From positions 1 through 64,000 of the IMG/VR virus record IMGVR_UViG_3300020577_006545: DNA of 64,000 bases; one strand, written 5' to 3'. Numbering within the stretch: position 1 is the stretch's first letter; every line of letters begins with the position of its first letter. The position numbers were made by a program, and so were the translations under genes. The notes beneath the pieces were generated by a model that was not told the DNA's origin, made no database searches, and saw only the letters and a program-made list of their open reading frames with translations. Source of the stretch: a virus. Lineage: Duplodnaviria > Caudoviricetes. This document shows positions 1 through 64,000 of this stretch, piece by piece.

Positions 1-1
1 T

Positions 2-2452
2 ATTATTTATGCTACATTTGCTGATTATACAGATGGAACAAATGGAAGAACAATGGCTGTTAAATTCAATTACGAAACTGTAGCTGAGGCCGGTGGTGCT
101 GTAACAAACCCAGCAGAATTTTCAAATAATGTAGAAGTGATATACCATTCTAATAGCACAAGTGGCGCTGTTACATCTATTGATTATATGGACGATAGAA
201 TATTTTTAAGTTTCTATGACAATATCAATAAATTCAAAATGGCAACATTAAAAAGAATGCCATTTAATCCTGACACTTCATTAACTGGTTTCTCAAATGA
301 TTGGTTCCCAGTTCTTGGGCAGAACGGACAAACTGATAGATTCATTGATTACACTGACTTGAACTACAATGGTATTAAAATGCCAATTAACAATCTTAAT
401 GCAGTTCAAAATCTAAGTATGGTATTCGCAAATACTGATAAAGGGTCTGTATTATTTAAATTCCCATTTGTAACAAAATCTAAATGGGAATCAAACATCA
501 AGCCAATTGTATTTAACGCTAACGCAGTTGCATTGGCTAGAGATGTATTTATCCAAAATGGTGATGTTACTGAAACTATTGATAGAAATGATAGTAAAAT
601 CAAATATCAAGGTTCATGGACTGAAGAAACTCCTTCTGTAGTCGTTCCTTTCTCTGCACCACTTTACGATAGAAGTATTGGTCTTAATGGTATGGGTGCT
701 AAACTTTCAAAATCGGATGGAACAAATATAGTAAGTGATTTCAAAAAATATCAACCATTTACATTTAGCACAGACGCTGGAATTTCAATTTTCTATGACG
801 GTGTTGATATTCAAGATTTAGCATATGATTATAATTCAAATGTTCTTATGACAGAGTATGCTGAACCAGTTAAAACATTTGATTTCTTTGATACAAATAG
901 TGCTGATTGGAAAACTACTTACAAGAATAGTAAACAAAGCACTATCACAATGAGAGATAGTGACACTACAGTTACATTCTTTAGTATGCAAAGTGGATCA
1001 CTTACAAACGCCACAATAGATCACCAATCTGAAGTTCTATACGAACTGAATGTAAGTCAAGTTCCTACAGTTTCTGTTTACGCTTTTGGTAAACAATTAG
1101 CTACAATTCAAAATGAAGAAACTATTGGACAGAGTTTAGCAACAACTCAAAAATTGCTTGAGATTACAAACCCTGATGGAACTAAGACTCCAGTAGATAG
1201 AGTTATTGTAAAAGGTAAAAATAACAAACCTGTTAAATCTGTTAAGGTAAGCACATATAATGTTTCTATTCCAAAAGAAATACAACAACAGTATACATAC
1301 ACTGTAGATGGTGGCACAACTTCATCATTTGAAGTTGTTGACCATGCATTCGGCGCATGGTTTTGGCCTATATGGGGATGGGTAAGCAAACCTAATCCAC
1401 CTATAACACTCACAGGTACTAAAATTATTCCAACTAAAACAAATATTAATGCTATAGTCATTAAGTTTAATTATGAAGACGGCTCAACAGAGTCCAAAAT
1501 ATACTTTGCTAAACAAGATGAAGCAACTGTTGAAAACCCAGTGACTTCTGCAATACCTATTAGAGCAGATGTATTCTTCGTTCAAGACGATGCAAGTGTT
1601 AATACAATTACAATTAACGGGTATGCAAAAATTCAGGCACCGGCAATTAAAAGTATACCAAAGTCTGATACAACTTCAAAAGCTGTTATAGACCTTGTTA
1701 AACCATCATCGGTAGCAGTTTATTTTGGATTTGAAAATCTTGCTGGTATTGCTGGTTACAATATCTACGAAAAAGAAACAGGTAAATTCCTTGTTCAATC
1801 AGGTGAAGTTGATTTGCATTCAACGTCTGACGCTCTTGTCTACACAAAAGGTGTAGAAATAGCAGACAACTTTGATAGTTCAAAAGACTATGTTCTTGAA
1901 ATTTATCATACTGGCAAAGCAACTAATGACCTTCTCTTAGACCATAAGATTTATGTTGGCGATGTTAAAATTCATAGATTTGCAGACGCTTCAAATTCAG
2001 TTGTTGAATTAATTTCAAACGACGGATTTATTAACAATTCATACACAGATGATGGATCAAGAAATTCTCTCACTGGTAGAAGAAACTATGTTGAATTCTT
2101 TGATACTCAGTTAGATGAATGTGACGGAAAACTTGACAGATTTGCTGTTAAAGCAGGCGCTAACAAAATATTGAAAGTTGAACTTAATAATGGTAGAGTG
2201 TTTAAAGAACTCAATCAATTTGTTGATTGGAATGTTGAGGTTGCTGAAGATGGCAGACTATATGTTAAATTAGCGTTTACTCCAAAGAATAAAGCAAAAT
2301 TAAGAACAACATATGAAACAACTTCAACAATATTGAAGAGAAAAATTATGTTGACACAACCTGTTACAACTAATGGAGATTACGATAGATACACAGATAT
2401 GTATGTCCAGAACGAAGCAGTTTATATGTCAATTCAATCTAAAACTGATTAA
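2..2452 (+). CDS. Large beta-rich putative virion/tail protein (5'-truncated by window)
   Basis: Frame is open from nt 2 (IIYATFADYTDGTNGRT) into the ORF-track Met at 53; Thr/Ser/Asn/Val-rich; structural context. Confidence 0.55.
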   Translation: MIYATFADYTDGTNGRTMAVKFNYETVAEAGGAVTNPAEFSNNVEVIYHSNSTSGAVTSIDYMDDRIFLSFYDNINKFKMATLKRMPFNPDTSLTGFSNDWFPVLGQNGQTDRFIDYTDLNYNGIKMPINNLNAVQNLSMVFANTDKGSVLFKFPFVTKSKWESNIKPIVFNANAVALARDVFIQNGDVTETIDRNDSKIKYQGSWTEETPSVVVPFSAPLYDRSIGLNGMGAKLSKSDGTNIVSDFKKYQPFTFSTDAGISIFYDGVDIQDLAYDYNSNVLMTEYAEPVKTFDFFDTNSADWKTTYKNSKQSTITMRDSDTTVTFFSMQSGSLTNATIDHQSEVLYELNVSQVPTVSVYAFGKQLATIQNEETIGQSLATTQKLLEITNPDGTKTPVDRVIVKGKNNKPVKSVKVSTYNVSIPKEIQQQYTYTVDGGTTSSFEVVDHAFGAWFWPIWGWVSKPNPPITLTGTKIIPTKTNINAIVIKFNYEDGSTESKIYFAKQDEATVENPVTSAIPIRADVFFVQDDASVNTITINGYAKIQAPAIKSIPKSDTTSKAVIDLVKPSSVAVYFGFENLAGIAGYNIYEKETGKFLVQSGEVDLHSTSDALVYTKGVEIADNFDSSKDYVLEIYHTGKATNDLLLDHKIYVGDVKIHRFADASNSVVELISNDGFINNSYTDDGSRNSLTGRRNYVEFFDTQLDECDGKLDRFAVKAGANKILKVELNNGRVFKELNQFVDWNVEVAEDGRLYVKLAFTPKNKAKLRTTYETTSTILKRKIMLTQPVTTNGDYDRYTDMYVQNEAVYMSIQSKTD

Positions 2453-2454
2453 TT

Positions 2455-2661
2455 ATGAGCGTTCTTAACAGACCAAGAGCTTTAGAAGTAAGGACTGCCG
2501 TTAAAAGGCAGTCCGAAACTGTTAAAGACGAAGGAACGAAAACTAAACTAATAAATATCAGAAATTCCTTAATAAATCTCCGCAACAATAAAGATAAAAG
2601 TATAGGAGAGTTGACCGACATCGTAATAGAATTGGTCAATGTATTAGAAAATGGGAAATAA
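2455..2661 (+). CDS. Hypothetical protein
   Basis: 68 aa ORF coupled to neighbours. Confidence 0.55.
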   Translation: MSVLNRPRALEVRTAVKRQSETVKDEGTKTKLINIRNSLINLRNNKDKSIGELTDIVIELVNVLENGK

Positions 2662-3106
2662 AACGGTTGAAAAATTACACGGTTTTTTCAGTATATTCGG
2701 CGGATTAGTCAATGGCTTAATTGTATTCCTAAATACAGCATTAGGCAATATAGGTAAACTTCTTTCTACAGCAGTAATACTATTCACAATGTATCTCATA
2801 TGGAGAGCATTCCAAGGCCAAATTGAAAACATTATTCCGTTTCCAGACATGAGTAAAGTTTCTGGTGACGAACTTGCAAAGGCGTTAGAGTTAAGAAGAA
2901 TGGTGTATAAAGGTGCAATTGAGAGTGTGTCTGCACCTCTTGCTACTTTATGCGGTGCTGTTGTTTCTGTAATCGGAATTGGTATCACCGTTCAAAAATT
3001 TATAGACAAAAATAAAAATGGGGTTGACGACAGACAGGAAACTCAGACACAGCCTCCTGTTGTAGCACCTGTTGACCCAACACAAAACACTGAGGTTAAG
3101 TATTAA
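2651..3106 (+). CDS. Membrane protein (2-3 TM segments)
   Basis: Hydrophobic segments FFSIFGGLVNGLIVFL, LLSTAVILFTMYLIW, LATLCGAVVSVIGIGITV. Confidence 0.6.
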   Translation: MGNKTVEKLHGFFSIFGGLVNGLIVFLNTALGNIGKLLSTAVILFTMYLIWRAFQGQIENIIPFPDMSKVSGDELAKALELRRMVYKGAIESVSAPLATLCGAVVSVIGIGITVQKFIDKNKNGVDDRQETQTQPPVVAPVDPTQNTEVKY

Positions 3107-3510
3107 TGAGCCATTTTTATAAACAATTAGAAGAAGCACAAATAAATGAATTAGCAGTACCGGCTGGCGGGATGGCTGCTGCAAGAGCAGGAGCAAATCT
3201 TGGTGCGGCAACAGGTATTGGCGCAAGAACTGGTGCCGGATTAGCAAATGCTGCTATGGGTGCCGCTAAATTTGCTGGTAATGTTAAAAATGTATTCGGG
3301 CAAATGAAACAGGCTTATCAAAAAGCTACTGGTGCATTACAGGGGTTGAACCCACAACAACAGCAATTAGTAAACCAAATTTCTGCTAATCCTAATGGTC
3401 CGTATGCTTCTTTGATTGTAGTATTACAAACAGCGCAATCTGATCCGCAATTCGCATCTATGGTGAAAAGTAAGTTAGGTGGAATACAAACACCAGGGGC
3501 ACAAAAGTAA
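3106..3510 (+). CDS. Ala/Gly-rich putative virion internal protein
   Basis: AAARAGANLGAATGIGA low-complexity stretch; N-terminal KQLEE..INE. Confidence 0.5.
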   Translation: MSHFYKQLEEAQINELAVPAGGMAAARAGANLGAATGIGARTGAGLANAAMGAAKFAGNVKNVFGQMKQAYQKATGALQGLNPQQQQLVNQISANPNGPYASLIVVLQTAQSDPQFASMVKSKLGGIQTPGAQK

Positions 3511-4016
3511 TGAACAAAAGATTGTTACAATTAGCTGGCCTTCTTAATGAAGAGGCACCACTTGATCTAAAAAATTTAGTAGATAAAACAACTGGAAAAC
3601 CAGTTACAGTTAACATTCAACCAGCTAATAATGGAAAAACTACACTTCCTCCTGGGACACCTCCAGCACAGGTAGCCGCAGGAACCCCCGTTAAGCCAGA
3701 AGCTGGAGCACCTGCACAACCAGCAACAAATATGGCTACTACTGGCGGGGTTTCACCAGCACAACCGAGTACTCAAGCGACACAAGAATTTAATAAAAGA
3801 GCAGAAGCCATCCCACAAAATATTGCTTTACAACAAGATAAAAAACCAAATGCGATGCATAATGATACACTTGATTTAGATGGTGTCCCTGGTAACGATG
3901 ACGAAGAAAAAATAGAAAATGTAAGAATGTTCTTAGGATTGAGACCAGGAAAAGGTTGGACTAAAAAAGCCCAGAGAAGATGGGAGCAATTCAAACAGTT
4001 TAGAGACGCACTATAA
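3510..4016 (+). CDS. Pro/Ala/Thr-rich putative virion internal protein
   Basis: N-terminus MNKRLLQLAGLLNEE. Confidence 0.5.
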   Translation: MNKRLLQLAGLLNEEAPLDLKNLVDKTTGKPVTVNIQPANNGKTTLPPGTPPAQVAAGTPVKPEAGAPAQPATNMATTGGVSPAQPSTQATQEFNKRAEAIPQNIALQQDKKPNAMHNDTLDLDGVPGNDDEEKIENVRMFLGLRPGKGWTKKAQRRWEQFKQFRDAL

Positions 4017-4063
4017 TTTTCTAAATTTAAGCAAAGATATTTGCTTTTATCAAAGTTAATAGT

Positions 4064-4384
4064 GTGTTAAATCAGCAACAAATAAAAATTCTTGAAATAG
4101 TAGAAAACCGTTTCATTAATGAAACATATTACGATAAAGACGGTGGGACTAAGCCTAAAGGTGGCTCTTACGCTTATGCAAAAAATGATGGTGATAATCC
4201 AATCGGTGAAATCGTAAATGACACAATCAAAAATGAAATAGCGTACAAGAACTTCTTTGAATATATAAAGAATAATTTTAACAGTTACGGTGCGAAAAAA
4301 GTAACTATTATTGAAGCAATTTTACACGCAATTGATGATGATGAAGAGTTTGATGCAATTAAGGAAGTGGTGACTAGAAAATGA
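4064..4384 (+). CDS. Hypothetical protein
   Basis: 106 aa ORF, GTG start. Confidence 0.55.
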   Translation: MLNQQQIKILEIVENRFINETYYDKDGGTKPKGGSYAYAKNDGDNPIGEIVNDTIKNEIAYKNFFEYIKNNFNSYGAKKVTIIEAILHAIDDDEEFDAIKEVVTRK

Positions 4385-4409
4385 GTATAAAAAGAATTAG
4401 AGGTGTTAT

Positions 4410-4607
4410 ATGAAATTAAAACAAATAAATGAAATTCTTGGCCATGTACCAAATTCAGACGATATACCGTCGTTACAAAATGATATATTAATAGCGATTG
4501 ATAACATAAAAAAGAAGGTTAAATTAATAATAAAATCAGATGCGTCTGATGAAGATAAATGTAAAGAATTAAGCTCATTATGGCTTAAATTAAAAAACTT
4601 GGCATAA
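4410..4607 (+). CDS. Hypothetical protein
   Basis: 65 aa; GAGGTG SD; MKLKQINE start. Confidence 0.55.
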   Translation: MKLKQINEILGHVPNSDDIPSLQNDILIAIDNIKKKVKLIIKSDASDEDKCKELSSLWLKLKNLA

Positions 4608-4611
4608 AACA

Positions 4612-6585
4612 ATGAGTATAGTAAATTCATTCATATTTGACAGTACAGATGAGCTTGTATATGACGCTTCTAAAATAGAAGTAATTACAACGATTGATGA
4701 TGAAACATCTTATAACCCATTCTCATTTTCTGGAAGTGTTGGAACATTCGGCTTCTCAGCATCGGGTTCTCCATATGTTTCTACAAGTGGAGAGATCATA
4801 TCATTTGATTTTTCAGAACCAAGAAAACTAAAAAGCATTACTATAGAACAAAGCCCTGTAGATTATGCAGTGTCATACAAAATTACAGGTGGACTTGCTT
4901 CAAGAAATGAAGTAACATTAATCAATGTAAGCGGATCAGTGAATAGTGGCGACATATACCATTTATTTTCAAATCCTCTTGAATTAAGATATGTAGATTT
5001 TATCGTTTATGAAGTTCCTGAGTTCAGTACTACATTTACAGTAATATCTGTAAGCGGAGAAGCAAACGCACCGTTCACAGAAGCTAAGATAACGTCTGCT
5101 CAAATTGAGACTATCACTGCTACATCTAATGTAGAGCCTGTTGAAAATCTATATGATGGTGATGCTCTAACATTCTGGCAGTCTAACAACTCATACCCAC
5201 AAGAAGTCATTTTCAAATTAAGAGATGTGACAAATCTATCTAAGTTTGAATATGTAGCAGAAGACAGCACAACATATCCAACAGCTTATACAATTTACAA
5301 ATCTCTTGATGGATCAACATACGATTCCATCTATTCTTCTGGTTCTATATCGGCAACATCAGGTTCTATCACATTTAATCCATTAGAAACTACAAAATAT
5401 CTAAAATGGAAGATCACTGGTGGCAACTCAAACAAAGTAAGAATTAGAGAAGTTTCTATATACAAGAAATCTTACGATACCATTGATGTAAATCAAGTAA
5501 GACTTAAAAAAACAGTTTCTGATGTAATGGCTCTTGTACCATCATTATCTTCAACAACTGCAAATGGTGCGAACGTAGTTTCTAATCTAATAGCAGGAGT
5601 TGATGGTTATTGGCAATCAACAAGCACATTTACACCTTCAAATAATTTCTTTGTTGGTTCTGAAAATATCACATTTACATTCACTTCAAGCACAACTATA
5701 GATAATATGGTGATTAAAGGATATGCTGACGACGGTCTTCCTGTAGATTTCCAATTACTGGCATCAGTAGATAACTCTACGTTTGATGTACTAGCAGATT
5801 ACACTGGTAACGTGCAAGAGAATGTTAAAATCGCGTTTGCAGAAACGGATCATAACGAATATATATTCTATAAACTAGTATTTACAAAATCAACAGACGC
5901 TTATGTTAAACTTAAGGAAATAAATTTCAATACAAGAACATATCCAACTCTAGCATCTGTAGTGTTACAGGGTATAGTAACTGACAGTATCAAGAGTGTC
6001 AATGTTACAACCTCAGATGTTGACTTAACCAACAGAGATATTAAATATACATTAAATATTGATAACAGAAATTTCTGGTTCGCTGGCAATGCTTTTGTTC
6101 AATCAAATGGGACATTTAATCAAGCAAATACGCTTGATGATCTAAACGCAAATTTTGAAGCATTAACATTAAATCAAAACTCAAAAGTTGCATTGAATGC
6201 AATTCTGTCTTCAAATGGTATGTCAACTCCAGTTATTGAATCCGCGTCAATGACAAGTAAAAATCTTGCTAATGCACCATTCATTCCGTCTGGACAAATC
6301 AGGATAAGGGGTTATATTGCAGGTCATGTTGGGAAGCCACTTGAGATGACTGTATCACTTAAAAGACCTGTTAAGATTGATGGGCAGATTGTAGCGTATT
6401 CAGCTAACATAATTAAGAGTGATAGTCAAGGATATTTTGATTTTACTCTACCTTGTACAGAAACAGCAGTTCCAGCAAAAGAGAAATTTGTTGTTGTTGC
6501 TCAACCTCTAAATTATAGAGTTGAAAGATACACACCAAATCAAACAGATATTGATCTCGCTCTATGGCTTGGAGGGACTTTTTGA
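4612..6585 (+). CDS. Discoidin/F5-8 type C domain-containing virion protein (receptor-binding/tail)
   Basis: Repeated discoidin-like units: NLYDGDALTFWQSNN..PQEVIF, NLIAGVDGYWQST, KYLKWKIT..VRIREV, FYKLVFT..VKLKEI. Confidence 0.65.
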   Translation: MSIVNSFIFDSTDELVYDASKIEVITTIDDETSYNPFSFSGSVGTFGFSASGSPYVSTSGEIISFDFSEPRKLKSITIEQSPVDYAVSYKITGGLASRNEVTLINVSGSVNSGDIYHLFSNPLELRYVDFIVYEVPEFSTTFTVISVSGEANAPFTEAKITSAQIETITATSNVEPVENLYDGDALTFWQSNNSYPQEVIFKLRDVTNLSKFEYVAEDSTTYPTAYTIYKSLDGSTYDSIYSSGSISATSGSITFNPLETTKYLKWKITGGNSNKVRIREVSIYKKSYDTIDVNQVRLKKTVSDVMALVPSLSSTTANGANVVSNLIAGVDGYWQSTSTFTPSNNFFVGSENITFTFTSSTTIDNMVIKGYADDGLPVDFQLLASVDNSTFDVLADYTGNVQENVKIAFAETDHNEYIFYKLVFTKSTDAYVKLKEINFNTRTYPTLASVVLQGIVTDSIKSVNVTTSDVDLTNRDIKYTLNIDNRNFWFAGNAFVQSNGTFNQANTLDDLNANFEALTLNQNSKVALNAILSSNGMSTPVIESASMTSKNLANAPFIPSGQIRIRGYIAGHVGKPLEMTVSLKRPVKIDGQIVAYSANIIKSDSQGYFDFTLPCTETAVPAKEKFVVVAQPLNYRVERYTPNQTDIDLALWLGGTF

Positions 6586-6799
6586 AGTGGTTAAAACAAT
6601 ATTTACAAAAAAGAACATAATCTTTTTTATCGTTTCATCAATATTCACTCTATTATTACAAATAGTTACATTTCTGAATATTGAAATAGAAACTGGTTCT
6701 ACAAAGTTCTGGATTATGATAGCGATCACAAACTTGATTGGGTTTGTTGTTGGACATTTCTTTAAAAAAAATTACAATTTATTTTTTAAAGAAAAGTAA
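6521..6799 (+). CDS. Small membrane protein
   Basis: Two hydrophobic helices; true start probably later than track start. Confidence 0.5.
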   Translation: MKDTHQIKQILISLYGLEGLFEVVKTIFTKKNIIFFIVSSIFTLLLQIVTFLNIEIETGSTKFWIMIAITNLIGFVVGHFFKKNYNLFFKEK

Positions 6800-6814
6800 T
6801 TTAAAGTTATCGGT

Positions 6815-7591
6815 ATGAAAAAATTCATATCGTCTTTATTGATATTACTTACCGCATCATTATGCGCTCCACATCACGAAACAGCGCAAGAGAAACAAAA
6901 AAGATTTTTTAAAGATATAATCATTGCGATGGCATTCCAAGCCGCTGCCCAAAATCCACCACAGTATGAACAATCTGATTGTACAAAATATTCTCCAGCA
7001 TTGAACGTAGCTTATCCTTTATATTGGCCTACTTTTCATGCTGACACCACCCAATACACAACAGTTATCATAGGAGACAGCACAATGGCTATAAATGGCT
7101 CCTACGCTGGTTTTAATGGCGCTGGGACACAGAATGTGGCTATTGGTGGTAATACATCATGTGATATGATTACTCAATTACCTGCTATAAACACAATTGC
7201 TCCAAGTGTTATTATAGTATCTACAAATGGTGGTAATGATATGCTAGCACAGGTTTCTGACACTAATGTCATCAATACAAATACTCTTCTTATTAAGAGA
7301 TTACATCAAAAATACCCAAATGCTAAACTAGTTGTTGTTGGTGTCCACCCTACAAAAAGCACTTATGGCAATGCTCATAAAGCGGCCATTAATACAGGAA
7401 CACAAAATGCTCTTAATGCAGAATACACAACTGCATCTCAAAGATGCTACGTTAATCCATTAACATTGTTTGGGGTTGCAGAAGGCCAAGCGGCCAATGA
7501 TAGCGATATGCTGGATCAAATTCACTACAATCAAGCGATGTCATTTTCTATTAAGAATAAGATACAAACGGATTGCGGGATAACTTTCTAA
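6815..7591 (+). CDS. SGNH/GDSL hydrolase family exported protein (possible lipoprotein)
   Basis: Signal peptide ending LC; block I IGDST, block III GGND, DQIHYN catalytic DxxH. Confidence 0.8.
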   Translation: MKKFISSLLILLTASLCAPHHETAQEKQKRFFKDIIIAMAFQAAAQNPPQYEQSDCTKYSPALNVAYPLYWPTFHADTTQYTTVIIGDSTMAINGSYAGFNGAGTQNVAIGGNTSCDMITQLPAINTIAPSVIIVSTNGGNDMLAQVSDTNVINTNTLLIKRLHQKYPNAKLVVVGVHPTKSTYGNAHKAAINTGTQNALNAEYTTASQRCYVNPLTLFGVAEGQAANDSDMLDQIHYNQAMSFSIKNKIQTDCGITF

Positions 7592-8049
7592 TCAGTTATT
7601 AGAAGTAATTTATATTTGTTATAAAACTTCTTATCATATTCACGAACATATTCGTTGAATATATAAGGAATTTTATCTTTTATGATGAATATAAGCGAAT
7701 CTAGATGCCCCATTTTTTCTTCATCTGTTTTTGGGTATTCTATTTTATTATTATATGGGTTTAAGAGTTTACCTCTATAACAATAAGTTTTATGTTTTTC
7801 ATTTCCATACCATACGATAGCAGGGCCATTTACTCTACTAACTTCACCATTTTGATACCATATTTTAGTTTTGTCTTTGTATATTAGGGCAGGTAAATCG
7901 TTATCTCTATGAAGAATACCTTCTCTATACCACTCTTTCGCACCAGATTTATAATAGACGGCTGGTTTAGCTTCAAAACTATGATAAACCAGCCTGAATT
8001 CGTCTAGATAAGTTGCTCTTACTACATTCTGATTATATATGCCTATCAC
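7588..8049 (-). CDS. MORN-variant repeat protein with C-terminal KY[KR]LL domain
   Basis: HRDNDLPALIY/RVNGPAIVWY repeats; ends FYNKYKLLLITD. Confidence 0.7.
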   Translation of the reverse strand: MIGIYNQNVVRATYLDEFRLVYHSFEAKPAVYYKSGAKEWYREGILHRDNDLPALIYKDKTKIWYQNGEVSRVNGPAIVWYGNEKHKTYCYRGKLLNPYNNKIEYPKTDEEKMGHLDSLIFIIKDKIPYIFNEYVREYDKKFYNKYKLLLITD

Positions 8050-8066
8050 TAGGCATTAACTTATTT

Positions 8067-8939
8067 TTAAAAGAAGTCAATAGAAGAAACTGTATTTTTT
8101 TCAAACTCTTGAATTGATCTGTTTTCGGTAAGAACAAAGATTTTTTCACTTGTTTGATAAATAACATTACCCTTTATTCTTGACCCGTTTTTCAGAACAA
8201 TGGCACTTTTAATCATTTCAGAATTTCTCGTAGAAGAATAGTTTGGGCTTCTGATGATTTCAATAGCTTCTTTTTCTGCCTTTCTAATTTTTTCCTGCGA
8301 TTCTGTTTCAAGCCCCTTGATATCACCTTCTGCCGCTCTATCAATATTTTCTTTACTGATTGTTACTAGAGTAACAATGTCTGTAACCTCTGAGACAGAA
8401 GGAATGTAATTTTCATTTACAACCTTTTCTGTTCCTGAACTACCTATCTCAACAGATTTTTTCTCTACAATCGTTCCCTGTGAACTGCTTCTACCGACAT
8501 AGATTGGCCCTTCGACAGAGTTGAAGATTGTGCTTTCTCTGCTTGAATAGACAAAGAATGTAGTTCCTCTAACGCCAGCGACCGCTGTTGGGGTTATGAT
8601 ATTGAATTCTGATCCAGTGTCAAGTTTATTAGAAACTCTGATAAGCATTGAGCCGTTAACAGTTTCAATGTTAGTCACTTTCTTATTAAGAGAAGCTACT
8701 CTAATTTTAGTAAATTCCTTTACTAAAATAGTAGCACCTTCCCGACTCTGTAGAGTCACTTTTCCATTCTCTGTTCTTACAATATCAGTTTGCCTTACGA
8801 TTTGTCCGACATGGACGCCATTATTTTCATTGATTAAAACGTCACCGTAAACTGACGTAATAACCATTCTTGCTTCTTCTGTCTCTTTTTTACAATAAAA
8901 AAGAGATAAAAAAATCGCTAATATCAATAGTTTTTTCAT
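8067..8939 (-). CDS. FecR-domain exported protein
   Basis: Signal MKKLLILAIFLSLFYC-KKE; IITPTAVAGVRGTTFFV FecR motif; start moved to 8939 to match promoter. Confidence 0.8.
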   Translation of the reverse strand: MKKLLILAIFLSLFYCKKETEEARMVITSVYGDVLINENNGVHVGQIVRQTDIVRTENGKVTLQSREGATILVKEFTKIRVASLNKKVTNIETVNGSMLIRVSNKLDTGSEFNIITPTAVAGVRGTTFFVYSSRESTIFNSVEGPIYVGRSSSQGTIVEKKSVEIGSSGTEKVVNENYIPSVSEVTDIVTLVTISKENIDRAAEGDIKGLETESQEKIRKAEKEAIEIIRSPNYSSTRNSEMIKSAIVLKNGSRIKGNVIYQTSEKIFVLTENRSIQEFEKNTVSSIDFF

Positions 8940-8947
8940 TTGGTATA

Positions 8948-8976
8948 AATATACCATGTTATGCGGTAGATGTCAA
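8948..8976 (-). promoter_or_regulatory. sigma70 promoter, leaderless FecR mRNA
   Basis: TTGACA-17-TATATT-8-ATG. Confidence 0.7.
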
Positions 8977-8979
8977 ATG

Positions 8980-9807
8980 TTATTTAGTAAATTCTAAACT
9001 GTCTATATAGTCATAAGTTATTACGCTATAATGCAAGTGAACGCCTTTTGAATACCCTGTGTTTCCCATATAGCCAACAACATCGCCCCTTCTAACAGTT
9101 TGACCGTATTTTGCTTTTGCATATAATAGGTGCGCGTACAATGTTTTGTAAAACCCATTACTTATTACTACAACATTCCCATAGCCTCCATATAGAGTAT
9201 CATACCCAGCATATCCAGAAAAGACAACTGTTCCTGTCATAGTTGATTTAATGGGCGTCCCTAAACCATTTGATATATCAATACCATAATGCATTGACAT
9301 TTTCCCTGTGAATGGGTCAGGGCGCATTCCGTAACCAGACATAAACCATCCTTGAGCTGGCATCCCTTGAGGAATACTGAATGTGGCTCTTAACCTTGAA
9401 TCTGGAACAGTATTTATAACTGTCCACATCATACAGTCTGCATTCCTGCATTTATCCAAATTTTCAGAAACATTCTCATCTATTTCGCTCTCTTCAAAAG
9501 CATCAACAAATCTTTTATTTATAGATTTAATCAATCTTTTCTTTTCTAACATTTCTTTATCATAGTCTGCCATTAATGAAGTTTGAGTAATGTATCTAGT
9601 TTTAGCATGTTCATATCTGTCTTTGAATAATGGGTGTACGATAAAAGAATATGATGTTATAGAAAATGTGATTATTAAAAGACTTATAAATATTCCTATT
9701 GTAATGAAATTCAATTTTAAAGTATAGACCATTTTATCCTTTACTAATTTAAATGTAATATAAGAAAACATCAAATTATCAAGCATTTTAGAGATTTTTT
9801 GGAACAT
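8980..9807 (-). CDS. M23 family metallopeptidase with N-terminal membrane anchor
   Basis: MHYGIDI (HxxxD), LYAHL, GPH-like GVHLHY motifs. Confidence 0.9.
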   Translation of the reverse strand: MFQKISKMLDNLMFSYITFKLVKDKMVYTLKLNFITIGIFISLLIITFSITSYSFIVHPLFKDRYEHAKTRYITQTSLMADYDKEMLEKKRLIKSINKRFVDAFEESEIDENVSENLDKCRNADCMMWTVINTVPDSRLRATFSIPQGMPAQGWFMSGYGMRPDPFTGKMSMHYGIDISNGLGTPIKSTMTGTVVFSGYAGYDTLYGGYGNVVVISNGFYKTLYAHLLYAKAKYGQTVRRGDVVGYMGNTGYSKGVHLHYSVITYDYIDSLEFTK

Positions 9808-9847
9808 TAGTATAGTATAACATACCTTTGTTAAAAGATAAAGTAAA

Positions 9848-10963
9848 ATGGATACATACTACTCAAAAAACAAGATAGTTCCACAGAGCATAGAACTTGA
9901 AAAAGTAAACTGGTTTAAAATGGCGTCTTCAAAAGATGCAATATTGCATTTGACTGGTGTATTCCAATTTGATTTATACCACGAAGCTGACAAAAATCTA
10001 TGGTTAAAGTATTTTGAAGTACTAAAACAAAAAACTGTATTAGGAACAGGTGCTGTTGGAATGGGTGATGAAGCATTTGCGGCAAGAGAAGCGTGGGTAA
10101 AAAATAAGATACAAAACTACGATCCTAATTCCGTTTTCTATCGTCAAATTCCTATTGATATGGTCGAATCACCTATTGCACATTTTTACAATGAAATAGT
10201 TGGAGAGATGAAATTAAAAAAGAATTATATATATCCATTATTGAGAGACAAAGGTTATTTTGCTCCGTTGTCAATTTTCACTGATGAACTATTCTTAAAA
10301 GTTGATGAAACATCATACCAAGTTGAAATCACAGAAATCCCATATGAATATTCAATGAAGAAGATTTTTCGTGTTAAATTCAATATGACATTTGATATTG
10401 GCAAATACATTGAATATATGATTGTAACCAAGATGGCAAAATTTAAACTTGATATCTTTCCAGTATTTCGTTTTAGAGTTTTGTATTTTCAAAACTTCCC
10501 AACATTTCTTAATCTTGATAAAACAAACTTCTTCAACTGGTTAAACAACCATATGCTTGATATTATGAGAAGGAACCCAAAAATACTTAAATATTGTTTT
10601 GAAAAAACAAAAGTAAGATTGGATTTGGTTCAAAGACTACATATTAAAACTGACCCGTTCTCAAAAGAATTTATAGTGACTACTGATGACTACCTTAATT
10701 TTGTTATTCAATTGGTAAAAGGGCAGGTGAACTTTGGTAGCGGATACTCGTATTTCACTATACAACAAATAGATAAGAACTTGATAAACACAAGAAGGAA
10801 TGAATTAAAAAGTAATTTCTTTGCCTTTATAATGTTCTTTTTGATTTACAGAAACGTGTATCAGGGTAAACTATTTAAAAGAACTTTAACATCTGAACAA
10901 TATGTAAATGAAGTTTACAAACTAATCAAAAGCGGGATGGTTCTTAAACTATTAGGATTTTAA
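9848..10963 (+). CDS. Hypothetical protein
   Basis: 371 aa ORF, no motif recognised. Confidence 0.65.
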   Translation: MDTYYSKNKIVPQSIELEKVNWFKMASSKDAILHLTGVFQFDLYHEADKNLWLKYFEVLKQKTVLGTGAVGMGDEAFAAREAWVKNKIQNYDPNSVFYRQIPIDMVESPIAHFYNEIVGEMKLKKNYIYPLLRDKGYFAPLSIFTDELFLKVDETSYQVEITEIPYEYSMKKIFRVKFNMTFDIGKYIEYMIVTKMAKFKLDIFPVFRFRVLYFQNFPTFLNLDKTNFFNWLNNHMLDIMRRNPKILKYCFEKTKVRLDLVQRLHIKTDPFSKEFIVTTDDYLNFVIQLVKGQVNFGSGYSYFTIQQIDKNLINTRRNELKSNFFAFIMFFLIYRNVYQGKLFKRTLTSEQYVNEVYKLIKSGMVLKLLGF

Positions 10964-10966
10964 TCT

Positions 10967-11257
10967 ATGCCAGACCAACCAAAAAAATTTAAACCTATAC
11001 TAGACGGTGATGATGCGCCTCCAAAGCCTTTTGTTGAGCCAAAGCCTGTTCAAACAACTACACCGACAGTTCCGCCAATTCAACCTGTAGTGCCTGTTAA
11101 ACTAGAGCCAACTCCTGATCCAAAACCAACAGTGCCACCACAAGTTATTAAAAAAGAGAAACACTACACAACAGCAATCACCCTAGAAGATGAACATATT
11201 ACAAAAATAAATATTAAATTACCTGTGGATTACCCACCTAAATATTTTAAACCTTAG
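10967..11257 (+). CDS. Pro-rich hypothetical protein
   Basis: 96 aa, PxP repeats. Confidence 0.55.
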   Translation: MPDQPKKFKPILDGDDAPPKPFVEPKPVQTTTPTVPPIQPVVPVKLEPTPDPKPTVPPQVIKKEKHYTTAITLEDEHITKINIKLPVDYPPKYFKP

Positions 11258-11396
11258 TTTTCAGGTATCTTTCATTTTCAAGGTCTGCTAGTTTTTTAAT
11301 CTGTTGTTCTACTAGCAACGCATCCACTTTCTTATTGTCAATTTGCTTTCTTATTTGACGGTCAAGTTCCTCTCTTAAAATTTGTTTTTCGTCCAT
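11247..11396 (-). CDS. Small coiled-coil protein (not in ORF track)
   Basis: MDEKQILREELDRQIRKQ...KTKV*, 49 aa, preceded by TTGATT-16-TATAAT-6-ATG. Confidence 0.55.
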   Translation of the reverse strand: MDEKQILREELDRQIRKQIDNKKVDALLVEQQIKKLADLENERYLKTKV

Positions 11397-11470
11397 TAAG
11401 CCATTATAAACTAATTCTTTTATAAATCAAATAATGGCTTGTTTTTTTTGATAATTTACAAACTATCCCA

Positions 11471-12193
11471 CTAATCTTTTAAATATTTCCAAATATAACC
11501 ATAAGCACTTTTTCTTCTACCTCTTGCACAACCTATAATTCCATTTTTACTATTTTGTGACAAACTTAAATAAGAGACTGCTTCATTTATGTAATTGAAT
11601 TCTCTGATAAAGTTATTATCCAAATCATATTGATATATCTTTCTTGCTTTTGGGTTATTTACACCATTACTTCTTAAGCGTAATTTCTTATTAGTTTCTT
11701 CTTCGTTCATTCGTATTTTTAAAGTACGACTTAATTTTAATTTTATTTTTTTTGCTTTTTGAACACCATATTGTTCTTCAAGAGTTTTATTTTTTTTAAT
11801 ACTATTATCTATACTCGCTTTATCAGCGATGTTTGTTAAAGTTCCTTTTTTGTCACATATTCTACCAATTGACTTTATAACATTTTCTTCATATTCGTTT
11901 AAATCGTTTCTATTATTTGAAAAATAAATTTTTTGTATAATTGGAAATTGGTCAAGTTGTTCGTGTATTTCTGTTATTTTTCTACATTTAATTGGATTTG
12001 ATTTCCATTCAATCAATGTTCTATTGCATTTAGGAGATGTTATTATTGATAAATGGTGTTTATGTCTATTCTTAGTTCCTTGCCCAACATAAAATGGTTG
12101 ATATAAAAAACATATATCAAGTCCGTCATAAAAAAATTTTCCAGATTTTCTTTGATCTAAATAAATATAAATAAACGATTGTTGAAGACGCAT
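11471..12193 (-). CDS. GIY-YIG-like homing endonuclease with NUMOD1/IENR1 C-terminal DNA-binding domain
   Basis: YIYIYLD..FYVGQG..R; C-term RKIYQYDLDNNFIREFNYINEA..I..CARG..KSAYGYIWKY. Confidence 0.8.
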   Translation of the reverse strand: MRLQQSFIYIYLDQRKSGKFFYDGLDICFLYQPFYVGQGTKNRHKHHLSIITSPKCNRTLIEWKSNPIKCRKITEIHEQLDQFPIIQKIYFSNNRNDLNEYEENVIKSIGRICDKKGTLTNIADKASIDNSIKKNKTLEEQYGVQKAKKIKLKLSRTLKIRMNEEETNKKLRLRSNGVNNPKARKIYQYDLDNNFIREFNYINEAVSYLSLSQNSKNGIIGCARGRRKSAYGYIWKYLKD

Positions 12194-12234
12194 AATTATA
12201 CCTTAGAAGACACGAAGAAAATAGCGATAAATTT

Positions 12235-12765
12235 TTAAACGCTACCAGTAAATCTATCAACTGCATTTATTATCTGCGCTCTATTAATCATCATATCAAT
12301 TTCCTGTTCTGAGTAAACTCCTTTAAATCTTTCCATTAATTTGTCTTTTGGTTCTATCATAATAGGTTGAATTTTTTCTTCTTTTGGAGGTTTTGGTGGC
12401 ATGTTATATCTATTAAGTGTATCAACATTTACATTTCTTTGCTGAATGATATTTTCATTTTGCTCATCTAATTTTTTTGCTTCATCAATTAATCCTCTCA
12501 TAAGGTCTGCTTGTTGTTTAGCATTGTCCTCTTCAAAATACAATACTAATTGCCCTTTAGGGTTCATAAGAACACCAACAAGAACTTTACCAAAAAGTTC
12601 TTTAAAACCAGTATCGCTTGTATATTTCTTCCTATTTTCTGAGTTCCTACCACTTATTGCGTAAACTACTTGTTGTGCGCTATCGGTTGTGAAAGGATCT
12701 TTATCGTAGTTTATAATTACTTTTGTTGTAGTGTCTTTTGTTCTTAGAATTTCTTCGTTATCCAT
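12235..12765 (-). CDS. Hypothetical protein
   Basis: 176 aa ORF. Confidence 0.6.
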   Translation of the reverse strand: MDNEEILRTKDTTTKVIINYDKDPFTTDSAQQVVYAISGRNSENRKKYTSDTGFKELFGKVLVGVLMNPKGQLVLYFEEDNAKQQADLMRGLIDEAKKLDEQNENIIQQRNVNVDTLNRYNMPPKPPKEEKIQPIMIEPKDKLMERFKGVYSEQEIDMMINRAQIINAVDRFTGSV

Positions 12766-12785
12766 ATAAGTAACTTTTTAAAGAC

Positions 12786-12816
12786 AAAAAAAGAGCAGGA
12801 GTTTTATCTCCTGCTC
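12786..12816 (-). terminator. Rho-independent terminator
   Basis: GAGCAGGAG/CTCCTGCTC 9-bp stem followed by T-run on minus strand (T-run also on plus). Confidence 0.8.
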
Positions 12817-12977
12817 CTTCTTTTTTTCTTTGATGATGCTTTAAACATCACCCCCTTTTTCTTTATTTTTTTCCTACTAACTTTTTGTGGTTCTTCGATA
12901 GAGAACCTGTAAAAAGGAAAACTTTTATACTGGACGACAACTGGAATTAGAAGTATTAATACATAAATGACAATCAT

Positions 12978-13172
12978 TTATTTCCAACCTTCTTTTCCAT
13001 TGCCGAGTCTCCCCGCTGGGACACTTACACCTCCAAGTGTATTCAATAATTTCTTCATACTGCTTTCTTCACAGAATTTACAGTAAAAACTTTCTGGCCA
13101 TTCTTGGCCGTGTGGTTTGTCATATTCTTTTTTAGAACCACAATGCTCACATTGATAAGTACCAATATTCAT
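12978..13172 (-). CDS. FmdB-like zinc-ribbon protein
   Basis: YQCEHCG...CKFC..MKKLL. Confidence 0.65.
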   Translation of the reverse strand: MNIGTYQCEHCGSKKEYDKPHGQEWPESFYCKFCEESSMKKLLNTLGGVSVPAGRLGNGKEGWK

Positions 13173-13178
13173 ATATTA

Positions 13179-13871
13179 TTAACTTATCCCAAACGCCTCC
13201 AATGAATATTTAAATCTGCCATCTTCATCAATAATTTTATACATAATCTCTGCACAATCATTAATCTCGCCTTGAGCGTCCGGTTTCTTTCTTAAAGAAA
13301 GAAAATTATATACTGCTTGAAATGATGCCGTCCAATAAAATTCTGTATAAATTGATAACGGCAAGATCATTCTTGCTTGTTCTTTAGCAACACCAATCTC
13401 TAATAATTTCTTATAAGTTGAGAACATTTCATTCATTAGATCGTCATATAATCTATTTGCCTCATCTTGTTTTTCTATAAGACCTTCGCTTGCTTGCTTA
13501 TTATTCTTACTTTGGGCACGCCATTCTGACGGTTTGAAAAATTCATCTTTAAGTTCAACATATCTTTGACTTATTTCATTCCATGCGTGATCTTTAGTAG
13601 CGTGTGTGGAAGTAGTTTCAATTCCAACCACATGCTTATACCATTGTCTTGCTATAAACTCTGGAATTTTAATTCTGAACTGTAACACAGAATGTCTAAA
13701 AGGTGAGTAATGTTTATTTTTAGCTAAAAATTTTATTAGCTTAATGTCACCTTCATCTAATTCTGTTTTTCTATTGCCAAATGAAACTCTTGCAGAATTA
13801 ACTACGGTTAGATCAGACCCTAACACATCAATTAATTCTATTTCTCCATGATTAAAAATTTTATGGATCAT
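13179..13871 (-). CDS. thyX: FAD-dependent thymidylate synthase
   Basis: DLTVVNSARVSF, HYSPFRH, ARQWYKH..WNEISQRY, GVAKEQARMILP, LSLR..DAQGEI; likely start MIHKIF at 13871. Confidence 0.95.
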   Translation of the reverse strand: MIHKIFNHGEIELIDVLGSDLTVVNSARVSFGNRKTELDEGDIKLIKFLAKNKHYSPFRHSVLQFRIKIPEFIARQWYKHVVGIETTSTHATKDHAWNEISQRYVELKDEFFKPSEWRAQSKNNKQASEGLIEKQDEANRLYDDLMNEMFSTYKKLLEIGVAKEQARMILPLSIYTEFYWTASFQAVYNFLSLRKKPDAQGEINDCAEIMYKIIDEDGRFKYSLEAFGIS

Positions 13872-13872
13872 T

Positions 13873-14100
13873 TTAATACCTGTCCTTATATGGAAAATTA
13901 CATACATCAGTTATGTTGTAATATGGATCGTTCTCTTTTTCTTCTTCTGTTATCTTATAAACTATATTAAAATTAGAAAAATCGTCCGCTATTTCCAATA
14001 GCATTCCTTCTAATTCACTATCTGTTGCGCTCATAACATGAGATAGAATAGCTTGTTGCGCTACCTGTCTCGTAATATTTTTAGTGCTTCTTACTCCCAC
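13873..14100 (-). CDS. Hypothetical protein
   Basis: 75 aa ORF in operon. Confidence 0.55.
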   Translation of the reverse strand: MGVRSTKNITRQVAQQAILSHVMSATDSELEGMLLEIADDFSNFNIVYKITEEEKENDPYYNITDVCNFPYKDRY

Positions 14101-14428
14101 TCTTCTTTCCTTTTTTTATTGGTTCAAAAACCAAATAATACTTTTTTATTTCTGTTGGAATAATTTCTTTCGTTTGAATTATCCCCAAAAATTTTCCTTC
14201 CTTAATATCTCTTGATTGAACTCTCTCCATTTCAAGTCTAACATCCCATCCACTTTTCTTAAATAATGGGATTGAGTTTTTTATTCCTTCTTCAAGGTCT
14301 TTTGGCCATTCAACAAGAATTCTTGCTCCTTCGTTTGTTTGAACCCATTCATCAAACAATCTTTTGATTTCTTCAACTCCTTCTCTAATTCTTTTACGCT
14401 CTATTTCCGCAGGTGTCAGTATTTTCAT
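14081..14428 (-). CDS. Hypothetical protein
   Basis: 115 aa ORF. Confidence 0.55.
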   Translation of the reverse strand: MKILTPAEIERKRIREGVEEIKRLFDEWVQTNEGARILVEWPKDLEEGIKNSIPLFKKSGWDVRLEMERVQSRDIKEGKFLGIIQTKEIIPTEIKKYYLVFEPIKKGKKSGSKKH

Positions 14429-14429
14429 T

Positions 14430-14957
14430 TTAGTCCCACCATAATTTTAACCAATCTTGGCCATCTATTTTAACAAACCTTATCTCGTCAGCCCTTCTAC
14501 AATCAAAGAAACTTTTTGCAATATCGTGAGTTCTTTTGTAATAGAATGTAGCATCGTTAATTAGTTCCACCATCTTTATTATATATGCTGTTTTTGTTTT
14601 AAATTTAAAGTATAATGCTCTGTCTGCACATCTCTTATCTGTCCAGCCTACAAACATATCTTTTACAAATGGATAATGTTTTTTAAAGTGTTGTTTCAGT
14701 GCAACATCAACTCTAACAATCTCATACATTTCATTTTCATCTTTAAATGTAGATTTATCAATATATGCATAATTTCTTACTAAACGCTTTGCTTCCGCAA
14801 GTGCTTGCAGTCTATCTTTTTCTGCTTTTTCTCTTTCAAGTTTCTCAAGTTCTGCTTTTTGCTTTTCTAACTTTCTAATCTTATCTACTAACTTATTCTT
14901 ATGAACTTGAACCTGCATTTTATCTTCAAGGTTTATCACCTTCATTTTCGTTCTCAT
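14430..14957 (-). CDS. Hypothetical protein with N-terminal coiled coil
   Basis: 175 aa ORF. Confidence 0.55.
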   Translation of the reverse strand: MRTKMKVINLEDKMQVQVHKNKLVDKIRKLEKQKAELEKLEREKAEKDRLQALAEAKRLVRNYAYIDKSTFKDENEMYEIVRVDVALKQHFKKHYPFVKDMFVGWTDKRCADRALYFKFKTKTAYIIKMVELINDATFYYKRTHDIAKSFFDCRRADEIRFVKIDGQDWLKLWWD

Positions 14958-14988
14958 ACATCAATGGTATCACTTATGATACATAAAG

Positions 14989-15342
14989 TCAAATAAGTTC
15001 TTTGATCTTTTTTTGTTCTTCAAGCATTATTAATCGTTCAAGGTTATTAAATAATTCTTCAAATGTGTCTTCGTCAAATAAAATCATTCCCTTACCATGA
15101 AATTCACCTATCTCAAATGTTGCACGGAAATATATGATCTTTTCTTCTGGAATGCGTTTGATAAAATCTATTGTGAAACATTTGCCATATTTCTTAACCA
15201 AATTATCATACATAAAAAGAACTTCCTCTTTTGATATTTTTTGTAAGAATGGCTTAAACTCTTTTATATTAACCTTATTCTTGTCATTGAACACTCTCTT
15301 CTTTGTAAAGAGATGCTGTATTTCTGTTGGTAAAGATTTCAT
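14989..15342 (-). CDS. Hypothetical protein
   Basis: 117 aa ORF. Confidence 0.55.
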   Translation of the reverse strand: MKSLPTEIQHLFTKKRVFNDKNKVNIKEFKPFLQKISKEEVLFMYDNLVKKYGKCFTIDFIKRIPEEKIIYFRATFEIGEFHGKGMILFDEDTFEELFNNLERLIMLEEQKKIKELI

Positions 15343-15419
15343 CTGAATTTATCTTTATCAGATAAAGCGAATTTAACTCTCTTAAATGCTATCTTTTACT
15401 TCTTTCGTGTAACTTTACA

Positions 15420-15839
15420 CTACACAAACATCATTTTAGCAAACAATGCAATACCAATGAATACGAATATAGAAAGACCAGCAAACATAGAAAAAATGAA
15501 AATCTGAACCGCTAGATCATACATCTTTTGCGGTGTTTTGATTGGCCAAAAGAATTTATACAGGTATTGTTTAGCCCATTTGTTCATATCTTCGTATTTC
15601 CATACTATTACAGATAATAGCAAAGATAAAACTGTTGACACGTAAAATGATGCAATTGACTCACGTCCCAATGAAAGTATCGGCATGATCCATAACCAAC
15701 CAATTACTATTGGGCGTATTAAAAATTTATATTTTGGAAGTCTATTAAGTAATTTAGTAAATGTTTTGTCTACTTTATCTACTTTACTGGTTTTGCCAGT
15801 ATCTTTAATAGTTTCCTTCTTATTTTTTTTAGAAAACAT
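15420..15839 (-). CDS. Membrane protein (3 TM)
   Basis: Three hydrophobic segments. Confidence 0.6.
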   Translation of the reverse strand: MFSKKNKKETIKDTGKTSKVDKVDKTFTKLLNRLPKYKFLIRPIVIGWLWIMPILSLGRESIASFYVSTVLSLLLSVIVWKYEDMNKWAKQYLYKFFWPIKTPQKMYDLAVQIFIFSMFAGLSIFVFIGIALFAKMMFV

Positions 15840-15850
15840 ACTCTACTAAC

Positions 15851-15894
15851 TTTAAAAAATGAGGTTACAATTTCTCATAACCTCATTTTTTAAA
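15851..15894. terminator. Bidirectional terminator-like hairpin after nrdJ
   Basis: 17-bp perfect inverted repeat TTTAAAAAATGAGGTTA/TAACCTCATTTTTTAAA. Confidence 0.75.
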
Positions 15895-15903
15895 TTTATA
15901 TAA

Positions 15904-18366
15904 TTAGCACTTTGAATATCCGCAACCGGAACAACGCAGACACCCTTCTTGGTACACAAGTTTGTCTTCACCACAGTTAGAACAAGTCTTACCATTTGCT
16001 GTCCCGTCTTTAACATAAGATTTCAATACTCTTGAAATTACTTTATTGAAAGAAAACAATGTATCATTATCAATTTTCTGTAATTGCTCAACGATATATT
16101 GAATTGGAATACCATGTCTTAAACTAAGCGAGATCAGTCTTGCGTGTGCGGCATAGTTCTCATTTTTAAAGTGGGAAACAATATCTTTATACACAATTTC
16201 GTCATCCTGATCTTTATTGAAATAAAGATCATACTTTGATTTTGTTCCAATCTTTCTTTTTACAATAGAACCGAATTTCAAATTCTTTGGTGGCAGAATA
16301 TTATCATCAAGTCCTGTGAATACTTCGTATGGACGCCCATCAAGAAGTGACACAAAACATACCCATTGTCCACCCTCCATTTTTGTTTTATGAATTTCAC
16401 ATTCAAGAATTGGTGGTCTTTTTGGAGCGTGACTATCTTTTATTGAATAATCGTTTGATTTTGTTTCAGAGGAAATAAGAACACCTGTTCTACTTTCATC
16501 ACGATAAACTGTAAAGCCTTTACAACCTTTTTCCCACGCTCTCATATAAACTTGCGCTACAAGTTCTTTAGTCGCAGTCTTTGGAAGATTGCAAGTTTTA
16601 GAAATTGCATGACAAATCCATTTTTGTGCAGACGCCTGCAAATCCACTGATTTCATCCAATCTACATCGTTTGATGATGCACCATGATAAGGTGATTTAG
16701 AAACATCTTTTTCACCTGTTACTTCCATCCATTTTTTAACACCGTGATGATAAATAGTAAACTCCTGCCACTTATCACCAAGTGCATCAATGAAATCTAC
16801 TTTGACATCTTTATCGTTCGGATTAATTTTCTTTCTTCTAACATAAGATGGAAGATAAACTGGTTCAATACCAGATGTAGTTTGTGTCATAATAGATACA
16901 GAACCAGTTGGTGCTGTAGTAGTCAACGCAATATTTCTTCTACCGTATTGTTTGTATAATTTATGTAATTCTTCATCCTGTTCCATTACTCTTTTAATAA
17001 ACGGATGGTTTTTTTCCATATCATAATTATAAACAGGAAACGCTCCTCTATCTCTTGCGAGAATACAAGTTTGTGTGTAAGCGGCAATTGCGAGATTTCT
17101 ATAAATCTCTTCTGTCATTTCAACACTTTGGTCGCTACCATATTTAATATTTAATGCCGCTAAGGTATCGCCAAGAGCAGTGATACCAAGTCCTGTTCTT
17201 CGTCCGCCTTCACAGGCTTTACGAATACTATTCCATAATAGTAATTCAGTCCTTTTTGTTTCTTCGTTTTCTGGATCATCTTTAATCTTCTCAAGTATTT
17301 TGTCAATTTGTTCAATCTCAAGATCAATCATATCGTCCATAAGTTTTTGAGCAACCATTACGACTTCTTTATATTTCACATAATCAAATCTAGCGTTATT
17401 TGTAAATGGATCAATTACAAAACTCAATAGATTAACAACAAGTAGTCTACAGCTATCGTAATTAGACAATACAATTTCACCACAAGGATTTGTAGATGTA
17501 CTTCTATAACCAAATTCGTGATAAATGTCCGATGGTGTATACTTTAAAGCAGTATCCCAAAACAAAAGACCTGGTTCTGCTGATTTCCATGCCGCTTCAA
17601 TGATTTCGTCCCAAAGTGCTTTAGCAGACACTTTGTCTTTAATAGAATGTTTCACATTCTTTTCAACCGGAAATCTTAATTCAACATCTGTTTCATTTTT
17701 AACGGCTTCCATAAATTCGTCAGTAAGACGGATTGATATGTTTGCGCCTGTTACTTTTTTCAGGTCTTCTTTAATGTGAATAAAAGTTCTGATTTCTGGA
17801 TGATGCACAGAGATCGTCAACATTAATGCACCACGGCGTCCACCCTGAGCTACCTCACGGCAAGTATTTGAAAATCTTTCCATGAATAAACCGATGCCAT
17901 CTGTTGTTTTAGCGGCATTCGCAGTTATCGCGCCTCTTGGACGAATTGTAGAAATATCAAATCCTACACCGCCTCTCCTTTTCATAATCTGCGCTTCTTC
18001 TTGATCTGTCCTCATAATACCAGAATAACTATCCTCTGGCGGAGTGATAACAAAACAGTTAGACGCTGACTGCACTTGAAAATTATTTCCAATAGCATTC
18101 ATTGGAGAACCTTGAGGAACTATGTATTTAAAATTTTTGAAATAGTTATATATACTTTCTTCATCAAAAGCAAAAGCATATTTCGCTTCTATTCTTGCGA
18201 ATTCTTTTGCAAGTCGTCTGTGCATTTTATCTGGAGTATCCTCATAATAATTTCCTTCTCTATCTTGGAGAGAATATTTGTCAACGAATGTCTTCGCCGC
18301 CATATCATCCCCATTAAAATATTCTAGTGATTTATTATAAACTTCTTCGTATGTATACTTCTTCAT
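15904..18366 (-). CDS. nrdJ: Class II (adenosylcobalamin-dependent) ribonucleotide reductase
   Basis: PQGSPM, SNCFV, STNPCGEI, TAPTGSVS, C-terminal zinc ribbon CSNCG..EGCLRCSGCGYSKC; no beta subunit nearby. Confidence 0.92.
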   Translation of the reverse strand: MKKYTYEEVYNKSLEYFNGDDMAAKTFVDKYSLQDREGNYYEDTPDKMHRRLAKEFARIEAKYAFAFDEESIYNYFKNFKYIVPQGSPMNAIGNNFQVQSASNCFVITPPEDSYSGIMRTDQEEAQIMKRRGGVGFDISTIRPRGAITANAAKTTDGIGLFMERFSNTCREVAQGGRRGALMLTISVHHPEIRTFIHIKEDLKKVTGANISIRLTDEFMEAVKNETDVELRFPVEKNVKHSIKDKVSAKALWDEIIEAAWKSAEPGLLFWDTALKYTPSDIYHEFGYRSTSTNPCGEIVLSNYDSCRLLVVNLLSFVIDPFTNNARFDYVKYKEVVMVAQKLMDDMIDLEIEQIDKILEKIKDDPENEETKRTELLLWNSIRKACEGGRRTGLGITALGDTLAALNIKYGSDQSVEMTEEIYRNLAIAAYTQTCILARDRGAFPVYNYDMEKNHPFIKRVMEQDEELHKLYKQYGRRNIALTTTAPTGSVSIMTQTTSGIEPVYLPSYVRRKKINPNDKDVKVDFIDALGDKWQEFTIYHHGVKKWMEVTGEKDVSKSPYHGASSNDVDWMKSVDLQASAQKWICHAISKTCNLPKTATKELVAQVYMRAWEKGCKGFTVYRDESRTGVLISSETKSNDYSIKDSHAPKRPPILECEIHKTKMEGGQWVCFVSLLDGRPYEVFTGLDDNILPPKNLKFGSIVKRKIGTKSKYDLYFNKDQDDEIVYKDIVSHFKNENYAAHARLISLSLRHGIPIQYIVEQLQKIDNDTLFSFNKVISRVLKSYVKDGTANGKTCSNCGEDKLVYQEGCLRCSGCGYSKC

Positions 18367-18374
18367 AGTTTTCC

Positions 18375-19106
18375 TCAGATTAGAAACTCAAACGTGACGT
18401 TCAAGAGTTCCTTTAACTTTCCACCTTTATTCAGTTCATTGTAGTGTTTTACATACACATCAATGGAATTATTTTGATTTTTTATCTTCAAAAATTTTGC
18501 AAACTTTAGTGTTTCTTCGTTGAGAAACAAAAGATATGGACTAATTATACCAAGTTTTAACATAACAATCCAGTCTGGATATTCCTTTCCTAAGTGATTT
18601 ATGTGAAAAAATTGTTTATGATAATCTTCTTCTTGATTTATATTATTATCATTTAAAAAGATTTCAATATTATGTTTTGTCTTATTGAAATTTTCAATGA
18701 ATAGTTCTTTATCAGGATCGTCACAAACCAATGTCTTAATGTATTCACTATAGAAGTGAAGATTAGTTTTTTTGTTTATGAAAGCGCACTCTGGTTTTGA
18801 TACAATAACCTTCTTACCGTCTGCATACATTGAATGAAAATAAAATCCAGGGAGCAGGTCGTGTGCCTTTGCAAGTTTAGTAAATTTATGCAAATGCTCA
18901 AAGTTAACACTCTTCTCTGGAGACTTCCTTGAGATGATTACTCTTGGCTCACCAGTTTGATAAAACTTAACTCTTTCGTATATAATACCAACATTCTTAA
19001 CCATTTCAATCTCTTCTGGAGAATGATGTTTAACTGGCTTTTCTATTTTCTTCGCTACTGTTTTCTTAGTAGTTTTTTTAGCGTTTTTTTTTACTGGTTT
19101 TTTCAT
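18375..19106 (-). CDS. Hypothetical protein
   Basis: 243 aa, Lys-rich N-terminus. Confidence 0.6.
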   Translation of the reverse strand: MKKPVKKNAKKTTKKTVAKKIEKPVKHHSPEEIEMVKNVGIIYERVKFYQTGEPRVIISRKSPEKSVNFEHLHKFTKLAKAHDLLPGFYFHSMYADGKKVIVSKPECAFINKKTNLHFYSEYIKTLVCDDPDKELFIENFNKTKHNIEIFLNDNNINQEEDYHKQFFHINHLGKEYPDWIVMLKLGIISPYLLFLNEETLKFAKFLKIKNQNNSIDVYVKHYNELNKGGKLKELLNVTFEFLI

Positions 19107-19372
19107 TCGTTACTACCCTCTATCAACAATCTATATTTTTCAATTAATTCTGGTTTCCATTCTTGAATGTAATCTTTTCCTTTGTGAAAAAGGACATTGC
19201 TTCTACTTTCAATTTTGATCTCATATTTTTCGTGTAATAACCCCTCATTTAAAATGAAGAACTCGTTCTTTCTTAACATCAAATCAAGTATTTGTTCTTC
19301 ACTATATGTGAGAAGTTCTGTTTCTGGAATTACTTTCGCCAATTCTCTTCTAATGTATTCTTTATCACTCAT
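19103..19372 (-). CDS. KY[KR]LL-domain family protein
   Basis: TYSEEQIL...WKPELIEKYRLLIE. Confidence 0.65.
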   Translation of the reverse strand: MSDKEYIRRELAKVIPETELLTYSEEQILDLMLRKNEFFILNEGLLHEKYEIKIESRSNVLFHKGKDYIQEWKPELIEKYRLLIEGSNE

Positions 19373-19616
19373 ATGAAAGCACTGACACTGCTTCCACTTT
19401 GTTTTTCAAAACTTCAGTGTTCCCTGGGACAATATTAACCTGAAATGTTTCCAGTGAAAGGCACATGACATCTGTTTTATTTAGTTTTAACTCAACTGCT
19501 CCAATTGCAGTTGGAGCCTTTACTCTAACGAAAACTTCACCTTCATGTTCAAAGGTTCCACCAACGTCAATTGCACTTGCTGGCACACCAGCCGATTTCT
19601 TATTTAATGTAAACAA
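19365..19616 (-). CDS. Small beta-rich hypothetical phage protein
   Basis: 83 aa, TTG start after GGAGG. Confidence 0.6.
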   Translation of the reverse strand: MFTLNKKSAGVPASAIDVGGTFEHEGEVFVRVKAPTAIGAVELKLNKTDVMCLSLETFQVNIVPGNTEVLKNKVEAVSVLSYE

Positions 19617-19639
19617 AATATTCTTTCCTCCGAGTACAC

Positions 19640-19668
19640 ATATTACCGTACAGTTTATAACAAGTCAA
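19640..19668 (-). promoter_or_regulatory. sigma70 promoter overlapping the dnaE-N stop codon
   Basis: TTGACT-17-TAATAT; the -35 box includes the TGA. Confidence 0.6.
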
Positions 19669-21011
19669 ATCTCAATGTCCATAATTTGATTTGAACGAGC
19701 CTCTGACAAAAACCTTTCAAATATTAAGTCATTCTTAATTGGATCAATTTTTGTGATGCTTAATAAATAAGCGGCAAGGCTTCCTGCGGCAGACCCACGA
19801 CCAACTGAAACGTGTTTCTCATCACCTAGAATGTTAATAATATCTGTGATCGTTCTTTGCGTTTCCAATAAATAATCTACATACTCTTTTCTAATTAGCA
19901 TATCTGTTTCATATGTTAATCTTTCTGCATACGTTTTCACTTTCTCTTTTGGAATATATCCATTCTTTACAAACAGTTTAAACTTTTCCTGTAGCAGACT
20001 TTCAAAGTATTCGTTTGAACTTTCAAATTGGCTTGGGTAGTCTGTAAACTTATTATAGTGTTTCTTGTTCAACTGCCAGTTAATATTCTCGCACTTATGT
20101 TTCCATTCGTGATTGTTGATTAAACTTTCAATTAACACATTTTGTGGAATATCATAACCATATTTTTTTGCATTATCAATGATCTCATTTGCCGTCTTCA
20201 TATAAAGAGTTTCTTCACTGATCCATTTAAGATAATCAGGAAGCCCACCCTCATCTTCTAAATCTTTTAGTGTAGTTTTTCTCTTATCAAGCAATTTAAT
20301 AATACGAAGAACATTATCTCCCTCATCTGCATAGTGACAATCCAAACTAAGAATTGTTTTAATACCTAACTCTTTTCCAAATTTCAACAGATAATTATTA
20401 ACTATTTTTTGGTCTGCTACTTGATTGATTTGCAACTCAATATAAAAGTCATCCTTAAATCTTTCTTTATATTGCGACAACCACCTTTTCGCTTCATCAA
20501 ATTTTTTTGCCATAATAAATCTTGATGCAACTCCAGCCAAACAAGCAGAAGACACTAACAAATCATCACCCATTTCAAATAATACTTTTGTAGTAGTTCT
20601 TGGTTTCCCGTGAAACCCATTTAATGTCGCTTCATTGTTGATTTTTATTAATGATTGAATACCCTTTTCTGTTTTAGCAACTGCAAGCAAATGATTATTA
20701 ACATTATCGTCTGGATTTAAATTTCCATCATCAGCGTCTCCGTCACCATCTGCATTTTTCTTTTTTTCTCTACCATCATTAAGATAAAGTTCAATCCCTA
20801 CCCCTGGGACTACATTTTTCTTTTTGCACATTTTGTAAAAATCAATAATACCATCAAGAGTACCGTGATTTGTTAATCCTATAAACCCAATATTATTAGA
20901 TACTGCCTTTTCAATATAACTTTCAGTTGTTGAACAACCGTCTGCGCTGAAGTCATTATGACAATGTATTAGCGATGTAGTTTCAAGTTCCGTGGAATAC
21001 AATTTTGACAT
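19665..21011 (-). CDS. dnaE: DNA polymerase III alpha subunit, N-terminal part only (PHP domain + start of palm)
   Basis: IHCHNDFS..DG, GLTNHG, HLLAVAK, FYIELQ, DCHY, VGRGSAAGSL..LSITKIDPI..LIFERFL; stops before the PDIDxD motif. Confidence 0.9.
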   Translation of the reverse strand: MSKLYSTELETTSLIHCHNDFSADGCSTTESYIEKAVSNNIGFIGLTNHGTLDGIIDFYKMCKKKNVVPGVGIELYLNDGREKKKNADGDGDADDGNLNPDDNVNNHLLAVAKTEKGIQSLIKINNEATLNGFHGKPRTTTKVLFEMGDDLLVSSACLAGVASRFIMAKKFDEAKRWLSQYKERFKDDFYIELQINQVADQKIVNNYLLKFGKELGIKTILSLDCHYADEGDNVLRIIKLLDKRKTTLKDLEDEGGLPDYLKWISEETLYMKTANEIIDNAKKYGYDIPQNVLIESLINNHEWKHKCENINWQLNKKHYNKFTDYPSQFESSNEYFESLLQEKFKLFVKNGYIPKEKVKTYAERLTYETDMLIRKEYVDYLLETQRTITDIINILGDEKHVSVGRGSAAGSLAAYLLSITKIDPIKNDLIFERFLSEARSNQIMDIEI

Positions 21012-21018
21012 AACAAAC

Positions 21019-21047
21019 AGTATACCGTACTAATCAGATAGTATCAA
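21019..21047 (-). promoter_or_regulatory. sigma70 promoter, leaderless dnaE-N mRNA
   Basis: TTGATA-17-TATACT-7-ATG. Confidence 0.7.
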
Positions 21048-21822
21048 GCAATATTTGTTCTATTTGTTTAAATTTAGTATAGGGAATTCTTATTAACTTA
21101 ATTTTATTCTTTTTAGCAAACTTATCTTTAATTTTATCTCTTTTTTTGGTTGATTTAAACGCTTCTTTGCCACCAAAGAATTCGTTTTCTTTAAAGTGAA
21201 ATTCACCGTCATATTCAATTAGTATATTTCTAATAGGCAAATAAAAGTCAAACTTCAATTTTTTTATATACTTACATTCATTAAATGTTTTCTGTTCTTC
21301 AAATGAAAAATTGTTTTTTGTTAAAAATTGTCTTATTCTTTCTTCACCTTTAGATGATTTACAAAATTTACAACCTTTGCCACATAAATGGTCATGTGGG
21401 GTTTGTTCAAATTCTCCACACTCCTTACAAAATATTTTTATTTTAGTATATGCACCTTTATATTCAACCATTGAGTAATCATATTTATTATTATGAATCT
21501 CTTTTGCTTTTTTAACAAACCTGTCCCTGTTAGACGAATTTACTTTACCAACATATTCTCTTGCACATTTTTGGCATCCGTATTTAAAATGATTTTGTGG
21601 TAATTGTTCAAATTTTCCATGAAATGGGCATATAATTGTAATTTTTTTATGCATATTATCATAGTTAACTAAACTATAATCGTATTTACTATTATGAATT
21701 TGTTTTGCTCTTACTACAAATTCATCAGTAGTTAACCTTATACCCATAGTACTTATCTTTGTCACAAAAGACATTATATTCCTTATTTTTATTAAATGGG
21801 CTTTTTGGTCTAAAATGAACAA
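21034..21822 (-). CDS. DUF723-repeat / PD-(D/E)XK (Vsr/DUF559-like) putative homing endonuclease
   Basis: Two HNxKYDYS.V.Y....KI.I.C..HG.F.Q.P..H..G repeats; SSKGEERI..FL, LKFDFYLP..ILIEYDGEFH, IKLIRIPY. Confidence 0.8.
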   Translation of the reverse strand: MFILDQKAHLIKIRNIMSFVTKISTMGIRLTTDEFVVRAKQIHNSKYDYSLVNYDNMHKKITIICPFHGKFEQLPQNHFKYGCQKCAREYVGKVNSSNRDRFVKKAKEIHNNKYDYSMVEYKGAYTKIKIFCKECGEFEQTPHDHLCGKGCKFCKSSKGEERIRQFLTKNNFSFEEQKTFNECKYIKKLKFDFYLPIRNILIEYDGEFHFKENEFFGGKEAFKSTKKRDKIKDKFAKKNKIKLIRIPYTKFKQIEQILLDTI

Positions 21823-21837
21823 AGTTAATATGTACCT

Positions 21838-22221
21838 ATGAACGACATGAGAGTATTACAGTTATCAGGTCTTATAACAGAAGATGAGATACTAACAGAA
21901 AAAAGAAAAACTGAAAAGGCTAAAAAAGAAGGCGAAGAAAGGATTAAAGATCGCTTCACTAAACAAGGCATTAAGGTTATTAGTGTTGATGATAATGGCC
22001 ATGAAGTTAAAGTAGTAATTGACAAAGATGATGCAAAAAAAATAAAAGTGTTAGATGTAAGAAAAATAACAGGAGCAAGACTTGCAAGACAGATTTCTAC
22101 AAACAGTTATGCTATATATCCTGATAAAGATGATGTTATCTACCGTCAAGCAACTAAGGATGATGACAAGGCTGGTGTCGTTAAGAGAGTAATGAATAGG
22201 CTATCCGCATTAGTTAGTTGA
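21838..22221 (+). CDS. Hypothetical protein with RxLQL[AS]G N-terminal motif
   Basis: MNDMRVLQLSGLITEDE resembles the 3510 ORF start. Confidence 0.6.
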   Translation: MNDMRVLQLSGLITEDEILTEKRKTEKAKKEGEERIKDRFTKQGIKVISVDDNGHEVKVVIDKDDAKKIKVLDVRKITGARLARQISTNSYAIYPDKDDVIYRQATKDDDKAGVVKRVMNRLSALVS

Positions 22222-22413
22222 CTAATCCATTTCTTTCCAAGCAGTAAAAGTTTTCATCCATTCTTCTGCATACAAATCTTTAATTCCAAGATTTTTCATA
22301 TTGGTTTTAAAATTTTCAATATCTCTCATTAGTTGATAAATAAAATCGTCAACATCCATTTTTTCTGGATACGACATTTCGCACATATCTGTGCATTCTC
22401 TATTATTCATCAT
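22222..22413 (-). CDS. Hypothetical protein
   Basis: 63 aa ORF. Confidence 0.55.
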   Translation of the reverse strand: MMNNRECTDMCEMSYPEKMDVDDFIYQLMRDIENFKTNMKNLGIKDLYAEEWMKTFTAWKEMD

Positions 22414-22567
22414 ATTTCCATTTTATTAAGTTTTTCATTTTGTTTGCCATAATCTCTCCAAACTCCCTAAAGAATTCAGGGTCTTTATTTAAGAGTAAAC
22501 TTACATTTTGAACTTCCAATCCTTCAAGGAGGGCAACCAACTTCTCCTTCCATTGTCCTTCTTCCAT
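22403..22567 (-). CDS. Hypothetical protein (leaderless; start MEEGQW)
   Basis: TTGACA(22603-22598)-17-TAATCT-7-ATG(22567). Confidence 0.6.
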   Translation of the reverse strand: MEEGQWKEKLVALLEGLEVQNVSLLLNKDPEFFREFGEIMANKMKNLIKWKYDE

Positions 22568-22604
22568 ATTTAAGAGATTAACATAACAACATTGCGTTGT
22601 CAAA

Positions 22605-22633
22605 TAAAAAGAGCCAGTATTTCTACTGGCTCT
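22605..22633 (-). terminator. Rho-independent terminator ending the Ro60/HNH unit
   Basis: AGAGCCAGTA-GAAA-TACTGGCTCT-TTTT. Confidence 0.85.
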
Positions 22634-22637
22634 ATGA

Positions 22638-22682
22638 TTAAAGTGGTAAATCCTTTTCGTGTGGTTTTACATTCCATCCGTC
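22638..22682 (-). pseudogene. Ghost (displaced) C-terminus of the 23425-23580 zinc-ribbon gene
   Basis: DGWNVKPHEKDLPL* vs DGWEILPREFNKEL*: same length, 6/14 identical, both end CTT TAA. Confidence 0.7.
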
Positions 22683-22683
22683 T

Positions 22684-23385
22684 TTATAATTCATTTTGTT
22701 TTTTAAAGTCATTAAATCCTTTATAATCAAAAAATTTCCATTTTCTTTGGATAGTAGTTCTTGAGATTTTTAATATTTTTGATAAATCTTTTTCCATTAA
22801 ATTTGGGTTTTCTTTTAATATTTTTAATATCTCTTTTTCAGTAACATCCAAATATGTTGAAGAATAGTATTTCTTCCCAATTTTTTTAAGCCTTAAATCT
22901 TTTATATTTTTATATCCAAAACTCTTTATTCTTCTTCTAAGCGTATTGGTTCCTACATTTAAAGATTTTGCTAATTGCTCTTCGGTTAAATTTGAATTTT
23001 TTGAGAGTAATTTTGTGATGTCGTCTTCCAATATTTCTTTAATATTTTTTTTATTCATTTCAATTAAAAAATTTTTAGAAAATTGATATCCACGAGAATT
23101 ACTATATCTATTTTGATTTTTATTTTTACTTGTATTCATTCTTAAAAACGCAAAGGACATTCTGCGTTTATTTATACCGTTTGTAAATTTTGTTAATAAC
23201 CAATGTGACACATAATGCTCTCTTGCAGAGAGCGTCACCAAATTTTCTTTTTTATTTGTCCCACCTAGACTTTTAGGGATTATATGATGTTTTTCAAAAT
23301 ACTTATTTTGAAAAACATTTCTTTTAAGGGCATTATCTATAATTTTATTATACCAATTATAATATTTATTTTCAATAAAATACAT
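22684..23385 (-). CDS. HNH homing endonuclease with C-terminal HTH repeats
   Basis: EKHHIIPKSLGG..NLVTLSAREHYVSHWLL; two HTH-like segments. Confidence 0.88.
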   Translation of the reverse strand: MYFIENKYYNWYNKIIDNALKRNVFQNKYFEKHHIIPKSLGGTNKKENLVTLSAREHYVSHWLLTKFTNGINKRRMSFAFLRMNTSKNKNQNRYSNSRGYQFSKNFLIEMNKKNIKEILEDDITKLLSKNSNLTEEQLAKSLNVGTNTLRRRIKSFGYKNIKDLRLKKIGKKYYSSTYLDVTEKEILKILKENPNLMEKDLSKILKISRTTIQRKWKFFDYKGFNDFKKQNEL

Positions 23386-23424
23386 TGTAATAATATCTTG
23401 TGTAAAAATTAAAATTTTGCCTAG

Positions 23425-23580
23425 TTAAAGTTCTTTATTGAATTCTCTAGGCAAAATTTCCCACCCGTCATTGAACTTACAAAGAGGGCAATTTTCTTCT
23501 TGTTGCCACTCTTCGTAAGTGTAGTGATGGTCGCATTCTGGACAGACCAGAGTTTTTGTATCTCTAATCTTATCCGTCAT
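23425..23580 (-). CDS. Small zinc-ribbon protein coupled to Ro60 (not in ORF track)
   Basis: MTDKIRDTKTLVCPECDHHY..ENCPLCKFNDGW.. 51 aa; ATG 1 nt after the Ro60 stop. Confidence 0.7.
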   Translation of the reverse strand: MTDKIRDTKTLVCPECDHHYTYEEWQQEENCPLCKFNDGWEILPREFNKEL

Positions 23581-23581
23581 A

Positions 23582-25048
23582 CTAAATCTCTACTTGATGA
23601 ACTGCATTCAACAGTGCTTCTTTGTCTTGCTCAAGAAGTTTCATTACATCAAAAATCTTTTCACTGAAACCAGCAAGTGCGAACACTTTGTTTTCAGGAA
23701 ATTGAAGACTTCCATAACCTTGCAAGTCAAAACTATAGATGTAAGGGTCGCTTCCAACCGATTTCTTATAGTTCTGGAAAGATGCATCTGGTCTGTTACT
23801 TCTGTAACCACCTGTCACCCACGCTTGCATGTCTGACAAGACAATAATTCTGTCAAACTTCAATTTCTTTTCTGTAATCTTATCAAAGATACAGTTGAAG
23901 TTCGTTCCCCCACCGTGAAAACCAATTGCGTCTACAATTGATTTGAGGCTGTTGCCAGCGTCAATTCTTTTGATAGTTGCACTGTCGTCAAATGTTAGAA
24001 CAACAGAAGTATCTGGATTTCTCTTGTGAATAGCGGCGGCAAATAGAGAACCAATTTCACTTGGCTTTCCACTCATTGAACCTGAAACATCAAGAGCGAT
24101 TAAAGTTTCACCTTCAAGTTCTGGAACATTGTTCACAGAAATATCAAGTGCTTTACTCAATGCGTTCAAAACTTTTTTTGAAAGTTTCACATCTGCATCA
24201 TAAACTTTTTCAATCTCTTTGATTGCTGTCATAAATCTAAATGGTAGAATTAAGGATTTCTTAATTGCTACTTCATTAGTTAATTGACGGCAAGCCTCAT
24301 CAACCATTTCTGGTGCTTGAGTAATTATGTTTCTCAGGTTTCTAAGAAGAGCGAATATACCAAGTTTTTTAGTCTCAAGCAATTCTTTCCAAGCCTTACC
24401 TTTCAGTTCGGCTACTTCTTCTTCACCTTCTGCTTTACCAGCCTCACTCAACATTGCTTCCCAAGTATCAACATTCTTGAGTTTTCCAGACATTAAGTCT
24501 TTGAACACTTGAACATTTTTTTCACTTGGCTTTGGGTGAATGAGGTTGAAAGCATCAACCATTCCAAGTTCTTTTCCAGAACCAGCGTATTTAGCAAGTT
24601 GATAACCATCAAACTTGTTCAACGCTCTTGCCAAACCATCTTTCAATGAATTTGGAAGTGGCTTACCATACTTATTCATGTAATAAGCGAGAATTTCAGT
24701 AATATCGTCTGCACGATACACAACCTTTTCATAGAAAGGTCTTGTCCATTGCTCACCTTTTACTTGTTTTGCAATCTCACCTGCTACTGCGTGTGTGATT
24801 GAGCGCATACCAAACTGTGTTCTTGCAAACACTGCGGCCTTTGCCGCAAATTTCTTGTCTTTCAACTGTGAAATTAGTTGTGAAACTTTCTCAAGAGTTT
24901 CGTTAGAACCTCTATAAAATTGTTCACCTGCGAATGAAGTCAAGAGAATAGAAATTAATTCCAACTCTGCACTTTCTTGATGCGCGTCGCCACCAGCATA
25001 GTTTTGTATTGCTGGTGCCTTTTGTCTCGTTTTGTTAAACTTTGACAT
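23582..25048 (-). CDS. rsr: Ro60 / TROVE-domain RNA-binding protein with vWA domain
   Basis: NYAGG.A, RTQFGMRS, LPNSLKDGLARA..KFDGYQLAKY, ALLRNLRNI, LPFRFMTA, vWA DVSGSM MIDAS, IVLSDMQ. Confidence 0.95.
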   Translation of the reverse strand: MSKFNKTRQKAPAIQNYAGGDAHQESAELELISILLTSFAGEQFYRGSNETLEKVSQLISQLKDKKFAAKAAVFARTQFGMRSITHAVAGEIAKQVKGEQWTRPFYEKVVYRADDITEILAYYMNKYGKPLPNSLKDGLARALNKFDGYQLAKYAGSGKELGMVDAFNLIHPKPSEKNVQVFKDLMSGKLKNVDTWEAMLSEAGKAEGEEEVAELKGKAWKELLETKKLGIFALLRNLRNIITQAPEMVDEACRQLTNEVAIKKSLILPFRFMTAIKEIEKVYDADVKLSKKVLNALSKALDISVNNVPELEGETLIALDVSGSMSGKPSEIGSLFAAAIHKRNPDTSVVLTFDDSATIKRIDAGNSLKSIVDAIGFHGGGTNFNCIFDKITEKKLKFDRIIVLSDMQAWVTGGYRSNRPDASFQNYKKSVGSDPYIYSFDLQGYGSLQFPENKVFALAGFSEKIFDVMKLLEQDKEALLNAVHQVEI

Positions 25049-25095
25049 ATCTTACCTCCAGTTCCCTTTCGGGACAAATTAGAACAAATAATAAT

Positions 25096-25159
25096 GTGGA
25101 GAAAACCAAGAAGGGGGTTTTTCTATTAATGGTTGAAGTATCCCTTCTTTCACTACCAC
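25096..25159 (-). ncRNA. Y RNA-like copy 4 (minimal, 64 nt)
   Basis: GUGGUAGUGAAAGAAGGGAUACUUCAA...CCCCUUCUUGGUUUUCUCCAC; ends pair; shares motif with other copies. Confidence 0.75.
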
Positions 25160-25176
25160 TTTTATTAGTGCAAAAT

Positions 25177-25267
25177 ACGGAGAAAATCTATAAGAGAATT
25201 TTTTAAGGAGTTGAACCTTAAACCATTATGAGTGGTTTAACCGAAGTATCTCTTATATTACTGCCGT
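25177..25267 (-). ncRNA. Y RNA-like copy 3 (91 nt) with anticodon-arm + T-arm insert
   Basis: Same terminal stem; insert AAACCA-CUCAUAA-UGGUUU then AAGG-UUCAACU-CCUU. Confidence 0.75.
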
Positions 25268-25293
25268 TTTATTTAGTACATTCACAAACTAAT

Positions 25294-25420
25294 GCGGAGA
25301 AAATTGTAAAGGAAATTTTTTAGGCGCTCTACCAACTGAGCTACATACCTTTCGGTATGACAGGACTTGAACCTGCGACTTCCCGCTTAATAGGCGATGA
25401 AATCCTTTACTTACTACCGT
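25294..25420 (-). ncRNA. YrlA-like Y RNA copy 2 (127 nt) with permuted tRNA domain
   Basis: T arm GCAGG-UUCAAGU-CCUGU, acceptor closed by GAAA (CAUACC/GGUAUG), D arm GCUC-AGUUGGUA-GAGC, inside a Ro-type terminal stem. Confidence 0.85.
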
Positions 25421-25436
25421 CTTTAATTAGTGCATT

Positions 25437-25500
25437 GCGAAGAAAAACGAGAAGAGAGTTTTTTTTCACCAAATTGAAGTAACCCTTCTCTTACTGTCGC
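25437..25500 (-). ncRNA. Y RNA-like copy 1 (minimal, 64 nt)
   Basis: GCGACAGUAAGAGAAGGGUUACUUCAA...CUCUCUUCUCGUUUUUCUUCGC; begins 7 nt after the -10 box. Confidence 0.75.
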
Positions 25501-25507
25501 AATTATT

Positions 25508-25536
25508 ATCTTACCCCATATGTAAGAATGCGTCAA
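25508..25536 (-). promoter_or_regulatory. sigma70 promoter of the Y RNA-Ro60 operon
   Basis: TTGACG-17-TAAGAT, +1 predicted at or near 25500. Confidence 0.8.
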
Positions 25537-25590
25537 ATGAAATTTAATTTTTTTTATTTTTTTCTTTTAATTAAGGAAAATGCACATCAC

Positions 25591-25619
25591 TTGACGAGAA
25601 ATCAAAAAGCCCTTATAAT
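25591..25619 (+). promoter_or_regulatory. Divergent sigma70 promoter
   Basis: TTGACG-17-TATAAT. Confidence 0.8.
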
Positions 25620-25671
25620 TGAACCCGTCAGGGTGATAAGGAACAAGTGTACTGTACAGTACAGGAAAACT

Positions 25672-25908
25672 ATGAGCGAAAAACAGTTTAAAATAGGCGA
25701 CAAAGTAATTGTGATAGGCAAATATGAAGCAGATAACTTTTGGGTTGGTGATATAGAACAAATAGATGAAAATCAAATTTATATAAAAGTTGGAAATCAA
25801 GGATTGGGAGTTGATATAAATGATTTAGAACATTATGATAAGAATATCAATTGGGTAGAGTTTTATAAAAATAAATACCCTCACCCAGAATTCTGGGAAG
25901 GAGATTGA
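25672..25908 (+). CDS. Small SH3/KOW-like hypothetical protein
   Basis: MSEKQFKIGDKVIVIG; start moved downstream of promoter (track start 25528 overlaps promoters). Confidence 0.6.
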   Translation: MSEKQFKIGDKVIVIGKYEADNFWVGDIEQIDENQIYIKVGNQGLGVDINDLEHYDKNINWVEFYKNKYPHPEFWEGD

Positions 25909-25909
25909 A

Positions 25910-26215
25910 ATGAGTTTTGAAGAAAGAAAAATAATAAAATATGGAATTAAATTTTCTATAGATGTAACTGATATGTCTATAGATGAGGATGGCACTCCTA
26001 CAGCAAACATTGCTCTTAAAAAAGAGCAAATACCTATTTTATATATTACACCAAAACATCAAGAAGAAGTTCATTTCATTAGAATGCAGTTAAAAGCGAT
26101 TGCTGAAATGACCTGTGAAGGTAAAAAAGCACATAGAAAATATGAATTAGAATTGATGGATAGGTTAGCGGAGATTACAGACACTATGTTTAATAAAAGA
26201 AAAGACTTGCAATAA
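25910..26215 (+). CDS. Hypothetical protein
   Basis: 101 aa ORF. Confidence 0.55.
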   Translation: MSFEERKIIKYGIKFSIDVTDMSIDEDGTPTANIALKKEQIPILYITPKHQEEVHFIRMQLKAIAEMTCEGKKAHRKYELELMDRLAEITDTMFNKRKDLQ

Positions 26216-26235
26216 TTAAAACAATCATTTATAAT
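26207..26235 (+). promoter_or_regulatory. sigma70 promoter, leaderless primase mRNA
   Basis: TTGCAA-17-TATAAT-7-ATG. Confidence 0.75.
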
Positions 26236-26242
26236 TTCCTTT

Positions 26243-27259
26243 ATGGGAATTGCTTGGGACAGAATTGTTGTTGAAAATGCACTCCAAGAAATTCTTGGCG
26301 AGCCGAAGATTTCTAAAAACGGTAAAGAATGGCAATATAACTCACATTACACAAGTGATAATAAAAGAAAACTTTATGTTAATGTGGAAAAGCACGGCGT
26401 ATTCAACGATTTCAAATCAGGCGAAAAAGGTTCGTTTGAAAGATTGATCGCAGATTACAATGGCTGGTCAGAGGATGAAGCAATCCGTCATCTTATAGCA
26501 AATTTCGCCTCTAAAATGAATGGTGTAACAATGATTGGCACCACTATAAAGAAAAAAGACCCTGTTGTAAAAAATGGTAATTTACCAGAACATTCCTACA
26601 AAATAAAACATAACGATAAGTATTCTCTTCCTTATATTAAGTATTTGCAGAGCAGAGGAATGCCAGATAGTTTCATCTATAATTGTTATTATTCTATTGC
26701 TAAAGTGATGAATGGCAAACCATTTGAAATGAAAAATTATGTAATTATTCCGTATCTTGATGAGTTTGATAAAGTGATTTATTGGACTGGAAGATGTATA
26801 TATGAAAACAAACGGCCAAAATATTACAATTGTCCAGAAGCAGATGCATCACACTTTGTTTACAATGTGTTCACTGATGTACTTGAAGTTGTTATCACAG
26901 AGGGTGTTCTTGATGCTATCAAGTTTGGTAAAAATGGTATAGCAACTGGTGGTAAATCAGTAAGTGATTTTCAAATTGACGCTATAGTGGCAAGAAATTT
27001 TAAGAGAATTATTCTTGTTCCAGACAATGAAGAATATGAGAAAGGACCAAAAGCAACTATTGAATTATTCAAAAAATTAAGAGAGCGTGGACAAAATGTA
27101 TTCATCTTTAATTGGATTTCTTATGGTAAGAAGATTAGATTAAAAGTGAAAGACTTCGCTTCATTTACTGAGATAGAACATTTTAAGGTTAAAGACCTTG
27201 AGAAACATTTGATTGATAATGATTTTGAAGCACAAACAATTTATATGGTGAGGGACTAA
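26243..27259 (+). CDS. Phage DNA primase (TOPRIM)
   Basis: YLQSRG, IIPY..YWTGR..PKYYN, VITEGVLDA, IILVPDNE. Confidence 0.88.
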   Translation: MGIAWDRIVVENALQEILGEPKISKNGKEWQYNSHYTSDNKRKLYVNVEKHGVFNDFKSGEKGSFERLIADYNGWSEDEAIRHLIANFASKMNGVTMIGTTIKKKDPVVKNGNLPEHSYKIKHNDKYSLPYIKYLQSRGMPDSFIYNCYYSIAKVMNGKPFEMKNYVIIPYLDEFDKVIYWTGRCIYENKRPKYYNCPEADASHFVYNVFTDVLEVVITEGVLDAIKFGKNGIATGGKSVSDFQIDAIVARNFKRIILVPDNEEYEKGPKATIELFKKLRERGQNVFIFNWISYGKKIRLKVKDFASFTEIEHFKVKDLEKHLIDNDFEAQTIYMVRD

Positions 27260-27261
27260 TT

Positions 27262-27480
27262 ATGATGCCGTGTTGCGATTTATGTTACAAAAAGTATTTA
27301 GAAGAAGATGGAAGTCTTGATGAGAAAGCATATCAAGACGCACTTGGAGAATTTGCTGTGTGGCTCTCTGAGCAAAGAAAAACAAAGAAAACTGTTGGAT
27401 TTGACACAAGACTTGATGAAGCGAAGAATAGGAAGTGCAGATGTGCTTGTCATGTTAAGGGGAGAAATATTCTGCATTAA
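27262..27480 (+). CDS. Cys-rich hypothetical protein
   Basis: CCDLC...CRCACH. Confidence 0.6.
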   Translation: MMPCCDLCYKKYLEEDGSLDEKAYQDALGEFAVWLSEQRKTKKTVGFDTRLDEAKNRKCRCACHVKGRNILH

Positions 27481-27489
27481 GGAGTAAAT

Positions 27490-27660
27490 ATGAAAATTAC
27501 ATTAACACATCAAGAAATTCAAGAAGCGTGTATTAGTTGGTTGAATGAAAAGAAAATTAATTTACCAAAAGATGCTGTAGTTGATTTTACTGATACTAAC
27601 TACGACGATAGAAAAGTTGAATACGGGTATTTGATTGCGTCTGTTGATACGGATTTGTAA
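27490..27660 (+). CDS. Small hypothetical protein (not in ORF track)
   Basis: MKITLTHQEIQEACISWL.. 56 aa after AAGGAG SD. Confidence 0.6.
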   Translation: MKITLTHQEIQEACISWLNEKKINLPKDAVVDFTDTNYDDRKVEYGYLIASVDTDL

Positions 27661-27662
27661 AA

Positions 27663-28052
27663 ATGAAATTAATACAAAAAATTTTATATAAAAGAAAGAA
27701 ATGGTATGTTAAGAGAAATCGTTATAAAAGAAAACGCAGGATGTCGTTTAGAGAAATAAAAGTGTTGTGGGATAAAATCAATAATACGCAATATAATAAT
27801 GACGAATACTATTATGGACTTAGAAGTGTGTCGGATATTCTAACACAAATTCTTATTTCAAATCAAAAAAGTTTTCGTATATATTATTTTGATGATAATG
27901 ATGTTTTTGATATGATTAAGATTATAGAAACAGTTAGAAATAGAGATGTATTAAGAAAAACGCTTACTGGTGGTATGATTTGCTTTAAATTCATTAGTGA
28001 TTTAAGAATCACTAATAGTGAATTGTATTTGAAATACAGGCTTTTATTATAA
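27663..28052 (+). CDS. KY[KR]LL-domain family protein
   Basis: ends ELYLKYRLLL*. Confidence 0.65.
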   Translation: MKLIQKILYKRKKWYVKRNRYKRKRRMSFREIKVLWDKINNTQYNNDEYYYGLRSVSDILTQILISNQKSFRIYYFDDNDVFDMIKIIETVRNRDVLRKTLTGGMICFKFISDLRITNSELYLKYRLLL

Positions 28053-28429
28053 TGGTAAATCATAAAATTTTAAAAATAAAAGGAACGGAGAACTCATTTA
28101 TTCTTTCATCTGATGACACTAATACAATAAAAGTATTAATAAATAATGCTAATGATATTGCACTTGTTATTACAGATATGATGAAACGGTTTGAAGAAAG
28201 TAGATTTCAAACTGAAATTTTGGGGTTTAAGGCAGATGCAGATGGAGTAGTGAAGTTTACTATGGAGTTTACGATAGGAGAGACATTTGGAGAAATGACA
28301 GAAGACAAATTTCTTGAGTATTTGAATATCTATAGTGATGTTAAATATAAAAATTTTGTAAGAGCAATTAGAAATGCATCTGTGCAATTTGATAAAATGT
28401 GCGAGAAATATAAACTATTAATTGAGTGA
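28052..28429 (+). CDS. KY[KR]LL-domain family protein
   Basis: MTEDKFLEYL...MCEKYKLLIE*. Confidence 0.65.
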   Translation: MVNHKILKIKGTENSFILSSDDTNTIKVLINNANDIALVITDMMKRFEESRFQTEILGFKADADGVVKFTMEFTIGETFGEMTEDKFLEYLNIYSDVKYKNFVRAIRNASVQFDKMCEKYKLLIE

Positions 28430-28808
28430 AATTATGATTAAAGGAATGACTATAAGAACTTTTAACGAACTTGAAAAAGTTGTAAAATCATATTCTTCAT
28501 TTTATGGGGAAGATGTTGATTTTAGAGTTGAAGAAATAGGAATTGGACATATTGAATTAACTTTCATTTTTTATGAATTTAAGAGTGTTGAACTAATTAA
28601 AGAAGTGATGAAGGCAGTTAAACCTAACATAGTTATTAGTGTTAGATGTGATTGGCGTTTGTTTTTAGTTGCAACAGATTTTACAGAAGAAGATTTTATA
28701 CAATTTCTTACTGAAGAAAAACCAGATGAATGGGTGTTAAAATCAATTGCAGAAAATAATAAAAGAGTTGCTCTTTTGTGTGAAAAGTATAAACTATTAG
28801 TGGGGTAA
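28422..28808 (+). CDS. KY[KR]LL-domain family protein
   Basis: FTEEDFIQFL...LCEKYKLLVG*. Confidence 0.65.
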   Translation: MSEIMIKGMTIRTFNELEKVVKSYSSFYGEDVDFRVEEIGIGHIELTFIFYEFKSVELIKEVMKAVKPNIVISVRCDWRLFLVATDFTEEDFIQFLTEEKPDEWVLKSIAENNKRVALLCEKYKLLVG

Positions 28809-28811
28809 AAT

Positions 28812-29078
28812 ATGAAAAAAATAATTTTAGTAATAATTCTATTAACATCTTGTGGTCTACCAAAACCAGATTGTACTAAGATTGGTGATAGTTATGACGA
28901 TGTTGTTAAGAACTGTGGTAGACCGGATAAAATTGAATATAGAAATAGGTATGTTTCTTTCATAAATTATTATGAAGGAGTATATTATTTAACAATTGGT
29001 TTTGATAGAGACATTGTAAATCAAATTCGTTATGATAATGGTAAAACAAAAACTGTAGATTATGGTAAGGAGGAATAG
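28812..29078 (+). CDS. Small lipoprotein
   Basis: MKKIILVIILLTS-C lipobox. Confidence 0.7.
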   Translation: MKKIILVIILLTSCGLPKPDCTKIGDSYDDVVKNCGRPDKIEYRNRYVSFINYYEGVYYLTIGFDRDIVNQIRYDNGKTKTVDYGKEE

Positions 29079-29080
29079 AA

Positions 29081-29398
29081 ATGCATATGATAGAAGAAAA
29101 AACAAAAGAGCAATTTAAAAAACAATTACAACTTACGCAAACAAATCTTACAGAAGAAGAATTGGAAAGAATTTCCAATTTTGCTATAAATTATTTTAGT
29201 AATCATTTACAATGTGTTAGAGAGATAGACGGATTTTTGCAATATGCTTTTAGATGGGGAATGTTAGATAATCCTTGGAAGACATTTGAAGATGAAAGAA
29301 TTGGTGAAGACCAAAAAAGAAGTTGGAAAAATATTGAAGAATTGAGTATTAAATGCAGACAAGTGCATACCCCAAGTAATGGATTTAGTATAATTTAA
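29081..29398 (+). CDS. Hypothetical protein
   Basis: 105 aa ORF. Confidence 0.55.
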   Translation: MHMIEEKTKEQFKKQLQLTQTNLTEEELERISNFAINYFSNHLQCVREIDGFLQYAFRWGMLDNPWKTFEDERIGEDQKRSWKNIEELSIKCRQVHTPSNGFSII

Positions 29399-29408
29399 GG
29401 AGAATTAA

Positions 29409-29819
29409 ATGAACGCAATGGAAATGGAAAGTGCAATGATTGGTTATGAAGCCGCTCAACAAGTAGCGATGATGCTTGGAAGAGATTTGATTGCTTATAA
29501 AAATAAAGAAAATGAAAATTTTAAAATTGAAAAATGGGATTGGGGTGGAGTTGAATACGATCAAGGCGATCAGCATGTTCAAGTATATATTGAGAGATAT
29601 TGTTGTGGTGAAAGTGACACAGAATGGATTAATATTCCATTTGAATGGTTTGATATGAAAAGAGAAGACATTTACGCTATTATTGATAAAGAAAGAGAAG
29701 AGAAAAAAAGAATAGAAAAAGAAAGAGTTGAAGCGATGAAAAAACAAATGGAAGAAGAAACGCTTGCTGGCGAGAGAAGATTATACGAAAGTTTAAAAAG
29801 GAAATTTGAAAATGTTTGA
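29409..29819 (+). CDS. Hypothetical protein
   Basis: 136 aa ORF, GGAG SD. Confidence 0.6.
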   Translation: MNAMEMESAMIGYEAAQQVAMMLGRDLIAYKNKENENFKIEKWDWGGVEYDQGDQHVQVYIERYCCGESDTEWINIPFEWFDMKREDIYAIIDKEREEKKRIEKERVEAMKKQMEEETLAGERRLYESLKRKFENV

Positions 29820-31134
29820 AAAATTATTGAGTTTGATTAACACAAACCAGTTTCTAACTGGTGGTTTTATATTAGGATTACTTGGAGGTATCGCCGTCTA
29901 TCTGAGAAGCGTTCCTGCAAACATATTATATTTTATAAGAAGGAGAATTGTGTTCTCTGTTGAAATTGAGAACCATTATGCTTCTTTCCATATGTTCTCA
30001 TACTGGCTTCAAAAACAGAAACCAGTATTTAAGAATAAGAATTTCTTCTTGAGAGAAGAACAGAGGATTTCAAGAAATGTTGAATTTGATGATGACGATG
30101 ACGATGAGTTTGGCAATACAACTGGAAAAGAAAAAAGAAAAAATAAAATTTTCTATGTTCCATCAAGTGGGCTTCATTTCTTTAAATACAACAAGAAACT
30201 TCTTATTATCTATTTCTATAGAAAAGAAGTGAATAACACGAACTCGTCTCCAGAATTTGAAAGCCCATTCCGTTATTCATATACAATTTATATGTTTGGT
30301 AAAAACGAAGAATGCCAAAAAACTATTGATATGATTGTTGAAGAGAGTGGGGCAGAACTATCTAAAAAGACAGATGGAAAAATCAAAATCCGCGCATCTG
30401 CTAATATTATAAGATATGGAGAAAATACATTTAACTGGAAACTTTCTGCATACAAACACCCAAGAACAAAAGAAACACTTGTTTTTGATGATGGTTTCTA
30501 TGAAGATATTGAAAGTGATATTGATAAATTTCTTCATAATAAACAATGGTATAAAGAGAAAGGAATTCCTTGGAGAAGAGGTTATCTCCTTCACGGTGTC
30601 CCAGGTGGTGGTAAGACTACTCTTATTGAAACTATTGCTGGTAGATTTAATTTCAACATCAATATTCTTGATTTAATGAATGATAAACTGACAGACCAAT
30701 ATTTAATTGAATTGTTTGCTTCTAATAAAGACAATTCAATTATTGTTGTTGAAGACATTGACACAATCTTTGAGAAAAGAACGCCGACAAGTGATAAAGT
30801 AAAAATAACTTTTAGCGGTTTGTTAAACGCTATTGATGGCATTGCGTCTAAAGATGGGCAGATTATTTTTATGACCACAAATAACATTGAAGTCCTTGAC
30901 GATGCACTCAAACGGTCAGGTCGCCTTGACAAACACATTGAATTTGATTATGCAAGTGAACAACAAAAGAGAAAGATGTTTCTTAAATTCTTTAAAGAGG
31001 ATGAGTTGAATGCTAATAAATTTATGGATATAATGAAAGGGGTAAATATATCTATGGCTAAATTACAGGAACATTTCGTTCTTTACTCTTATGATGTAAA
31101 TGCTATTTTTGAAAACATTGGAGAATTAAAATGA
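29806..31134 (+). CDS. BCS1-like AAA+ ATPase with N-terminal membrane anchor
   Basis: WYKEKGIPWRRGYLLHGVPGGGKT, IVVEDID, ITFSGLLNAIDG, MTTN..LDDALKRSGRLD. Confidence 0.88.
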   Translation: MKMFEKLLSLINTNQFLTGGFILGLLGGIAVYLRSVPANILYFIRRRIVFSVEIENHYASFHMFSYWLQKQKPVFKNKNFFLREEQRISRNVEFDDDDDDEFGNTTGKEKRKNKIFYVPSSGLHFFKYNKKLLIIYFYRKEVNNTNSSPEFESPFRYSYTIYMFGKNEECQKTIDMIVEESGAELSKKTDGKIKIRASANIIRYGENTFNWKLSAYKHPRTKETLVFDDGFYEDIESDIDKFLHNKQWYKEKGIPWRRGYLLHGVPGGGKTTLIETIAGRFNFNINILDLMNDKLTDQYLIELFASNKDNSIIVVEDIDTIFEKRTPTSDKVKITFSGLLNAIDGIASKDGQIIFMTTNNIEVLDDALKRSGRLDKHIEFDYASEQQKRKMFLKFFKEDELNANKFMDIMKGVNISMAKLQEHFVLYSYDVNAIFENIGELK

Positions 31135-32192
31135 TTAAACTATATAAAACAAATGTAAATGGATCAACCCAAATGTGGGAGGCTTTCTGTGAAGGAAATA
31201 CTCTCACTGTTAGATGGGGGCAAGTAGATGGTAAAATTCAAGAGAAGGTTACTGTTTATAAAGAAGGGAAAAATAAAAATCGTGCTAACGCCACGACGCC
31301 TGAGCAACAAGCTATCCTTGAAATGAATTCTACTGCTCAGAAAAAAAGAGATAAAGGATACAGTGAAAAGATTGGAGAGAGTTCAAGAAAAGTTCCTCTC
31401 CCAATGCTTGCTAAAGTTCTTGATGATAAAACTAAATTGACTAAAACAGTTTTTGTTCAACCTAAACTTGATGGCATTAGATGTCTTGCCGACCCAAAGA
31501 CAGGAGAACTATTTACAAGAAACGGTAAGAAACTTGTTGGGCTTGAGCATATTGAAGAAGCAGTAAAATCATTGAAATCAAGAGTATGGTTGGATGGTGA
31601 ACTTTACACTCATGGCATGACATTTCAAGAACTTGCGTCTGCCATCAAAAGAATTAAAACAGTATCAGAGAAAGCAAAAGATGTTAAGTATGTTTTATTT
31701 GATGCGATCAATGACGATAAATATCTTGATCGTCTTATGTATTTAAGAAGTATAGTAAATGGCGATTGTCTTGAAATAGTTGGTTGTAAAACAGTTAATG
31801 GAACAAGAGACGAAATAAACAAAGCTCATTCTGAATTTATTGAAGATGGATACGAAGGAACTATGGTTCGTCTTAACGATGAAACAGGATACGAAATAGC
31901 AAGAAGAAGTAAAACACTTCTAAAGAAAAAAGATTTTCTTGATGCTGAATTTACCGTTGTTGGAACAAAAGCGGAAGAGAACAGGGATGATATCCTTGGT
32001 TCTTTTATACTTGAAATGGAAGATGGTAAAACTTTTGATGGACGACCTGCTTGCACTATGGAAGAAAGAAAGAATATGTGGAAAAATAGAAAAGACTATA
32101 TAGGGCAGAGAATGACTGTGAAATTTCAGCAATTTTCAGATGATGGAATTCCCCGTTTCCCTGTGGTGATGGGTATTAGAGAAGTAGATTAG
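31131..32192 (+). CDS. ATP-dependent DNA ligase with N-terminal WGR-like domain
   Basis: QPKLDGIRC (motif I), LDGELY, EGTMVR, LLKKK, OB-fold end DGIPRFPV. Confidence 0.92.
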   Translation: MIKLYKTNVNGSTQMWEAFCEGNTLTVRWGQVDGKIQEKVTVYKEGKNKNRANATTPEQQAILEMNSTAQKKRDKGYSEKIGESSRKVPLPMLAKVLDDKTKLTKTVFVQPKLDGIRCLADPKTGELFTRNGKKLVGLEHIEEAVKSLKSRVWLDGELYTHGMTFQELASAIKRIKTVSEKAKDVKYVLFDAINDDKYLDRLMYLRSIVNGDCLEIVGCKTVNGTRDEINKAHSEFIEDGYEGTMVRLNDETGYEIARRSKTLLKKKDFLDAEFTVVGTKAEENRDDILGSFILEMEDGKTFDGRPACTMEERKNMWKNRKDYIGQRMTVKFQQFSDDGIPRFPVVMGIREVD

Positions 32193-33121
32193 TGAAAAAA
32201 TGACAGTATACTAAGATTTCCATATAAGATAATATCATGTATGTTTATGCACTTATGAATATAATAAACGGTAAATTATATGTTGGTAAGACTACTAATA
32301 TTGTAGCAAGGTTAAGAGTGCATAAACATAATGGTAAAAACAAGTCTAAACATAAATTAAATATTTATTTATATAACGCAATTCATAAATATGGGTGGGA
32401 AAATTTTAATTTTTGTATCCTTTCCGAATGTAAATCTGATAATGAATTATCTAAAAAAGAATTATTTTGGATTGATTATTTCTCATCATCCGATAGGAGT
32501 TTTGGATATAATATAGTCAAAAGCGATAGTGGGTTTTACAGACACTCTGCTGAAACAAAAAATAAAATAAGTAAAATAAACAAAGGTAGAAAACGTACAA
32601 AAGAACAATGTGATAAAAACAAATTATTGCAAAAAAATATATGGGATAATCTTTCTTCTTCAGAAAAAATGGAAAGGCAAATTAAGGCGTATGCTGGTAA
32701 AAAAATAAAAGTTAGAAAATTTTATATAAAAAAAATACATAGGATAAGACAATTTTTAAAACTTTTAAGTAAAGACGAAATCAAAATGATAGGCGGTGTT
32801 AAAAGAATAATTGCGTGGAGAAATGGAAATAAAAATCCATTTAGTAAAAATGAAGTATCACTTTTAATATCAAAATTAAAAAAAGGTAAACCATTGAAAA
32901 TAAATACAAAAGAAAAAATAAGAAAGAAAATACTTGGCTCAAAAAGACCAAAACAAATGGTTCAAGTCTTAGAGTACGATAAAAATATGAATGTTATTAA
33001 CAGTTATAGTTCTATAACAGAAGCAAGTCTTATGACTGGATGTTCCTCTTCAAAAATATGTGATGTGTGCAAAGGGAATAGAAAATCAACTAAGGGGAAA
33101 ATATTTGGCTATGGAGATGGA
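32142..33121 (+). mobile_element. Homing-endonuclease cassette: replacement ligase 3' end + promoter + GIY-YIG
   Basis: Ligase terminal 16 codons are duplicated either side of the GIY-YIG gene. Confidence 0.75.
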
Positions 33122-33175
33122 GATGGAAAACCACGCTTTCCAGTAGTTCTTGGTATAAGGGAGATTGACAAATGA
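32237..33175 (+). CDS. GIY-YIG homing endonuclease (NUMOD3/NUMOD1) fused in frame to a ghost ligase C-terminus
   Basis: YVYALMNIINGKLYVGKT..R..H..Y.AIHKYGWENF; RHSAETKNKISK; ends DGKPRFPVVLGIREIDK*. Confidence 0.9.
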   Translation: MYVYALMNIINGKLYVGKTTNIVARLRVHKHNGKNKSKHKLNIYLYNAIHKYGWENFNFCILSECKSDNELSKKELFWIDYFSSSDRSFGYNIVKSDSGFYRHSAETKNKISKINKGRKRTKEQCDKNKLLQKNIWDNLSSSEKMERQIKAYAGKKIKVRKFYIKKIHRIRQFLKLLSKDEIKMIGGVKRIIAWRNGNKNPFSKNEVSLLISKLKKGKPLKINTKEKIRKKILGSKRPKQMVQVLEYDKNMNVINSYSSITEASLMTGCSSSKICDVCKGNRKSTKGKIFGYGDGDGKPRFPVVLGIREIDK

Positions 33176-33276
33176 AAGAAAAGTTTGACAAAAATAGTGG
33201 CAATGGTATTATGTTCGTTGCCTTTGGTTTTGTATTATTAGTTTCAGCTTTGTTAATTTTGTTAAAAATGAATTAA
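33172..33276 (+). CDS. Small membrane peptide (not in ORF track)
   Basis: ATGA overlap with preceding stop; 34 aa with one TM. Confidence 0.5.
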   Translation: MKEKFDKNSGNGIMFVAFGFVLLVSALLILLKMN

Positions 33277-33286
33277 AGTTACCAGT

Positions 33287-33478
33287 GTGTTCTGGAACTT
33301 ATTTGAAGCAATACTCATAATATTCGCTGTTTGCTTTACATCTTATGAATTTGAGATGTTTCAACAGGCTTCAGTTAATATTATGGTATTGCTTTCTGTG
33401 TTTATATTCACATTTCCTGTAGTTCTGTTTTTTTATTTGGTTTATAGATTTTTGGTTAGAAAAATAAAAAGTTATTAA
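33287..33478 (+). CDS. Small membrane protein
   Basis: Two TM segments, GTG start. Confidence 0.55.
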   Translation: MFWNLFEAILIIFAVCFTSYEFEMFQQASVNIMVLLSVFIFTFPVVLFFYLVYRFLVRKIKSY

Positions 33479-33489
33479 TAACAAAAGAG

Positions 33490-33672
33490 ATGGAAGCGTT
33501 TATTTTATATATTATTATAGTAATGCACGGGTCAATTACAATTAATACTGAAAAGTATGATACATACGAAACTTGTGCAACCGCTAAAAAGTTTGCCGGT
33601 CAATTATTACGCGATATTGCTAAAAAAGAAGGCGAAAACAACGAAGTTTACACATTCTGCACAAAGAAATGA
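33490..33672 (+). CDS. Small exported/membrane protein
   Basis: Hydrophobic N-terminus, two Cys. Confidence 0.55.
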   Translation: MEAFILYIIIVMHGSITINTEKYDTYETCATAKKFAGQLLRDIAKKEGENNEVYTFCTKK

Positions 33673-33824
33673 AACCGTATCCAAAAACAAAATGGGAACA
33701 TATAGTGTTTACATTTACTGACCACGATAGTTTTATTGGGTTTGTAAAAATTGCTGTATTAACATTACCGTTATTAGGATCATTATATTTATTGTATTTT
33801 TTACTTGCTGTGTGGAAATTTTAA
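33669..33824 (+). CDS. Small membrane protein (not in ORF track)
   Basis: ATGA overlap; 51 aa with C-terminal TM. Confidence 0.5.
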   Translation: MKPYPKTKWEHIVFTFTDHDSFIGFVKIAVLTLPLLGSLYLLYFLLAVWKF

Positions 33825-33839
33825 TTAAAATTGAATAAT

Positions 33840-33855
33840 CTGGCACGGTTATTGC
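33840..33855 (+). promoter_or_regulatory. sigma54 (RpoN) -24/-12 promoter
   Basis: CTGGCACG-GTTA-TTGC matches YTGGCACG-N4-TTGC, intergenic. Confidence 0.65.
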
Positions 33856-33923
33856 CTTACCAATCTCAAAAAAAGTTAAAAAGTGACTTTACTTAGTTTA
33901 TAATACGAAAGATAATAAATAGT

Positions 33924-34118
33924 ATGGAAAAGACTTTAAAAGTTTATGGATTTTGCCGTGAAAAATGCTGTCCTGTTGTTGTGGATAATGGAACAGAAAT
34001 CGTTATTGGCGAAGAAAAAACTGAAAACGGGCTTGGTGGATTTACTGCTATGAGCAGACAACAATTTAAAGACTTTGTTGACGCCGCTAAAGCCGGTAAG
34101 TTTGATGAGGTATTGTAA
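33924..34118 (+). CDS. Small Cys-containing hypothetical protein
   Basis: 64 aa, FCREKCCPVV. Confidence 0.6.
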   Translation: MEKTLKVYGFCREKCCPVVVDNGTEIVIGEEKTENGLGGFTAMSRQQFKDFVDAAKAGKFDEVL

Positions 34119-34189
34119 TAGTACTACAACATCTTGAACTAGCGTTAATTTCAGCGTTTGCAACTTTTATTTTTGTGAGGGGTTTATGA
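34118..34189 (+). pseudogene. Ghost N-terminus of the 35004 membrane-protein gene
   Basis: (I)VLQHLELALISAFATFIFVRGL* aligns with LKSLEILVVTACATFIVVFSRL; start appears degraded TAATG>TAATA. Confidence 0.7.
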
Positions 34190-35007
34190 ACAAAAAGCCT
34201 TTCACAGAAAGAGAAAAAAAACAAATAATTGATTGGTATGTTAAAGACAATTTATCAATTAATAAAATAGTTGAAAAAACAAATATTTGGAAACCAAGAA
34301 TAACTTCTTTATTAAAAGAGAATAATATTTTTATAAATTATGATAGAAAAAATCATAAATATAAATATAACGAAAATTTTTTTTCCAATATAGACACACA
34401 AGACAAGGCATATATTTTAGGTTTGTTATTTGCTGATGGATGTGTTCATTCAAAAAGAAACGCTGTTTCTTTAGGTCTTCAAGAAGTAGATAAAAATATT
34501 TTGGAACAAATTACTAAATGTTTAGTAGTTGGCAACAAAAATTTGAGGTTTACAAATAACACTATAAAAAATCATAAAAATGTTGTTAGTAGAAAAAATA
34601 CTTACATATTTGAAATAAATAATGAGAAAATAAAAGATGATTTAATTAGATTAGGATGCACACCAAAAAAAAGTTTTACATTGAAATTCCCAAACATTGA
34701 TAAAAAATTACAAAATCATTTTATAAGAGGATATTTTGATGGTGATGGGTGTATGTGGGTTAGTAAAAAAAATAAAATAGATTGTGTTTTTAGTATTTTA
34801 GGTACTTTTGAGTTTTTAGAAACTATCCAAAATATTTTATATACAGAATGCGGGTTAAATAAAACTAAAATACAAAAACAAAGCAGTATTTTTAGATTAC
34901 AATATGGAAGAAAAAAATCTTGTGATAAATTTAAAGATTATATTTATCAAGATGCTAATATGTTCTTAAAAAGAAAATATGATAAGTTTTTGGAGATTTC
35001 GGGATGA
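34186..35007 (+). CDS. LAGLIDADG homing endonuclease (two motifs) with N-terminal HTH
   Basis: AYILGLLFADG and HFIRGYFDGDG. Confidence 0.92.
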   Translation: MNKKPFTEREKKQIIDWYVKDNLSINKIVEKTNIWKPRITSLLKENNIFINYDRKNHKYKYNENFFSNIDTQDKAYILGLLFADGCVHSKRNAVSLGLQEVDKNILEQITKCLVVGNKNLRFTNNTIKNHKNVVSRKNTYIFEINNEKIKDDLIRLGCTPKKSFTLKFPNIDKKLQNHFIRGYFDGDGCMWVSKKNKIDCVFSILGTFEFLETIQNILYTECGLNKTKIQKQSSIFRLQYGRKKSCDKFKDYIYQDANMFLKRKYDKFLEISG

Positions 35008-35282
35008 GTATTTTTGATTTAAAATCATTAGAGATATTAGTTGTAACAGCGTGTGCAACTTTCATAGTCGTGTTCAGCAGACTATTCAAGCCTTTAAGAG
35101 AAAGAATTGAGTTTTTTAGATGTTCGCTTTGTGTAGCATTTTGGGTAGGCATTATATTTGCCGCGACAGACCTGATCTACTATAAATCGCCCTTTGACAT
35201 ACTTTATGTATTCAAAATGGGCATCGCCTCATCAGTTCTTTCTTTTTTAACTTACAATTTACTACACAAACTGGAGCGTTAA
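35004..35282 (+). CDS. Membrane protein, holin candidate
   Basis: 3 hydrophobic segments, directly upstream of lytic transglycosylase. Confidence 0.55.
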   Translation: MSIFDLKSLEILVVTACATFIVVFSRLFKPLRERIEFFRCSLCVAFWVGIIFAATDLIYYKSPFDILYVFKMGIASSVLSFLTYNLLHKLER

Positions 35283-35337
35283 GAGCAGAATTAAATTCTG
35301 TACCCTTATCATATCTATTTGTTGGGAGGAAACGAAA

Positions 35338-36141
35338 ATGACAAAGACAATGAAGAAAGTAAAAAAACTAAATCTTGGAAGGATATTTACAATCCCTTTT
35401 CTATTTATAGGACTTACATTTATGTATGCAAACCTATTTAGCCAGGATTTACAATTAAAAAATTATATTGCAGATGTTAAAAACGATAAAACATCTATTG
35501 CATTTCCAAAAATAAGAGAAAGTATCACAAGAGATTGGGACAATGCCATAAGAAATGGTAGCGTTTCATCGTTGTCATATTCTGATGGAAATGTTAGTGA
35601 AGCAGAAGTTCGTGACGATTTAATTAGAACAATCAATTATCATGGTAATATGAATGCATGGAAATTATCAGATATTAAAGCAGTTACGCAGGCTTTACAA
35701 TTTGGACATAACCATAAAGATTTTAGAATAAATTATAAGGTTGCATTGGCAATTATGTCTATTGAAAGTGAGATGAACCCGTATGCAACAGGACACAACA
35801 CAAATGGTACAACTGATTATGGTTTAGGGCAACATAATTCATGTTGCATTCTTACAAGGTATGCTCAAGCAGTAAGACTTGAAAGAGAATATAAAATCTC
35901 AACTGTTAGAAGTGCAACTATGGATAGATATGATCCATTAACAAACGCAATTTCTACGTTACTTTATTTAAGAGATAACCGAACTGCTTTTGAACAAGTC
36001 GCAAAAACAAATAAAAAATTCATTCCATTGAAAACTGTGGTTGTAGCATACAATAGAGGATTTAATGGTGCGTTGTATGTTGGTAATGAGCAGGTAAAAT
36101 ATTTTGACAAATTTATGGTCGTTTACTCAAGATTGAACTAA
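35338..36141 (+). CDS. Lytic transglycosylase (SLT/lysozyme-like) with N-terminal anchor; endolysin candidate
   Basis: ALAIMSIESEMNPYA..NTNGTTDYGLGQHN, DP..N, VVAYNRG. Confidence 0.8.
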   Translation: MTKTMKKVKKLNLGRIFTIPFLFIGLTFMYANLFSQDLQLKNYIADVKNDKTSIAFPKIRESITRDWDNAIRNGSVSSLSYSDGNVSEAEVRDDLIRTINYHGNMNAWKLSDIKAVTQALQFGHNHKDFRINYKVALAIMSIESEMNPYATGHNTNGTTDYGLGQHNSCCILTRYAQAVRLEREYKISTVRSATMDRYDPLTNAISTLLYLRDNRTAFEQVAKTNKKFIPLKTVVVAYNRGFNGALYVGNEQVKYFDKFMVVYSRLN

Positions 36142-36161
36142 CAAAATTTTACTTTCCTTGC

Positions 36162-36190
36162 TTGATTTTTCCTCAATCAAATTATACAAT
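36162..36190 (+). promoter_or_regulatory. sigma70 promoter at the start of the glycosylation island, flanked by a 12-bp inverted repeat
   Basis: TTGATT-17-TACAAT; TTGCTTGATTTT/AAAATCAAGCAA. Confidence 0.65.
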
Positions 36191-36224
36191 ATGATTGTAA
36201 GGTAAAATCAAGCAAAGGAGAGAG

Positions 36225-37553
36225 ATGAGTAATATTCAAAATGGACAAGTAGCTTTTGTTGTAGGGGATGGATACTTCGGTCTGTCAAACCCAGCGGCAA
36301 TAAATAACAATCCTGCATTAGCAGTTGATAGCGGTCTAACAAAGATCGCAAAAAATATGAAACGAATACTTGAGAAGATGGGTTTCTCAAGAGTTGTGTA
36401 TGTGTCAGTATCTGGACACCCACACGCTCCACTTGAAGGGATCGCTTATCACATTGGTAATCAACTAGGCAACCCAAACCATCAAGACCCATTTGAAAGA
36501 TTAAATCCAGTTGAAAAATTTGACAGACTTGTAGAACAATTCAGGCCGACACTAGTTGTATCTGTTCACGATCTATGGATGCTATTCACACCGTTCTTAT
36601 CAGCATATAGAGAAAACTTTACGTGGGTTCAATATGATCCAGTAGAAGCAGATTATTATCCACAAACAGTAGTATATTCTCTTCCAACTAACCCAGCAAT
36701 ACAACCAATTCCAATCGCAGACGTTTTGAAAAACGCAAACTATGTAATTGCATATAATACATTTGGCGCACAGGGATTAAAAGCGATGGGGAGAGAACCA
36801 AATAAATGTATTCATAATGGTTTAAATCCAAGAGAAATTTATGAAATAGAAAATAGACAGGTTTGTCTTGATAGAAGACGAGCGATTGGCATTCAAGATG
36901 ATTGGACTATGTTTTTTCACATGGGGAGAAACTCGGTTAGAAAGCGTCCAGATATTATGTTAGAAGCATGGTTTAAATTTACTCAATTAGTTGAAAAAAC
37001 TGGTAAACCACTTAAAGCAAAATTCTATGTTCATACAGACAGATATTCATTTAATGGATTTGATATTCCATCAATCATAAAAAGACTTGGTATTGAAAAA
37101 TCAGTAGTTATGCCAAGTGAATTGAATTTCAGTTTAGATGATTTGAATATCTTCTATAATGCAAGCGATATCTATGTGGGTCTTCCAGGTGGCGAAGGGC
37201 ACGGTCTTGGTTTTAGTGAAGCGATGTATCTTGGTAAACCATTAGTGTATGGGTGTTATGGTGGTCATATAACTTATTGCAAAGGCGCTGGTATTGAAAT
37301 TCCAGCGATACAATTTTTAAGTGAACAGAATATTGATGCACCAAGAGCAGTAATCAGTTCTACTAAAGCGGCTCAGGCTATGTTTGATTTATACAGTTCA
37401 CCCGAATTAAGAAAACAATATGGAGATGTTGGCAGAGAAATTGCTAAGAAAGAATTAACATGGGATGTGTTGGATAGCAAATTTGAAGAAGCGTTTAATG
37501 AAGCATTAAGTGGTGCAAGAAATTCTTCTATCTTTGCTAAGAAAGTTGTATGA
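36225..37553 (+). CDS. GT4 family glycosyltransferase
   Basis: MGRNSVRKRPD, YNASDIYV..GEGHGLGFSEAM..GKP. Confidence 0.88.
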   Translation: MSNIQNGQVAFVVGDGYFGLSNPAAINNNPALAVDSGLTKIAKNMKRILEKMGFSRVVYVSVSGHPHAPLEGIAYHIGNQLGNPNHQDPFERLNPVEKFDRLVEQFRPTLVVSVHDLWMLFTPFLSAYRENFTWVQYDPVEADYYPQTVVYSLPTNPAIQPIPIADVLKNANYVIAYNTFGAQGLKAMGREPNKCIHNGLNPREIYEIENRQVCLDRRRAIGIQDDWTMFFHMGRNSVRKRPDIMLEAWFKFTQLVEKTGKPLKAKFYVHTDRYSFNGFDIPSIIKRLGIEKSVVMPSELNFSLDDLNIFYNASDIYVGLPGGEGHGLGFSEAMYLGKPLVYGCYGGHITYCKGAGIEIPAIQFLSEQNIDAPRAVISSTKAAQAMFDLYSSPELRKQYGDVGREIAKKELTWDVLDSKFEEAFNEALSGARNSSIFAKKVV

Positions 37554-37825
37554 AAGGTATTTTCAAATATCCCAAGAAATCAAGCGACGATAACGATAAG
37601 AAATGTAAAGATTTTCTAATGACGAATTATAATTGCAGTGATGATGATGCAAACAAGAGAACTGAGGCGATAAAAGAAATTTGTATTGACGTTATGAATA
37701 AATTGTTATTAACACAATTGAAGATTGAAACGAGAGCAGACTTAATAAATCTTGTTAAACAATACAACACAATATCTAATGCAAAGATTATAGAATATTT
37801 GGAGAGAGAATTTGGCAAAGACTAA
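37550..37825 (+). CDS. Hypothetical protein
   Basis: 91 aa ORF. Confidence 0.5.
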   Translation: MKGIFKYPKKSSDDNDKKCKDFLMTNYNCSDDDANKRTEAIKEICIDVMNKLLLTQLKIETRADLINLVKQYNTISNAKIIEYLEREFGKD

Positions 37826-38003
37826 GAAATGTCCTGATTGTGATGGAAGAGGCGAGAAGTACATCGTTGGCTTTGGCTTAGTCAGTAGATTTGTTGATGA
37901 AGCTACTAAATGTGAGAAATGTAATGGGTCTGGTAAAGTATTATATAAAAATTCAATACTTGAATTTTGGAAGAGAATGAGAAATTTTGGGAGAAGTGAA
38001 TGA
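37812..38003 (+). CDS. DnaJ-type zinc-finger small protein
   Basis: CPDCDGRG and CEKCNGSG. Confidence 0.7.
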   Translation: MAKTKKCPDCDGRGEKYIVGFGLVSRFVDEATKCEKCNGSGKVLYKNSILEFWKRMRNFGRSE

Positions 38004-38215
38004 TTGATAAAATATTTGAAGGGACACATATAGAAAAAATATTTGAAAAAATAGAACAGGATATAAATAGAATAACATGCAATGTTACTGAACATGATTA
38101 TGAAAAACCAGATTACATTAAAATGTTAGGAAGTGAACATTCAATTTATGGTAAAAAATGTAAGAGATGCAATGCATTTGAATTTGTGGCAGACCCAAAC
38201 AAGGAGACTAAATGA
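38000..38215 (+). CDS. Hypothetical protein
   Basis: 71 aa, C..HD...CKRC. Confidence 0.55.
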   Translation: MIDKIFEGTHIEKIFEKIEQDINRITCNVTEHDYEKPDYIKMLGSEHSIYGKKCKRCNAFEFVADPNKETK

Positions 38216-39345
38216 AAAAAGTTTTATATATGGCAATTAAAGCGGATAACGGATACGGTATATCTGCTAAATCAATTTTGGATACTTTCTATAAAATGAA
38301 AGATGTTCAAGTTGACGTTCTTTATTTAAATGATCCGACATTCCGTAATCAGAAACTTGCAGATGAATATGATATAGCTGTTCATCATACAGCACCAAAC
38401 AATTTAATTCAGGATTATCAAAATAATGGATACATCAAGATGGCTATGTCAAGAGCAAAAAAGAAATACCAATATATTCTTTGGGAAAGTGACAGACTTC
38501 CATCAGGATTAACGGAATTTTTTAAATCAGATGTTCTTGATGGTTTTATTTGTCCTTCGCATTTTACAGAAGGGTTGGTTAAAGGATTTGGAAAAGAAGT
38601 TCATTATATTCCGATCACACAGGACGATATAAATTATCATCCTGATAAAAGACCAAAGAATAGTCCTACATTTAATGTAGTAACAGTCGCACAACTATCT
38701 GTTAGAAAAGCGATAGATGTATCGGTTTGTGCTTTTGTAAATGCATTTAAAGACATTCCAGATAAAGTGAAGTATTATATTAAGATTGGTGAGAAACTTG
38801 AGAACACTGACATCAATCAATTAATTAAAGGAAACATTGGGAGAAGTTTATTACCAAATAGAGGCAATATATATGTCATTGATAGATTACTATCACAATC
38901 TGATTTAGAAAATCTATACCTCAATTCACATTGTTATCTTCATCTTTCTAGAGGCGAAGGATTTGGTATGACGCCGTTAACAGCGATCAATTACGGGCTT
39001 CCAGTTGTCTACAGTGATTGGTCTGCACATACAGAATTTTTAAGTAAAGACAAAAAGTCATTGCCAGTAGATGGTAGATTGGACTTTGCACATTCAATGG
39101 ATGTTAGATTTGGATTTGAAGCAGGTATGAAATGGTATGAGTGTAATGTAAGCGATGCCGCTGATAAACTGAGGGCAATGTATGATAAATGGGCTGGTGG
39201 AAGATTAAAATTTAATGCTCCTGATGTAGTTAATGAATATAAAGAAGAGGCTGTAATCTCAAACATTGCTAAATTAATCGGTATTGAAAAAGTAGAATTC
39301 AAAGCGATCCAAATGGTTGGTGGAATAAATATGGTGGAGGTTTAA
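38212..39345 (+). CDS. GT4 family glycosyltransferase
   Basis: RKAID, SRGEGFGMTPLTAI..GLPVVYS. Confidence 0.88.
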   Translation: MKKVLYMAIKADNGYGISAKSILDTFYKMKDVQVDVLYLNDPTFRNQKLADEYDIAVHHTAPNNLIQDYQNNGYIKMAMSRAKKKYQYILWESDRLPSGLTEFFKSDVLDGFICPSHFTEGLVKGFGKEVHYIPITQDDINYHPDKRPKNSPTFNVVTVAQLSVRKAIDVSVCAFVNAFKDIPDKVKYYIKIGEKLENTDINQLIKGNIGRSLLPNRGNIYVIDRLLSQSDLENLYLNSHCYLHLSRGEGFGMTPLTAINYGLPVVYSDWSAHTEFLSKDKKSLPVDGRLDFAHSMDVRFGFEAGMKWYECNVSDAADKLRAMYDKWAGGRLKFNAPDVVNEYKEEAVISNIAKLIGIEKVEFKAIQMVGGINMVEV

Positions 39346-39346
39346 G

Positions 39347-39964
39347 ATGACTATAAAAATAATAGACAAATGTAATGATTGTGGACATTATAGTAATGCT
39401 GAAAATTTTAGAATGATATTTGGTAATTTTTTAATCGGCAGAAGTAAATGTCCTAATTGTAAATCCAAAAATATAGAACAAAATTGGTGTCCTCCAAAAC
39501 CAAAAGCACCTCCGCCAGGCCAAGGAATTAAAAAAAATAAAAAAAAATAATGGAAAAACCAAAACCACCAATAGGTAAGGTTTTTTATGAAGGTGATGAG
39601 CCAAGAGTTTTAGCAAGATACATTTATGAAAATGAAATTCATATGTTTAGTACACTATGTCCAAAGTGTGGCTCTTCTTTAAAAAAGAAATTTTTATTTT
39701 TTCGTTCAAAACATTGCATACAATGGAGATGTAGTAACTATTATGGAAACCATCAAAGTAAATAAAAAGGTATGGTTAGTGTTTGATAGATACCCACAAT
39801 CACCAGAGTTAAGTGTTGTTTGCTTTACATCAAAAGTAAAAGCAAAGAAATGGATGGATGAAATGAATGGATTAGTTGATGATGATGAAAGAAATTTTTA
39901 CAATTTAAAAGAAGATGAGATGCAATTTTATGGACCATTTCCATTTAAGTTAAAAGGCGAATAA
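39347..39964 (+). other. Three small hypothetical ORFs (39347-39550 and 39550-39765 zinc ribbons; 39743-39964)
   Basis: CxxC pairs in the first two; translational overlaps. Confidence 0.55.
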
Positions 39965-40035
39965 TTTTTAATATCGCTTGCTTTATGGCGATGCTTATGA
40001 TAAGATATATTATATTCTCATCAAACGCAAGTTGA

Positions 40036-40251
40036 ATGTCTGAAAGTAATTTCATAGATTATTATCGTATTCTTGAATTATTAGAAGATGAAGATAAGTT
40101 TGTTGATTTTCTTATAGAAAATCAAAAGCTACATCCGATAAGCGTTATCGTAATGAGTGCATTACGCCCACCCGATATAATTCCACTGAGTTTTTTCGTT
40201 GAACGACATAAACCGGAATTGTATGAGAAATATAAATTATTATTAACGTAA
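40036..40251 (+). CDS. KY[KR]LL-domain family protein (minimal, domain only)
   Basis: EDEDKFVDFL...HKPELYEKYKLLLT*; promoter TTGCTT-17-TAAGAT at 39978-40006. Confidence 0.7.
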   Translation: MSESNFIDYYRILELLEDEDKFVDFLIENQKLHPISVIVMSALRPPDIIPLSFFVERHKPELYEKYKLLLT

Positions 40252-40252
40252 A

Positions 40253-40435
40253 ATGATTAGTATTGTATTCACAATTATATTGTTAAAAATTATTTTCTTT
40301 AGAGATTTGAACTATAAATGGTTTAATGGTGGTAATTGTCTTTGTGGCGGTAAATTTAAATTGCTTCATCAAAGTAAAATTAGAAAAGACTATCAATGTA
40401 ATATTTGTAAAATGGTAGTAGTGAGGAACTTTTGA
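40253..40435 (+). CDS. Small membrane-anchored zinc-finger protein
   Basis: TM then CLCGG...CNIC. Confidence 0.55.
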   Translation: MISIVFTIILLKIIFFRDLNYKWFNGGNCLCGGKFKLLHQSKIRKDYQCNICKMVVVRNF

Positions 40436-41568
40436 AAATTAGAATTATTGGCAACTATAGAAAAATTCCAGATGGATACGGGACGATGTGCCTTGAATAC
40501 ATTAGGGCATTGATAGAAAACGACTTTAAGGATTTTACGTTGCATCAGGCATTTACAGGAAATTGGCCAGAAGCAGAAAAAGATATACAACAATACGAAA
40601 ATAAAAATTTAGATTATGATGTTAATTTGATAATGTTGACTGCCGATAATGTCAACGTATTTTGTGAACCAAATAAAAAAAATATTTTATTTACTATGTG
40701 GGAGACTGATCGCATACCGTCTCACTGGACAGAATTATGTAATAGATGTGATGCGGTTGTAGTTCCGTCAACATTCTGTCAGGATGTGTTTAAAAAATCT
40801 GGTGTCACAGTCCCAGTTCATATCCTTCCAATTCCAACTGATGTACATAAATTTGAAAAAGTGCAGGTAAATCCAGACCTTGTTGAAATGACAGAGGGTA
40901 AACTAATCTTTTATTCAATTTTTCAATGGGGTGAGAGGAAAAATCCAAAAGCATTATTGAATTCTTATTATTCATCTTTTGGTAGTAAAGATGATGTTCT
41001 TCTTATAATAAAAACACATATTAATGGAACTGATAACGAGCATCTTGAAGTAGAAAACAAGGTTAAATCAATTAGAAATAACATAAAAAGAAATGGTAGT
41101 GATTATCCTAAAGTAATGTTGATTTCAAATAATCTAAACGAAGATCAAATAGCACAAATGCATAAGGTTGGAAATATATATCTTTCATCAACAAGAGGTG
41201 AAGGATGGAATTTGCCGGCGTTTGATGCAGCTCTTGCAGGTAATCATATAATAGCAACTGCTTTTAGTTCTCATATGGATTTTATAGATACTTATAATCA
41301 TTTTAAATATCAAATATATAATAGAGTTCCATTCCAATTAGAACACTGTCATAATGCTGGTCAACTATATACAGCAAATCAAAAATGGGCAAGTGTAAAC
41401 ATACATGAATTTTCAAACAGAATGAAAATGGCGTATGAAGATTGGAAACAAAATGGCAAATTAACCCTTCAAAATAGAAGAGATGAATACTCAAATTACC
41501 TAAAAACTCGTTACTCACGAAAGGAAATAGGACAAAAATTACTTGCAATTATTAAAGAAATAGCATAG
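40432..41568 (+). CDS. GT4 family glycosyltransferase
   Basis: FYSIFQWGERKNP, STRGEGWNLPAFDAA. Confidence 0.88.
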   Translation: MKIRIIGNYRKIPDGYGTMCLEYIRALIENDFKDFTLHQAFTGNWPEAEKDIQQYENKNLDYDVNLIMLTADNVNVFCEPNKKNILFTMWETDRIPSHWTELCNRCDAVVVPSTFCQDVFKKSGVTVPVHILPIPTDVHKFEKVQVNPDLVEMTEGKLIFYSIFQWGERKNPKALLNSYYSSFGSKDDVLLIIKTHINGTDNEHLEVENKVKSIRNNIKRNGSDYPKVMLISNNLNEDQIAQMHKVGNIYLSSTRGEGWNLPAFDAALAGNHIIATAFSSHMDFIDTYNHFKYQIYNRVPFQLEHCHNAGQLYTANQKWASVNIHEFSNRMKMAYEDWKQNGKLTLQNRRDEYSNYLKTRYSRKEIGQKLLAIIKEIA

Positions 41569-41571
41569 AAT
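41543..41571 (+). promoter_or_regulatory. sigma70 promoter, leaderless
   Basis: TTGCAA-17-TAGAAT-7-ATG. Confidence 0.7.
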
Positions 41572-41578
41572 ATACTTT

Positions 41579-42196
41579 ATGTTATACCGTGTAAACCTTG
41601 AATTTAAACCCACCAAAATTCAATTACTTTCTGGTGTAGTTAGTTTTAACACTAATTGGATTTTAGACAGACAAAAATTTATTGATTGGATTTATAAAGA
41701 ACCAATTCTGGTTGATCCGATGAAGCCTAATTCATCTTATCAACATGATATTAGGCAAAAAATGAGGGACGCTGGCAGTAACGGGTACAGCCACAGCGGA
41801 ATGTTTAAAGTAGATAGTATAGAAATCTCATCAAATATTGATGAGAAAGAACTGACTGCTGACAAATTGAAAAATTTACAAGGTGAGTATGTTGAAATAG
41901 CGTGTAAATTAAATTCTAAGTGTGAAAAGGTGTATGTATCGTTTTTAATTAATGTTGATTTATATGAAGGTATTCACCGTCTTTTTAGAAGTTTGTTTGT
42001 TATCCCTAATGATTGGCTGATTGAAGAAAAAGGTTTCCCTTTAAATGAATATTCTTTAAGAGAAGAATGTTATCAAGAACTTATTGCGAAAGAAGTTAAT
42101 TTGGTTGCGTATGGTTATGCAATCACACAAAAGGATACATTTTTGCAAATAATGAATCCATCGCTTTATGAAAAATATGCGTTATTGAGAAATTGA
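41579..42196 (+). CDS. KY[KR]LL-domain family protein (long N-terminus)
   Basis: ends MNPSLYEKYALLRN*. Confidence 0.65.
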   Translation: MLYRVNLEFKPTKIQLLSGVVSFNTNWILDRQKFIDWIYKEPILVDPMKPNSSYQHDIRQKMRDAGSNGYSHSGMFKVDSIEISSNIDEKELTADKLKNLQGEYVEIACKLNSKCEKVYVSFLINVDLYEGIHRLFRSLFVIPNDWLIEEKGFPLNEYSLREECYQELIAKEVNLVAYGYAITQKDTFLQIMNPSLYEKYALLRN

Positions 42197-42197
42197 T

Positions 42198-42431
42198 ATG
42201 AACAAATATGTAAAAGAAACTATAGAATTGATTAAATCACTTGAAGAAGAAGAGATACTTGAAATTCTTCTCTCTGAAAAGAGAGACAATCCTGTTGAAC
42301 TAATGCCATTTATCAACAGGGACAAAGTTACTTTAGGGATTATTGTTCATAAGTTTCGTCCAGAAGTTGTAGAGAAATATAAGTTACTAATAGATGAGAA
42401 AGAAGATGAAGAACAATACTACGACGATTGA
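42198..42431 (+). CDS. KY[KR]LL-domain family protein
   Basis: SLEEEEIL...FRPEVVEKYKLLID. Confidence 0.65.
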   Translation: MNKYVKETIELIKSLEEEEILEILLSEKRDNPVELMPFINRDKVTLGIIVHKFRPEVVEKYKLLIDEKEDEEQYYDD

Positions 42432-42675
42432 TGAATTTAATACTACTCCATCAAGATTGCTTAGAAATTGTCTTGAGAATTTTAATAGTGGGTCGTATCT
42501 TATTTATAGATTTGGTAGAGAATTTTTGTCTTTAAGCGAAGATGAGAAAATAGAATTTATTATTTTATTAAATCAAACAGAAGATATTAAAAACACATAT
42601 TTATCAAGTCTAACAGCATTGATTATGGCAAGCGATATGGAGTTTTATGAGAAATACAAAGTTATCATTAACTGA
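42394..42675 (+). CDS. KY[KR]LL-domain family protein
   Basis: LSEDEKIEFI...EFYEKYKVIIN*. Confidence 0.6.
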   Translation: MRKKMKNNTTTIDEFNTTPSRLLRNCLENFNSGSYLIYRFGREFLSLSEDEKIEFIILLNQTEDIKNTYLSSLTALIMASDMEFYEKYKVIIN

Positions 42676-42994
42676 TATTAAAAGATACGGATTTAAGTAT
42701 TTTCTACTTGAGTCGGATCATCCTGAGAATAAGGAAGGAAGTTTTGCGTGGAGTAAACTAAAATTTGTTTATGCAAACAAAGGGAAGGTGTATGTGGAAA
42801 ATCAAATAGATTTATTAGATTTTGAAAAAATGCTTAAAGAAGCAACAGAAGAAGAATTGATAGAGTTCGTCACTACTGCGAAACTTGTTTTTATTAATCT
42901 AAAAGCAAGAGAGATGTATGGGGAAAGAGGTGAGAAATATTTTGCCGCTGTGATACCAAAGTTCTATAAAAAATATAAGTTACTATTTGCATGA
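42647..42994 (+). CDS. KY[KR]LL-domain family protein
   Basis: ATEEELIEFV...PKFYKKYKLLFA*. Confidence 0.65.
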   Translation: MRNTKLSLTDIKRYGFKYFLLESDHPENKEGSFAWSKLKFVYANKGKVYVENQIDLLDFEKMLKEATEEELIEFVTTAKLVFINLKAREMYGERGEKYFAAVIPKFYKKYKLLFA

Positions 42995-43599
42995 TAGGAA
43001 ACAACATAAAACTCGTTATATTTGATCTTTACAATACTCTTGTCGTCCCAGGGCGACAGGCTAATAGCCCATATGAAAGACTATTTAAAGCCGCTGAATT
43101 GCCAAGAGAAGAAGCCACTAAACTTAGAACAGTATTACTAACACAAAAATTTCTATTTGATGATTTTGTTAAAAAATTTTTACCACAAATTCCACAACAA
43201 CAGGTCTTGATGATTAGAGACTATCTTGAAAAAGAATTAGCCAATACAAAACTTTTTCCAGAAGTAAATGAAGTGTTGGAGAAATTATATACTAAATATG
43301 ATCTTTGTTTGATATCAAATGCGTCAGCAGATTTTAAAAGACCTTTCTTTAGGTTAGGACTTGATAAATATTTTGATAAGGTTATATTTTCGTGTGACGT
43401 TGGTTACACGAAGCCAAATCCAGAAATATATAAAATGGGAATGATGGGACATAGACCTGACGAAATACTAATGATTGGCGACAGTATTAAATCTGATTAT
43501 AATGGACCAAAAGCTGTAGGGTTTCATGCAAAAGTTATTGACAGAAAAGGAGTTAAAGATGTCAAAAATAAAATCACTAATTTAACAGAACTTACTTGA
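42991..43599 (+). CDS. HAD-superfamily hydrolase
   Basis: VIFDLYNTL, ISN, KPNPEIY, MIGDS..SD..GP..VG. Confidence 0.9.
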   Translation: MIGNNIKLVIFDLYNTLVVPGRQANSPYERLFKAAELPREEATKLRTVLLTQKFLFDDFVKKFLPQIPQQQVLMIRDYLEKELANTKLFPEVNEVLEKLYTKYDLCLISNASADFKRPFFRLGLDKYFDKVIFSCDVGYTKPNPEIYKMGMMGHRPDEILMIGDSIKSDYNGPKAVGFHAKVIDRKGVKDVKNKITNLTELT

Positions 43600-43624
43600 T
43601 TTTACATACCTTTGCCGATATAAT
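43596..43624 (+). promoter_or_regulatory. sigma70 promoter, leaderless
   Basis: TTGATT-17-TATAAT-7-GTG. Confidence 0.75.
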
Positions 43625-43631
43625 TTAAACG

Positions 43632-44768
43632 GTGAAGGTAATTGGAATAAAGTACTATGGGGCTTTCTATGACAATAGCGGATATGGCGAAGCCGCTAGA
43701 TATAATGTCAAAGCAATTAATGAATTAGGCATTCCAATTAAAATAACAAATGTTTCATTTGCGCCACAACCTTCCTTATTTAAGGAGGACGTTCAATTGT
43801 TTGAAGAACTTTCAAACAGAAACATAGAATATAATCTTTGTATTTATCATTTTACTCCTGAGAATGTCCCGCGTTTTCTTGAAAAAGACAAAATTAATGT
43901 TATACATACTACATGGGAAACGAATAGGTTACACCCACATTGGGTTCCTATTTGTAATTCAGTAAACGCAATTCTTGTTCCTTCTTCTTGGAATATTGAA
44001 GTGTTTAAAAATTCCGGTGTTACTGTCCCTATACTAAAATTCCCACATATATTTAATGTGAACAAATTTGATGGAGTTGAACCATTAAAAGCATTTGAAC
44101 GATTTGATAATACTTTAAAATTTTATTCTGTATTTCAATGGAGCGAAAGAAAAAATCCGTATGGACTGATTAGAACATATTTGTCAGAGTTTGATGAAAA
44201 AGACGACGTTGTTCTTTTCCTTAAAACTTATGTTGTAAATGGGACAAGAAAAGATGCTCTGTGGGTTATTGACGAAATTAATAATATTAAAAGTTCTATA
44301 ACAAAAGATGTTGGGCAGGGTTTTCCAAAGATGGTTGCGCTTACGGATATAATGGATGAAAAGATGTTAAACTCTCTTCATAAATCTATGGATGTTTATC
44401 TTGCTCCTGTAAGGGGAGAGGGGTTTGGTATGCCAATTCTTGATGCTGTATTAGCAGAAAGAAATATAATAGCTACGGGATATTCAGCACAGACTGATTT
44501 TCTAAATAGAGACATTCATTCTCTATTAAATTACCAGTTAACAACTGTTTGCGACATGAATTGGATACCGTGGTATTTAAGCGATCAGTACTGGGCTGAA
44601 CCTAACCTTGCACAATTTGCTGAAAAAATGAGGTGGTATTATATGTCTTGGAAAGATGGAGGTTTACCATTTAAAGAAGAAATAAAAGAATATGCAAAAT
44701 TCATTAAGAATGTTTATTCAAAAGAAAGTATTATTGAAACATTACTATTACAATTGGAGGAAATTTAG
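43632..44768 (+). CDS. GT4 family glycosyltransferase (paralog of 40432)
   Basis: FYSVFQWSERKNP, VRGEGFGMPILDAV. Confidence 0.88.
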   Translation: MKVIGIKYYGAFYDNSGYGEAARYNVKAINELGIPIKITNVSFAPQPSLFKEDVQLFEELSNRNIEYNLCIYHFTPENVPRFLEKDKINVIHTTWETNRLHPHWVPICNSVNAILVPSSWNIEVFKNSGVTVPILKFPHIFNVNKFDGVEPLKAFERFDNTLKFYSVFQWSERKNPYGLIRTYLSEFDEKDDVVLFLKTYVVNGTRKDALWVIDEINNIKSSITKDVGQGFPKMVALTDIMDEKMLNSLHKSMDVYLAPVRGEGFGMPILDAVLAERNIIATGYSAQTDFLNRDIHSLLNYQLTTVCDMNWIPWYLSDQYWAEPNLAQFAEKMRWYYMSWKDGGLPFKEEIKEYAKFIKNVYSKESIIETLLLQLEEI

Positions 44769-45640
44769 TGTTACCACTAGTTAAAAAATTTGAATATAAC
44801 AAGGATAGTCAGAATAAAGTTCTGATTATATCTGGTGCCCACGGAGATGAATTAACGCCGTTAAGAACAGTGTGGCTTTTAAATGATTATTTCGGAAAAG
44901 AAAAAGATGCTAGATTTGTTAATATACATCATATAACAACTGTAATGGGGGCTAACCATACAGGTTTGAAAAATAATGAAAGAAAATTAGTACCAGATAG
45001 TCATAAAGGTGATATGAATAGAATGTTTGATGAGGAATATGATTATGATGCTCACGAAGAATTAAAGAAACTAATTGACGATCACAATATTATAATTGAT
45101 GTTCACTCATCACCAAGAGTGAATGAGTTTGTATTGGTTGATATAGACGGCTATACGGAATTTATTCTAAAATGGTTAAAGAAAGCCAATGTGAATTATG
45201 GGTGCAGGTTCCCAGTTTCAAACGGCACAATCAAGAAATATGCTTTAAAGAATAATAAAGTTGGGTTGACTATTGAACTAAATGCACTGGATAAAATTGA
45301 TTATTCATCTGCAAGTAAAGGTGAAATGATGATATTCAATCTTCTTGATAATATTAAATTTGAAATGAAAGAAGATTTTAAAATACCTTATAACATTGGT
45401 TATGTTGATGAAGCAATAGAGATGGAAGATATTAAAGCTGGATGCGAAGGTATCTTAATGGAAAAATTTCAAGGTGGCGAAATGGTTAAAAGAGGTACAT
45501 TGCTTGCAGAAGTCGTTGACTATGAGATGAAACCTATAAGAGAAATTTTTGCTAAATACGATGCATTTATTGTATCTTTACCGTCGTATCATTATGTCAC
45601 TCCTAGTTCAGTTACATATACTTTAATGAGGATTAAGTAA
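44768..45640 (+). CDS. Succinylglutamate desuccinylase/aspartoacylase-like (M14) hydrolase
   Basis: ISGAHGDE, DMNRMF, IDVHSS, LTIEL; biotinyl-lipoyl-like C-terminus. Confidence 0.8.
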   Translation: MLPLVKKFEYNKDSQNKVLIISGAHGDELTPLRTVWLLNDYFGKEKDARFVNIHHITTVMGANHTGLKNNERKLVPDSHKGDMNRMFDEEYDYDAHEELKKLIDDHNIIIDVHSSPRVNEFVLVDIDGYTEFILKWLKKANVNYGCRFPVSNGTIKKYALKNNKVGLTIELNALDKIDYSSASKGEMMIFNLLDNIKFEMKEDFKIPYNIGYVDEAIEMEDIKAGCEGILMEKFQGGEMVKRGTLLAEVVDYEMKPIREIFAKYDAFIVSLPSYHYVTPSSVTYTLMRIK

Positions 45641-46312
45641 ATGCTTGAAATTTGTATGACATTATATAACCGTGTTGGGTACACAATGAAAGGAATTAAT
45701 TCTCTTCATAAAGTAATCAATAATGAGATTAAAGTCAATTTTATTGACGATTGTTCTACACCAATGAATACAGGTGCAATAAAAGAGATCATTAAAGAAT
45801 GCGGTATGACGAACTATTCATATTACTTAAATGAAAGAAATCTTGGTATTGAAAGAAATATATTTTTCGTGCCTTATGTAACGAATAGTGAGTATCTGTT
45901 TTTAACTGATAACGATATTGTATACAGTTCAAAGTTTCTAGAACAATTAAAGAAAGGTGTTGGGTTTATAGGTTCAGGCAATAACTCAATAATAACTTTT
46001 TTTGATACACCATCGCATAAAATTATTGATGAATATGACGAAAATTATAATCTAAAACAAAGTGTTGGGGGTGCGTCTTTATTATTAAAAACAAATACTA
46101 TGTTTAACGCTTTAAAATATACCTTAAAAAATGGTTATACTGACAGTGCAAAAACTTCATGGGATTGGGGGATGGTAAATTATTGTAAAGAAAACAACAT
46201 TAAAATACTTTCAACAAAAAATAGTTATGTTCAACATATAGGAATTGATGGAGTACACTCACGAAGCAATTTGCCTAATTCGTTTGATGAGGCAAAAAAT
46301 TTTATAGAATAA
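45641..46312 (+). CDS. GT2 family glycosyltransferase
   Basis: YNR..YT, FIDDCS, FLTDND, SYVQHIG. Confidence 0.85.
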   Translation: MLEICMTLYNRVGYTMKGINSLHKVINNEIKVNFIDDCSTPMNTGAIKEIIKECGMTNYSYYLNERNLGIERNIFFVPYVTNSEYLFLTDNDIVYSSKFLEQLKKGVGFIGSGNNSIITFFDTPSHKIIDEYDENYNLKQSVGGASLLLKTNTMFNALKYTLKNGYTDSAKTSWDWGMVNYCKENNIKILSTKNSYVQHIGIDGVHSRSNLPNSFDEAKNFIE

Positions 46313-46356
46313 ATAAAAAATGCAATGCATTTTGAAATGCAATATAAGATAACAAT

Positions 46357-46518
46357 ATGGAGACTAAATTTTCAAAAAAACAAAAAAAAGAAAGACAAGT
46401 ATCTTTCAGGATACAAGAAGAATTATATGAATGGTTGGAGGCTATTTCTAAAAAAGAAAAGAAAACTAAAACTCAATATATAATTGATTTACTCGCAAAA
46501 GAATGGAGTAAGAAATGA
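46357..46518 (+). CDS. Ribbon-helix-helix DNA-binding protein (not in ORF track)
   Basis: RQVSFRIQEELYEWLEAISKKEKKTKTQYIIDLL; ATGA overlap with HNH start. Confidence 0.75.
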   Translation: METKFSKKQKKERQVSFRIQEELYEWLEAISKKEKKTKTQYIIDLLAKEWSKK

Positions 46519-47189
46519 ATACTTGTAAATATTGTAATCTTATTGGTGAAGAGAGTTTGTTTAGAAGTAAAAATATTTGTAAAGAATGTAATAATAAAAA
46601 TGCTGTAATTTTAAGCAGGCGGTACAGAAAAGATAATAAAGAAATAATATCTAACCGTGCTAAAATATATTATGAACTAAACAAAGAAAAGAAAAGACAA
46701 AGTAAAAAGAAATATTATGAAAATAATAAAGAAAGGTTAAAAGAAAAACAAAGGGTTTATAACAAAACACATAAGGAACAAATATCAAAAAGTAAAAAAT
46801 TATATACCCCCAAAAGAAACGAACTAAATAAAATTAAATACAAAACAGATAATCTGTTTAGAATAAACAGATTAATTAAAAGAGGTTTTTTAAAAGGTAT
46901 AAAAACATATTCTAAAACTGGTAAAACGAAAGCGTTAAAGGAATATGGAATTAACATAAGAGCAATAGTAGAGAAATTAGGAGAACCACCAAAAGATGGT
47001 AAAGAATGGCATATAGACCACGTATTGCCTGTGTCTGCTTTTGACTTAACGAAGCCAGAACATATAAAAGCTTGCTGGCATCCAGACAATTTAAGATGGT
47101 TAGAGGCAAGTGAGAATATTAAGAAGAGTAATAAATATGATAAAGAAGAATTTGAGAAGTATTTAAATGAACATATAGAGGTGAAGTAA
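46515..47189 (+). CDS. HNH homing endonuclease
   Basis: N-terminal CxxC; WHIDHVLPVSAF..WHPDNLRWL...NIKKSNK. Confidence 0.88.
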   Translation: MNTCKYCNLIGEESLFRSKNICKECNNKNAVILSRRYRKDNKEIISNRAKIYYELNKEKKRQSKKKYYENNKERLKEKQRVYNKTHKEQISKSKKLYTPKRNELNKIKYKTDNLFRINRLIKRGFLKGIKTYSKTGKTKALKEYGINIRAIVEKLGEPPKDGKEWHIDHVLPVSAFDLTKPEHIKACWHPDNLRWLEASENIKKSNKYDKEEFEKYLNEHIEVK

Positions 47190-47969
47190 ATGGCTTGGAA
47201 AGCGGTATATAGTGTATACAATGAAGCAAAGTTTTTAGAAAAATCAATTATGAATATAATTGATGAGATGGATAAAATCATTATAGTTGAGGGGTGTTGG
47301 TTAAATGGGGAGAAAATTACTGGCAGTTTAAGAAGCACCGATGGTACTATAGAGATTTTAGAAAGACTAAAAAAAACATACCCAAATAAATTTGAAATTT
47401 GTTATGAAAATAAATTAAATGAACAACGACAACGAGATAACTATTTAGAAAAACTTGAAGATGGTGATAATGTTCTATGGCTTGATGGAGATGAAATTCT
47501 TATTAAGAAAGAATTAAAAGAAGCAAAGACGTATGTTGAACATATGTTCAAGATAGGGCATCAAATGTTATTTGCACATTACATAAATGTGTTTGATGCA
47601 GGTGCAGTCAAAGACACTCATTTACGTGGCTTGTTTTTTAAATTTAGAAGCGATATAAGGTATCTTGATAATGAAAGGGCTAAAGGAAGTCCTGGTGAAG
47701 TTTATCTATTTGAAAATTATGGTAAAGGAAATCTCTATAACAAATCAATGCCAGTAATTGATTGGGATATAGTTAAGGTTTTTCATTTTAAATATTGTAA
47801 AGACCTTGATAAACTTGTTGAAAGAAGATTGATGTATGAGAGTGTTTGGAGGCAGTTACCAGATGAAAAATTAGAAGAAACAAGGATTTCATTAGAAGAG
47901 GAATATAAAACAAAATATAAATCAGGGTTAAAATTTGAAAATGTATATGAAGGAGAACTACCTATATGA
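47190..47969 (+). CDS. GT2-like glycosyltransferase
   Basis: VYNE..FLEKSI, IIIVEG, WLDGDE, VFHF. Confidence 0.8.
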   Translation: MAWKAVYSVYNEAKFLEKSIMNIIDEMDKIIIVEGCWLNGEKITGSLRSTDGTIEILERLKKTYPNKFEICYENKLNEQRQRDNYLEKLEDGDNVLWLDGDEILIKKELKEAKTYVEHMFKIGHQMLFAHYINVFDAGAVKDTHLRGLFFKFRSDIRYLDNERAKGSPGEVYLFENYGKGNLYNKSMPVIDWDIVKVFHFKYCKDLDKLVERRLMYESVWRQLPDEKLEETRISLEEEYKTKYKSGLKFENVYEGELPI

Positions 47970-48292
47970 TGATTACAAGTATAAATAGAGCAACTGTTGA
48001 AATGAGATTGAATCCAGATGAATACGAAGCTTTAATGCAATTGTTTAGGAACTCATACAATGGGGCTATTGGCGGTATGGATTACAATAGTATAAAGTTT
48101 GCAAATTTTGTGACTAATACATTAACTGCTGATATTATTGAAAGTAATAAATGTAATGAAGATTTTCTATTATCACTTTTAAATGGTTCAACATCAGTAA
48201 TTGTTGATGGCAATACTGTTGATTTTAAATATTATGCAAAATCTCGTCTACCTGAATTTTCAGAGAAATACAAGTTATTATTGAATGAATAA
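47966..48292 (+). CDS. KY[KR]LL-domain family protein
   Basis: CNEDFLL...RLPEFSEKYKLLLNE*. Confidence 0.65.
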   Translation: MMITSINRATVEMRLNPDEYEALMQLFRNSYNGAIGGMDYNSIKFANFVTNTLTADIIESNKCNEDFLLSLLNGSTSVIVDGNTVDFKYYAKSRLPEFSEKYKLLLNE

Positions 48293-48575
48293 TTTTAGTT
48301 TTACAACTTCCATATCGTCATCAGTAATTGATGGTATGGATGAGGACAGATTGTTAGAAGAAGTTTTATTAGCGATTAAAAATGACAATTTAAATCATTT
48401 TGCAGTTACAGTTGCCACATTAGTTGAATACGATAGTAATAACGATATTTATGAAAGGCAATCTGTTTTAGAACATCACGATGAAAGTTTTGACATATCT
48501 TATTATGCCTTATCAGAGTATCTACAAAAATTTAGAAAAGAATTTTATGAAAAGTATAAATTATTATTGGAGTGA
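48285..48575 (+). CDS. KY[KR]LL-domain family protein
   Basis: MDEDRLL...RKEFYEKYKLLLE*. Confidence 0.65.
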   Translation: MNNFSFTTSISSSVIDGMDEDRLLEEVLLAIKNDNLNHFAVTVATLVEYDSNNDIYERQSVLEHHDESFDISYYALSEYLQKFRKEFYEKYKLLLE

Positions 48576-48841
48576 CTATGTGGTTTAATGAAACGAAAAA
48601 ACCAAAAGATATTTTGTCAAGTGTAAAAATAAGAGAGATTACAGAGGATAACTTTCTTTTATGGATAATGACGATCAATAATCATCCAGAATTAGATATT
48701 AGAAAATATCAAGTTCAAATTGAAGATGTTGACGAAGTAATTGAACAAAAATTTTCATTATTTCAATTGGTACCATTAGCAGAATATTTAAAAGAAAGCC
48801 GTCCTGATTTTTATGAAAAGTATAGACTATTATTGGAGTGA
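48572..48841 (+). CDS. KY[KR]LL-domain family protein
   Basis: ITEDNFL...RPDFYEKYRLLLE*. Confidence 0.65.
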   Translation: MTMWFNETKKPKDILSSVKIREITEDNFLLWIMTINNHPELDIRKYQVQIEDVDEVIEQKFSLFQLVPLAEYLKESRPDFYEKYRLLLE

Positions 48842-49608
48842 GTATGTTAAAAAATGACGTAATAATTGTAATTCCAACCTGGAATGCTAAAAATTTAATA
48901 TTGAAAGCGGTTAATTCCGTTATTGCACAAGAAAGAAAGAACTTTAGTCTTGGTATTATTATTAGAGATGATTTAAGTGACGACGGGACGTATCAGGAAT
49001 TAACAAATTTTTTCAAAATGGGTGCAATAAACGAAGAATACTTTAAAATAGATGACGTTGATTTTGTTTTCAAAAGAAATGCAGAAAAACTGTATGCTCC
49101 TGGTAACATTTATGAAAGTGTTTTAGACTATGTTGATAATGATGAGGCAATAATAGGAACATTAGATGGTGATGATAGTCTTATTGGGACAACTGTTCTT
49201 AAAGAAATTTACGATATATATCAAAAACATAATCCATTAGTTGTTTATACACAATACAAAAACAATTCAGGTGGAATAGGACATTGTGCAAGAATAGAAG
49301 ACACTGCAAATTATAGAAGCAGAGGACAATGGTGCAGTTCTCATTTTAGAACAGCAAAAGCGCACCTGTATAAGAAGATAATAAAAGAGGACTTGATGTA
49401 TAACGGTGACTATTTTAAACAGGGTGGAGATTTGGCATTAGTATATCCACTGGTTGAGATGGCTGGCAATGATAGAACAATATTCTACGATAAAGTTTGT
49501 TATTTATATAACAATAACCTACCAACAAATGACCATAATATGAATTTAAACGGTCAGAGACAAATGGCTAAAATTATACAATCAAAAGAACCTTACGCCC
49601 AATTATGA
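48838..49608 (+). CDS. GT2 family glycosyltransferase
   Basis: IVIPTWN, DDLSDDGT, LDGDD, SHFRT, GDLAL. Confidence 0.88.
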   Translation: MSMLKNDVIIVIPTWNAKNLILKAVNSVIAQERKNFSLGIIIRDDLSDDGTYQELTNFFKMGAINEEYFKIDDVDFVFKRNAEKLYAPGNIYESVLDYVDNDEAIIGTLDGDDSLIGTTVLKEIYDIYQKHNPLVVYTQYKNNSGGIGHCARIEDTANYRSRGQWCSSHFRTAKAHLYKKIIKEDLMYNGDYFKQGGDLALVYPLVEMAGNDRTIFYDKVCYLYNNNLPTNDHNMNLNGQRQMAKIIQSKEPYAQL

Positions 49609-49916
49609 TAGAGACAGGACGAAAATATATATCAATATCTAAAAATTTAATGGTGTTACGTTTTGAGGTAACTCTGTATGATCCAGAAAACCTTGAACCA
49701 AAAGAAGTTAAAAGACTTCAAGTTTCGGACACACAATTGAACGAATGTAGTGAAGATGATTTTATAGCATTAGTGTCTTATTTTAATCAGAACCCAGGGT
49801 TCATTTATGAAATACATGAAATGTCTAGTCCATCAAGAAAAACTTTTTTTGCAGATTGGGTGAAAAAATATAAAATCAGTTGGTATGAAAAGTACCGATT
49901 GTTAATACCGGAGTAA
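49605..49916 (+). CDS. KY[KR]LL-domain family protein
   Basis: CSEDDFIAL...WYEKYRLLIPE*. Confidence 0.65.
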   Translation: MIETGRKYISISKNLMVLRFEVTLYDPENLEPKEVKRLQVSDTQLNECSEDDFIALVSYFNQNPGFIYEIHEMSSPSRKTFFADWVKKYKISWYEKYRLLIPE

Positions 49917-49920
49917 TACT

Positions 49921-50526
49921 ATGTCACAATTTGAATTAAAAAAATGGCAAATGATAGATGGGGACAACACTCTGTCATACAATTTTATTGATCTAAAAGA
50001 TACTTCCGTTGTAGTTGACACAAGTGGAGTATCTGGAAATTGGGGATATAATATGCATAAGAAATATGGTTGTACAGTTTATATATTTGAACCAGCTAGA
50101 CGATATTTTAATGTAATTAAAAAGAAGTTTTTAGAAAATGATAAAATCATTCCTGTTAAGGCAATGTTGTCTAATAGGAGTGAAAAAGGGATAATGTATT
50201 TAAAAGAAGAAGCGTCATCATCACATCTGGCAGTAAGTAATGTGCAAGAGGAAATAGATTTTCTTGACATATCAGAGTTTAGACGAAAGGAACAAATTGG
50301 TATTATTGATGTGTTAAGACTTAATGTAAATGGTGAGGAATATAATATTTTTGAAAGAATGTTTGAAAAAATGATACATCATAAAGTAAAATACATTATG
50401 GTTCAGTTCGCACCTTATGTTGAAGGTGCGATTGAAAAGAGAGATAGTATCAGAAAAAGATTAGCGAAAACTCACAAAGAAATTTACAATTATGAATTTA
50501 TTTGGGAGTTGTGGCGGTTAAAATAG
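49921..50526 (+). CDS. FkbM-family methyltransferase (degenerate motif I)
   Basis: YIFEP, IDVLRLNVNGEEY..F, YIMVQF. Confidence 0.75.
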   Translation: MSQFELKKWQMIDGDNTLSYNFIDLKDTSVVVDTSGVSGNWGYNMHKKYGCTVYIFEPARRYFNVIKKKFLENDKIIPVKAMLSNRSEKGIMYLKEEASSSHLAVSNVQEEIDFLDISEFRRKEQIGIIDVLRLNVNGEEYNIFERMFEKMIHHKVKYIMVQFAPYVEGAIEKRDSIRKRLAKTHKEIYNYEFIWELWRLK

Positions 50527-51290
50527 TTTAGGTACATATAGTCTTCTGGAACAAGTAATTTATTCGCTCTTTCAAAATTATCATTTATAGCATTTATTTT
50601 TGATGCGTATAGTTCTGGTGTCAGCATATCTAAACTGAAATTATCATCTAGCATTATTATTCCATCCATATTAAAATACTTTCCAATGTCTGGAGTGCCA
50701 AAATAAATTGGGATAGTTCCTGTGGCAAAACAATCTGTGATTTTTTCTGTTATATTATAGTCGTAAACAGAATTCTCCATAGCAAAAGAAAACATATAGT
50801 CCACCAATCCATCTTCTTTCCTATTTATTGGGTTTGATCCATGACCATACATATCCACTAGAGAAGAAAATTTCTTTATCCATTTTTGTCTTTCATATCC
50901 TTTATTAGACGCAATCATAGAAACTAATTTTGTTTTAGGATATACTTTTCTTTCAACCACCCAAGGTACTGCGTTTATAATAAATTTCATTTTGTCACCT
51001 AATTGTAACAATCGTTTATCGTGTGTGAAGATTGCTTCATAGTGTGGTGAAATTCTATCATAGTATTTTGTAAATTCTGCTATTACTTGAGGGATAACAA
51101 TGTCAGCTTCAAGTATCCAACCGTATTTTATTTTTGGCAAATTAAAATTAAAAATTCCGTGGTCAATATGAACAGAAACTTCTGCACTTAAATCTTTTAC
51201 CCATTCTACATATTGTGGATTTACATACTTAGCAGAACCAAGTTGATGCTGAAACCCGCCAGCAATCATATTCAATTTCATTTTATTCAC
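50490..51290 (-). CDS. GT10 (alpha-1,3-fucosyltransferase-like) glycosyltransferase
   Basis: DYMFSFAMENS..ITEKITDCFATGTIPIYFG. Confidence 0.85.
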   Translation of the reverse strand: MNKMKLNMIAGGFQHQLGSAKYVNPQYVEWVKDLSAEVSVHIDHGIFNFNLPKIKYGWILEADIVIPQVIAEFTKYYDRISPHYEAIFTHDKRLLQLGDKMKFIINAVPWVVERKVYPKTKLVSMIASNKGYERQKWIKKFSSLVDMYGHGSNPINRKEDGLVDYMFSFAMENSVYDYNITEKITDCFATGTIPIYFGTPDIGKYFNMDGIIMLDDNFSLDMLTPELYASKINAINDNFERANKLLVPEDYMYLNYFNRHNSQINS

Positions 51291-51308
51291 GAAATAATTC
51301 TATGTCAT

Positions 51309-51337
51309 TTGACAGAAAAAATCAAGTAAAGTACAAT
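51309..51337 (+). promoter_or_regulatory. sigma70 promoter
   Basis: TTGACA-17-TACAAT. Confidence 0.8.
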
Positions 51338-51348
51338 TAAAAGACCTG

Positions 51349-52104
51349 ATGAACAAAAAGAATATAATTGCCAATATAGTAACACAAGCATACTTAAAGA
51401 AAGAAGGTCACATACCAAGTTCATTATCAATTTTAGATATTCTATTTATCCTATACGATGAAATCCTTGATATACAAAGCATTAAAGATGAAGCAGACGA
51501 CAGGGACAGATTTGTCCTTAGTAAAGGACACGCATCACTTGGGTTGTATGCAGTTCTTAATGAATTTGGCCTTTTGAACGAGCCACTTGAAAATTTTGCC
51601 GACCCAACATCACTGCTTGGGGGACATCCGACAGATAAATTAAAATATGTTGAAGCATCAACAGGCTCTCTTGGACACGGATTACCTATGGCTGTTGGCA
51701 TGGCATTAGGATATAAAATTCGTGGCTTTAAAAGTAAGGTCTATTGTTTGATAGGTGATGGCGAAGCAAATGAAGGGACTGTTTGGGAAAGTGCATTACT
51801 TGCGGCTCATCATAGATTAGATAATCTATATTGCATTATGGATCATAATCGCTCAGGTGACAGAGCTTTAATAATAGATGACGTTGTTGAAAAGTTTAAA
51901 GCCTTTAACTGGCTTTCTGTTCCAATTGATGGGCACGACGATGTTCAAATAAGAACTGCTTTGAAAATCAAAACACAATCACCACATTTTATTTGTGCTC
52001 ATACAATCAAAGGGAAAGGAATTCCAATGATGGAAAACAATCCAGAATGGCACCACAAGATGCCTTCTAAAGAAGAGTTAGATTTTATTTTAAAAAATTT
52101 ATAA
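51349..52104 (+). CDS. Transketolase, N-terminal (ThDP-binding) subunit
   Basis: GHIPSSLS, DRFVLSKGHA, STGSLGHGL, GDGEANEG..WE..DHN, TIKGKG. Confidence 0.92.
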   Translation: MNKKNIIANIVTQAYLKKEGHIPSSLSILDILFILYDEILDIQSIKDEADDRDRFVLSKGHASLGLYAVLNEFGLLNEPLENFADPTSLLGGHPTDKLKYVEASTGSLGHGLPMAVGMALGYKIRGFKSKVYCLIGDGEANEGTVWESALLAAHHRLDNLYCIMDHNRSGDRALIIDDVVEKFKAFNWLSVPIDGHDDVQIRTALKIKTQSPHFICAHTIKGKGIPMMENNPEWHHKMPSKEELDFILKNL

Positions 52105-52147
52105 AAATTAATCAAAAATTACAATGCCAATATAAGTTAATGATGGA

Positions 52148-52306
52148 ATGAGTAAAACAGATAAAACTGAAATGATTAGAATAAATGTAGATATAGAAAA
52201 AAACAAACATAAGAGATTGAAATTGATATTGGTACAAAATGATAAATCAATTAAAGATTTTCTGCATGAAGCAGTAGAAAAATATTTATTAGAAAATGAT
52301 GGCTGA
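52148..52306 (+). CDS. Ribbon-helix-helix (ParG-like) DNA-binding protein (not in ORF track)
   Basis: MIRINVDIEKNKHKRLKLILVQNDKSIKDFLHEAVEKYL; overlaps HNH start. Confidence 0.75.
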   Translation: MSKTDKTEMIRINVDIEKNKHKRLKLILVQNDKSIKDFLHEAVEKYLLENDG

Positions 52307-53111
52307 GTATAATACAACTATGAAAGAGTGTAGTAAATGTACGATTAAAAAAACATTTAATAATTTTTATAATGATAAATCACATAATGACGGTTATATG
52401 TCTGTCTGTAAAGAATGTATTAAAAAAAATAAAAACAAAAGAACGAAAGAAAGAACTGCGATAAGATTGACGCTACAACCTGTAGTGCAGAAAATTTGTT
52501 CTACTTGCAAAATTAAAAAGCAAATTCTCCATTTTTATAAACTGGCATCTACAGTGGACGGGTATAACACCGAATGCAAACAGTGTTCTAATAACAGAAG
52601 TAAAAAAATAATTATAAGGTTGGCAAATAATGGACCATCTATTATTAGGTTTGAAAAAATATGTTATAAATGTAAAGTTAAAAAACATATTAGCTCTTTC
52701 ACAAAAAATAGATGCAGACCAGATGGATACCACACTAAATGTAAACAATGCAAATATTCAGAACAAAAAAAAGATTTAAGAGAAAATTTACGAAATGCTG
52801 TGTACAAAGCAATAACTCAATATTCAGAGCGTGGTAAAGTTAAAACAATACTTGAATATGGTATAGATATAAAAAAAATTATTGATTATATTGGCGAAAG
52901 ACCGTCAAAAGATCATCATCTTGACCATATAATACCTATTAGTGCTTTTAATTATAATTTAGATTGGCAAATCGCAGCTTCTTGGCATCCACAAAATTTA
53001 CAATGGTTGTTAGCTGAACAAAATCTTAGTAAGCATAACAAATATGAGCAGGAAGAACTTTCATTATATTTAGAAAATTTTAAAATTCCCAGCAAACGAA
53101 GAAGAACTTAA
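52296..53111 (+). CDS. HNH homing endonuclease with tandem zinc-finger repeats
   Basis: Three C..C...K...F......DG....CK.C repeats; HHLDHIIPISAF..WHPQNLQWL...NLSKHNK. Confidence 0.88.
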   Translation: MMAEYNTTMKECSKCTIKKTFNNFYNDKSHNDGYMSVCKECIKKNKNKRTKERTAIRLTLQPVVQKICSTCKIKKQILHFYKLASTVDGYNTECKQCSNNRSKKIIIRLANNGPSIIRFEKICYKCKVKKHISSFTKNRCRPDGYHTKCKQCKYSEQKKDLRENLRNAVYKAITQYSERGKVKTILEYGIDIKKIIDYIGERPSKDHHLDHIIPISAFNYNLDWQIAASWHPQNLQWLLAEQNLSKHNKYEQEELSLYLENFKIPSKRRRT

Positions 53112-53139
53112 CAAAATACTTGGAGAACTAAATGATTAA
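53083..53139 (+). pseudogene. Ghost C-terminus of transketolase N subunit
   Basis: +1 frame KFPANEEELNKILGELND* vs KMPSKEELDFILKNL* at 52057-52104. Confidence 0.65.
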
Positions 53140-53875
53140 TTACGAAAACAAAAAGAATGATGACTTTGATTGGGAGACGTATTTCATAGAATACGGTAAT
53201 CAAATTGAAGCAGAGAAAAATCACAAGCATATAATTGAAAAAGATCAATATCATTTTGATGGAACTACTTTAAGAAACACTCAAAGACTTGGTGTTCATC
53301 CAAATTGGAGGCTATTATACGAGACTATTCTTCAATTGAACCCAAAAACAGTTCTTGAATGTGGTTGTGGTTTTGGCGATAGTGTCGCAAATATAAAAGT
53401 ATTAAAACCAGATATTCATATCGTTGGTAAGGATATTGGAGAAGGGCAATTATACAAAGCGAAGAAAAGACATCCAGAAATTGATACATACCAGCATCAG
53501 GATATGACTGCACCTCTTCCAGACGGCCACGAAGTCTATGATCTTGTATACACACAAGCGGTTTTAATGCATATGAATACAAATGAAAATTGGAAGGATG
53601 CTATGTTCAATGTATTTAAGTATTCTACAAAATATGTTCTTATGATGGAAAATTGGACTAAACACGAATTCTTTGACGATGCTCAAGAGATTATTTCTAA
53701 ACTGCCTGAATGGAAAGATGCAAAATTCTATTTCAGGAGATCACCAGAATATAACAATAAACCACATCTAATGGTTGTATCAAAAAATATTCTTGAGTAC
53801 GAGCCATTGTTAGACTACGACACATTACTTGGTACAGTAACGCAGACAATGACAGAATATAAAACCGAAATATGA
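53132..53875 (+). CDS. Class I SAM-dependent methyltransferase
   Basis: VLECGCGFG, GKDI, DLVYTQAVLMH. Confidence 0.88.
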   Translation: MINYENKKNDDFDWETYFIEYGNQIEAEKNHKHIIEKDQYHFDGTTLRNTQRLGVHPNWRLLYETILQLNPKTVLECGCGFGDSVANIKVLKPDIHIVGKDIGEGQLYKAKKRHPEIDTYQHQDMTAPLPDGHEVYDLVYTQAVLMHMNTNENWKDAMFNVFKYSTKYVLMMENWTKHEFFDDAQEIISKLPEWKDAKFYFRRSPEYNNKPHLMVVSKNILEYEPLLDYDTLLGTVTQTMTEYKTEI

Positions 53876-54750
53876 GAAAACAATTTACAAAAACAATAGA
53901 GGAAATAGTAGCGACTGACGAAAAGTCTGTATTGCTTTTAGGTGATATAGGCGTGTTTGGTTTTCGTAATTCATTAGAAAAGTACCCAGCCAGAGCATAC
54001 AATATAGGTATATTAGAACAAGCGACAATAAGTATGGCCGCTGGATTGGCAAAAACAGGGTTAATACCTATTGTCCATACAATTGCACCTTTTATTGTTG
54101 AAAGAGCATTTGAACAATTAAAAGATGACTTTGGATATCAACAACTTGGTGGGAACTTTATAAGTGTTGGTGCGTCTTACGATTACACAGCACTTGGGGC
54201 AACACATCATTGTCCAGGGGATGTGGCATTAATGAATACGATCCCTGGAATGGAAATATTAGTTCCTGGAAACTCAAATGAAGTAGACAAGTTGTTAAAA
54301 GCAACTTACAATAATGGAAAGCCTACATACACAAGATTGAGTGAGTATGAACATAAAGAAAATATTAATGTTGAATTTGGAAAAGCAAACGTAATAAAAA
54401 AAGGCGGGAATGTAACTATCGTTTGTTTTGGGAATATGTTAACAAATGTAATTGAGGCAACGAAAGACATAGATTCGACTATTCTGTATTACTCTACGGT
54501 CAAACCATTTGATAGCGAGACATTAAAAGAAAATTGTAATGATATATTAATAGTTGTAGAACCATTTTACGAAGGCTCTGTAAATTATTTAATAACAAAA
54601 GCCTTAACAGATAAGGCAATTTTCGTTTACAATCTTGGTATTCCAAATGAGTTTATAAGAGAGTATGGTAAAAAAGAGGATCAAGACACTAAATTGAGAC
54701 TTGATGTTAAATCTTTGAGAGAAGATATAATTAGAATATGTTCAGTATAA
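53872..54750 (+). CDS. Transketolase, C-terminal (pyrimidine-binding) subunit
   Basis: NIGILEQ..ISMAAGLA, RAFEQL.DD, LGATHH..D, PTYTRL. Confidence 0.92.
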   Translation: MRKQFTKTIEEIVATDEKSVLLLGDIGVFGFRNSLEKYPARAYNIGILEQATISMAAGLAKTGLIPIVHTIAPFIVERAFEQLKDDFGYQQLGGNFISVGASYDYTALGATHHCPGDVALMNTIPGMEILVPGNSNEVDKLLKATYNNGKPTYTRLSEYEHKENINVEFGKANVIKKGGNVTIVCFGNMLTNVIEATKDIDSTILYYSTVKPFDSETLKENCNDILIVVEPFYEGSVNYLITKALTDKAIFVYNLGIPNEFIREYGKKEDQDTKLRLDVKSLREDIIRICSV

Positions 54751-55757
54751 TTGAAGAAGACGTAATACCCACAGTAAACAAAATAGATTTTTCGCAACTG
54801 GAGAACAAGAATGTGCTTGTTACAGGCGCAACAGGGATTGTAGGGATTTATATGTTGGCTTGTCTTGCACAAGTTCAAAAGAAATATAATATCAAAATCT
54901 ATATCTGGAATAAAAATGAAATTCCAGCATATCTAAGAAGTAGTTTCAGGTTTGAGCATGTTAAAATAACATATGATTTAACAGAGGAAAAATCATTTGA
55001 AAATCTGATGAACTTTGATTACATAATTCATGCCGCAGGATATGGGCAACCTGCAAAATTTTTAGATGATAAAATAAAAACTATAAAACTCAATACATCA
55101 TCCACAATAGGATTATTAAATAAACTGAGTAAGGATGGCAAGTTCTTATTTGTAAGCACAAGTGAATTATATAATGGATTAGAAAAAGAATTTGTAACTG
55201 AAAATGACATTGGGTCAACGTCACCTGATAACCCAAGAGCCTGTTACATAGAAGGTAAAAGAACTGGCGAAACGATATGTCATTCTTATATAGAAAAAGG
55301 TTATAATGTTAAAATAGCAAGATTGAGTTTAGGGTATGGGCCAGGAACAAAAACTGGTGACGGTAGAGTTCTAAATTCGTTTATAGAAAAAGGCATTAAG
55401 AATAATAAAATAACTTTAATGGACGCTGGGCAGGCTATCAGAACTTATTGTTATATAACAGATGTTGTAGAAATGTTTTGGAATATCCTACTATTTGGTA
55501 AAGAACATACTTATAATGTTGGTGGTAAAAGTGAAATTACGATTGATGGTCTTGCGAAAATGATTGGAAATAAAATGAATAAGGAAGTGATATTTCCAAA
55601 AGTAACTCAATCAATGAAAGGTGCCCCAGGAATTGTAAGAATTTCAATTGACAGATATTTAAAAGAATTTAACAAAAAGGATTTTGTTTCTCTAGATTAC
55701 GGACTTGATAGAACAATAGCGTGGCAAAAATACATTTATAACTATGACGGAATTTAA
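54738..55757 (+). CDS. NAD-dependent epimerase/dehydratase (UDP-glucuronate decarboxylase-like)
   Basis: VTGATGIVG, FVSTSELY, RACYIEGKR.GE, RTYCYITD. Confidence 0.88.
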   Translation: MFSIIEEDVIPTVNKIDFSQLENKNVLVTGATGIVGIYMLACLAQVQKKYNIKIYIWNKNEIPAYLRSSFRFEHVKITYDLTEEKSFENLMNFDYIIHAAGYGQPAKFLDDKIKTIKLNTSSTIGLLNKLSKDGKFLFVSTSELYNGLEKEFVTENDIGSTSPDNPRACYIEGKRTGETICHSYIEKGYNVKIARLSLGYGPGTKTGDGRVLNSFIEKGIKNNKITLMDAGQAIRTYCYITDVVEMFWNILLFGKEHTYNVGGKSEITIDGLAKMIGNKMNKEVIFPKVTQSMKGAPGIVRISIDRYLKEFNKKDFVSLDYGLDRTIAWQKYIYNYDGI

Positions 55758-56616
55758 CAAAACATTACTAATAATAGGAAGACACGCTGGCTTCTTTTCA
55801 AATGTTCTACACATTGTAGACAATTTGCAATATGCAGATAGAAATGGTTACAAGCCAGTAATTAATATGGATAGCGATAGACGTTTTCCATATTCAGATA
55901 GACGACAGGATATATGGAGCCATTACTTTAAACCAATTAATGATGGAGTTGAAGTAGGACAGGTTACTGTATCAAACATATTCAGCACAATTTCACCAAA
56001 CATAAAACCGTCTCCAAATACTAATCTAAATGATTTTGTTTTGGGTTTTGATGGCAGATCAATGTTATGGAATTTTAAACAAAGAAATGATATTGAAATG
56101 GAAAGATTCAATAGGCAAGAAATTGCAAAAGTAGTAAGCAAATACATAAAGTTATCAGATAATATGCAGGCTATTGTTGATGATTTTTATAATAAAAATT
56201 TTGGACAAAAAACACTTGGCATTCATGTTAGAGGCACAGACTATCAATTCCACGACTTTATGTCTTATGTCAGTGCTGTTAACAAACATAAAGATCAATA
56301 TGATAAAATATACCTTGCAACAGACAATAACGAAACAATAGTAAGAATGAAGGAATTATATGGGGATAAGATTTGTTTTTATGATACAACAATTAGAGCA
56401 AATAATTTTGTTGATAAGGTTGTAGTTTTTGACGATAGACTTATAAAAAACGATCAAGATAAGGTTAAACATGGAGAAGACGTTCTTATAGAGGCTTATT
56501 TATTGTCTAAGTGCGATCATTTGATTTGCATTAATTCAAATGTGCCATTGGCATCACTATACATAAACCCAAATTCTACATTTGATCTATTAGGAAGGAC
56601 AGCAATCGGAGGATAA
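55744..56616 (+). CDS. NodZ/GT23-like fucosyltransferase
   Basis: AGFFSN, LGIHVRGTD, IYLATDN, VLIEAYLLSKCDHLICINSNV. Confidence 0.8.
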   Translation: MTEFNKTLLIIGRHAGFFSNVLHIVDNLQYADRNGYKPVINMDSDRRFPYSDRRQDIWSHYFKPINDGVEVGQVTVSNIFSTISPNIKPSPNTNLNDFVLGFDGRSMLWNFKQRNDIEMERFNRQEIAKVVSKYIKLSDNMQAIVDDFYNKNFGQKTLGIHVRGTDYQFHDFMSYVSAVNKHKDQYDKIYLATDNNETIVRMKELYGDKICFYDTTIRANNFVDKVVVFDDRLIKNDQDKVKHGEDVLIEAYLLSKCDHLICINSNVPLASLYINPNSTFDLLGRTAIGG

Positions 56617-57477
56617 ATGGAAAAAACATTATTAATTACATCAAGGAACTGTGGTTTCTTTTCAAATTTTATGCACATTGTAGATAATCTACAATGGTGT
56701 GACGACAATGGGTATAAGCCGGTTATTCAGTTAGAGTACAGACCAGTTCTTCCACTACATCAAGGATGGCAATATTCTGACGGTAGACCAGATGTTTGGA
56801 ATTATTTCTTTAAACCAGTGAGTGATAATATTGAAACTGGCAATGTTGAGTATTCTTATTTCTTTAAACTGTCAAACTATATTATGCATGATGGCTGGGA
56901 CAATGGACAGAACAAGGGATATATTTGGGATTTAACACAACAAGGAAGGACGGACGAAATTCTTGCTAATAGAAAGAGAGTTCACGCAACTATAGAAAAA
57001 TATATAAAACCGTCTGATATCACTGCACAAATAATAAATGATTTTAAAGCAAAACATTTTACTGGCAAAGTTCTTGGCGTTCATGTCAGAGGAACTGACT
57101 ATCGTTTCCATGATTTTGATGCCTATGTAAATGCAATTAGACAATATGAAAAAGATTATGATAAGATTTATGTTGCCACAGATAATAAAGAAACAATTAC
57201 AAGAATGAAAGAACTTTTTGGTGATAAAGTTTGTTATTATGAAACAGAATTAAGATCGGAAAAATTCATTGATAAGGTTGTTGTATTTAATGGTGATGTT
57301 TTAAAAACAGGGGCAGATCATTTGAAACATGGGCAGGATGTGCTTGTTGAAGCATTATTGTGCTCCAGTTGCGACAGATTTATATGTATTAACTCTGGTG
57401 TTGCCTGCTCAGTGCTGTACCTGTCAGACCCTGAAATGCCTTATACAATGGTAGGGAGAACAAGTATAGGAGGATAA
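56617..57477 (+). CDS. NodZ/GT23-like fucosyltransferase (tandem paralog)
   Basis: CGFFSN, LGVHVRGTD, IYVATDN, VLVEALLCSSCDRFICINSGV. Confidence 0.8.
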   Translation: MEKTLLITSRNCGFFSNFMHIVDNLQWCDDNGYKPVIQLEYRPVLPLHQGWQYSDGRPDVWNYFFKPVSDNIETGNVEYSYFFKLSNYIMHDGWDNGQNKGYIWDLTQQGRTDEILANRKRVHATIEKYIKPSDITAQIINDFKAKHFTGKVLGVHVRGTDYRFHDFDAYVNAIRQYEKDYDKIYVATDNKETITRMKELFGDKVCYYETELRSEKFIDKVVVFNGDVLKTGADHLKHGQDVLVEALLCSSCDRFICINSGVACSVLYLSDPEMPYTMVGRTSIGG

Positions 57478-58089
57478 ATGGAAATAAATTTACAAAGACA
57501 AAAAGTGCAAGGTGTAGACTTCTTATCAATAGATGGTAAAAGACATGCAATGCAATCATATAATGTATTGCATGATTTAAAATTATTGAAAGAGCAGTAT
57601 GACGCAGATTACATTATAGAAATAGGAACGTCGTTTGGTATATTGACATTGATATTAGCACAGATGTTTGATAAAGCAAAATTAATATCGTTTGATATTA
57701 ACAATGGTATTTTTGACAAAGAGATAGAAGATGCACTTCACGCACAAGAAAATGTGGAATTGGTTATTGAAGATTGTTTCACGGAGAACAGTGTAAAAAG
57801 GATCACAGATATTATAAACAGTCATAAAAAAGTTATCATTATGTGTGACGGTGGAGACAAACCAAGAGAATTCAACCTGTTCAGCAAACTAATGCAAAGT
57901 GGTCATATTATAATGGCTCACGATTATATCAAAGACCATAGTTTAAGTGGTGAATACAGAAATAAAATATGGAATTGGTTTGAGACTACTGAAAGTGACA
58001 TTACAAACGCCTGTAAAGAAAATAATTTGAAAGAATTTTTACAGGAAGATTTTTACGATTCCGTTTGGGCGATAAGAGTTAAAGAATGA
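57478..58089 (+). CDS. Class I methyltransferase (CmcI/Methyltransf_24-like)
   Basis: IIEIGTSFG, SFDI, CDGG, IMAHD. Confidence 0.8.
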   Translation: MEINLQRQKVQGVDFLSIDGKRHAMQSYNVLHDLKLLKEQYDADYIIEIGTSFGILTLILAQMFDKAKLISFDINNGIFDKEIEDALHAQENVELVIEDCFTENSVKRITDIINSHKKVIIMCDGGDKPREFNLFSKLMQSGHIIMAHDYIKDHSLSGEYRNKIWNWFETTESDITNACKENNLKEFLQEDFYDSVWAIRVKE

Positions 58090-58694
58090 GTATAGGTCAT
58101 TATTATAATTATTTAAGAACAAACCAAATTATTGAAAATAATTTGGTTGTTAGTGGAGGGATACTATTAACAGAAGCAGAAGCAAAAAATATTTGTAAAT
58201 TAATAGAAACAGTTTCGTCTATTGATGGCAATATTATTGAAGTAGGAACATTTAACGGTGGCAGTGCTTTTTTGATGAGTAAAGCTACTAATAAACAAAT
58301 TTATACTATTGATACATTTGAAGGGTTAGCAGACGTTAATTCTAAAATTGATGGTGGTTTAAAAAATAAAACGATTGCTTCAAAATACGAAAATACTATT
58401 TCGTTATTAAGTGATTGTAAAAATGTAGAAGTGATAAGAGGGTACTTTCCAGACGTTGTGAGAGAACGATTTCAAAATGAAAAATTTTCTTTTGTCCATT
58501 TAGATGTGGATACATTTCTATCAACACTAAACTCATTGAAATATTTGTATAGTAAAGTAACAAAAGGCGGGATAATTTTAACACACGATTACAAAACATT
58601 ATCTGGAGTTGCTAAAGCATTTGATTTCTTTTTTAGAAGAAGAGAAAAAATTCAAACAGGTTCAGATTCGCAGGCTTGGATTGTAAAAGAATAA
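58086..58694 (+). CDS. TylF/MycF-family O-methyltransferase
   Basis: IIEVGTFNGG, IDTFEGL, RGYFPD, FSFVHLDVD..ST, GGIILTHDY. Confidence 0.88.
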   Translation: MSIGHYYNYLRTNQIIENNLVVSGGILLTEAEAKNICKLIETVSSIDGNIIEVGTFNGGSAFLMSKATNKQIYTIDTFEGLADVNSKIDGGLKNKTIASKYENTISLLSDCKNVEVIRGYFPDVVRERFQNEKFSFVHLDVDTFLSTLNSLKYLYSKVTKGGIILTHDYKTLSGVAKAFDFFFRRREKIQTGSDSQAWIVKE

Positions 58695-58707
58695 AAAAGG
58701 TAAATAT

Positions 58708-59622
58708 ATGAGTATAATAATAAACAGTGCAGATATAGAAGACATTTTAAGATTTAAAATAAGTAATAGATCAAGGGAAATGGCTTTAGATTTTGATATG
58801 AAGTTTGAGAATTTAACGGATGAAGAATACGTTCAATATATTTATAATGTTAGAGATGTTCTTTTAAAAGACATCGTATACAGCGGTGAACATAGAGCAG
58901 GACAATGGGATGATGGATGGAGAGAAAATCTAAATTTATTTCTTGAGACAAAAGATTTAAATTTATTAATACCGAAGTATCACGGGAAATACAATCTGTT
59001 AAGATGGAAGGGAAATGTTGTAAGGGCAGTAACTAAAAATCTTGATTACAAATTGCATATCTGTTTTGTAGACGCGATAACGGACCACTATCTAAAAGAC
59101 TGTAATCATATTTGGGAATTTGGTTGTGGACCAGCATATCATTTAATCAGAAGACAATTAAGTGGAGACACACGCAATCTTTATGGATGTGATTGGGCTA
59201 AGTCATCACAGGAAATAATTGAAGAAGTGAATAAAGCAATAGGCACTACAATTAAAGGACATAATCTTGATTTCTTTAAACCTGATTATTCTATAGAAGT
59301 TCCAGAGAATAGCGGGTTTTACACAGTAGCCGCACTTGAACAGGTGGGTGAAAAATACAAAGAGTTTGTAGATTGGATATTGAAAAAGAAACCGTCTATT
59401 GTTGTTAACATTGAACCTATTGACGAACTTCTAAATCCAAGAAATCTTCTTGACTTTCTTTCTATAATGTATTTTAGAAAGAGAAAATATCTTGATAAAT
59501 ATTTACCGTATCTTGAGCAACTTGAGAAAGAAGGTAAAATAGAAATAATTAAAAAACAAAGAACGTTCACTGGATCGTATTTTGTGGATGGTCATTCACT
59601 AATAGTATGGAGGGTAAAATGA
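58708..59622 (+). CDS. Class I SAM-dependent methyltransferase-like protein
   Basis: WEFGCGP, YGCDWA, TVAALEQ, NIEPI.E. Confidence 0.75.
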   Translation: MSIIINSADIEDILRFKISNRSREMALDFDMKFENLTDEEYVQYIYNVRDVLLKDIVYSGEHRAGQWDDGWRENLNLFLETKDLNLLIPKYHGKYNLLRWKGNVVRAVTKNLDYKLHICFVDAITDHYLKDCNHIWEFGCGPAYHLIRRQLSGDTRNLYGCDWAKSSQEIIEEVNKAIGTTIKGHNLDFFKPDYSIEVPENSGFYTVAALEQVGEKYKEFVDWILKKKPSIVVNIEPIDELLNPRNLLDFLSIMYFRKRKYLDKYLPYLEQLEKEGKIEIIKKQRTFTGSYFVDGHSLIVWRVK

Positions 59623-60542
59623 GAGTATTAATAACTGGTGGAGCTGGGTACAAAGGAGTTGTATTAACAAAAAAATTATTAGACGCAGGGCATGATGTGA
59701 CTATCCTTGATAACTTTATGTATGGATACAGTAGTGTTATGCACCTTGTTAACCATCCTAAATTTTCAGTATTGAAAGTTGATGTAAGAAATTTAAAAGA
59801 GAAAGATATAAGTGGTTATGATGTTGTCTATCACCTTGCTGGTATTTCTGGTATGCCTGCATGTGCCGCCAACCCTGCTTCGGCTGAAGCAATTAATGTT
59901 CACTCAACAAGACAGCTAGTAAAATTTCTCTCAAAAGATCAAATTCTGATTAACGCATCAACAACATCAATGTATGGTGCTAATGATAAAATATGTGACG
60001 AGAACACAAATATTGAACCAGAGAAACTAAGCCTTTATGGTAAAACAAAGTATGAAGCAGAAAGGATTGTTCAAGAAAGAGAAGGGAGCATTTCTTTAAG
60101 ATTTGCTACTGTATTTGGCGTTTCACCAAGGATGAGAAATGAACTCCTCCCAAATGACTTTGTTTATAAGGCAATTAATGATAGAAGTATTGTTATGTTT
60201 GCAAGTAATTCAAAGAGAACATTCGTTCATATTACAGATGCTATCAACGCTTATGCTTTCGCTCTTGAAAACTACGATAAAATGAAAGGCGAAGTATATA
60301 ATGTCGGAACAGCAAAAATGAATTTGTCAAAAATGGACATTGCTCTTGAGATTAGCAAATACATTAAATGCGAATTGATTGACAGTTCGCTTCCAGATGC
60401 TGATATTAGAAACTTTGAAATCTCGTTTGACAAATTACATTCTTTAGGGTATGATGTTAAGTACACATTTGAAGATGGTATAAAGGAATTGGTAAAACTT
60501 TATTCATTCTATGTGCAATATCTACCTTACCAAATAATTTAG
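59607..60542 (+). CDS. NAD-dependent epimerase/dehydratase
   Basis: ITGGAGYKG, YHLA, YGKTKYEAE, LRFATVFG.SPRMR; probable start 59619. Confidence 0.9.
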   Translation: MEGKMRVLITGGAGYKGVVLTKKLLDAGHDVTILDNFMYGYSSVMHLVNHPKFSVLKVDVRNLKEKDISGYDVVYHLAGISGMPACAANPASAEAINVHSTRQLVKFLSKDQILINASTTSMYGANDKICDENTNIEPEKLSLYGKTKYEAERIVQEREGSISLRFATVFGVSPRMRNELLPNDFVYKAINDRSIVMFASNSKRTFVHITDAINAYAFALENYDKMKGEVYNVGTAKMNLSKMDIALEISKYIKCELIDSSLPDADIRNFEISFDKLHSLGYDVKYTFEDGIKELVKLYSFYVQYLPYQII

Positions 60543-60543
60543 A

Positions 60544-61056
60544 ATGGTTTATTACAGTAGCAACGGGAACATATCACATATAGATTTAGAAAGAGAAAGT
60601 TCCCCTGACTACATTTTAGAAGCAGTTAAAAGCGGATACAAAGTAAGATTTTGTATCCGCTTAATGAGTGACGATAATCTCTGGATAGGTGAACATGAGG
60701 CAAAGTATAAAATAGAAGACATTGATTTTCTATTTAAAAATTCAAAACATTTCTTAATACATTGTAAGAACATAAGTTCATTACATAAATTACGTGAGAT
60801 TGATTTAAAAAAACAGTTGCATTATTATTATCATGCAACAGATAATGTATCAATTTCTTCAAAAGGATATTTCTTAATAGATTATGGTAAACGGCCTCTT
60901 GGAGAAAATGTTATTGCGATGTTTCCAGAAGACACAGATTATCAGATAAGTGATTTGAAAAAATGTTTTGGTGTATGTTCAGGCAACATAGAATTCTATA
61001 AGAAATTAATTGAAAATGAAACATCTGGAAGTAATACAAAATCAATATCTGCCTGA
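60544..61056 (+). CDS. Degenerate PLC-like/glycerophosphodiesterase-fold protein
   Basis: ESSPDYILEAV..GY, IHCKN, YYYH..D, ..GVCS. Confidence 0.5.
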   Translation: MVYYSSNGNISHIDLERESSPDYILEAVKSGYKVRFCIRLMSDDNLWIGEHEAKYKIEDIDFLFKNSKHFLIHCKNISSLHKLREIDLKKQLHYYYHATDNVSISSKGYFLIDYGKRPLGENVIAMFPEDTDYQISDLKKCFGVCSGNIEFYKKLIENETSGSNTKSISA

Positions 61057-61513
61057 AAATTTAGAAGAAGTGATGGAGGTAGTTATTGATACTATTCCTA
61101 AATTATCATTTCTTGATAAAACGACAAAAATTGATGTTAAATTTGACGCGCAAGCGATTAGAGCATCAGTGTTTAAAAGTAATAATATGGACACATTTAT
61201 GTCAAAAATTGTAGTTAATCTATATCCATATTTGAACGATTTAAAATTATATTTTGCAAGAAGAAGAGTTGGAGAACACTTTACTCTTTCTATTGAGGAT
61301 GTAGCGGATTACCATAGATTTCATATTATAGTTCCTTATTATCTTCTTGATTTTAAAGCATTAACAGAAGAAGAAAAAATTTACTGTGTTGAACAAATAG
61401 GTAAACACTACAAGTTTAATCTAACATTAGACCCGCACGACATTGGTAATGTTATGTGGATAAAGGAACATGATTTTGAATTCTATCACAAATACAGGTT
61501 ACTATTACAATGA
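61010..61513 (+). CDS. KY[KR]LL-domain family protein
   Basis: LTEEEKIY...FEFYHKYRLLLQ*. Confidence 0.65.
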   Translation: MKMKHLEVIQNQYLPENLEEVMEVVIDTIPKLSFLDKTTKIDVKFDAQAIRASVFKSNNMDTFMSKIVVNLYPYLNDLKLYFARRRVGEHFTLSIEDVADYHRFHIIVPYYLLDFKALTEEEKIYCVEQIGKHYKFNLTLDPHDIGNVMWIKEHDFEFYHKYRLLLQ

Positions 61514-62124
61514 ATATAAATTTTACAAATGAGAAGACTTTACAAGGTCTTAAGCTATCAAACTTTCTTCATATCAAAGAAAGGAGGTTTGTCAATTCTG
61601 TTAAAGAAAAAATAGTAAGTGTTATTAATGATAAACTACAAAAACAGGAATTATTTACTTTATGTGAAATTGAGTTTGATAATGATTTTACTAAATTAGA
61701 AAGTTTATCAAATGAGAAAAAAATGATTTTGTCAGTGTTTCACGAAACAGAAGTTGAAAATAACATACTCCCAATCTATGTGACGTTGCATCTGTTTACA
61801 AAAAATTTGAAAATGTATTTGTTTAATAGAACACTGTTAAAAGAACAAATTGCAAGATTTTTTACATACGAAGAAAAATTTTTTTATGAAAAAACTGAAT
61901 ACCTTCTAACTATGATGACAGGGGCATTCTGCCTTGATTTTAAAGAATTGCCAGAAGAAGAAAAATTAACTGCACTTGATATATGCAAAGATACCCCATT
62001 GTTTTTATATCCTCCTAATATTGGCTCTCCAGTTTTTCATAATGTAAGACCCACTCTTGATATAGATTGGGTAAGACAAAATGATACCCTATTTTATCAA
62101 AAATACCGATTATTATTTGAGTAA
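61510..62124 (+). CDS. KY[KR]LL-domain family protein
   Basis: LPEEEKLT...TLFYQKYRLLFE*. Confidence 0.65.
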   Translation: MNINFTNEKTLQGLKLSNFLHIKERRFVNSVKEKIVSVINDKLQKQELFTLCEIEFDNDFTKLESLSNEKKMILSVFHETEVENNILPIYVTLHLFTKNLKMYLFNRTLLKEQIARFFTYEEKFFYEKTEYLLTMMTGAFCLDFKELPEEEKLTALDICKDTPLFLYPPNIGSPVFHNVRPTLDIDWVRQNDTLFYQKYRLLFE

Positions 62125-62145
62125 TCTTAAAAGATAGTAGAGACA

Positions 62146-63051
62146 ATGAAACTCCTATGGATTGTGTCCTACAAACAAGAAGATAGCTTTGAAAAAGCAA
62201 TCTTCGATCTCCCTTTCAAAAACTATTTAGATAAAAATAAAATAGAATATGTTAGATACGACTACTATACTCAAGAAAAAACATTAAAGAAGTTCGTAAA
62301 TGAATATTCAAAAGATGAAAGTTTTGACTTCATTGTAATACCAGTTAGTGAAAATGATTTTCAACAAGTAGACCTCTCTAATAAAAAGGCTAATTCACAC
62401 ACAAAGATCATCTATGTTGTTACGGGTGAAGGTGAGAAACTTGTAGACGAGTTTGCCGGTATAACATTAAGAGACGCAGAAGACACAACTATTGTTACTC
62501 TTGAAGCAACACAAGGAAGATACTTGAAACATACTGTCTTTACTGAAAAAGTAAAACTTAATTATTTTGTAAATGAGTATGTTTTTGAAAAAGACAATAA
62601 TGACTACAAAAATAAAAACGTAGACGTTTCTTTCTTTGGTTCAAAGAATAAGAAGAGAGAAAAAATCATTCAAGAGTTGAAAAATAATAATATAAATGTT
62701 GTATGTTATGGTGATGGGTGGGAATTTCCAAGGCATAACTTGAATTTCCAGAAAAATGTATTAAACCGTTCGTGGTTAACGGTTGTCACAGACAATAGAC
62801 TTAAACCATTACATCTTGAAGCTATAGCGTGTGGTTCATTACCAATTGCTAAGAAATGCGCCCAATATATCAAAATGTTCAATAAAATAGATAATCTTCC
62901 TATATATAAGGATGAAGAAGAATTAGTCAAAATCGTAAAAGAGTATCTGAGTAATAAAGATAAGATCAAGCAGACCGAAATCCTGCTTGGGATTACGAAC
63001 AAGAAATATGTCTCAGATTTGTTTTTTAAAAGACTTTTCAAAAAACTATGA
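62146..63051 (+). CDS. CgeB-like (GT-B) glycosyltransferase
   Basis: DVSFFGS..KKREK, VVCYGDGW, HLEAIACG. Confidence 0.75.
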   Translation: MKLLWIVSYKQEDSFEKAIFDLPFKNYLDKNKIEYVRYDYYTQEKTLKKFVNEYSKDESFDFIVIPVSENDFQQVDLSNKKANSHTKIIYVVTGEGEKLVDEFAGITLRDAEDTTIVTLEATQGRYLKHTVFTEKVKLNYFVNEYVFEKDNNDYKNKNVDVSFFGSKNKKREKIIQELKNNNINVVCYGDGWEFPRHNLNFQKNVLNRSWLTVVTDNRLKPLHLEAIACGSLPIAKKCAQYIKMFNKIDNLPIYKDEEELVKIVKEYLSNKDKIKQTEILLGITNKKYVSDLFFKRLFKKL

Positions 63052-63346
63052 TGACGTATTATTTTATCATTTTGGCGAATTAGAAATACACTCACCGTAT
63101 AAGAATTTATATGAAGCAAACGGGTTCATATTTAAGAAAGATAAACTATATATATTTAGGGCAGAGGTTTATTTATTTCAGGGTGTTAACATACAATTGG
63201 ATGTCTATCTCGTTATAGAAGACAGAACACATCCAGCAAAGACATTTAATGATTTTGATGAAGATGAATATTTTGATACGATAAATTATGAAGAATATCT
63301 TCTACCATTTATTATCAAGACGATTGACAATGAAAACTTGCCCTGA
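62987..63346 (+). CDS. Hypothetical protein
   Basis: ORF between CgeB-like gene and promoter; start uncertain. Confidence 0.45.
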   Translation: MGLRTRNMSQICFLKDFSKNYDDVLFYHFGELEIHSPYKNLYEANGFIFKKDKLYIFRAEVYLFQGVNIQLDVYLVIEDRTHPAKTFNDFDEDEYFDTINYEEYLLPFIIKTIDNENLP

Positions 63347-63352
63347 TATAAT
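63324..63352 (+). promoter_or_regulatory. Consensus sigma70 promoter
   Basis: TTGACA-17-TATAAT, followed by GGAGG SD. Confidence 0.9.
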
Positions 63353-63370
63353 AAACAAATTGGAGGAATA

Positions 63371-64000
63371 ATGAAAAAGATATTGATTACCGGAACTTCA
63401 GGATTTTTAGGACGAAATGTTTTAAAAGAATTCAAGGAAACAGAATATGATCTACTTGTGCCTAAAAGTAAGCAGTTGAACTTATTAGATGAAAATAAAA
63501 CGAAGAAGTATCTACAGAAATTTAAACCAGATACGGTTATCCATCTTGCCGGTTCCGTAGGCGGAATTGGTGCTAATAAAGTAAACCCAGGGAAATTCTT
63601 TTACGAAAATATGAAAATGGGTATGAACCTAATTCACCTATCAAAAGAATGTGGTGTTAAACATTTTGTTATGACAGGAACTATCTGTTCGTATCCTGGA
63701 AATACTCCAGTGCCATTTAAAGAAGACAATCTATGGAATGGATACCCTGAGCCAACTAATGCTCCTTACGGAATTGCAAAAAAAGCATTATTAGTTATGT
63801 TGCAATCATATAAACAACAATATGATTTTAATTTCGTTAATATTCTTCCAGTGAATATGGCTGGTGAATACGATCACTTTGATCTTGAAAATTCTCATGT
63901 TATTCCAGCGATGATTAGAAAAATTCAATCAGCAATTGATGCTGGTGAACAATACATTACTCTTTGGGGTGACGGAAGTCCAACAAGAGAATTTATTGAT
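63371..64000 (+). CDS. fcl: GDP-L-fucose synthase (3'-truncated by window; not in ORF track)
   Basis: ITGTSGFLG, HLAGSVGGIGAN, ICSYP, EPTNAPYGIAK, SHVIPAMIRK, LWGDGSPTREFI. Confidence 0.93.
   Translation, partial: MKKILITGTSGFLGRNVLKEFKETEYDLLVPKSKQLNLLDENKTKKYLQKFKPDTVIHLAGSVGGIGANKVNPGKFFYENMKMGMNLIHLSKECGVKHFVMTGTICSYPGNTPVPFKEDNLWNGYPEPTNAPYGIAKKALLVMLQSYKQQYDFNFVNILPVNMAGEYDHFDLENSHVIPAMIRKIQSAIDAGEQYITLWGDGSPTREFID

What the first reader, a model, noticed from the sequence alone, without database searches (positions are those of the whole stretch)
25177..25267. Y RNA displaying a tRNA-Met-type anticodon loop (CUCAUAA) joined to a T arm: possible anticodon-nuclease decoy
Seen: the insert in this copy is AAACCA-CUCAUAA-UGGUUU followed directly by AAGG-UUCAACU-CCUU, i.e. 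a 7-nt anticodon loop identical to that of bacterial tRNA-fMet plus a T-loop, with no D or acceptor arm. Canonical YrlA lacks an anticodon loop, because the Ro stem replaces it. Established: several defence and TA nucleases cleave tRNA anticodon loops, including VapC enzymes acting on initiator tRNA. Inference: a Ro60-protected decoy or sponge for a CAU-specific anticodon nuclease, or a substrate mimic for tRNA-modifying enzymes.
Basis: partly seen in the sequence, partly recalled or inferred. Interest (0 to 1): 0.75.

Follow-up and report, generated by a model that had tools for sequence, protein, structure and literature searches.

The report
Phage Y RNA showing tRNA-Met anticodon arm
A large phage makes, ahead of its Ro60 gene, a small partner RNA whose head is a stripped-down tRNA (anticodon arm with the standard CAU loop joined to a T arm); the shape is real and conserved, but the idea that it baits tRNA-cutting enzymes is untested.

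Summary
On the minus strand at 25267..25177, a covarying Y-RNA stem encloses UACUUCGGUU, a 6-bp hairpin with loop CUCAUAA, and a directly joined 4-bp T arm (UUCAACU). It is unit 3 of four Y-RNA units between a promoter-like site and a Ro60/TROVE gene.

Two related phage lineages (Ro60 about 75% identical) keep the loop and T arm, while two stem pairs changed compensatorily. The same plan (handle, GGU linker, hairpin, T arm) occurs beside or near Ro60 in several bacterial phyla, but there the hairpin mostly ends in tetraloops.

In a survey of related phage arrays, 18 of 55 T-arm-bearing units carried an N-U-N-N-U-A-A loop just before the T arm (shuffles: mean 0.26). One phage encloses a near-complete tRNA-Met(CAU) in a Y stem.

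My reading: a minimal, normal-order tRNA mimic serving as a Y-RNA effector head, closest to Deinococcus Yrn1. "tRNA-fMet-type" is too specific: the loop is common to CAU tRNAs and the stem lacks the initiator's three G-C pairs. The decoy idea extends a published speculation (Hughes 2020) and remains untested.

This scan noted anticodon-like hairpins on Ro60-partner RNAs before, on other DNA. Verdict: a new variant of a known kind.

The parts
25508..25536 (-). Sigma-70-like promoter candidate (TTGACG, 17 nt, TAAGAT) about 7 nt before unit A; probable start of the array-plus-Ro60 transcript
   Evidence: 9 of 12 matches; a consensus match only. The same site (TTGACA-N17-TAAGAT) is kept in L021 and L006.
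25437..25500 (-). Y-RNA unit A: handle plus a short A-rich insert (long hairpin, YrlB-like)
   Evidence: Model R1 hit 25434-25501, 49.1 bits. Nearly identical in L021 and L006.
25295..25420 (-). Y-RNA unit B: YrlA-like permuted tRNA mimic (T arm, GAAA-capped acceptor-like hairpin, D arm), with a weak extra hairpin CGC-CUAUUAA-GCG before the T arm
   Evidence: Rfam YrlA 44.8 bits, E = 1.3e-8, below the gathering score of 69. R1 hit. Hairpin listed.
25177..25267 (-). Y-RNA unit C, the finding: handle plus minimal tRNA-like head
   Evidence: (R1, 108 bits).
25249..25267 (-). 5' strand of the unit C handle: basal ACGG-C(bulge)-AG, UAA, then the 9-nt upper stem UAUAAGAGA
   Evidence: Pairs with 25177-25197. 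Nine of these 15 pairs change on both sides across five sequences.
25239..25248 (-). Linker UACUUCGGUU: clade-wide UACUUC motif plus an invariant GGU (inferred D-loop G18-G19 remnant)
   Evidence: GGU is present in the linker of all 14 units of this plan tabulated. The D-loop reading is inference.
25220..25238 (-). Hairpin X, the anticodon-arm look-alike: AAACCA (25238-25233), loop CUCAUAA (25232-25226), UGGUUU (25225-25220)
   Evidence: Relatives L021 and L006 have AAAACC/GGUUUU with the same loop, which is two compensatory pair changes.
25205..25219 (-). T arm: AAGG (25219-25216), loop UUCAACU (25215-25209), CCUU (25208-25205), with a G-C closing pair; joined to hairpin X with no spacer
   Evidence: The two outer pairs covary between phage and Opitutaceae units (A-U, C-G, G-C; A-U, U-A).
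25177..25204 (-). A-rich linker AAAAAAU, 3' strand of the upper stem UCUCUUAUA, internal loop GAUUUU, basal 3' strand CUCCGU
25096..25159 (-). Y-RNA unit D: handle plus a short insert
   Evidence: R1 hit 25093-25160, 45.4 bits.
23582..25048 (-). Ro60 / TROVE protein gene (488 aa)
   Evidence: Pfam TROVE, E = 3.4e-17; vWA_Ro60 25.3 bits, just under its cut-off. More than 3600 homologues at E <= 1e-40.

Best explanation
Unit C is one of four Y RNAs made from one transcript ahead of the phage Ro60 gene.

Its closing stem (YAGURA opposite UUUUCUCC, then a 9-bp helix) is the Ro60 handle. Its head is a stripped-down tRNA in normal gene order:
- The handle stands where the acceptor stem would be.
- UACUUCGGUU replaces the D arm and keeps a GG for the elbow contact.
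- Hairpin X is the anticodon arm (6 bp, loop C32-U33-C-A-U-A37-A38).
- A T arm follows.

Like other Y-RNA effector modules, it most likely shows tRNA features to a tRNA-recognising protein, so that this protein is docked to Ro60 or Ro60 is gated. The anticodon-type loop (U33, U36-A37-A38) is part of what the partner reads. T-loop modification enzymes, and possibly A37 modification enzymes, probably act on it.

Shown: the RNA structure, its conservation, its place in the array, and the recurrence of such loops. Inferred: transcription and processing, Ro60 binding, the GG-to-T-loop contact, and the existence and identity of a partner.
For: Context:
- Ro60/TROVE gene on the same strand.
- Four units share one handle, behind one conserved promoter-like site.

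Structure:
- 94.4% paired, 16 of 25 pairs compensatory, no shuffle of 500 as high. RNAalifold gives the same fold.

Orthologues:
- In two phage lineages with Ro60 75-76% identical, the loop CUCAUAA, the T arm and the linker are unchanged while two stem pairs switch.

Family:
- The same plan occurs in Opitutaceae, another Opitutales genome, a Chlorobiales MAG, a Gemmataceae MAG, Balneola, Chryseobacterium and (Neo)lewinella.
- In Rariglobus it lies in a four-unit array directly before Ro60.

Loop class:
- 18 of 55 unique T-arm-bearing units in phage Ro60 loci have an N-U-N-N-U-A-A loop 0-8 nt before the T arm. Shuffles gave a mean of 0.26 and a maximum of 2.

Normal-order precedent:
- L189 (phage, Ro60 56%) encloses a tRNA-Met(CAU) body in a Y stem: Rfam tRNA 55.4 bits, model positions 4-67.

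Literature:
- Y-RNA heads tether Ro60 to effectors such as PNPase.
- Yrn1 has a T arm plus a possible anticodon arm.
- YrlA is modified by tRNA enzymes (PMC4201824; 10.1101/312249).
Against:
- Hairpin X joins the T arm with no spacer. A tRNA has a 4-5 nt variable loop there. This favours an end-to-end stack, which would put the CUCAUAA loop where an acceptor end sits rather than at the anticodon tip of an L shape (inference).
- In most bacterial units of this plan, hairpin X ends in GNRA or other short loops, so the family's core job does not need an anticodon-like loop.
- All RNA units of these phages are very conserved (unit A is nearly identical across the three lineages). Loop conservation alone is therefore weak proof of loop-specific function.
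- The 55 surveyed units are related, so the enrichment is not a count of independent events.
- No RtcB or RNA ligase was found in the 87 kb held, which is about 36% of the genome.
Confidence: 0.55

Rival explanations
1. Decoy or competitive inhibitor. The Ro60-protected RNA offers an anticodon stem-loop of the CAU/ANN class to a host nuclease that cuts tRNA anticodon loops, or to another anticodon-loop enzyme. It soaks up that enzyme or diverts it from host and phage tRNAs during infection.
For: - The loop is exactly the usual CAU-tRNA loop and is kept while the stem drifts.
- Anticodon-type loops with varying triplets recur in related arrays far above shuffled expectation.
- PMC7790460 links the rsr-yrlBA-rtcBA operon to anticodon-loop cleavage. 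It reports tRNA-fMet cut after A37 and itself suggests that the YrlA tRNA-like domain may competitively inhibit the nuclease.
Against: - There is no biochemical evidence.
- The stem next to the loop is not initiator-like and differs between lineages. The known initiator-specific VapC, which must tell initiator from elongator Met tRNA despite the identical loop (my inference from Winther and Gerdes 2011 as cited), is therefore a poor candidate.
- Bacteria carry the same plan with tetraloops.
- A stoichiometric sponge against an enzyme needs high RNA levels, which are unknown.
- The host and its nucleases are unknown.
Confidence: 0.15
2. Evolutionary relic. Hairpin X is simply the anticodon arm left over from the tRNA (or tRNA dimer) from which the Y-RNA head arose. 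It now serves only as a structural spacer that stacks on the T arm, and its CAU-type loop has no reader.
For: - The dimeric-tRNA origin model for YrlA leaves an anticodon arm of the first tRNA before the T arm (10.1101/312249).
- L189 shows the unreduced state, a whole tRNA-Met body in a Y stem.
- Bacterial relatives replaced the loop with tetraloops.
- The zero-nt junction suits a plain stacked helix.
Against: - Across a divergence that changed two stem pairs and most spacer sequence, all 7 loop bases stayed.
- U33 and U36-A37-A38 are kept across many units whose positions 34-35 differ. That pattern looks like selection rather than decay.
Confidence: 0.2
3. Chance resemblance, or a decayed tRNA gene that merely lies between Y-RNA units.
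For: About 9.5% of 5-bp/7-nt hairpins in this AT-rich genome look anticodon-like. ARAGORN and Rfam do not call a tRNA here.
Against: - The two hairpins are enclosed by a covarying handle shared with the other units.
- The whole unit is conserved across phage lineages and phyla.
- It is the only CTCATAA hairpin in 87 kb, and it sits next to one of only five T-loop hairpins.
Confidence: 0.03

Closest known systems
Deinococcus radiodurans Yrn1 (Y RNA; Chen et al. 2014, PMC4201824)
   Same: A Ro60-bound stem formed by the two RNA ends. The head has a T arm preceded by a hairpin in the anticodon-arm position, in normal tRNA order, with D-loop-like features but no full D arm and no variable arm. It is encoded upstream of Ro60 on the same strand.
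   Different: The Yrn1 hairpin was drawn with 5 bp and a 6-nt loop, not a canonical anticodon loop, and Yrn1 has three stem-loops. Here there are two hairpins, a canonical 7-nt loop identical to that of CAU tRNAs, and a phage setting within a four-unit array. Sequence relatedness to Yrn1 was not tested, because no Yrn1 sequence was at hand.
YrlA (Rfam RF02553; Salmonella, Mycobacterium, mycobacteriophages)
   Same: A Ro60 partner RNA with a tRNA-like head and a T arm. The neighbouring unit B is of this type.
   Different: YrlA is circularly permuted (T arm, closed acceptor hairpin, D arm). The Ro60 stem stands in for the anticodon stem, and there is no anticodon loop. Unit C has neither an acceptor hairpin nor a D arm, and it gives no Rfam YrlA hit even at E <= 10.
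M. smegmatis YrlB (Chen et al. 2014)
   Same: A short second Y RNA from the same precursor, carrying a possible T arm.
   Different: No anticodon-like hairpin is described for it.
tRNA-Met / tRNA-Ile2 (CAU) anticodon and T arms; D-armless mitochondrial tRNAs
   Same: The 7-nt loop CUCAUAA. The three pairs next to the loop (CCA/UGG) match a phage tRNA(CAU) gene in L001. The T loop is UUCAACU with a G-C closing pair, and the D stem is replaced by a loop.
   Different: There is no acceptor end, no variable loop, a 4-bp T stem and a 6-bp anticodon stem. tRNA finders do not call it, and nothing suggests it can be charged.

Membership tests
Y RNA (Ro60/Rsr partner RNA) | Encoded close to, and on the same strand as, a Ro60/TROVE gene | tested here: met
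   Unit C lies 129 nt upstream of the Ro60 start on the minus strand.
Y RNA (Ro60/Rsr partner RNA) | The 5' and 3' ends pair into a long stem with a bulged helix | tested here: met
   15 handle pairs, 9 with compensatory changes, bulged C/U after GG.
Y RNA (Ro60/Rsr partner RNA) | Conserved 5'-strand motif GNCGAAN0-1G (bacterial YrlA/YrlB; Chen 2014) | tested here: inconclusive
   The literal motif is absent. This clade has G-G-Y-A-G-U-R-A in the same place, opposite UUUUCUCC. Whether Ro60 reads it is unknown.
Y RNA (Ro60/Rsr partner RNA) | Bound and stabilised by Ro60 | not testable with these tools
   Needs pull-down or gel-shift experiments.
YrlA (RF02553) | Scores at or above the Rfam gathering score (69 bits) | tested here: not met
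   No YrlA hit over unit C at E <= 10. Unit B reaches only 44.8 bits.
YrlA (RF02553) | Permuted head: T arm, closed acceptor-like hairpin, D arm | tested here: not met
   Only a T arm is present, and hairpin X precedes it.
Yrn1-type Y RNA | Normal-order head with a hairpin in the anticodon-arm position followed by a T arm, and no variable arm | tested here: met
   Architecture, compared with the description in PMC4201824. This is a likeness of plan, not a shown sequence relationship.
tRNA | Cloverleaf recognised by tRNA finders, with an acceptor stem that has a free 3' end | tested here: not met
   ARAGORN finds no tRNA in the window or the 87-kb genome. There is no Rfam tRNA hit on unit C.
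tRNA anticodon arm | 7-nt loop with pyrimidine-32, U33 and purine-37 | tested here: met
   The loop is C-U-C-A-U-A-A, identical to the loop in 9 of 12 real CAU tRNAs in the fetched loci.
Initiator tRNA-fMet anticodon arm | Three consecutive G-C pairs (29-41, 30-40, 31-39) next to the loop (rule from my own knowledge) | tested here: not met
   The window has C-G, C-G, A-U; relatives have A-U, C-G, C-G, with C rather than G on the 5' side.
Anticodon-nuclease decoy or competitive inhibitor | Binds or inhibits a nuclease that cuts tRNA anticodon loops | not testable with these tools
   Only a published suggestion for YrlA exists (PMC7790460).

The most novel reading that the evidence does not exclude
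Phage and some bacterial Ro60 arrays deliberately display a panel of anticodon stem-loops of the ANN-decoding class (U33, variable 34-35, U36-A37-A38; here CAU) on Ro60-protected handles. These serve as baits or competitive inhibitors for host enzymes that cut or modify tRNA anticodon loops, making Ro60/Y-RNA particles a counter-defence in the fight over tRNAs.
Probability: 0.15. Interest if true: 0.8.

Novelty: new variant of a known kind. Interest (0 to 1): 0.5.

Why it matters
Y RNAs are known to mimic tRNA, but the published YrlA model has no anticodon loop, and what binds the tRNA-like head is still unknown.

This RNA is a minimal Y RNA that keeps a canonical anticodon arm. About a third of the T-arm-bearing units surveyed in related phage arrays keep a loop with U33 and U36-A37-A38. 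Together these narrow the search for the missing partner to proteins that read anticodon loops: synthetases, A37 or C34 modification enzymes, and anticodon nucleases.

They also give a small, well-defined RNA for pull-down and cleavage tests.

If the bait reading were right, it would link Ro60 particles to phage counter-defence against tRNA-cutting immunity.

Tried and rejected
- Rfam at gathering threshold on the whole window: nothing. At E <= 10, only unit B matches YrlA or tRNA weakly. The other hits (snoRNA, FsrA, a tmRNA fragment at the T loop) are noise.
- ARAGORN: no tRNA in the window or in the 87-kb genome.
- Exact 34-nt insert in IMG/VR: no hit.
- Loose pattern scans of IMG/VR and GTDB genomes: mostly chance hits or true tRNAs. 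These were filtered by the handle motif and by model R1.
- Model R1 on 151 genomes of the order around Rariglobus: only 2 genomes matched, a low yield, so I did not pursue it.
- Ro60 relatives at 54-57% identity (P0004, P0014, P0023, P0030): they have arrays but no orthologue of unit C.
- My first reading, that the anticodon-like loop is a quirk of one phage lineage, was dropped after the survey of 55 units.
- A 7-nt complementarity between the unit B loop CUAUUAA and the unit D insert UUAAUAG is not kept in L021, so I treat it as chance.
- The plus-strand ORF 25042..25206 (54 aa, TTG start) overlaps units C and D and has no support; I treat it as spurious.
- RtcB and RNA-ligase Pfam families: absent from the 87 kb held, which says little for a genome about 36% complete.
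One 'of' call failed on syntax. The Annual Review on bacterial Ro60 is not held.

Full report
**What is there**

The window belongs to an 87-kb IMG/VR virus record. It is 31% G+C and CheckV estimates it as 36% complete, so the phage is probably large.

On the minus strand, a 488-aa TROVE/Ro60 gene lies at 25048..23582. Four small units precede it. They share one handle: a basal stem, YAGURA opposite UUUUCUCC, an 8-9-bp helix, then UACUUC or UUUCAUC. A sigma-70-like site at 25536..25508 sits just before the first unit and is kept in relatives.

- Units A and D carry short inserts.
- Unit B is a weak YrlA match at 44.8 bits, against a gathering score of 69.
- Unit C (25267..25177) is the finding.

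**Checking the observation**

Unit C reads as follows:

- the handle 5' strand
- the linker UACUUCGGUU
- AAACCA-CUCAUAA-UGGUUU
- AAGG-UUCAACU-CCUU, joined with no spacer
- AAAAAAU
- the handle 3' strand

The single-sequence fold gives these helices, with z = -2.3.

I aligned three phage versions and two Opitutaceae versions. The structure is 94.4% paired, and 16 of 25 pairs change on both sides. No shuffle of 500 matched this, and slid controls were far lower. RNAalifold found the same structure without my input.

In the 87-kb record this is the only 5-bp/7-nt hairpin with CTCATAA. Two of the five T-loop hairpins in the record lie in the array.

CUCAUAA is the usual loop of CAU tRNAs. Nine of 12 ARAGORN-called tRNA(CAU) genes in the fetched loci have it.

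**Relatives**

Contigs with an identical Ro60 have an identical array.

Two further phage lineages, with Ro60 75-76% identical (L021-L025 and L006), carry an orthologue of unit C. In them:

- the linker, the loop CUCAUAA and the T arm are unchanged
- the hairpin stem is AAAACC/GGUUUU instead of AAACCA/UGGUUU, which is two compensatory pair changes
- the basal stem also covaries, and in L006 so does the upper handle helix

Unit order differs between the arrays:

- window: A-B-C-D
- L021: A-C-B'-B-orf-D-E

The units therefore behave as movable cassettes. All units are very conserved; unit A is almost identical in the three lineages. Loop conservation alone is thus modest evidence.

**A wider family**

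Pattern scans and a covariance model (R1) found the same plan in several bacterial groups. The plan is handle, UACUUC, a linker with an invariant GGU, hairpin X, 0-2 nt, T arm, then an A-rich linker.

It occurs in these genomes:

- Rariglobus
- an Opitutaceae MAG
- another Opitutales genome
- a Chlorobiales MAG
- a Gemmataceae MAG
- Balneola
- Chryseobacterium
- (Neo)lewinella

In Rariglobus it is unit 3 of four, directly before Ro60.

In these bacteria hairpin X is variable:

- 7-nt loop CUCAACA
- 6-nt loop UCCCUC
- GNRA tetraloops: GCAA, GAAA, GUAA
- UUAU
- ACU
- a CAU triloop

The family as a whole therefore does not need an anticodon-like loop.

**The loop type recurs in phage arrays**

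Earlier notes of this scan prompted me to collect 80 more phage Ro60 loci. I then examined all 142 unique units.

Of the 55 units with a T arm, 18 have a hairpin of at least 3 bp, 0-8 nt upstream of the T arm, whose 7-nt loop is N-U-N-N-U-A-A. Shuffles gave a mean of 0.26 and a maximum of 2 of 500. Twenty units fit YU-NNN-R-N, against 1.8 expected.

The displayed triplets are GUU, CAU, GCU, UAU, GAU, UUU, UGU and AUU. All end in U36 followed by A37-A38. From my own knowledge, this is the loop type of tRNAs that read ANN codons and carry t6A37.

The units are related, so this is a conserved pattern and not 18 independent events. Still, positions 34-35 vary while U33, U36, A37 and A38 stay.

In the roughly 130-nt YrlA-like units the hairpin is usually UUCGA-loop-UCGAG, followed by a V-loop-like spacer. 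Its stem covaries: UUCGG/CCGAG, UUCUC/GAGAG, UCGU/ACGA.

One phage (L189, Ro60 56% identical) encloses a normal-order tRNA-Met(CAU) body in a Y handle. It has a D arm, an anticodon arm with CUCAUAA, a V loop, a T arm and a 4-bp acceptor. It scores 55.4 bits on Rfam tRNA.

Unit C looks like a reduced form of such an RNA. The D stem and V loop are gone, and GGU remains where the D loop's GG would be. This last step is inference.

**What it most likely is**

Unit C is a Y RNA whose effector head is a minimal, non-permuted tRNA mimic.

The closest described RNA is Deinococcus Yrn1. It was drawn with D-loop features, an "anticodon arm" (5 bp, 6-nt loop), a T arm and no V arm (PMC4201824).

Unit C is not a YrlA. 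YrlA is permuted and lacks an anticodon loop (10.1101/312249), and Rfam gives no hit on unit C. It is not a tRNA either.

By analogy with known Y RNAs, the head should dock a tRNA-recognising protein to Ro60 or gate Ro60. I put this at about 0.55.

One caution applies. The zero-nt junction between hairpin X and the T arm favours a straight stack of about 10 bp with a loop at each end. That is not the geometry of an anticodon arm in an L-shaped tRNA.

"tRNA-fMet-type" is too narrow, for two reasons:

- The loop is common to CAU tRNAs.
- The stem lacks the initiator's G-C run. Its loop-proximal pairs (CCA/UGG) equal those of an ordinary phage tRNA(CAU) gene in L001, and they differ in the sister lineages.

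The decoy idea is not new in kind. Hughes et al. 2020 (PMC7790460) showed three things:

- The Salmonella rsr-yrlBA-rtcBA operon responds to tRNAs cut in the anticodon loop.
- tRNA-fMet is cut after A37.
- YrlA itself is not cut.

They suggested that its tRNA-like domain may competitively inhibit the nuclease.

A Y RNA that really displays an anticodon loop fits that thought better than YrlA does. However, nothing here tests it. I give it about 0.15, a plain relic about 0.2, and chance about 0.03.

**Limits**

- There are no expression or binding data.
- The host is unknown.
- The genome is incomplete. The absence of RtcB, RNA ligase and tRNA genes in the 87 kb held therefore says little.

**Verdict**

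This is a new variant of a known kind. The scan has reported anticodon-like hairpins on Ro60-partner RNAs in other genomes before.

Noticed in passing
window 25295-25420 (-), and L021:1767-2083, L190, L200, L204, L210, L238, L249, L262 (units listed): YrlA-like (about 130-nt) units of this clade carry an extra small hairpin before the T arm. It is usually UUCGA-NUNNUAA-UCGAG followed by a 5-6-nt V-loop-like spacer, and it is absent from the Rfam YrlA consensus. In the window's unit B it is the weak CGC-CUAUUAA-GCG hairpin, which competes with a long-range pairing.
   Followed up: partly
L189:1676-1806: A Y-RNA handle encloses a normal-order tRNA-Met(CAU) body (Rfam tRNA 55.4 bits; acceptor stem only 4 bp) plus a GAAA-capped hairpin. 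It lies in a phage whose Ro60 is 56% identical to the window's.
   Followed up: partly
window 25063-25074 (-): A UCCC-GAAA-GGGA hairpin lies directly before the Ro60 Shine-Dalgarno sequence (GGAGG). It is kept in L021 and L006. It may be a 5' protective or processing element of the Ro60 mRNA.
   Followed up: no
window 25268-25285, 25161-25176, 25421-25433 (-): AU-rich spacers of the form (G)YACUAAWUAAAR precede units B, C and D. Similar AAUAAAA spacers precede the units in L021. They are candidate cleavage sites that free the units from one precursor.
   Followed up: no
L021:1535-2505 and L006:330-1820 versus window 25040-25545 (-): The same cassettes occur in a different order and number: window A-B-C-D; L021 A-C-B'-B-orf65-D-E; L006 with an HNH-type ORF inserted in the array. 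A 65-aa ORF sits inside the arrays of L021 and L006.
   Followed up: partly
window 25249-25266 (-) and other handles: The clade-wide handle motif GGYAGUGA...UUACUUC resembles, from my memory, the GGUAGUGAGUUAUC stretch in the upper stem of human Y1 and Y4 RNAs. I did not check this against any sequence from a tool.
   Followed up: no
window 22684-23580 (-): Directly after Ro60 come a 51-aa ORF and then a 233-aa HNH plus helix-turn-helix ORF (Pfam). In L021 the gene after Ro60 is a different 340-aa DUF7487 protein.
   Followed up: no
L084:4580-4655: In Neolewinella a tRNA-like sequence lies between two Y-RNA units. No Ro60 homologue was detected by tblastn within the 8-kb locus.
   Followed up: no

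Follow-up and report, generated by a model that had tools for sequence, protein, structure and literature searches.

In a giant (jumbo) phage known from metagenomes only, the 3' end of an ATP-dependent DNA ligase gene is interrupted at a single point by a 977-bp insert, which very probably represents a homing-endonuclease cassette of the "spare gene end" type that does without splicing. The insert consists, in this order, of a foreign ligase tail (20 codons plus stop), a 44-nt spacer and a GIY-YIG open reading frame (ORF) that reads into the displaced native ligase tail. The host gene is kept whole, since the inserted substitute end yields a complete ligase ORF with OB domain and motif VI. All positions refer to the window, i.e. 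the entire stretch of 64,000 nt of phage DNA that was analysed (Table 1).

Table 1. Coordinates of the ligase cassette, its surroundings and a neighbouring mirror-image case
Feature	Position	Strand	Remarks
Hybrid ATP-dependent DNA ligase, 353 aa	31131..32192	+	native body 31131-32129, foreign tail 32130-32192
Foreign replacement ligase tail	32130..32192	+	QFSDDGIPRFPVVMGIREVD + TAG, then TGA; supplies motif VI
Inserted cassette, 977 bp	32130..33106	+	replacement ligase tail, spacer, GIY-YIG ORF without its own stop
Spacer, 44 nt	32193..32236	+	sigma-70-like hexamers; no Shine-Dalgarno sequence
GIY-YIG homing-endonuclease ORF, 312 aa	32237..33175	+	Pfam GIY-YIG
Displaced native ligase tail, 22 codons + stop	33107..33175	+	GYGDGDGKPRFPVVLGIREIDK + TGA; in frame with the endonuclease ORF
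34-aa membrane protein gene	33172..33276	+	ATG overlaps the stop of the displaced tail (ATGA), likewise in nuclease-free relatives
Difference-free block versus diverged L021	31049..33635	.	cassette lies within what resembles a co-conversion tract
Stranded native 5' end of 92-aa membrane-protein gene	34118..34171	+	mirror-image case; identical to the L004 gene 5' end
LAGLIDADG gene (34186-35007), then 92-aa gene (35004-35282) with replacement 5' end	34186..35282	+	mirror-image case

Hybrid ligase and displaced native end

The ligase matches the Pfam families DNA_ligase_A_M (PF01068; 1.3e-18) and DNA_ligase_OB_2 (PF14743; 1.6e-12), the latter up to residue 350 of 353, and the Chlorella virus ligase 2q2t aligns with it (5.9e-18) through motif VI (..PRFPVVMGIRE). 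We thus predict a minimal two-domain enzyme of the Chlorella virus type, with a nucleotidyltransferase domain and an OB domain ending in motif VI. The insertion point lies between the KFQ codons of the ligase body and the first tail codon, and the protein ends ..KFQ QFSDDGIPRFPVVMGIREVD. With the replacement tail in place, OB domain and motif VI are complete and the ligase is predicted to be intact. The cassette has a G+C content of 26.4%, versus 31.6% for the window.

The first-pass annotation had described a ligase C-terminus duplicated around the GIY-YIG gene, with 13 of 16 aligned residues identical and only 3 of these 13 encoded by the same codon. This was borne out, and the duplication proved longer than described: the native tail comprises 22 codons plus stop and the replacement 20 codons plus stop. 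Across the 16 aligned codons, the two tails agree at 32 of 48 nt (67% DNA identity). The overlap of the distal copy with the next ORF, also noted previously, is present at 33172.

Empty sites in relatives

An uninterrupted junction of ligase and small membrane-protein gene, as the first-pass annotation had suggested looking for, was found in three relatives (L004, L005 and L007). The closest, L004, is 96-98% identical to the window and joins both flanks exactly: window positions 31306-32129 correspond to L004 1600-2423 and positions 33107-33815 to L004 2424-3132, which are contiguous there, with zero bases lost or duplicated across 2423|2424. The ligase body is 97.6% identical to that of L004 as far as base 32129, with full identity over the 81 nt immediately left of the insert. 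To its right, 374 nt (33107-33480), i.e. the displaced tail (69/69 nt) and the next 305 nt, are 100% identical to the L004 ligase end and downstream DNA; the tail duplication can therefore not be due to chance. When 32130-33106 are deleted in silico, a ligase ORF re-forms whose last 290 residues agree with protein P0001 at 287 positions. The C-terminus of P0001 is exactly the displaced tail sequence, and that of P0156, a fourth native-tail ligase known as protein only, differs by two changes (..LGLREIDQ). The gene has no interruption in the more distant lineage of L005 and L007 either, where it ends in a native-type tail and keeps the ATGA overlap.

The nuclease-free ligases of L004, L005 and L007 thus end in the distal-type tail, in agreement with the earlier proposal that the ancestral gene end is represented by the distal copy. 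The proximal sequence occurs in none of these three nor in P0156. Conversely, the foreign tail is accompanied by the nuclease in all loci in which it was seen (L019-L024), and all native-tail loci seen are without it. Since nuclease-free relatives carry the distal-type tail and never the proximal one, these comparisons support the view that the proximal copy arrived with the nuclease and that the distal copy is ancestral. The arrangement has the trait expected of a spare-end design: a native end displaced past the nuclease that matches the relatives, and an inserted end that is divergent.

The GIY-YIG endonuclease

The part of the ORF that belongs to the endonuclease itself comprises 290 codons; the 22 codons and stop that follow are those of the ligase, such that the protein ends ..GKIF GYGDGDGKPRFPVVLGIREIDK. 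It matches Pfam GIY-YIG (PF01541) at 2.7e-13 (50.4 bits, cut-off 22.6 bits) and aligns with residues 5-94 of the I-TevI catalytic domain (1ln0). In an alignment with relatives, Y15, G17, R25, E75 and N92 are conserved, pointing to a GIY-YIG catalytic domain with conserved Tyr, Tyr, Arg, Glu and Asn positions. The Pfam matches to NUMOD3 (19.2 bits, cut-off 20.4), NUMOD1 (18, cut-off 22.8) and I-HmuI_NUMOD-like (23, cut-off 27) were all sub-threshold. The C-terminal region aligns with a C-terminal ..G.IW.Y motif of related nucleases.

The nearest relatives are at most 33% identical, and neither of the two nearest (31-33%) adjoins a ligase gene. When 5.8 billion proteins were searched with the last 45 residues of the endonuclease, only the endonuclease itself and P0001 were returned. 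The GenBank phage collection gave no match.

Spread across phage backgrounds and the state of the element

Seven other assemblies contain one or both junctions base for base; six other samples yielded assemblies with both in identical form, and a seventh also shows the right one. In five of them (L019-L023) the cassette is identical at 977 of 977 positions. Some of the backgrounds are clearly diverged: L021 shows 288 differences within 2248 nt upstream, followed by none in 2587 nt, and L024 shows 196 differences within 1142 nt, followed by none in 1821 nt, the identical block reaching from 30925 to the contig end. Hence, despite an upstream divergence of 13-17%, ligase, cassette and displaced tail are free of differences in both. 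Together with the empty sites, this amounts to a presence/absence polymorphism at a precise site in close relatives, with co-inherited flanking DNA.

An identical block in diverged backgrounds has the look of the pattern left by co-conversion during homing, although ordinary mosaic recombination of phages, not driven by a nuclease, could also be its source. The latter would fit a fossil element, whose nuclease is now inactive and whose common block stems from ordinary recombination between co-infecting phages. Homing-endonuclease genes often decay once fixed, and neighbouring endonuclease genes are likewise found at recombination boundaries in this region. Here, however, the ORF is of full length with its catalytic positions conserved, which we count as predicted integrity of the nuclease, and the cassette has accumulated zero substitutions over five assemblies and three backgrounds. 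Moreover, the persistence of empty-site alleles shows that the element has not gone to fixation. We therefore consider a fossil unlikely.

Origin of the replacement tail

The first-pass annotation had regarded the proximal tail as recoded. In such a scenario, the native tail would have been duplicated at insertion and the proximal copy would then have gained synonymous changes, selected for escape from cleavage. The low number of shared codons speaks for it: 3 of 13, compared with 6.3 expected for independent draws from the genome's codon usage. This P value of 0.052 is marginal, however, and a donor with another codon usage would account for it as well. Furthermore, the six residues preceding motif VI differ in both sequence and length (QFSDDG in the proximal, GYGDGDG in the distal copy), and those of the proximal copy agree with the consensus of ligases in general and not with the local clade. 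Finally, the identity to L004 of the DNA flanking the insert on both sides leaves no time for 16 changes in 48 nt. Rewriting in place is thus highly improbable and, judged by its sequence, the proximal tail is an imported, diverged ligase end. Exact and degenerate DNA pattern scans of IMG/VR for its donor found nothing.

The codons of the proximal copy had also been called unusual for this genome. This did not hold, as rare codons occur in both tails (summed log relative frequency -17.4, versus -15.3 for the displaced tail). Nor does the proximal tail's codon bias point to selection: its third-position G+C content (GC3; 0.25, versus 0.23 for the displaced tail) equals the median of 20-codon windows. 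Escape of the proximal tail from cleavage nevertheless appears plausible from its divergence.

As to the proposal that the nuclease has its own promoter, the hexamers ATGACA (32200-32205) and TATAAG (32223-32228) are indeed present at 17-nt spacing, the latter ending 8 nt upstream of the endonuclease ATG, but they are a look-alike at chance level. A consensus promoter scan did not list the pair, and the AT-rich stretch contains 23 promoter-like sites versus 23.7 +/- 4.7 in shuffles; a motif seemingly in common with the leader of the L004 nuclease failed closer inspection. An operator of the I-TevI kind was rejected because the similarity between spacer and empty site is no better than in shuffles (p about 0.4).

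Intron, intein or assembly artefact

The insertion at exactly one point relative to an uninterrupted homologue is reminiscent of a self-splicing intron or an intein, in which case the 977 bp would be removed from RNA or protein and the ligase body joined to the distal tail. A group I intron is preceded by U at the 5' splice site and has G at its 3' end, and an intein is in frame and free of stops. In the present case, G precedes the insert and T is its last base, no Rfam intron model matches, and the stops TAG and TGA lie inside the insert, directly behind the full ligase tail with which it starts in frame. The 977 bp are not divisible by three, and the reading frame of the nuclease differs from that of the ligase body. 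We rejected both possibilities with near certainty. An assembly chimera of two strains, conceivable as the window derives from a metagenome assembly, has next to no probability either, given the recurrence of the junctions in assemblies from other samples and two tails too unlike each other for a misjoin.

Proposed mechanism

For the spare-end cassette, we envisage the following course. In a mixed infection, the enzyme would cut nuclease-free ligase alleles at the insertion point or no more than a few tens of bases away from it. Of the resulting ends, the left one would pair with the ligase body and the right one with the displaced tail and the downstream genes, and repair would copy the cassette into the empty allele. 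Carriers would be immune through the splitting of the site by the insert and through an active tail that shares only 67% identity with its native counterpart. Cut alleles from which the cassette is lost, or whose repair goes wrong, would be deprived of an essential ligase motif. In the founding event, the 3' end of the nuclease gene was probably joined to the break end; the GY of the displaced tail completes an ..IF.Y motif that is terminal in related nucleases.

Relation to known systems

Precedents with experiments come from yeast, with the WHO elements (PMC7282813), and from fungal mitochondria, with the mORF hybrids (PMC3630166). The mORFs form "gene hybrids" in atp6 of Allomyces macrogynus and in atp6, atp9, cox2 and nad3 of Glomus, the endonuclease (LAGLIDADG; GIY-YIG in atp9) being located in the 3' part of the host gene (PMC3630166). 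As in our case, a divergent inserted C-terminus completes the gene and the native C-terminus, which is closest to the relatives, is displaced downstream; DNA identity between the copies is 63.5% there and 67% here, with high protein identity (PMC3630166). The phage cassette differs from these hybrids (PMC3630166) in its host, which is a bacteriophage and not an organelle, in its DNA ligase target and in a nuclease that starts on its own after stop and spacer and reads into the native tail. It also differs in the population data, i.e. identical cassettes in diverged genomes.

WHO elements home in the FBA1 gene of Torulaspora and Lachancea yeasts (PMC7282813). They, too, are units of a replacement 3' end, which in WHO confers resistance, and an endonuclease gene, and the target gene's 5' part differs in history from its 3' part (PMC7282813). 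On the other hand, the nucleases of WHO are LAGLIDADG-zinc-finger proteins that derive from inteins and act in meiosis, and the WHO fragments, about 400 bp in length, accumulate in tandem without being fused to the nuclease ORF (PMC7282813). For WHO, cleavage and allele-specific resistance were proven by experiment (PMC7282813); for the phage cassette, both are predictions.

T4-like phages harbour free-standing GIY-YIG and HNH endonucleases (Seg, Mob) with intronless homing and co-conversion, for example mobE in nrdA and mobA in a topoisomerase gene (PMC2988022; PMC10448857). Shared features are a phage-encoded, free-standing nuclease with an I-TevI-like GIY-YIG domain, presence/absence polymorphism between close relatives, co-travelling flanks and an essential replication gene that is adjoined or entered (PMC2988022; PMC10448857). 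Unlike the present locus, the T4-family cases described are intergenic or have the host gene split into two polypeptides, and a substitute gene end with a stranded native end appears in neither PMC2988022 nor PMC10448857. In the literature covered, which includes few subscription journals, we found no phage description of the spare-end architecture. The phage ligase cassette matches the design known from fungal mitochondria and yeast and would be a further instance of it.

A homing endonuclease may thus occupy an essential phage coding sequence without intron, intein or gene splitting, by bringing along a diverged replacement for the part that it severs. This would be a natural counterpart of synthetic "home-and-rescue" drives. 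One such drive, HomeR, reportedly cuts an essential gene and carries a recoded, cleavage-immune rescue downstream of the cut, badly repaired alleles being lost; it is said to be a Cas9 drive engineered for a diploid animal. The phage element shares this logic, being natural, viral and based on a protein-guided nuclease. It would also be one route by which essential phage genes turn into chimeras of different ancestry. For annotation, this implies that neither the 22 ligase-derived residues ending the nuclease nor the short stubs adjoining other endonuclease genes represent new domains or genes; both are displaced gene ends.

Further cassettes nearby

Two further cassettes of the spare-end design are present within the same 5-kb region. 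In the mirror-image case (Table 1), the LAGLIDADG gene (Pfam LAGLIDADG_3, 1.9e-10) is missing from L004, where window positions 34171 to 35078 correspond to 4184 to 4196. At least three unrelated nuclease genes of this jumbo-phage clade, i.e. the GIY-YIG gene, the LAGLIDADG gene and an HNH-like ORF, show the design. We tentatively suggest, as a possibility somewhat short of even, that spare-end cassettes are a general, hitherto undescribed way for homing endonucleases to inhabit phage coding sequences, with the insertion point marking the break point and the stranded native end as a working part. If so, this end would serve as right-hand homology arm and would not be debris, and the read-out of the nuclease ORF through it would keep the downstream gene in its ancestral stop-start (ATGA) coupling. 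With three cassettes in 5 kb, each known from full as well as empty natural alleles, the region offers a compact test system.

Genomic setting of the ligase-endonuclease locus

The window makes up the initial 64 kb of a virus record of 87 kb in IMG/VR, which is rated 36% complete. Because its relatives include a 356-kb contig, the phage is a jumbo phage; the same locus is found on this contig (L019; ENA ERZ4216102, NODE_1, 356254 bp), where the whole genome of this phage group is probably to be found. The ligase could be aligned with the Chlorella virus ligase 2q2t as far as PRFPVVMGIRE, i.e. motif VI. The adjacent GIY-YIG endonuclease ORF can be aligned with the catalytic domain of I-TevI (1ln0) and keeps the conserved positions; NUMOD-type matches, all weak and below the Pfam cut-off, suggest a putative DNA-binding region. 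Directly 5' of the ligase, with an ATGA overlap, lies a BCS1-type AAA ATPase gene (29806-31134; BCS1_N, AAA, AAA_lid_BCS1), and this gene pair is kept in all relatives seen.

A ligase gene with a spare end

The ligase terminates in KFQ-QFSDDGIPRFPVVMGIREVD and the nuclease ORF in GKIF-GYGDGDGKPRFPVVLGIREIDK, each followed by a stop codon. As the first-pass annotation had pointed out, the ligase end is duplicated: 13 of 16 aligned residues are identical, of which only 3 share a codon (32 of 48 nt match), and at 33172 an ATGA joins the stop of the nuclease ORF to the ATG of a 34-aa membrane-protein gene. Relatives with an uninterrupted ligase-34-aa gene junction, which it had suggested looking for, were found in L004, L005 and L007; all three loci, which lack this GIY-YIG nuclease, carry the distal or a native-type tail, and in none of them was the proximal tail, named there as counter-evidence, seen.

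The closest ligase in a collection of 5.8 billion proteins (P0001, 90% identity) is encoded on contig L004. It is uninterrupted, ends in KFQ-GYGDGDGKPRFPVVLGIREIDK, identical to the distal sequence, and is followed by the same 34-aa gene with the same ATGA overlap. The two blocks shared with the window (see table) are contiguous in L004 at 2423/2424, and the insert (32130-33106) therefore measures exactly 977 bp, without loss or duplication of any host base. Its flanks are identical to L004 over 81 nt on the left and 374 nt on the right, and in-silico removal of the insert yields a ligase ORF equal to P0001 at 287 of the 290 final residues. The ligases of L005 and L007, which belong to a more distant lineage (82-85% identity), lack the interruption as well; they end in a native-type tail (GWGD...LPRFPVVLGIREIDQ) and keep the ATGA overlap. 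A fourth ligase, known as protein (P0156), ends in GYGDGDGKPRFPVVLGLREIDQ. According to this outgroup comparison, the uninterrupted state is ancestral, and the distal copy, here termed ghost, is the native gene end. The spare-end feature as such is real and well supported.

Features of the ligase cassette and comparison with related loci
Feature or comparison	Window position	Counterpart	Remarks
ATP-dependent DNA ligase, two-domain	31131-32192		Pfam DNA_ligase_A_M 1.3e-18, DNA_ligase_OB_2 1.6e-12
GIY-YIG endonuclease ORF	32237-33175		PF01541 2.7e-13
Replacement ligase tail	32130-32192		20 codons, then TAG and TGA
Spacer	32193-32236		44 nt
Nuclease's own part	32237-33106		290 codons, without stop
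Ghost (native ligase tail)	33107-33175		in frame, last 22 codons of nuclease ORF
Left block	31306-32129	L004 1600-2423	97.6% DNA identity
Right block	33107-33815	L004 2424-3132	96.1% DNA identity
Identical block	31049-33635	L021	0 differences in 2587 nt; upstream 288 differences in 2248 nt (12.8%)
Identical block	30925-32745	L024	0 differences in 1821 nt, to contig end; upstream 196 differences in 1142 nt (17%)
LAGLIDADG gene	34186-35007		mirror-image case within 34118-35282

Relatives of the nuclease end in G.(I/Y).W(K/R)Y plus 0-5 residues. In the window this motif reads KGKIF/GY; since GY is contributed by the ghost, nuclease and ghost may have been joined where they had a short sequence in common.

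Spread among phage backgrounds

Records of the exact hybrid ligase exist for 13 contigs, from which six loci (L019-L024) of six samples were retrieved for comparison. The ligase is followed by the GIY-YIG ORF in all six, and the 34-aa gene is visible in five; the L024 contig terminates within the nuclease ORF. In L019-L023 the cassette (977/977) and both junctions are identical to those of the window, while L024 provides the left and a further assembly, L012, the right junction. Among the loci seen, foreign tail and nuclease always occur together. As L021 and L024 differ upstream from the window and also from each other, the identical block, consisting of ligase, cassette, ghost and ~460 nt further on, resides in at least three backgrounds. 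An identical block in diverged backgrounds is exactly what co-conversion during homing would produce; ordinary mosaic recombination is another possible source. As to the insert itself, an intron or intein is ruled out by junction bases unlike those of group I introns, by stop codons and by a length that is no multiple of three, and Rfam intron models gave no match for it. An assembly chimera is excluded by the seven other assemblies.

Divergence from the window begins at 33636, adjoining the insertion point of a 247-aa gene that is present in L004 (3139-3882, minus strand) and L019-L021 (5692-6435) and missing between window positions 33829 and 33884. The gene product has paired zinc-ribbon motifs, matches DUF559/DUF723 weakly and is possibly a PD-(D/E)XK-type homing nuclease; the occurrence of the gene is independent of that of the ligase cassette.

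Origin of the proximal tail

The first-pass annotation had described the proximal tail as recoded, with several unusual codons. The tail is instead a foreign ligase end and was not rewritten in place: the six residues preceding motif VI are QFSDDG, compared to GYGDGDG or GWGDPDKDGNLG in the local clade, thus differing in sequence and length, and they fit the distant-ligase consensus F/Y-S/T-DDG-I/V-PRFPV. Nor are its codons more unusual than those of the ghost, as both tails hold rare ones: CCC (2% of proline codons), CGT (7%) and GTG (11%) in the proximal tail, and CGC (2%), AGG (12%) and GAG (20%) in the ghost. Summed over each tail, the log relative codon frequency amounts to -17.4 versus -15.3, and GC3 is 0.25 (the median of 20-codon windows) versus 0.23. 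The three shared codons compare with 6.3 expected under independent draws, a marginal deviation (P = 0.052) for which a donor differing in codon usage would account. Neither DNA pattern scans of IMG/VR nor the 5.8-billion-protein search turned up a donor.

For the promoter attributed to the nuclease, the hexamers ATGACA-17-TATAAG are present, the second one ending 8 nt 5' of the nuclease ATG, but the pair is unlisted by the consensus scan, and sites of this kind are as frequent here as expected by chance. An I-TevI-style operator in the spacer is unsupported by similarity to the empty site.

Comparison with known systems and proposed mechanism

Feature for feature, the ligase cassette has the architecture of the fungal mitochondrial mORF gene hybrids and the yeast WHO elements, and is a further case of this design, with a predicted homing function. 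Synthetic home-and-rescue drives follow a logic that the cassette mirrors (PMC7968924). Endonuclease insertions of the T4 family, as described, are intergenic or gene-splitting (PMC2988022, PMC10448857), whereas the ligase cassette brings a substitute gene end. Our literature search, incomplete in coverage, found no phage description of a spare-end architecture.

For WHO elements, cleavage, allele-specific resistance and the use of the downstream fragment as homology arm have been put to test (PMC7282813). While architecture, polarity and spread follow from the comparisons above, the following steps are proposed by analogy with WHO elements and mORF gene hybrids (PMC3630166). The nuclease would cut empty ligase alleles near 2423/2424 (L004 numbering), whereupon the ligase body could serve as pairing partner for the left broken end, and the ghost with the downstream genes for the right one, so that the empty allele would receive a copy of the 977 bp during repair. 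The carrier would be protected because its site is split and its active tail diverged, and sloppy repair would be costly because the target codes for motif VI of an essential enzyme. More speculatively, read-out through the ghost, which leaves the 34-aa gene with its ancestral stop-start overlap, may limit polar effects.

The same design nearby

Within ~5 kb, window and L004 differ by the presence or absence of five nuclease genes. A second 3'-end case of the spare-end design is found in L004, where a 238-aa ORF (4408-5124; HNH-like motif by eye, no Pfam hit) lies within the 3' end of a 92-aa membrane-protein gene. The latter finishes at about L004:4398 with a tail that is a substitute (VLYNIIKKLEV); the 238-aa ORF runs into the native one (LTYNLLHKLER), both before a stop codon.

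The LAGLIDADG gene of the window presents the mirror image: upstream of it lies the stranded native 5' end of the 92-aa gene (34118-34171, identical to L004), and a substitute 5' end follows downstream with an ATGA overlap. This LAGLIDADG gene is missing from L004 and is a truncated 141-aa remnant in L005 and L007. The native 5' end (L004:4118-4190, window 34105-34171) has no in-frame ATG, GTG or TTG start, also in L004, which is free of a nuclease gene at that spot. The reading frame begins with an ATA that overlaps the TAA before it (TAATA), and an ATG close by (GATGAGG) is one base off frame; either the gene uses a non-canonical start or the L004 copy is broken.

Finally, in L004 the ligase is separated from the BCS1-like AAA gene by a different GIY-YIG/NUMOD3 gene (535-1419). 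The first ~60 codons of the L004 ligase (1416-1600) are replaced by an L006-like variant without a stranded copy, which resembles ordinary co-conversion of flanking DNA, here at the opposite end of the same ligase gene.
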